A stretch of 22,186 nt of DNA from Sandaracinaceae bacterium (GTDB taxonomy: Bacteria; Myxococcota_A; Polyangia; Polyangiales; Sandaracinaceae), in NCBI GenBank assembly GCA_044220955.1, contig JBGAQA010000104.1, positions 1 to 22,186 of the forward strand, given 5' to 3'. Below the pieces are notes generated by a model. That model worked only from the letters and a program-made list of their open reading frames with translations. It was not told the DNA's origin and searched no databases. How positions within the stretch are numbered: the stretch's first letter is position 1; every line of letters starts with the position of its first letter. Of the stretch, positions 1 through 22,186 are shown piece after piece. The position numbers and the translations under genes are program-made.

Positions 1-3000
1 GACGCGACGACCTCGTGTGCGCCCGGGACCGCCGCGCTGAAGGCGTAGTTGCCCGCGCCGTCGAGCGTGATGGGCGTGCCGTCGAGCGTGACGCCCACGA
101 GCACCACGCCGGGCTCGTCGTCGGCGTAGGTCACGTGGATCGTGCTCGTCTCGCCCGGCGCCACGGTCGGCGGCGTCGCGGTCACGCTCACGGTCGGCGC
201 CTCGATGTCGCCGGTGACGAGCAGCTCGTAGTGCTGCGGCGAGGACAAGAGGCCGAAGCCGTCCTGCACCACGATCTCGATCGGGTAGGTGTGCCCGATG
301 GCCGAGAGCGGCGGCGTCCACGAGATCACGCCCGTGCTCGCGCCCATCGTCATCCCCGACGGCGGCGGCACCGAGAAGTAGTAGGTCGCGCTGTCCGGAT
401 GATCCGGGTCCACGCTCACCACCGAGTACGTGTACGCGTGCCCGGCGCGCGCGCGCACGACGGGCCGGCTCGTGATCACCGGCTCGTGCGGGACGAAGCC
501 GAGCGTGATCCCGAACGTGAACAGCGTGCTCGCGCCGTGGCAGTCGGTCGCGCGGACCGTCACCGACGCGCTCGAGCCGATGGGCGCCGAGAGCCAGAAG
601 ATGTCGCCGTCGGGCTCGACGATCATGCCCGCCGGGCCGGAGACGAGGCTCCACGTGATCGCGCAGCCGCTCTCGCCGTCGATGTCGGTCGCGGTGCCGC
701 CGAGGTGCACGAGCCCGTCGGTGAGCACGTTCACGAGCGGGTCCATCGTGACGGTCGGCGGGTGGTTGATCGCGTCCACGTCCACCGTGACGGTGGCCGG
801 GTCGCTGCACAGCGAGGCGTCGCACACGCGATAGGTGAAGACGTCGAGGCCACTGAACGGGAGCGGCGGTGGCGTGTACGTGTACGTCTGCCCGCTGCCC
901 GAGAGTGCGCCCGCGGGCGAGGAGAGCCGCTCGTAGGTGAGCGGGTCGAGGTTCGCGTCGAACCCGGCGAGCACGATCGAGACGGTCGCGCCCTGGCGCA
1001 CGCCGACGCGGCGGTCGTACGCGATGGGCGAGAGGTTCACGGGAGCCGGGGGCACGAAGGCGAGGTCCTCGTCGACGAGGCCGTCCCCGTCGTCGTCGAT
1101 GCCGTTGGCGAGCTCCTCGTCCACGCGGCCGTCGCACTCGTTGTCGGCGCCGTCGCCCGCGGTCATCGCGGACGGCGTGCAGTCGAGCGAGCGGAGCGCC
1201 ATCTGCACCGGGAAGCCGTAGGCGTCGGTCGACTGCCAGCCGTACGCCATCAGGCCGAAGACCACCGCGGGGCTCGGGTGCGTCACGCGGTGCGTGCCGG
1301 GCGCGAGGTGCAGCTGCGCGTACGCATAGCCGCTCGACCCGAGCGCGCTGAACGACGCGCTGATCGGCGCGCCGTCGAGGCGGAGGCCGCCGATGTCGCT
1401 CGTGCGCGCGACGACGTTCACCCAGTCGTCGAAGTTGTGCGGGACGGTGCCGTCGCCGAGGGTCACGAAGTCGAAGCGATCGAGCGTGACGAAGTGCGCG
1501 TCGTAGCCGTACTGCTCGGTCGGCGGCACCACGAGCGCCGTCGGGTCGCCGAGATGGCCGTCGGTGTTGGTGCCCTTCGCGAACTGCATCACGAGCGCCG
1601 GGGCCGACGTCACGATCTCGTGCGCCGCCTGCGTGGACTCGTTCTGCTCGTACACGCCGCCGCGCGCGAGCGTGGCGACGAGCGCGCCATCGACGGTGAC
1701 GGTCGTCCCGTCGGCCGTGGCGACCACGTCGTAGACGTACCCGGACGTGCGCGTCGCGAGCGGCGTGATGAAGAAGCGCGAGCCGAGCCGGTCGACCGGC
1801 GGCAGCTCCTCGGTGAGCGAGTTGCACGCGAACTGGCCGTCCGGGATCAGCGCGCACTGGTGGTTGCTGAACACCGCGACGGGGCGGCTCGCGTGCACGA
1901 GCGTGCCCGACATCGTCGGCACGGGGCCGATGCCGGTCGGGTTGGCCATCCGCAGCGCGATCGCCTCGCCGCGATCGAGCGTGACCGTGAACGGCACGCC
2001 CGCGGGCAGCCGGCCGGAGACGCCCGGCGGCGTGTCGATGCCGGGCACGAGGTCGGCCGACGGAGTGATCGTGACGCTCGTGCCGTCCACGGTGCCGGCC
2101 ACCGCGAGGATCGGGTGGAACGTCTGGTGGCTCGTCGGCACGGCCGTGTGATGCCAGCCCGCGACCACGTAGTCCGTGCCCAGCCGCTCGGTCGGGATCG
2201 CGAGGAAGCCGTCGAGCGCGAAGATGACGTGGTCGTAGCCCTCGACGCAGATCTCACGCGCGGAGGTGACGTGGACACCGCGCGGGCGCACGACGCCGCT
2301 CTCGAAGAGTCCGATGGGGTGCGCGGCGGCGTGGATCGTGATGCGGCCCACGCCGTCGGCCGCGACGATGGCGCTCGCGTACACGCCCTCGCCGGGGACG
2401 TCGGCGTGGACGGTCGTGTGATCCTCGCCGGTGAAGAGCAGTTCGTACGTGAGCTCCTCGCCCGACGTGTCGGTCACGCAGTTGGTGGCACCCGCGTCGC
2501 AGAGGTCGGTGAACGCGACCCAGAAGTCGGTGCCGCAGTTCTCGCGGTGCCGGCGGCCGGGGTCGTCGCCCGACGGGATCGCGTCGCTCGACGCGTTGTA
2601 GAGGGCGTCGCCCGCGAACGAGGCGCGCACGGTCACGCTGCCGGCCGGGCCGAGATCGAGGCTCGCGGTCGCGCGGCCCGAAGCGTCGGTCGTCGCCGCA
2701 GCGCTCGCGCTCGGGCTCGAGAGCGCGATGGAGCGGCCTGCCATCGAGGTCGCGGCGTCGTAGGCGTCGGAGAGCGACGCCGTCACGTCGTGCGCGCCGC
2801 CGGAGGTGCCGCCCGCGATGGGATCGATCGCGATCGCGGTGTCGCGGCGGACGACCTCGACGAAGAAGCGGTCGGAAGCCGAGAGGCCGGTCGAGTCCGT
2901 GACGGTCACGACGACCTGGTACGAGCCCGGCGTGCTCCAGGCGTGGCTGCGATAGACCGACGACGGACGACAGCCCGCGACGTCGGCGGTCGCGCCGTCG

Positions 3001-6000
3001 CCGAAGTCGTAGTGGCACGCGAGCGTGAAGAAGTCGTTCGGGACGTCCGAGACGATCGGCGAAGCGATCGCGACCCACGGCTGGCCCCACACGAGCGTCT
3101 GGTCGGAGCCCACGTCGATCGAGGGTGCAAGGTCACCGATGGGGATCGAGCGCGTGACCGAGCCGCGGAGGAAGCGCGCATCGACGACGCTCAGGTCGAC
3201 GACGAGCGTCCCGGCGGAGGGCGTTCCGAGGGCGGTCGTCCCACCGGGCGCGGTGCTGGTGTCGAGGGGGAAGCTGCCAGCGCCGCTCGCGCGCCAGTAC
3301 GCGCGGAGCAGCGGCGCGTCACTGGCGATCGAGCGGTCGCGGAGCGCGACGAAATCGCCCTGCGAGGGGGCGGTCGGGCTCGTGCTGAAGTCGGCGATGG
3401 GCGGCGCGTCCGCGGTGTAGACGTAGTCCGTGCTGCTCGTGAGGCCCCACGCGTCGGTCACCTCCAGCGTGACGATGTACGTGCCCGGCGCGGGGAACGT
3501 GTGCGTGGGGTTCTCGAGCGTCGAGACGGTCCCGTCGCCGAAGTGCCACCGGTAGCCGAGGATCGGCGTGCCGCCCGGGATCGTGCGGCTCTCGAAGGGC
3601 ACGGTGAGGCCGCCCTCGTGCGGCGTGAGGGTCTGGAAGTCGTAGACGCTGACGCCGCCGGGGTAGCCGCGGTTCGTCACCGCGCGCAGGCGCATGTACC
3701 GCGCCTCGATCTCGGGGAAGAAGAAGTAGTAGTCCCCGCTCACCGAGTCGGTCGGGAGCGTGCCGGTGGTGACGAGCGCGAAGTCCGAGTCGGCCGAGCC
3801 GGACGCGGACGCCCAGAGCTCGAAGTCCCTCACGACGGCGCTGCTGCCGCCGCTTCGCATGCGGACGCGGTCGACGCGCTCCCAGCCGGTCGTGAGCAGG
3901 TCCACCGTGAGCGACTGGCCCGCGACCGGGGTGGCGCTGCGCCAGCCGCTCGAGGGATCGGCGTCGATCGCGCGCGAAGGATCGGACGAGGGATCGGTGG
4001 AGCTCGCGGTCGCGCTGGCGCCAGCCTCGAACATCGAGACCGCACCGCCGTCGCGCGGACGTGTCCACACCGTCAGCTGCTGGACGCCGCCGGTCCCCGA
4101 GGAGCCGTTCCAGTTGTCGAGGATGCGGATCGCCAGCCAGCGGGCACTCACAGCGCCGAGCGGGATGGTGTACGAGCCGGTCGTGTTCGGCGCCTCGAAC
4201 GTGACGGGCGTGCCGAAGCCGGACGTCGGGCTCGTCGAGGAGACCGACCACTGCACGTGGCGTGCGCCGAAGCCGGCCTGACCGACGGCGGCGAGGTGGT
4301 CGAGCGCGACTGCCTCGTTGCCGACGAGGTCCACGACCATCACCGCGCCCCCGGGCGTGCTCGTGGGGAACCAGTCGATGCCGAGATCCGAGAAGGTCGG
4401 GGCGCTGAAGCCGGTGTAGCTCGCGATGCTCGCCCCATCGGTGGCGCGCGTCACGTCGCGCTCTTCATCGATGAAGATGCGCGCGACGGGCGCCGCCGGG
4501 ACGCAGGGGCCGCTGAGCGGGCGCGGACCGGGCAGGCACGCTCCCGTCGCGTCGCACGTCTCGATGCCGTTGCACGCATCGCCGTCGTCGCAGGAGGTGC
4601 CGTCGGGCAGCGGATCGTGCGTCACGCCGCGGAGCGGATCGCAGGCGTCGGCGGTGCAGGGGTTGTGGTCGTCGGTCGCGAGCGGCGTGCCGGGAGCGCA
4701 CGCGCCCGAGGCGTCACAGCTCTCTTCTCCGTTGCACGGCGTGCCGTCCGCGCACGACGCGCCCGGCGTCGGCGTGTGCGAGACGCCGGTCGCGGGGCTG
4801 CAGCTGTCCGCCGTGCAGGGGTTGCCGTCGTCGACGGCCGGCGGCGTCCCGGCCTCGCAGGCCGCGGCGTGGCAGAGCTCGACGCCGTTACAAGCGTCCG
4901 CGTCGTCGCACTCGTGCGTGACCAGCGCGCCGCCGCCGCAGTGCACCGTCGTGCTGCCCGCGCAGTACGGCACGAACTCCTCGTCGATCAGGACGTCGCA
5001 GTCGTCGTCGACGCCGTCACAGGTGGTGTCGGCGCTGGTCGGCGCGCCGGGGATGCACGAGTCGAGGACGACGCCGCCCATGCAGGCGGTCGCGCCGACG
5101 GAGGTGCAGGCGCCGACGCCGCAGACGGTCGGCGAGCTCGCGAACTCCTCGTCGCTGAGCCCGTCGCAGTCGTCGTCGAGCGTGTCGCAGGTGGTGTCGG
5201 GGCCCGTGGGCGATCCGGGCGTGCAGACGATCGCCTCGCTCGGCGGTGCGCAGACCGAGCCGAAGCAGGGGCCCGGCAGGCACGCCGTGGTGCCGATGGC
5301 GGCGCACACGCCGACGCCACAGCCGACCGGGTGCGGCGCGTACGCCTCGTCGACGAGCGTGTCGCAGTCGTCGTCGATGCCGTCGCACGTGACGTCGTCG
5401 CCGATCGGCGCGCCGGCGACGCATGTGTCCTGCACCACGCCCGCGACGCACGTCGCTTCGCCCTTGGCGCCGCACGCGCCGACGCCGCACGCGGTGTCCC
5501 GGATGCCGAAGTCGTCGTCGGCGACGCCATCACAGTCGTCGTCGACGCCGTCGCAGGTGTCGTCGATGGGTGCCGCGTAGCCCGGGACGCAGGAGTCCGA
5601 GAGCACACCGCCGGCGCAGTGGGTGGCGCCGCTGCGCAGGCACGCGCCGACGCCGCAGCTCGTCGCGGTGGAGTCGAAGCCCTCGTCGGCGAAGCCGTCG
5701 CAGTCGTCGTCGATGCCGTCGCAGGTCGTGTCGGCGCCCGTGGGCGAGCCGCCGTGGCAGCTGTCGACGATCGCTCCGGCCACGCAGGTGGCCGTGCCCG
5801 TCGCCGCGCAGACGCCGAGGCCACAGCTCGAGGAGTACGGGACGAACGCCTCGTCGATCTGCCCGTCGCAGTCGTCGTCGAGCCCGTCGCAGACCACGTC
5901 GGTGCCGGTGGCGGCGTGCGGCGCGCACGAGTCGACGACCGCGCCCGCGACGCACGACGTCGCGCCGCTCGCCGTGCAGACGCCGAGGCCGCAGGAGGTC

Positions 6001-7487
6001 GCGTGCGGCAGGTACGCCTCGTCGATCAGGGCGTCACAGTCATCATCGATCCCGTCGCACGTCGTGTCGGTCCCGGTGGGTGAGCCGGCGTGACACGAGT
6101 CCACCACGTGGCCCGACACGCACGAGGTCGCGCCGCTCGCCGCGCACACGCCGACGCCGCAGCTCGTCGGGGCGGGCGCGTAGTGATCGTCGGCGACGCC
6201 GCTACAGTCCTGGTCGACGCCGTCGCAGTCCGCGTCGGTGCCCGTCGGCGAGCCCGCGTGGCACGAGTCGACGACGTGGCCCGACACGCACGACGTCGCG
6301 CCGCTCGCCGCGCACGCGCCAACGCCGCAGCTCGTGGGCGCGCCCACGAAGTCCTCGTCGACGTGCCCGTCGCAGTCGTCGTCGACTCCGTTGCACGAGG
6401 AGTCGGGGACCTGATCCGGGGCGACCGGCGTGTGCTGCACGCCTGCCACTGGATCGCACGAGTCGATCGTGCACGCGTTCCCGTCGTCGACGACAGGCGG
6501 AGTGCCCGCGGCGCAGGCTCCGTTGCTGCATGCCTCGTGACCGTCGCAGACCGTGGCGTCGTCGCACGCGGTTCCGTTCGCGACCGGCGCATGGTGGCAT
6601 CCGGCGCCGTCGCAGGAGTCGGCGGTGCACGCGTTCCCGTCGTCGCAGGGCACGCCGCCGTCGCCGAGGCTCGCGTCCGGCAGGCTGCACACGCCGCCCC
6701 CGCAGAAGCTCGTCGACACGCAGAGCCCCAGCGTCGCGTTGCACGTGTTGCCCGCGCCGCACGTGGAAGAAGAGGTGCAGCTTGCAGGCGCCGCCAGCTC
6801 GCAGCTCGTCCCGCTGCATCGATCGGTGCCCGCGCCGCCATCGACGCCGTCCGGTGCGCGCCCGCCCGCGATCGCGTCGTCGCCGCCGCCGCCGTGGATC
6901 ACCTCGGGCCCGTTGCCGCCGAAGATCAGATCGTTGCCGTCGCCGCCGTCGATGATGTCGCTGCCGTTGCGACCGTCGATCGCGTCGCAGCCCGCGCCGC
7001 CGCGCGCGCTGTCCTTGCCGTTCTCGCCATCGACGGTGTCGTTGCCACCCTCGCCATCGAGGTCGTCGAGGCCGTTACCTCCGCGGAGCACGTCGTCGCC
7101 GTCGCCGCCGCGCAGGACGTCGTCCTGCTGGTCACCGCTCAGCACGTCGTTGCCGTCGTCGCCGTAGAGCGCGTCGCCGTTCTGCGAGCCAGAGAGGGTG
7201 TCGTTGCCGGGACCGCCGAGGATCACGTCGTCGCCCTGCGCGCCGTCGATCGTGTCGTCGCCGCCGAGGCCGAGGATGCAGTCGTCGGCGTGCGTGCCGC
7301 TGATGGTGTCGTTGCCAGCCGTGCCCACGATCACGTTCATGGCCGCGCGGCAGCGAGGATCCGGCGGCGACGTGACGTAGCTCGTGCTGACGGACGCTTG
7401 CGGATCGCTCGCGCACGCGGCCGCGACGGAGGCGCCGACCAGAACGCTGGGAAGGCGGACCCAAGAGCGGCGCGTCGACCTGGACAT
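1..7487 (-). CDS. Giant multidomain surface lipoprotein/adhesin, 3' end beyond window: RTX Ca-binding repeats, Cys-rich repeats, discoidin, PKD, IgGFc-binding N-terminal and Ig/cadherin-like domains
   Basis: Hand-translated from ATG 7487 (upstream GAGAGGGG RBS); no stop found down to position 1. N-terminus MSRSTRRSWVRLPSVLVGASVAAAC has a lipobox-like Cys. GGxGxD nonapeptides ~7310-6820; CDDGNACTxDSC repeats; 9 CDGxDDDCD-type units ~6400-4980; discoidin-like ~4460-3640 (RAIDADPSSGW, ARYMRL); PKD (YRWHFGDG...HTFPAPGTYIVTLEVTD) ~3600-2860; IgGFc-binding-like ~2540-1210 (GTDFWVAF, LAIPTERLGTDY, GDPTALVVPPTEQY, YGWQSTDAYGFP); Ig-like <1030 (PSGMTMGASTGVISWTP). The + ORF 15..6083 is its antisense shadow. 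Confidence 0.9.
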   Translation of the reverse strand, partial: MSRSTRRSWVRLPSVLVGASVAAACASDPQASVSTSYVTSPPDPRCRAAMNVIVGTAGNDTISGTHADDCILGLGGDDTIDGAQGDDVILGGPGNDTLSGSQNGDALYGDDGNDVLSGDQQDDVLRGGDGDDVLRGGNGLDDLDGEGGNDTVDGENGKDSARGGAGCDAIDGRNGSDIIDGGDGNDLIFGGNGPEVIHGGGGDDAIAGGRAPDGVDGGAGTDRCSGTSCELAAPASCTSSSTCGAGNTCNATLGLCVSTSFCGGGVCSLPDASLGDGGVPCDDGNACTADSCDGAGCHHAPVANGTACDDATVCDGHEACSNGACAAGTPPVVDDGNACTIDSCDPVAGVQHTPVAPDQVPDSSCNGVDDDCDGHVDEDFVGAPTSCGVGACAASGATSCVSGHVVDSCHAGSPTGTDADCDGVDQDCSGVADDHYAPAPTSCGVGVCAASGATSCVSGHVVDSCHAGSPTGTDTTCDGIDDDCDALIDEAYLPHATSCGLGVCTASGATSCVAGAVVDSCAPHAATGTDVVCDGLDDDCDGQIDEAFVPYSSSCGLGVCAATGTATCVAGAIVDSCHGGSPTGADTTCDGIDDDCDGFADEGFDSTATSCGVGACLRSGATHCAGGVLSDSCVPGYAAPIDDTCDGVDDDCDGVADDDFGIRDTACGVGACGAKGEATCVAGVVQDTCVAGAPIGDDVTCDGIDDDCDTLVDEAYAPHPVGCGVGVCAAIGTTACLPGPCFGSVCAPPSEAIVCTPGSPTGPDTTCDTLDDDCDGLSDEEFASSPTVCGVGACTSVGATACMGGVVLDSCIPGAPTSADTTCDGVDDDCDVLIDEEFVPYCAGSTTVHCGGGALVTHECDDADACNGVELCHAAACEAGTPPAVDDGNPCTADSCSPATGVSHTPTPGASCADGTPCNGEESCDASGACAPGTPLATDDHNPCTADACDPLRGVTHDPLPDGTSCDDGDACNGIETCDATGACLPGPRPLSGPCVPAAPVARIFIDEERDVTRATDGASIASYTGFSAPTFSDLGIDWFPTSTPGGAVMVVDLVGNEAVALDHLAAVGQAGFGARHVQWSVSSTSPTSGFGTPVTFEAPNTTGSYTIPLGAVSARWLAIRILDNWNGSSGTGGVQQLTVWTRPRDGGAVSMFEAGASATASSTDPSSDPSRAIDADPSSGWRSATPVAGQSLTVDLLTTGWERVDRVRMRSGGSSAVVRDFELWASASGSADSDFALVTTGTLPTDSVSGDYYFFFPEIEARYMRLRAVTNRGYPGGVSVYDFQTLTPHEGGLTVPFESRTIPGGTPILGYRWHFGDGTVSTLENPTHTFPAPGTYIVTLEVTDAWGLTSSTDYVYTADAPPIADFSTSPTAPSQGDFVALRDRSIASDAPLLRAYWRASGAGSFPLDTSTAPGGTTALGTPSAGTLVVDLSVVDARFLRGSVTRSIPIGDLAPSIDVGSDQTLVWGQPWVAIASPIVSDVPNDFFTLACHYDFGDGATADVAGCRPSSVYRSHAWSTPGSYQVVVTVTDSTGLSASDRFFVEVVRRDTAIAIDPIAGGTSGGAHDVTASLSDAYDAATSMAGRSIALSSPSASAAATTDASGRATASLDLGPAGSVTVRASFAGDALYNASSDAIPSGDDPGRRHRENCGTDFWVAFTDLCDAGATNCVTDTSGEELTYELLFTGEDHTTVHADVPGEGVYASAIVAADGVGRITIHAAAHPIGLFESGVVRPRGVHVTSAREICVEGYDHVIFALDGFLAIPTERLGTDYVVAGWHHTAVPTSHQTFHPILAVAGTVDGTSVTITPSADLVPGIDTPPGVSGRLPAGVPFTVTLDRGEAIALRMANPTGIGPVPTMSGTLVHASRPVAVFSNHQCALIPDGQFACNSLTEELPPVDRLGSRFFITPLATRTSGYVYDVVATADGTTVTVDGALVATLARGGVYEQNESTQAAHEIVTSAPALVMQFAKGTNTDGHLGDPTALVVPPTEQYGYDAHFVTLDRFDFVTLGDGTVPHNFDDWVNVVARTSDIGGLRLDGAPISASFSALGSSGYAYAQLHLAPGTHRVTHPSPAVVFGLMAYGWQSTDAYGFPVQMALRSLDCTPSAMTAGDGADNECDGRVDEELANGIDDDGDGLVDEDLAFVPPAPVNLSPIAYDRRVGVRQGATVSIVLAGFDANLDPLTYERLSSPAGALSGSGQTYTYTPPPLPFSGLDVFTYRVCDASLCSDPATVTVDVDAINHPPTVTMDPLVNVLTDGLVHLGGTATDIDGESGCAITWSLVSGPAGMIVEPDGDIFWLSAPIGSSASVTVRATDCHGASTLFTFGITLGFVPHEPVITSRPVVRARAGHAYTYSVVSVDPDHPDSATYYFSVPPPSGMTMGASTGVISWTPPLSAIGHTYPIEIVVQDGFGLLSSPQHYELLVTGDIEAPTVSVTATPPTVAPGETSTIHVTYADDEPGVVLVGVTLDGTPITLDGAGNYAFSAAVPGAHEVVA
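4980..6400 (-). repeat. Intragenic tandem repeat, ~168-bp (56-aa) period, 9 CDGxDDDCD-type motifs
   Basis: Motifs begin near 6395, 6227, 6059, 5891, 5723, 5555, 5387, 5189 and 5021 (one 198-bp spacing). Units ~6065-6170 and ~6233-6338 are near-identical at protein level (TSCGVGxCAASGATSCVSGHVVDSCHAGSPTGTD). Confidence 0.9.
6820..7310 (-). repeat. Hemolysin-type (RTX) calcium-binding nonapeptide array
   Basis: GTAGNDTIS, GLGGDDTID, GGPGNDTLS, GDDGNDVLS, GGDGDDVLR, GEGGNDTVD, GGDGNDLIF, GGGGDDAIA and others, in 9-aa register. Confidence 0.9.
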
Positions 7488-7712
7488 CGCACCCCTCTCG
7501 CGACCGAGGATGCGTGGACGCCCAGCGCATGCCCCCGATGCTGCACGACGAGGTTCGAGCGCTCGCCGTCGAGTTTGCAACGCCCACGTGAGATCGGGAT
7601 GTCGTTTCTTGCGGGAACGCACGCGCCGGTCGCTCCGAAGCCGGACGCCATCGACCCATTCCTGGTCACCCCTCGCCGATCAGGCCAACCGCGGGCCCCG
7701 CGCTCGCTCGCA

Positions 7713-8525
7713 TCACTCCGTGACGCGCCCGAGCTCCACGTCCTCGCGCAGGAACACGGGGCTCCACGGTCCCTGCCACCCGTACGCGTACGCGTGCCCG
7801 TCCTCGGCCACCGCGAGCGCGAGCGAGCCGCGGCCGACGCCGCCGTCGAGGTCGAACGCCATCAGGCGCGAGTCCCACTGGTGGAACTCGTTCGTCGCGT
7901 CGGCGACGCGCACCGACCACGCCTCGTCCATCCCGGGCACGCGCACCGGCATGCCCACCACGATCGCTGCGTGCCCGGTGAGGCCGTCGTGCCGGTGATC
8001 GGGCGCCGTCGACCACGCGATCACGTCGCCCGGCCGGAGCGCGCTCGGGTGCGCCAGGCGCCGCCAGCCGCCGGCGTCCGCGTCGGTCGGTGCGTCGTGG
8101 ATCACGCGCGCGAAGTCCTCCGCGACGGGCCGGTCGCGGCCGATCGCGGCGAACGCGACGGGCGCGGCGCGCTGCAGCACCCACCCGACGAGGCCCGAGC
8201 TGTCGAAGTCGTAGATGCCGAGCTCCTCGTTCACCTCGGTGACGTGGCGGAACTGCGTCGTGACGACGCGCGACTCCATCTGCTCGAGCGTCGCGATCAT
8301 CGCCGCCCCCGCCGCCGTCGCCGGCTCGCCCTCGGGCGGGATGCCGAAGGGCGCGAGCCCGAGCGAGAGCCCCGGGATCACGTACGCCGTCTCGCGCTCC
8401 ATCCGCGTGTACGCGAAGAGCACGCCCATGGAGAGCGCCACGATCGCCATGCCGCGCCGGTGATCCGGCCTCGGCCTGGACGGGTCGCGGTGGGAAGGGT
8501 CGCGATGGGGCTGGCGAGGGGGCAT
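7713..8525 (-). CDS. Membrane-anchored NlpC/P60 (CHAP-like) fold protein; catalytic Cys apparently replaced by Ser
   Basis: 3' part of ORF 7713..9143. Hydrophobic N-terminal segment (MAIVALSMGVLFAY), then YDFDSSGLVGWVL, LRPGDVIAW and TGHAAIV, matching the NlpC/P60 DCSG...PGD...GH layout. Start uncertain (ATG 8549, 8525 or 8450). Confidence 0.7.
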   Translation of the reverse strand: MPPRQPHRDPSHRDPSRPRPDHRRGMAIVALSMGVLFAYTRMERETAYVIPGLSLGLAPFGIPPEGEPATAAGAAMIATLEQMESRVVTTQFRHVTEVNEELGIYDFDSSGLVGWVLQRAAPVAFAAIGRDRPVAEDFARVIHDAPTDADAGGWRRLAHPSALRPGDVIAWSTAPDHRHDGLTGHAAIVVGMPVRVPGMDEAWSVRVADATNEFHQWDSRLMAFDLDGGVGRGSLALAVAEDGHAYAYGWQGPWSPVFLREDVELGRVTE

Positions 8526-8555
8526 GCGAGGCGCGAGAGTCGGCAGCATCGCACG

Positions 8556-9215
8556 ATGACCACCGATTTCACCCTCGTCGCGCTCCACGGCTTCGCCAGC
8601 AGCCCGCGCTCGCGCAAGAACGAGCACCTCCGGCCGCGCTTCGCGGCGCGCGGGATCGACCTCGTGACGCCCGACCTCAACCAGCCCTCCTTCTCCACGC
8701 TCTCGTTCGACGCGATGGTCCACGAGGTGACGCGCACCTGGCGCGCCCAGGGCGAGCGCCCGCTGCGAATGATCGGCTCGAGCCTCGGCGGCTACGTCGC
8801 CGCGCTCTTCGCGGCCACGCACCCCGAGCGCGTCGATCGGCTCGTGCTGCTCTGCCCGGCGTTCGATCTGTCGAGCCGCTGGCGTGACCTGATCGAGCCC
8901 GCGCGCATGGAGGAGTGGAGGCAGACCGGCGCCCTCGCGTTCGACGACGCGACCGGCCAGAGCGTGCGCGTGCACTACGGATTCTTCGTCGAGGGGCTCG
9001 ACGTCCCGACGTTCCCGCGCGTGACCTGCCCGACCATCGTGATCCACGGCCGGACCGACGAGACCGTCCCCGTCGCGCAGTCGGCGCGCTACGCGCTCGA
9101 GACGCCGGCCGTGCGCGAGCTCGTGCTGGTGAACGACGGACACGATCTGCTCGGCTCGCTGCCGGTGATCGACGCGGTGGTCGATCGGTTCTTGCTGGAG
9201 GAGCCGCCTCGATGA
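8556..9215 (+). CDS. YqiA/YcfP (UPF0227)-family alpha/beta hydrolase (esterase), 219 aa
   Basis: MTTDFTLVALHGFASSPRSRK; nucleophile elbow IGSSLGG; IIHGRTDETVP (Asp); NDGHDL (His). It is the real C-terminal part of track ORF 6090..9215. Confidence 0.88.
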   Translation: MTTDFTLVALHGFASSPRSRKNEHLRPRFAARGIDLVTPDLNQPSFSTLSFDAMVHEVTRTWRAQGERPLRMIGSSLGGYVAALFAATHPERVDRLVLLCPAFDLSSRWRDLIEPARMEEWRQTGALAFDDATGQSVRVHYGFFVEGLDVPTFPRVTCPTIVIHGRTDETVPVAQSARYALETPAVRELVLVNDGHDLLGSLPVIDAVVDRFLLEEPPR

Positions 9216-9709
9216 TCGAAGCCAAGTTCTGCCTGCGCTGCGGCGCGGCGCTCGTCCCGCACGAAGAGGAGGGCCGCCAGCGGCCGAAGTGCCCGACGTG
9301 CGGCTGGACGCACTACGGCAACCCGACGCCCGTCGTCGCCGCGATCGTGGAGCACAGGGAGAGCGACGGCGACGAGCCGCGCGTGATCCTCGTGCGCAAC
9401 CACGGCTGGCCGGCGAAGTGGCTCGGCATCGTCACGGGCTTCCTCGAGGCGGGCGAGACGCCGGAGGAGGGGATCGTGCGCGAGGTGAAGGAGGAGCTCG
9501 GGCTCGACGCGACGCTCGTGGGCCTCGTCGGCGTGTACGCGTTCACCCAGCGCAACGAGCTGATCGTGGCCTACCACCTCCGGGCCACCGGGCCGATCGT
9601 GCTCGGCGCGGAGCTCGAGACGTTCAAGCGCGTCGCGATCGAGAAGCTGCAGCCGTGGCCGTTCGGGACGGGGCACGCCGTCCGCGATTGGCTCGCGAAG
9701 CGGAGCTGA
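9212..9709 (+). CDS. NUDIX hydrolase with N-terminal zinc ribbon (NudC-like), 165 aa
   Basis: FCLRCG...CPTCG zinc ribbon; YGNPTPVVAAIV; Nudix box GFLEAGETPEEGIVREVKEELG. ATGA overlap with the hydrolase stop. Confidence 0.9.
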   Translation: MIEAKFCLRCGAALVPHEEEGRQRPKCPTCGWTHYGNPTPVVAAIVEHRESDGDEPRVILVRNHGWPAKWLGIVTGFLEAGETPEEGIVREVKEELGLDATLVGLVGVYAFTQRNELIVAYHLRATGPIVLGAELETFKRVAIEKLQPWPFGTGHAVRDWLAKRS

Positions 9710-9716
9710 GCGAGGG

Positions 9717-9772
9717 CGAACTCGGACTCGAACTCGAACTCGAACTCGAACTCGAACTCGAACTCGAACTCG
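9717..9772 (+). repeat. Hexanucleotide microsatellite (CGAACT)9, one unit CGGACT
   Basis: Read directly, starting 8 nt after the NUDIX stop. Confidence 0.95.
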
Positions 9773-10030
9773 CTGGGACCACGGCTCTCCCCTTCGGGGA
9801 TTCGCCTTGGATGAGGTCAGAAGTACGGGGCTCGTTCGGGGGACGGGCAGTGTGCCGTCGTGCTCGCGGGGCTCAACCCCGAGCCCTTCGGGCTCGCCGT
9901 CCTCGCAGTGCTCGCCGTGCTCGCCAAACGACGGCTGCGCGCGGCTCCGCGCTGCTCCGGGCGATCGCTTCGCGAGGGTTGAGCCCCGCTCCGCGCGACG
10001 GCGGTGGGGTGGTGCCCCCGAACGGGCAGA
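9771..10030 (+). ncRNA. Putative structured RNA leader of the four-helix-bundle gene
   Basis: Nested complementary segments 9830-9842/10015-10027, 9854-9863/9993-10002 and 9866-9879/9976-9989 (14 bp perfect). Local hairpins TCCCC-TTC-GGGGA (9788-9800) and CGAGCCC-TTC-GGGCTCG (9880-9896). Transcription is not shown. Confidence 0.55.
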
Positions 10031-10044
10031 ACGGAACGACAAAC

Positions 10045-10359
10045 ATGGCCCTCAAGGTCTACACAGACTCTCTCCAGATGATTCGCGACATGCGGACCAC
10101 GCTGAACGACATCGCGAAGCAGGACGCCGACCTGGCTCGGCAGACGCGCCGGGCGCTCACCAGCATCACGCTCAACATCGCCGAGGGCGAGGGGCGACGG
10201 AACGGCAACGCCCGGATCAGGTTCCAGACCGCGATGGGCAGCGCGAACGAGGTCCGCGCGTGCATCGAGACGGCGGATGCGCTCGGCTACATCACGGCGG
10301 ACGCGCGGATCGTCGACACGCTCGATCGCATCGCGCGGACGCTGAACCGGCTGCACTGA
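10045..10359 (+). CDS. Four-helix-bundle protein (23S rRNA intervening-sequence protein / Avd-like family), 104 aa
   Basis: MALKVYTDSLQM...DLARQTRRALTSITLNIAEGEGR...RFQTAMGSANEVRACIETADALGYI matches the family pattern (L.Q..RA..S...NIAEG; A.GS..E; GY). Confidence 0.9.
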   Translation: MALKVYTDSLQMIRDMRTTLNDIAKQDADLARQTRRALTSITLNIAEGEGRRNGNARIRFQTAMGSANEVRACIETADALGYITADARIVDTLDRIARTLNRLH

Positions 10360-10365
10360 GCCGGG

Positions 10366-10403
10366 CGAGGCCCGCGGTTCGTCGCCGCGGGCCTCGTGGT
10401 TCT
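10366..10403 (+). terminator. Strong hairpin after the four-helix-bundle gene, possible intrinsic terminator
   Basis: CGAGGCCCGCGG (10366-10377) / CCGCGGGCCTCG (10385-10396) form a perfect 12-bp stem with a 7-nt loop. The U-tract is weak (TGGTTCT). Confidence 0.55.
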
Positions 10404-10433
10404 CCTAGCGCGTCAGCTTCACGAGCACGCCGA

Positions 10434-10468
10434 TGCGGGCGAGGGCGAGGGCGAGGGCGAGAGCGAGA
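10434..10468 (+). repeat. Degenerate hexamer repeat (GCGAGG)n
   Basis: gcgggc gagggc gagggc gagggc gagagc gaga, ending just before the stop codon of the convergent gene at 10471. Confidence 0.85.
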
Positions 10469-10470
10469 CC

Positions 10471-10911
10471 TCACTCGGGCATCGGCCCGCCCGTTCCTCC
10501 GTCCGGGAACGGCTCCCGCAGCGTGAACGGGCCGCGCGGCTCGTTCGTGACGTCGATGATCACGCGGTCGTCCTCGATCCGCGCCTGCCACGGGAAGCCC
10601 TCGGCGATGCGCTCCTGCTCGAGCGGCATCCGCCCGAGCTCCAGCGGCGCGCTCCCTTCGCGCACCACCATCCAGCGGTGCTCCTCGACGTCCTCGACGC
10701 AGCGGCGCGACTGCTCGAGCACGGCCGCGTGCGCATCGAGCTGCCGCGTCTCGACGTCGGAGAACGGGCAGCGGGTCTCGTCGTGCGCGAGGCCGCTGCG
10801 CAGGATGAACACGAAGATGAAGATCGCGAACACCGCAGGCGCCGCGCCGATCACCACCATGATCGGCAGCCACCAGGGAGTCTTCTCCTTCTTCGTCTCG
10901 TTCTCGCTCAA
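10471..10911 (-). CDS. Hypothetical single-pass membrane protein, ~146 aa
   Basis: TTG start overlapping the trmFO stop (TTGA) with GGAG upstream; TM segment [26 protein letters not shown]; soluble domain with two Cys. C-terminal part of track ORF 10471..14109. Confidence 0.7.
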
Positions 10912-12278
10912 GCGACGATCTCCATCGTTGCGGGCGCCTCGTGCGCCCGCGGCAACCTCGCGCGCACGGGCTCGGCGCCCACCGCCTCGAGCCAGGGTGG
11001 CAGGTCCGCGAGCGCGCGCTCGGCGAGCAGACCATGCCGCTCGCGCCCGCGCGCCGCGCCGTCGAGCGCCGGGAACATGCTCCACAGCACGTTCGACGGC
11101 TGGAAGCGCTCGCTCGGAGCGCGCAGGTGACGGTACAGCGCGCCGAGCGCCGTGCTCGCCGGTGGCAGGTGCTCCGTCTCCGCGCGCAGGCGGGCCGCGA
11201 GCAAGGTCCCGAGCACGAGCCCGCACGCGGCGCTCTCCACGTAGCCCTCGACGCCGGTGACCTGTCCCGCGAGGTGCACTCCCGGGCGCGCGCGCAGCGA
11301 GAGGTCGTCGTCGAGCACGACGGGCGCGTTCACGAACGTGTTGCGGTGCACCGAGCCGAAGCGGAGGAACTCGGCGCTGCCGAGACCGGGGATCATCGCG
11401 AACACGCGCTTCTGCTCGGGCCACCTCATGCGCGTCTGGAAGCCGACGAGGTTGAACGCCGTGCCCTCGCGATCCTCGGGCCGGAGCTGCACGACCGCCC
11501 ACGGGCGGCGCCCCGTCTTGGGGTTGGTGAGCCCGACCGGCTTCATCGGGCCGAACGAGAGCGTCTTGGGGCCGCGCTCCGCCATCACCTCGAGCGGCAG
11601 GCACCCCTCGAAGTACCTCGGCTCCTCGAACGCGCGCGGCGGGACCTTCTCCGCGGCGACGACGGCCGCGACGAACGCCTCGTACTGCGCCTTGTCGAGC
11701 GGGCAGTTCACGTAGGCGTCGTCGCCGCCCTTGTCGTAGCGGCTCTGACGGAACACCTGGCTCCAGTCGATCGACTCCGCGCTGACGATCGGCGCGATGG
11801 CGTCGTAGTACGCCAGCGCGTCCGCGCCGATGGCCTTCGCCACGTCGGCCGCGAGCGCGTCGCCGGTGAGCGGGCCCGTCGCGATCACCGCGGGGCGCTC
11901 CTCGGGGATCGCGACGACCTCGCGGTGCTCGACGCGAATGCGCGGCTCGGCGGCGACGCGCGCGGTCATCACGCGCGAGAAGACCTCGCGGTCGACCGCG
12001 AACGCGCCGCCCGCGGGGACACGCGCCTCGTCGCCGACGCTCATCACGATCGAGCCCGCGCGCCGCATCTCCTCCTTCAGCAGGCCGACGGCGTTCGTGA
12101 GCGCCGCGCCGCGGAACGAGTTCGAGCAGACGAGCTCGGCGAGGCCGTCGCCCGTCTGGGCCGGCGTGCGCCGCGCTGGCTTCTGCTCGACGAGCACGAC
12201 GTCGACGCCACGCGAGGCGAGCTGGAACGCGCACTCGCACCCGGCGAGGCCTCCACCGATGATCGTCACGGCCGCCAT
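10908..12278 (-). CDS. trmFO: Folate/FAD-dependent tRNA (uracil-5-)-methyltransferase TrmFO (Gid), 456 aa
   Basis: [13 protein letters not shown]-binding start; [84 protein letters not shown]. Confidence 0.97.
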
Positions 12279-12369
12279 GGGCGCGCGACCATAGCGCCGG
12301 CGTCCACGCCGTGCCCGTACTCCCGTCCACGCGTTGACAGCCGCCGCGCAGGCCGCCCAACATCGTCCC

Positions 12370-13176
12370 ATGCTTCGAAGGGCCGGGGGCTGGTGCGGCG
12401 TCGCCGCCGCGTTCTTGATCGGGTGGGCTGGCGGGGCGGGCGCCGCCGCGGCACAAGACACCGCGGGCACCGACGCCGAGGCGCACGCGCTCTTCATCGC
12501 CGGACAGGTGGCCTACGACGAGGGCCGCTACGACTCGGCGCTCGAGGACTTCCGCCGGGCGTACGACCTGAGCCACCGCCCCGAGCTGCTCTTCAACGTC
12601 GGCGCCGCCGCCGAGCACGTCCGCCACGACGAAGAGGCACTCGCCGCATACCGGCAGTACCTCGCGGAGCGTCCCGAGGCGGCGAACCGCAGCGTCGTCG
12701 AGGCGCGCGTGGCGGTGCTCGAGCGCGCGATCGCCGAGCACCAGCCGGCGACGCCGATCGACCCCACCGCCAGCGAGGCGCCCGACGCCACGGCCGACGC
12801 GACGCCGCCACCGGCCGCGACCAGCGGCGGCTCCGATCCGGCTCCCTTCGTGGTGGTCGGCGTCGGGGGCGCCGTGCTGGTGGTCGGCGCCGTGTTGCTC
12901 GGGCTCGGCTTCGCCGCGATCGATCAGGTGCAGAGCGCGCGCGACGCGTACTGGACCGACGTGCAGGGCGCCTACCAGAACGGGCCGGTCTTCACGGGCA
13001 TCGGATTCGCCGCGCTCGGCGTGGGGGCGGCCGCCGTGATCGGCGGCGTCGTCTGGGCGCTCGTCGGCTCGGGCGCAAGCAGCAGCGCGAGCCGCGCAGG
13101 GCGCGAGCGGAGCCCGCGGCTCTCCGCGTTCGGCGCCCCCGGGGGTCTCGGCGTCTCGCTCGACGGAGTCTTCTGA
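12370..13176 (+). CDS. Secreted TPR protein with C-terminal Gly-rich hydrophobic hairpin and terminal beta-strand, 268 aa
   Basis: Signal peptide ending AAA|Q; TPR helices ([41 protein letters not shown]...[11 protein letters not shown]); Pro/Ala/Thr linker; two Gly-rich hydrophobic segments; ends [10 protein letters not shown]. Confidence 0.85.
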
Positions 13177-15227
13177 TGCTCGCGCGCACCACACCGCTCC
13201 TCGCGTTCGCCCTCTGCCTCGCCGGCTGCTCGGCGACGATCCCCGAGGGCCAGCTTCGCTGCGACGCGACGCACGGCTGTCCGAGCGGGTGGTCCTGCCA
13301 CTCCGACGGCACGTGCTGGTCGACCGGCGAGACCGACGCTGGAGCTCGCGACGCGGGGCCGGGCGACGCGGGCGCGGGCGACACGGGGCTGGACGCCGGC
13401 TCGGACACCGGCTCGGACTCCGCTCTCCCCGACGCCGGTCCCACCGACGCGGGCCCGACGGACGGCGGCGGCAGCGACACGAACACCTGCGCCAGCGCCG
13501 CCGAGTGCGACGACGGCACCTTCTGCAACGGACCCGAGCGCTGCGCGCCCGGCGTGGTGGGTGCGGACGCGCGCGGATGCGCACCCTTCGACGGGACGTT
13601 CGACTGCGGGGCGGGCCGCACCTGCGACGAGGCGATGCACGCGTGCGCGTCGCCCTGCATGATCGACGCGGACCAGGACAACGACGGGCACGACGCGGTC
13701 GAGTGCGGCGGCGACGACTGCGACGACGGCAACGCGGCGCGCTACCCCGGCCGCGTGGAGGACTGCGACGACATCGACAACGACTGCAACCCGGCGACCA
13801 TCGGCTCGACCGACGCGGACGGCGACACGGCGGTCTCGTCCGCATGCTGCAACACCGACGACGGTGGGAACACGACCTGCGGGACGGACTGCAACGACGG
13901 TGTCGCGACCACCCACCCGGGCGCGACCGAGCTCTGCAACACGGTCGACGACGACTGCGACACGGCGGTCGACGAGGGCGCGACGCACACCTACTACCGC
14001 GACGCCGACATGGACGGCGCCGGGGCGATGGCGACCACGATGGTCGCGTGCAACCCGCCGGCCGGCTACGTGTCCCTGGGCAACGACTGCGACGACACCA
14101 GCCGCGCACGCTTCCCGGGCAACCCGGAGGTCTGCGACGGGGTCGACAACGACTGCGCGGGCGGAGTCGACAACGGCCTGACCTGCGCTTGCACCGGCAC
14201 CATGTCGCGCGCGTGCGGCACCGACACGGGCGTCTGCGTCGCGGGCACTCAGACGTGCATGTCGGGTGCGTGGGGCACGTGCACCGGCTCGGTCGGCCCG
14301 ACCACCGAGGTGTGCAACGCCATGGACGACGACTGCGACACGATGGTCGACGACGGCGCTACCTGCGCCACGCGACCGAACACCACCGGGACCTGCAGCG
14401 GCGCCTGCGCGTACGCGTGCGTGGCCAACTTCGGGGCCTGCGACGGCAGCACGAGCGACGCGAACGGATGCGAGGTCGACCTGCGGATCACCGCGACCCA
14501 CTGCGGCACCTGCGCGATCGCTTGCACGAGCACGGCGCACGCGATGACCACGAGCTGCGTCGCGAGCGCCTGCCGCGTCGCCACGTGCGCGACCGGCTAC
14601 GGAGACTGCAACGGCACGTACTCCGATGGGTGCGAGATCACGACGACGACGAGCGCGACGAACTGTGGCGCGTGCGGCAACGTGTGCCCGACACGCGCGA
14701 ACTCGACGCCGAGCTGCGTCGCGTCGGCCTGCCGGATCACGTGCACCTCCGGCTTCTCGAACTGCGACGCGAACGACACGAACGGCTGCGAGACCCCGAG
14801 CGCGAGCTGCACGCTCATGCCCCCGCGCCTCGTGGGCCCGCTGACCGACACGGTGGTGACCTCGCGCCGTCCCGTGCTGCGCTTCACGGTCGCCTCGGGC
14901 ACCGACTCGGCGCACGTGCAGGTCTGCTCGGACGCGGCTTGCTCCACCGTGCTCTTCACCGGCGATGGCACCTCGCCCATGACCGTGGGCGCGGATCTGC
15001 CGCGCGGCAGGCTCTACTGGCGGGCCTTCGGCCGGGCGGGATCGACCGTGGGGACGACGCCCTCGGCCACCTGGCGGATGATCAACTTCGCGACCACGAC
15101 GCCCACGCCGGTCTCCGCCGCCAGCGCCCCGCCGACCGTCATCGCCGCGCCGACCACCCGCCGCGTGCTCGCCGAGAAGCCGCCCGGACCCGCCCAGCTC
15201 TGGCTCACCGGCACGCTCACGTCGTAG
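13176..15227 (+). CDS. Cys-rich surface lipoprotein with putative metal-binding (MopE-like) repeats, 683 aa; C-terminus probably truncated
   Basis: TGATG coupling to the TPR gene; lipobox LAGC; DAG linker; repeats such as DCDDGNAARYPGRVEDCDDIDNDCN and DCDDTSRARFPGNPEVCDGVDNDC; NGCEVDL...HCGTC repeats; Ig-like PPRLVGPL...RPVLRF...LYWRAFG domain; last ~35 aa overlap the opposite gene. Confidence 0.85.
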   Translation: MLARTTPLLAFALCLAGCSATIPEGQLRCDATHGCPSGWSCHSDGTCWSTGETDAGARDAGPGDAGAGDTGLDAGSDTGSDSALPDAGPTDAGPTDGGGSDTNTCASAAECDDGTFCNGPERCAPGVVGADARGCAPFDGTFDCGAGRTCDEAMHACASPCMIDADQDNDGHDAVECGGDDCDDGNAARYPGRVEDCDDIDNDCNPATIGSTDADGDTAVSSACCNTDDGGNTTCGTDCNDGVATTHPGATELCNTVDDDCDTAVDEGATHTYYRDADMDGAGAMATTMVACNPPAGYVSLGNDCDDTSRARFPGNPEVCDGVDNDCAGGVDNGLTCACTGTMSRACGTDTGVCVAGTQTCMSGAWGTCTGSVGPTTEVCNAMDDDCDTMVDDGATCATRPNTTGTCSGACAYACVANFGACDGSTSDANGCEVDLRITATHCGTCAIACTSTAHAMTTSCVASACRVATCATGYGDCNGTYSDGCEITTTTSATNCGACGNVCPTRANSTPSCVASACRITCTSGFSNCDANDTNGCETPSASCTLMPPRLVGPLTDTVVTSRRPVLRFTVASGTDSAHVQVCSDAACSTVLFTGDGTSPMTVGADLPRGRLYWRAFGRAGSTVGTTPSATWRMINFATTTPTPVSAASAPPTVIAAPTTRRVLAEKPPGPAQLWLTGTLTS

Positions 15228-18200
15228 CCGAGCTGCATGCTCACGCCCGTCGACGCGTCGCTGACCGCGGTGGGCTGCCCGAGCGCGTCGTGGTGGTTCA
15301 CCGCGATGTGCACCGAGCCGTCGGACGCGTCCATCGTGTGCAGCACGCCGTCCGCGGAGTAGGTGAGCCCGAGCGACGTCCCGTCCGAGAGCGTCAGCGT
15401 CTCGAGCATCCCGTCGTCCGTGTACGTCGTGCCCGTCACGCGCGGCCCGCCCACCGGCGGCGTGGACGTGAGCGGCAGATCGCGCTGCGTCACCGTGAAG
15501 GTGTGCGCCGGCCGACCCGGCGGCGCGAACGACGTGATGTTTCCGCGCTGGTCGTACTCGACGTGGATCACGCCCTCGGCCCCGGGCAGATCCACGTCGG
15601 TCACCCAGCCGGTGCCGTGGATCGGCGTGAGCCCAGTCGTGAGCACGGGCCCGTCGGGCGCGCCCACCGACACCGACGTGAGCCAGCGCGTCCCGTCGGA
15701 CGGGTAGCCGTACGTCACCTGCCGCAGCGGCGCCGCGCCGCCGGTGCACCCGGCGCCGAACGGACCCTGCGCGACGCTGCTCGGCCTCACCGAGTCGCCA
15801 GTGTACGTGATGCGCGTCGGGTGCAGACCCGCGGTCGCGATGCACGTCACGCGCGCGTGGTCGTCACGCGTGATCGTGGTCTCGGGCGTGTGGCCGGCCG
15901 GGTCGGCGGTGATGGTCGTCGTCGTGGTCGCCCGAGGCGACGATGCAGTGGAGCGCGTGCTGCGCACGGTGATCGTCGCGGCTCCAGTCTGCGTCGGGTA
16001 GGTGAAGGCGTCGCGCAGCCGACCGTCCGGGTCGAACTGCTGTTCATGCAGATACGTGGACGTCAGCAGCTCGACCGTGCCCGACGCGTCGGTCGTCGCG
16101 CGTCGCTCCACGATCGTGCGGTATGCGTGTCGCGCGTCGGGCCCGATGTCGACGTCCGGGTGGTCGGCGAGGTCGGCCGTCAGCAGATAGGGCACGCAGA
16201 GGCCGTTGTCGTCGCCGCCGGTCGTCGACGCCTCCACCATGCATGCCTCGCCCGCCGGGCAGCCGCTGGGCATGGTCGAGCTCGGACGCTGGCATCCGGT
16301 CATCGCGCCCGGCAGCTCCACTGCGGAGAGGATGCGCAGGCCATCGGCAGGCGCCGCCATGCGCTCGCGGGCTCCGGAGGGCACGGCGCGGGTCGTCCGG
16401 TGCGTCCAGCCCGTGTCGCCCGTCGTGTATGTCGTCGTCCGGCTCTCGGCGCTCGTGAGCGTGAAGGCGCGCATCCCGTCCGCGGTCCGATCCGTCTCCA
16501 GGAGGGTGGAGGTCGGCCCTGGCCCACCGCCCGAGTCGGGCACCGTCGAGTCCGACCTCAGGCGGCCGTCGGCCTCGTACGTGAAGAGGTGCGCCGCGGG
16601 CACACCCGGCTCCTGGAACGAGCGCAGCAAGCCGTGCAGGTCCGGATCGTAGCCGAGCGACCACGTGTGGCCCTCGGGGTCCGCGATCGTCTGGTGCGTC
16701 GCATCGGTGCTCGTCAGCGTGGTGACGAGGTGACCGGGCGCCTCGATCCGGATCGTGTTCGGCACCGAGTAGTCGAAGCTCGTGACCTGGCCCTCGGGGT
16801 CGGTGACGGTCGCGAGGCGGCCGTCCTCGGGGCGGTAGCCGAACGACCAGAGCGTGCGCTGGGTGAGGTAGTCGACCGTCCTCAGGTGCCGGCCCGCCCT
16901 GTCGAACTCGAAGATCGCCGAGCCGTCGGGCGAGGCGACCGTGTGTCGGTCGACCTCGATCGAGCCCTCGAGAACGGGGCCGATCACGAGGATGCCGTCG
17001 GGCACCGCGATGACCGGGCGGCCGTCGGGCAAGAGATCCAGATCCTCGATCGCGAACCGCGCCATCGCGGTCGCCGGCGCATGGGGATCGCACGACGTCA
17101 CGCCCGGCAGAGGGAGCGGATGGCAGAGATCGAGCGCGCTGCCGTCCGGACCACGCAGGTCGCAGAGCGGCGTGCCATCGGCCGAGGTGGGCCGCGGACC
17201 CGCCACGAACGTCACCGTGCCATCCAGCTCGAGGCGCCAGACCGAGGCGATCCCTGCGCGCGGACCGGACAGCTGTGAGTAGTGCTGGGTGAAGTAGAGC
17301 CGCCCTTCGCGATCGGACGCGAGCGCGCCATCGGACGAGTCGCTGGGACCGCTGTCGCTGTTGGGGGTCGCGACGAGATCGAGGTCGAAGCAACTCCCGG
17401 CGGTGCCTTCGGCGAGGGAGCGGGCACCGTTCGGGGGGCACCGGTCGAAGGTGGGAGCCGCGTTGCCCACCACCCTCGTCATGCAGCTGACGGCGTCGGA
17501 GCAGTCGCGCGGATCGAGCAAGTCGGGATCGAAGCGGTAGATCTCGTCCTCGGCTCCGAAGCCGTTACTCGAACGCACCGCGAGGTACAGCGTGCCCCGG
17601 TCGGTCGCCTCGACCGCGATGAATGCCTGAGACGCACGCGCGGTCGCGACCACCTCGACACCGCCATCGGTGCGCCAGCGCAAGAGGCGGCTGGGGGAGC
17701 GGCGATCGATGACGTAGAGGCTCCCGTCGCGCGCGAGGTCGACGCTGCCCGGATCGAGGCAGAGCGGGCCGGTGGCGTCACGAGGGCGCGGGTGTCCGAC
17801 CGAGAGACCGTCGCCCGAGCAGGTGGCCATGCACTCACCGGCCGTCGCCTCCGTGAGCAGCGAGGGGCCATCGGCGCGGAAGCGCTGCAGGCAGTTCGTG
17901 CTCGCGACGAAGAGCGTGGTGGCCTCGACACCGCCCGCGGCGCTCGAGAGCCGACCCGCGGCGATCCTCGCGTGGTCCCCGACCGGACCGAGCTCGACAC
18001 GACTGCCGTCCGGGTCCGTGCGCCAGACACGTGGAGGGTCTCCTCGGCCGCTGCCCGGACCGCCGACCATGAACGCCGAGCCGTCCGGCGCAGCGGCGAC
18101 CCCGAAGAGGGTCGTGCTCCCGCCCGTGGTGCAGCCGCCGCACTCGTTCGGTGCCGCCCCCGTGCAGGGCTGGAAGCTACCGGGAAGGAACGAGGCGACG

Positions 18201-20707
18201 TTGCCGGCGCCGCGCACGGTCGCGCGGCCGCCCGAGCCGAAGTAGACAGCGTGCGCCACGGGGCTGTAGGTGTGGTGGATGTCGAGGTTCCAGCCCGCGA
18301 GGCCCTGCGTGACGTCATCGACGGTCCCTACGATCACGTCGCGCGTGACCGTGTACGTGATCATCACGGGGCTTCCAAAGGTGGCCGCGGCTCCGCCGCT
18401 GCCGCCAACGCCGCCTGTGGTCACGACGACGAAGGGCGCGCCGAACGCGCGATCGTTCTCCGCGAGCGGTGTCCGGATCTGCCGAACCTCGACCACGTAC
18501 GTCATCGCGACGCGGCCCGGCTGTGGCCCGACGGTCGGGCGGCCCCATTGATCGCGGCCGTCCCACACGAACCTGTGCTCGTTCGCAGGTAGCTCCCCGG
18601 GTGGCGGCGTGGCGGTGCTGAAGAGCTCGCGGTTCGAGAACGTGTACGGAGCGAGCCGCTGGCCGGCCACCGTCACTGCCACGTGCACCGCTCGGATCCC
18701 GAACGCGACGTCCGCGTCGGGTACGATCGGCACGGGGTGGACGATGACCGAGTTGTCGATGACCCGACCCTGCTGGTTGGCCGAGCTGTAGGCGAGCGAG
18801 AAGCCCGCGCCCGCGACGGGCACGCGCTCGCCGAGCGCGCGGGACTCGCAGAAGAGGATCGAGCCGTCGCCGCAGTGGTCGGTGTCAGGGCCGCCCGACG
18901 ACGCGACGCCCTGGGCGATGGGCGCGCCGCTCTGGCCGGACCAGTTGTCGTCGGTCGCCGAGAAGTGCCTCGTCGGGACACGCCACAGGCGCGTCCCGTT
19001 CGGAAGATCGGCCGAGCCGTAGATCGCGTCGCACTCGTCCGTGGAGGGCTGATATTCGGCCGGTGCCTCGTCGAGCCCGACCAGCGGGCAGCCCGGATGC
19101 GAACGCTGCACCTCCGCGATGAAGCCGTTGGCTTCGGGGGCCCAGGCCGCCGTCCGGGCGTCGTAGCTGCCGCTGGGGATCACGCGGCCGACGCCGTGGT
19201 CGGAGTCTGCGATGTCGAGCGCGAAGCTCTCGTCCACTCCGCCGGGGATCGGCCGGTAGACGACCACGTAGCGATAGATCTCCGCGCCGAATTCGGTGGA
19301 GCCGCAGGGGGCGCCCGGCTCGTCGCGCACGCACGCCTCGGTCGAGAACGTGTAGCTCGTGCCCGAGGCGATGTCGGCGGGCATCGTGCTGCGCGGATCG
19401 GCGACGCATTCACTGTCGATGCAGACGAAGCCGTCCGTGCAGACGTTGGGGCTCGCCTCGGTGCAGATGCCGTGAGAGGCGGGTCGTCGCGTGTACTCGT
19501 CGACGCAGAGGTAGTAGTCGCCCGACGTCGCGGTCGAGGTCGTGCCCGACGGGATGAAGAAGCCGATGCTGCGCGTCCCGCGCACGTCCCTCGTCGTCCA
19601 GGGACCGACGCCGCCACCGAAGAACAGGCCGCCCGTCGCGGGGGTGATCGCGCCCGTGCAGTTGTTCGGGATCGGCATCAGCGTCACGTCGGGCGCCGTC
19701 GCGTAGTCGTTCCACTGCACCTCCACCGTTCGCTGCGCGGGGAGGTGCGTGTCGTCGAGGTGGTAGTCGAGGACCATCGCGCCGCCTCCGTTCACGACGA
19801 GATCGAACTCGCCGCTCGCGCGCGAGCGTGTCTGCCCGTACTCCGGGTGCCCGTGCACACTCACGTCGACGGCCGCGAGCGGGCTGCCGTCGAGCGAGAG
19901 CACGCGCCCGTGGATCGCGGCCGCCCGGTCTGGCTCGATGATCCGCGGGTCGATGTCCCACTGCACCGCATCGTCGTCGGCGCTGGCGTGGTAGGTGGGG
20001 TCGTACACGAAGCGGGTCGCGTCGTAGACGCTCGTCGGCCGAGTGCGATCGAGCGCTGGGGCATGGATGGGCTCGGAAGGAACGTAGCCCGGCGCTGCGA
20101 GCAGGATCTCGAGCCGTGGGGGCTTGATGGTCTCGCTCGTCATCGCTTCGGCCGTGGCGATGTGCGTGTCGGTCACGTGCAGCGAGCCGATCGCCCAGCC
20201 GAATGCGACGGCGTCGCTCGTCGGGTCCGCCAGATCTCGCGTGACGTCGAACACCAGCCGTGTGCTTCCGTCCACGAAGGAACAGCTCACCGGACTGCCA
20301 GTCGCTGGGCCTGCGGGCGGTGTCGAGGTCGTCAGATCCCAGTCCCAGGTGTCGCCCGTGCCCGTCGGACTGCGGAAGGTCGCGCCCATCTGCGACCAGA
20401 TCTGGTGCACCGCGCCAGCCGAGTAGGTTCGGCTGCACGCGTCACCCGCGACCGACTGGAGCCAGACGGTCAGCTGTGCGCTCAGCACGTGGCCGCGTCC
20501 GAGCTCGGCACGGACTTGCTCCTCGTCGAAGCGAACCAGGCCGATACGTTGGTGCACGATGAGGCCTCCGCCCCCACCGAAGTTGACGAGGTCGGTGATG
20601 TGCATCGTCTCCGCGTCGCCGAAGTTGGCGTTGGGCGCTTCAGAGTCGACGTACGTGTCCTCGGCAGGCGTGAGGATCACCAGGTTCGTTCCGTCGCCTC
20701 CGGTCAT
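15014..20707 (-). CDS. Bacterial teneurin-like / YD-repeat protein with N-terminal DNRLRE-like domain; signal peptide frameshifted (likely true start 20790) and C-terminal Rhs core/toxin missing
   Basis: DNRLRE-like ~20680-20100 (AEDTYVDSEAPNANFG...GLVRFD...LVFDVT...PPRLEI); TTR-like ~19930-19675 (IHGRVLSLDGSPL...GQTRSRASGEFDLVVNGGG); FN-plug-like ~18870-18250 (GSILFCESRALGE, FVWDGRDQWGR, GWNLDIHH); NHL-like propeller; YD shell from ~16945 (VASPDGSAIFEFDRAGRHLRTVD, YDQRGNITSFAPPG). No PxxxxDPxG motif seen. Confidence 0.85.
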   Translation of the reverse strand: MTGGDGTNLVILTPAEDTYVDSEAPNANFGDAETMHITDLVNFGGGGGLIVHQRIGLVRFDEEQVRAELGRGHVLSAQLTVWLQSVAGDACSRTYSAGAVHQIWSQMGATFRSPTGTGDTWDWDLTTSTPPAGPATGSPVSCSFVDGSTRLVFDVTRDLADPTSDAVAFGWAIGSLHVTDTHIATAEAMTSETIKPPRLEILLAAPGYVPSEPIHAPALDRTRPTSVYDATRFVYDPTYHASADDDAVQWDIDPRIIEPDRAAAIHGRVLSLDGSPLAAVDVSVHGHPEYGQTRSRASGEFDLVVNGGGAMVLDYHLDDTHLPAQRTVEVQWNDYATAPDVTLMPIPNNCTGAITPATGGLFFGGGVGPWTTRDVRGTRSIGFFIPSGTTSTATSGDYYLCVDEYTRRPASHGICTEASPNVCTDGFVCIDSECVADPRSTMPADIASGTSYTFSTEACVRDEPGAPCGSTEFGAEIYRYVVVYRPIPGGVDESFALDIADSDHGVGRVIPSGSYDARTAAWAPEANGFIAEVQRSHPGCPLVGLDEAPAEYQPSTDECDAIYGSADLPNGTRLWRVPTRHFSATDDNWSGQSGAPIAQGVASSGGPDTDHCGDGSILFCESRALGERVPVAGAGFSLAYSSANQQGRVIDNSVIVHPVPIVPDADVAFGIRAVHVAVTVAGQRLAPYTFSNRELFSTATPPPGELPANEHRFVWDGRDQWGRPTVGPQPGRVAMTYVVEVRQIRTPLAENDRAFGAPFVVVTTGGVGGSGGAAATFGSPVMITYTVTRDVIVGTVDDVTQGLAGWNLDIHHTYSPVAHAVYFGSGGRATVRGAGNVASFLPGSFQPCTGAAPNECGGCTTGGSTTLFGVAAAPDGSAFMVGGPGSGRGDPPRVWRTDPDGSRVELGPVGDHARIAAGRLSSAAGGVEATTLFVASTNCLQRFRADGPSLLTEATAGECMATCSGDGLSVGHPRPRDATGPLCLDPGSVDLARDGSLYVIDRRSPSRLLRWRTDGGVEVVATARASQAFIAVEATDRGTLYLAVRSSNGFGAEDEIYRFDPDLLDPRDCSDAVSCMTRVVGNAAPTFDRCPPNGARSLAEGTAGSCFDLDLVATPNSDSGPSDSSDGALASDREGRLYFTQHYSQLSGPRAGIASVWRLELDGTVTFVAGPRPTSADGTPLCDLRGPDGSALDLCHPLPLPGVTSCDPHAPATAMARFAIEDLDLLPDGRPVIAVPDGILVIGPVLEGSIEVDRHTVASPDGSAIFEFDRAGRHLRTVDYLTQRTLWSFGYRPEDGRLATVTDPEGQVTSFDYSVPNTIRIEAPGHLVTTLTSTDATHQTIADPEGHTWSLGYDPDLHGLLRSFQEPGVPAAHLFTYEADGRLRSDSTVPDSGGGPGPTSTLLETDRTADGMRAFTLTSAESRTTTYTTGDTGWTHRTTRAVPSGARERMAAPADGLRILSAVELPGAMTGCQRPSSTMPSGCPAGEACMVEASTTGGDDNGLCVPYLLTADLADHPDVDIGPDARHAYRTIVERRATTDASGTVELLTSTYLHEQQFDPDGRLRDAFTYPTQTGAATITVRSTRSTASSPRATTTTTITADPAGHTPETTITRDDHARVTCIATAGLHPTRITYTGDSVRPSSVAQGPFGAGCTGGAAPLRQVTYGYPSDGTRWLTSVSVGAPDGPVLTTGLTPIHGTGWVTDVDLPGAEGVIHVEYDQRGNITSFAPPGRPAHTFTVTQRDLPLTSTPPVGGPRVTGTTYTDDGMLETLTLSDGTSLGLTYSADGVLHTMDASDGSVHIAVNHHDALGQPTAVSDASTGVSMQLGYDVSVPVSQSWAGPGGFSASTRRVVGAAMTVGGALAAETGVGVVVAKLIIRQVAEGVVPTVDPARPKARQ

Positions 20708-20759
20708 CGACGGATGCTGGCCGTCACAGCTCAGGGCGATCGCCGCGCCCGCGAGCGCT

Positions 20760-20779
20760 ACGAACGAACGAACGAACGA
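20760..20779 (-). repeat. Tetranucleotide SSR (TCGT)5 inside the signal-peptide coding region of the teneurin-like gene
   Basis: + strand ACGA x5 at 20760-20779, between ATG 20790 and the lipobox IALSC. Confidence 0.9.
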
Positions 20780-20787
20780 GCGAGATG

Positions 20788-20803
20788 CATGCCGCTCCCC
20801 CTC
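20788..20803 (-). promoter_or_regulatory. Ribosome-binding site and probable true start codon of the teneurin-like gene
   Basis: Minus strand reads GAGGGGGAG-CGGC-ATG(20790). Confidence 0.65.
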
Positions 20804-20903
20804 TGCAAGCTCCGGCGATCATCGTCGGTGCGGTGTGCGGCGTGTGTCAACCAGCGTCGCGGCGACACCCCTCCGCGGCCTGGCGGCGCCGCGTGGTCGC
20901 CGC

Positions 20904-21677
20904 TCAGCCGGGGTCGCGGTTGCGCTCGTAGAGGATGCGAAGGCCCTCGAGCGTCAGATCCGGGACCACCGCCTCGATCGTCTTGGACTCGGGGGCGACG
21001 AGCGATGCGAGGCCGCCCGTCGCCAGGACGCGGCAGGGGTCGCCGATCTCGGCGCGGATGCGCTCGACGAGCCCGTCGACCAGGCCGACGTAGCCGAACA
21101 CGATCCCCGACTGCACGCTGTGCGTCGTGCTCTTGCCGATCGCTCGCGGCGGCTTCTGGAGCGGGATGCGCGCCAGGCGCGCGGCGCGGGAGAAGAGCGC
21201 CTCGGCCGAGATCTGCATGCCCGGCGCGATGACGCCGCCGATGAACTCGCCCTTCTTCGAGACGCAGTCGAAGTTGGTGCCCGTGCCGAAGTCGACGACG
21301 CAGACCGCCGCCTGCACGCGCTCGTACGCGGCGACGGCGTTGGCGATGCGGTCGGCGCCGACGTCCTTGGGGTTGTCGTAGAGGATCGGCATGCCCGTCT
21401 TGATGCCCGGGCCGACGATCATCGGCTCGTGGCCGAACGCGCGGCGCGTGGCGGCGCCGACCACGTCGGTGAGGGCGGGGACGACGGACGCGATGATCGT
21501 CGCGTCGATGCTGCCGCGCGGGATGGAGGCGACGTCGAGGAGGGTGAGCAGGATGACGAGGATCTCGTCCGCCGTGCGGCCCTTGGACGACTCGATGCGG
21601 TACGACTGCGCGAGCGTCGCGCCGTCGTAGAGCCCGAGGACCGTGTGCGTGTTGCCGACGTCGACCGCGAGCAGCAT
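20904..21677 (-). CDS. coaX: Type III pantothenate kinase, 257 aa
   Basis: MLLAVDVGNT, ASVVP, VGADRIANAVAA, VVDFGTGTNFD, GGVIAPG, IGKST, VLATGG, PDLTLEGL motifs. Confidence 0.97.
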   Translation of the reverse strand: MLLAVDVGNTHTVLGLYDGATLAQSYRIESSKGRTADEILVILLTLLDVASIPRGSIDATIIASVVPALTDVVGAATRRAFGHEPMIVGPGIKTGMPILYDNPKDVGADRIANAVAAYERVQAAVCVVDFGTGTNFDCVSKKGEFIGGVIAPGMQISAEALFSRAARLARIPLQKPPRAIGKSTTHSVQSGIVFGYVGLVDGLVERIRAEIGDPCRVLATGGLASLVAPESKTIEAVVPDLTLEGLRILYERNRDPG

Positions 21678-21685
21678 GGCGCCGC

Positions 21686-22186
21686 TCAGCGGGGACGCAG
21701 CGCCAGCGTCCGCGCGACGAGCGTGCCGAACGAGGGCATCGCCACGGCGCCGTGCATCGTCGCGATCGGGCCGGCCGCCGGCTTCGGGGAGGTGAGCGCG
21801 ATCGGGGCGGCGCCCCGGGACTCGGCCTGCTTGGCCGCCGCCTCGCGCGCCGCTGCGGCCTCGCGATCCGTGCGCGCCCTGGCCTCCGCAGCCTCGCGCG
21901 CCTCGCGGTCGGCGCGGGCCCTGGCCTCCGCAGCCTCGCGTGCCTCGCGATCGGCGCGGGCCTTCGCCTCCGCCGCCTCGCGCGCGGCCGCGGCCTCGCG
22001 ATCCGCGCGGGCCTTCGCCTCGGCGGCCTCGCGATCGGCCCTCGCCCTCGCCTCGGCAGCCTCGCGATCGGCGCGCGCCCTGGCCTCCGCAGCCGCACGC
22101 GCCTCCGCAGCCGCACGCGCCTCCGCGGCCGCACGCGCCTCCGCGGCCGCACGCGCCTCCGCGGCCGCACGCGCCTCCGCGGCCGC
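21686..22186 (-). CDS. 3' end of an Ala/Glu/Arg-rich coiled-coil repeat protein, 5' end beyond window
   Basis: Open frame from 22186: (AAAEAR)n, then (ARADREAAEAR/K)-type repeats, ending PSFGTLVARTLALRPR with TGA at 21688-21686, 8 nt upstream of coaX. Missing from the track. Confidence 0.75.
   Translation of the reverse strand, partial: AAAEARAAAEARAAAEARAAAEARAAAEARAAAEARARADREAAEARARADREAAEAKARADREAAAAREAAEAKARADREAREAAEARARADREAREAAEARARTDREAAAAREAAAKQAESRGAAPIALTSPKPAAGPIATMHGAVAMPSFGTLVARTLALRPR
22083..22186. repeat. 18-bp tandem repeat GCCTCCGC(A/G)GCCGCACGC, at least 5.8 copies
   Basis: Read directly; encodes AAAEAR on the minus strand and continues to the window edge. Confidence 0.93.

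Follow-up and report, generated by a model that had tools for sequence, protein, structure and literature searches.

Proteins of the PF05635 family (23S_rRNA_IVP; TIGR02436) are encoded in 23S rRNA intervening sequences, which are structured and sporadically distributed inserts with a small gene, located inside an rRNA gene and cut out of its transcript by RNase III. To our knowledge, stand-alone genes of this family are widespread and have no assigned role. Avd, the one characterised relative, is essential in diversity-generating retroelements (DGRs). The REP/REPIN sequences with RAYT and the ends of IS200/IS605 are intergenic, lie near gene 3' ends and form single-stranded DNA (ssDNA) hairpins with conserved unpaired bases. 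MITEs, mobile insertion cassettes and integron cassettes are small non-autonomous units that occur at many sites, and integron attC sites have conserved boxes (RYYYAAC/GTTRRRY).

Avd is a basic homopentamer which binds DNA and RNA without detectable specificity (PMC5758913), and the homology of PF05635 to Avd has been noted (PMC10053308); in a further paper the mention of the family is a figure-legend abbreviation (PMC10910872). A GC-rich DNA hairpin or cruciform whose loop is GRNA is required for homing in DGRs (PMC3240598), and GRA triloops are found in archaeal DGRs (PMC4372165). Of DNA fragments of the form GCNNNGC, only those with GNA formed a stable mini-hairpin, the RNA counterparts being much less stable, and GNA-capped hairpins occur in the ssiA and N4 promoters (PMC13037366). 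Frpo, a long imperfect stem-loop located just upstream of a gene, folds as ssDNA (PMC9849209).

A cassette between two convergent host genes

The window, that is, the whole stretch of DNA analysed here, is 22,186 nt of a Sandaracinaceae genome. An initial annotation had proposed that positions 9710-10470 hold a single-gene, RNA-based element closed by its complementary ends, encoding a four-helix-bundle protein. The features of the locus, as now understood, are as follows.

9212-9709, plus strand: NUDIX hydrolase gene (PF00293, E 2.8e-15); left host flank, outside the element
9710-9719, plus strand: 10-mer identical to 10439-10448, overlapping repeat families D11 and D18
About 9717-9774, plus strand: left hexamer array of CTCGAA units
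9771-9783, plus strand: 5' arm of the end duplex of the initial annotation; its partners in the ensemble are the right array and a local hairpin
9775-10044, plus strand: structured leader of gene A, with a small 5' hairpin, an outer helix, the conserved core and a purine-rich ribosome-binding region
About 9830-9844 with 10014-10027, plus strand: outer helix of the gene A leader
9853-10003, no strand: conserved leader core; its helices covary and surround an invariant 2x3 internal loop, and its top is variable, with several hairpins and repeated loop modules
9860-9866 with 9989-9996, leader core: the invariant 2x3 internal loop, GTGC-TC-G with C-TCC-GCGC
9866-9879 with 9976-9989, leader core: 14-bp stem
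9788-9975, minus strand: range of three hairpins (9788-9800, 9881-9895 and 9965-9975) with C-GAA-G loops on the template strand, of the DNA mini-hairpin type (PMC13037366)
10045-10359, plus strand: gene A, encoding a 104-aa four-helix-bundle protein (PF05635, E 1e-16; TIGR02436)
10366-10396, no strand: 12-bp hairpin, common to both convergent genes in complete copies
10405-10435, minus strand: remnant of gene C, namely its last 9-10 codons and stop; the window copy lacks the remainder of this gene and its leader
About 10437-10467, plus strand: right hexamer array of CGAGGG type, inverted relative to the left array
10471-10911, minus strand: conserved gene; right host flank, directly abutting the NUDIX gene in two related genomes (G003 and G004)

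Much of the layout described in the initial annotation was confirmed. The cassette occupies the whole gap between the NUDIX stop, which ends at 9709, and the stop of the convergent gene at 10471, and the 104-aa ORF, the hexamer arrays outside it and the 12-bp hairpin are all present at the positions above. The start of the ORF is indeed A-rich, with 0.26 A over the first 90 nt compared with 0.16 in both neighbours. The leader is structured, as had been suggested (RNA z -5.8 over 9825-10030), but it is about 270 nt long rather than ~200 nt. The cassette as a whole folds better than each of 20 shuffles. No rRNA match was found in 9600-10600, and the minus-strand gene at 10471-10911 gave no Pfam or NCBIfam match. 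The 10-mer at 9710-9719 is either a target duplication or the remnant of a pre-existing CGAG-oriented array that was split by the insertion, two origins that look alike inside repeats.

The complete element has two genes

The window copy is a one-sidedly deleted copy of a two-gene cassette. Its source genome (G000; 7.5 Mb in 301 contigs, 88% complete) contains 15 PF05635 matches, 14 of them above the cut-off, and 14 loci of the cassette with fragments counted. Ten copies are of the window type (A) or of a sister type (B), the A and B proteins being about 69% identical. In nine of the ten the sequence goes on past this hairpin into gene C, a convergent paralog that is about 41% identical to gene A, and the tenth stops at a contig edge. 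Two copies (C247 and C282) are assembled end to end. Their order is array, leader, gene A or B, hairpin, gene C, leader and array; the two arrays are direct and lie 1,230-1,255 nt apart. Complete copies are ~1.3 kb long, with a common hairpin in the middle and, on either side of it, one of the two convergent paralogs with its own structured leader. Thus, the single-gene extent first given to the unit is not supported, since the full element has two genes and spans about 1.3 kb.

In the window, homology to gene C ends at 10435, so that only its last 9-10 codons are left. Other copies in the same genome also have internal deletions or frameshifts (C36, C53, C117 and C241). The leader, gene and 3' part of the window copy are 91% identical to copy C159 and 86% identical to C247; across the genome the copies are 74-92% identical in DNA, and there is no sign of current movement there. 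Convergent gene pairs are also found in G003, G008, G032 and G034, and many copies have one gene only; in G012 the arrays of such copies are direct, and at several sites in G007 and G023 they are inverted. The arrays are direct in the complete twin copies (C247, C282, L011, L061 and L062) and inverted solely in some of the single-gene copies.

Empty sites and distribution

Both genes that flank the window copy have orthologues in all five congeners and are adjacent in four. Looking for empty-site alleles, as had been proposed, showed that in all four syntenic congeners there is neither a cassette nor an array between the NUDIX gene and the gene at 10471. The two stops are 8 and 3 nt apart in G003 and G004, and G002 and G005 have a different repeat of about 100 nt at this site. 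The left flank of copy C282 is not syntenic in the five congeners. The claim that the cassette is a discrete inserted unit is therefore supported by the empty site in four of four syntenic congeners, by the 14 loci in the genome and by the covarying leader described below, and we are confident that it is a mobile multi-copy cassette.

Protein homologues were present in 26 of the 41 genomes (the source genome included), at 1 to 32 matches per carrier. In G012, near-identical copies occupy different sites. When five sites were compared between G007 and G023, four were filled in both; at the fifth, G007 holds only short inverted array stubs, which do not make a clean empty site and which fit either loss of the interior or a gene-less precursor.

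The protein resembles Avd and its copies appear to be under selection

Gene A scores 61.5 bits against PF05635 (cut-off 33.8) and 60.3 bits against TIGR02436 (cut-off 24). The predicted structure of its product (pLDDT 94.5) has the four-helix-bundle fold of Xcc0516, BT_0352 and Avd, with TM scores of 0.81-0.85 to 2GSC and 2RLD and of 0.73 to Avd (4DWL), and the protein has a pI of 9.6. By analogy with its solved relatives, it probably assembles as a pentamer.

Comparison of the intact copies in G000 gave dN/dS values of 0.14-0.22 for the 15 pairs within a type (A, B or C) and of 0.29-0.47 for the 12 pairs of A with B, which indicates that gene A is under purifying selection among the copies. 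Where dispersed copies are under selection and decayed copies occur alongside them, the gene usually works for its own element; this is what we infer here, with a benefit to the host possible too. It is rather likely that the protein is needed for spread.

The leader core covaries

The leader alignment comprises 25 cores chosen from loci where the motif was found, so the invariance of the anchor motif is partly built in by this choice. The internal loop is invariant across the 25 cores (GTGC-TC-G with C-T[CG]C-GCGC), and the flanking helices vary. Pairing is present in 90.2% of 520 cells compared with 70.0% in shuffled alignments and 31-48% in slid controls, and two-sided changes occur in 94 cells compared with 28 in the shuffles; none of 500 shuffles was as high in either pairing or changes. 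By these comparisons the leader core covaries strongly.

The motif search did not find the core in many loci, including all of those in G032. A strict search of G000 for the core motif gave five hits, all at gene copies, with no gene-less copies of the leader among them. Rfam returned nine weak matches, all below the gathering score, and scans for sigma-70 promoters and for U-tailed terminators gave none of either.

The leader as DNA or as RNA

Several features lead us to lean towards a leader that acts at the DNA level. Among the perfect triloop hairpins in 90 distinct leaders, 90 of 129 have the loop C-TNC-G and two have C-GNA-G, as read on the sense strand; genome-wide, with a longer stem threshold, the two classes together make up 115 of 2,133. 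After removal of duplicates there are 57 distinct TNC hairpins versus two GNA hairpins, and 15 of 25 genomes favour TNC whilst none favours GNA; the leaders of G032 have no TNC hairpins. Because the TNC loops are on the sense strand, GNA loops are on the template strand of each gene, and hence on opposite strands for genes A and C. The stems were also compared by their isolated mismatches, which in the leaders are G-T in 31 cases and A-C in 31. In the 3' hairpins, which serve as an internal control, the corresponding numbers are 22 and 5, the bias expected of RNA. The GNA loops on the template strand look like a signature of single-stranded DNA, in a leader that lacks the G-U strand bias of the 3' hairpin. 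This DNA-strand reading of the leader appears to be new.

The strongest alternative keeps the same cassette and makes the leader an RNA element on the gene's own transcript, bound by the Avd-like protein. It could serve in autoregulation, or form a ribonucleoprotein that is copied by a reverse transcriptase (RT) in trans, and the GNA loops would then belong to folded cDNA, as in retron-like DNA, or be incidental. Two core columns are T-G on the sense strand in 21 of 25 and 23 of 25 cores, a wobble there but a C-A mismatch on the template strand, and these near-invariant sense-strand pairs argue for RNA. The RNA fold of the sense strand is sharply defined (the MFE equals the centroid, z -5.8), the fold of the template strand as DNA loses its inner modules in the centroid, and the sense strand is more stable as RNA in 20 of 25 cores. 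In addition, Avd belongs to an RT ribonucleoprotein (8UB7 and related chains), and G000 has four RT matches. The variable positions of the leader, however, do not show the G-U strand bias seen in the 3' hairpin, and the loops are in the triloop register rather than that of UNCG, with only one of 73 leader tetraloops in the cUNCGg register.

The distribution of RT also weighs against this alternative. The RT matches in G000 are on C290, C263, C167 and C111, and these contigs (the three best listed, together with C111) are not cassette contigs. No RT (PF00078) was found in three carriers, namely G003 (81% complete, 8 gene matches), G004 (97%, 7) and G033 (92%, 11), whereas G014 has 11 RT matches and no gene match. 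RT was therefore rejected as an obligatory partner, being undetected in three carriers and having counts that do not follow the gene counts. Taken together, we consider the RNA alternative somewhat unlikely. The RNA-based mode of the initial annotation is likewise a possible but disfavoured reading, in view of the template-strand DNA suggested by the leader loops and the wobble polarity, and of the three carriers in which no RT was found. Both the DNA-like and the RNA-like evidence would be accommodated by a cruciform, or by an RNA that is copied into cDNA which then folds.

A dedicated transposase was sought in the same way. Y1 transposase was not found in five carriers with at least seven gene matches (G007 and G023, both 100% complete in 1-2 contigs, and G032, G033 and G018), and it too was rejected as an obligatory partner. 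In G033, profile searches found neither RT nor Y1 transposase. The two Y1 loci of G000, read by eye, have no arrays and no leader core. Among 15 pairs of arrays that lie 150-2600 nt apart in G000, no array-flanked autonomous partner was evident: three pairs are cassette copies, and the ORFs in the others, also read by eye, look like ordinary host genes or spurious frames. The earlier claim that the element has no transposase or RT of its own is supported.

Hexamer arrays accompany the cassette

A second alternative is that gene A is an accessory gene of benefit to the host, for example in nucleic-acid binding under stress, and that recombination or slippage between the abundant hexamer arrays copies it passively, with no role for the protein in spread. 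The arrays are certainly numerous in G000, where those with at least five CTCGNN units number 193 by pattern count and 174 after merging, and the merged arrays are mostly without a cassette. Most of the G007 and G023 sites are inherited, and the purifying selection described above would fit a host function as well. Against passive copying, the window site has no array in four of four syntenic congeners, and so an array had to arrive there. Copy number ranges from 0 to 32 among kin, and many copies are decayed. The gene-less genomes, moreover, have few long CG arrays: the median number of matches to a CG-period-6 pattern is 3 in 15 gene-less genomes compared with 407 in 17 genomes with at least seven gene matches. 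On balance, we regard a purely passive host gene as quite unlikely.

The association between arrays and genes can be followed across the genomes. The number of gene matches correlates with the number of matches to a 13-unit CG-period-6 pattern (Spearman 0.79 over 41 genomes and 0.80 in the 32 genomes of at least 6 Mb), a correlation computed over genomes that are kin, with overlapping matches and with the arrays next to the genes counted in. Gene matches correlate with the reversed GC pattern as well (0.61), and G004 and G032 are exceptions, having many genes but few CG arrays. Of 28 gene loci in the relatives, 26 lie no more than about 600 nt from a 6- or 7-mer array, as read from TRF output; the two without one nearby are L005, which has 53 nt of room upstream, and L026. 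By comparison, random 450-nt windows of G000 touch an array in 201 of 20,000 cases (1.0%).

Arrays in G000 are concentrated near the ends of genes, with 41 of the 121 that have room on both sides lying within about 20 nt of a gene 3' end, compared with 144 of 2,977 random places. The array unit differs between genomes. The CTCGAA unit is rare within G000 (40 of about 2,470 units) yet recurs at the left ends of copies C159 and C53, and hence the left array is likely to travel with the element. We also considered the leader as a template for the array unit and rejected this: the window leader contains three copies of one unit, but the left array next to it is built of another, and elsewhere among the genomes this core is found beside different units.

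The end duplex is not the organising feature

The initial annotation had the ends of the cassette joined by a 13-bp pairing of 9771-9783 with 10395-10410. This pairing can be drawn (-18.9 kcal/mol), but it does not exceed chance. The strongest duplex that the two end windows can form (-21.6) has an equal in 64% of 2000 dinucleotide shuffles and in 96% of 1999 genomic pairs, and a local 13x16 search reached -18.9 in 15% of the shuffled and 25% of the genomic controls (60 of each). In the ensemble of the folded cassette, none of the 13 arm bases has its most probable partner in 10395-10410. The 3' arm itself is made up of spacer, stop and last codon of the truncated minus-strand gene C, and is not the end of the element. 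Of six other copies, C159 has a comparable duplex (-17.0), with one A-U to G-C change which counts in favour of the initial proposal, and the remaining five reach only -7 to -11. The comparisons with shuffled controls and with homologous copies, both named at the outset as ways of checking the end pairing, therefore came out against the duplex, and closure by a terminal duplex is unsupported, the energy being at chance level and the pairing not conserved among copies.

The inverted arrays of the window copy do pair across the cassette, but complete copies are arranged otherwise, with direct arrays that are unable to close a duplex. Although the duplex can form in isolation and C159 retains a version of it, a single-gene RNA closed by this pairing and excised in the manner of a 23S rRNA intervening sequence is very improbable, given its chance-level energy, its absence from the ensemble, its loss in five of six other copies and the origin of its 3' arm in the stop region of gene C. 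The end duplex is not the organising feature of the element; the conserved structure is the leader.

A model for spread

The explanation that we prefer as a whole, and to which we give about an even chance, is that the window holds a deleted copy of a selfish cassette that has a template-strand DNA leader, an Avd-like binding protein and a reliance on host enzymes. The mode of movement is one that we infer from comparison of the sequences. In this model each leader would act through the template strand of its gene, folded as DNA either in single-stranded form or as the arm of a cruciform, and the invariant, repeated internal-loop modules of the folded strand would be bound by the basic Avd-like protein. 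DGRs offer a precedent for an Avd-like protein beside such loops, though direct contact between the two is not known from those systems. The folded strand may be a single-strand promoter, a priming site or a site of strand transfer, comparable to Frpo (PMC9849209). Because the GNA loops of the twin leaders are on opposite strands, either single strand would carry one folded leader together with its gene in template orientation.

Cutting and joining would be carried out by host recombination or repair enzymes; whether these, rather than a dedicated partner, are used is for us an evenly balanced question. The arrays may act as slippage or homology handles for entry and loss, and loss of the cassette would leave solo arrays or short inverted stubs.

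If the protein drives its own spread and seeds the arrays, the cassette would represent a new class of element. If the DNA reading is true, this mobile element would spread by means of a non-catalytic protein and could be one source of the intergenic microsatellites of bacteria. For PF05635, the gene now comes with a partner structure that covaries, a predicted strand, sites both filled and empty, and a repeat family that tracks it, and this turns a lead into a testable question. A wider proposal, doubtful as it stands, is that four-helix-bundle protein and folded template-strand leader make up a minimal self-propagating element without an enzyme of its own, which would recruit host polymerase or recombination machinery and, as a by-product, seed and expand the genome-specific hexamer arrays that number in the hundreds in these genomes, with the 23S rRNA intervening sequences and the Avd of DGRs as its domesticated or specialised offshoots.

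Comparison with known systems

Our literature search, which covered mainly open-access papers, found no description of such a cassette. The 23S rRNA intervening sequences that contain an ORF share with it the protein family and fold (2GSC, 2RLD), and are likewise a small gene in a structured, sporadically distributed insert. Unlike them, the cassette sits between protein genes and is multi-copy at unrelated sites, and it consists of two convergent genes flanked by hexamer arrays, with no conserved closing duplex. The likeness to DGRs lies in the Avd-like basic four-helix bundle (TM 0.73 to 4DWL; pI 9.6). However, none of the copies examined has an RT, a TR/VR pair or a target gene beside it, the element having two small ORFs only, and its hairpins precede the Avd-like gene, on the template strand.

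As with REP/REPIN-RAYT and IS200/IS605, the cassette is intergenic, lies near gene 3' ends and has ssDNA-type hairpins with conserved unpaired bases. In contrast to these systems it has its own conserved gene, its leader core occurs in G000 only at gene copies (five of five strict hits), and Y1 transposase was not found in two complete-grade carriers. The ssDNA promoters and priming signals (Frpo, ssiA and the N4 promoters) offer a similar stem-loop upstream of a gene and GNA caps; unlike the Frpo type, the cassette is chromosomal rather than in a plasmid leading region, and no sigma-70 consensus was found in it.

The leader resembles integron attC in being a folded single strand with a variable top, and the attC boxes fit the stem in the window but are not conserved across the 25 cores. 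Unlike MITEs, the complete twin copies have no terminal inverted repeats. A 10-mer is present at both ends in the window, but within the arrays, and no target-site duplication is established. The element thus fails the defining tests for rRNA intervening sequences, DGRs, REPIN/RAYT and MITEs. The cassette is a gene-bearing, non-autonomous insert of the IVP family.

Insertions at the NUDIX/gene X site

Directly after the NUDIX stop, the gap between NUDIX and gene X holds a different repeat, of ~100 nt, in two related genomes, with two copies in G002 (locus L035) and one in G005 (locus L036). The convergent-stop site has thus been hit by independent insertions. To its right lies:

10471-10911, (-) strand, conserved gene of 146 aa without a Pfam or NCBIfam match

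This gene overlaps the trmFO stop, and its identity across five congeners is 69-76%.

Variant and decayed copies in the window's genome

The leader of the L083 copy (contig C247, 46407-46593) carries a 42-nt near-perfect palindrome in its variable top, an insert which leaves the core intact and which is also present in sequencing runs X1 and X13. Four copies are internally deleted:

L092, contig C117
L090, contig C241
L088, contig C36
L087, contig C53

In these, the deletions bring far-apart parts of the twin element together, as where gene C runs directly into the beginning of leader A, and the junctions may preserve a trace of the deletion mechanism.

Hexamer arrays, REP-like hairpins and Y1 genes

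Some 174-193 (CTCGNN)n arrays are scattered over the same genome (G000), about one third of the testable ones lying within ~20 nt of a gene 3' end. Contig ends carry 52 of 283 arrays, and these are probably assembly break points. At two places the arrays alternate with repeated spacer units, of ~100 nt at C255:15900-16250, where the units include a GAA-triloop hairpin, and of ~45 nt at C110:814-1079.

G000 also has a second intergenic family, made up of 28 REP-like hairpins. Some of them form inverted pairs, several have GAA/TTC triloops, and a hexamer array lies within 50 nt of three of the 28. Examples, among others, are listed with the Y1/RAYT-like genes:

C9:18702, C222:112858, C244:4179, C271:36014, C299:12333, REP-like hairpins
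L001 1186-1902 (C77), Y1/RAYT-like gene
L002 (C231), Y1/RAYT-like gene

A long inverted repeat that has no relation to the cassette leader flanks the L001 gene on both sides.

Cassette forms in relatives

In G012, a further repeated unit rich in hairpins adjoins the cassette copies at L014, L044, L045, L046 and L048, an arrangement suggestive of a larger composite element. The copy in L046 has a Y1 transposase gene (C49:286311) less than 1 kb away. The twin cassettes of G032 (L061, L062 and L019) are compact: each leader is just a simple hairpin, ~80-130 nt long, in which the core motif is missing, their arrays contain no CG, and they offer a simpler form for experiments.
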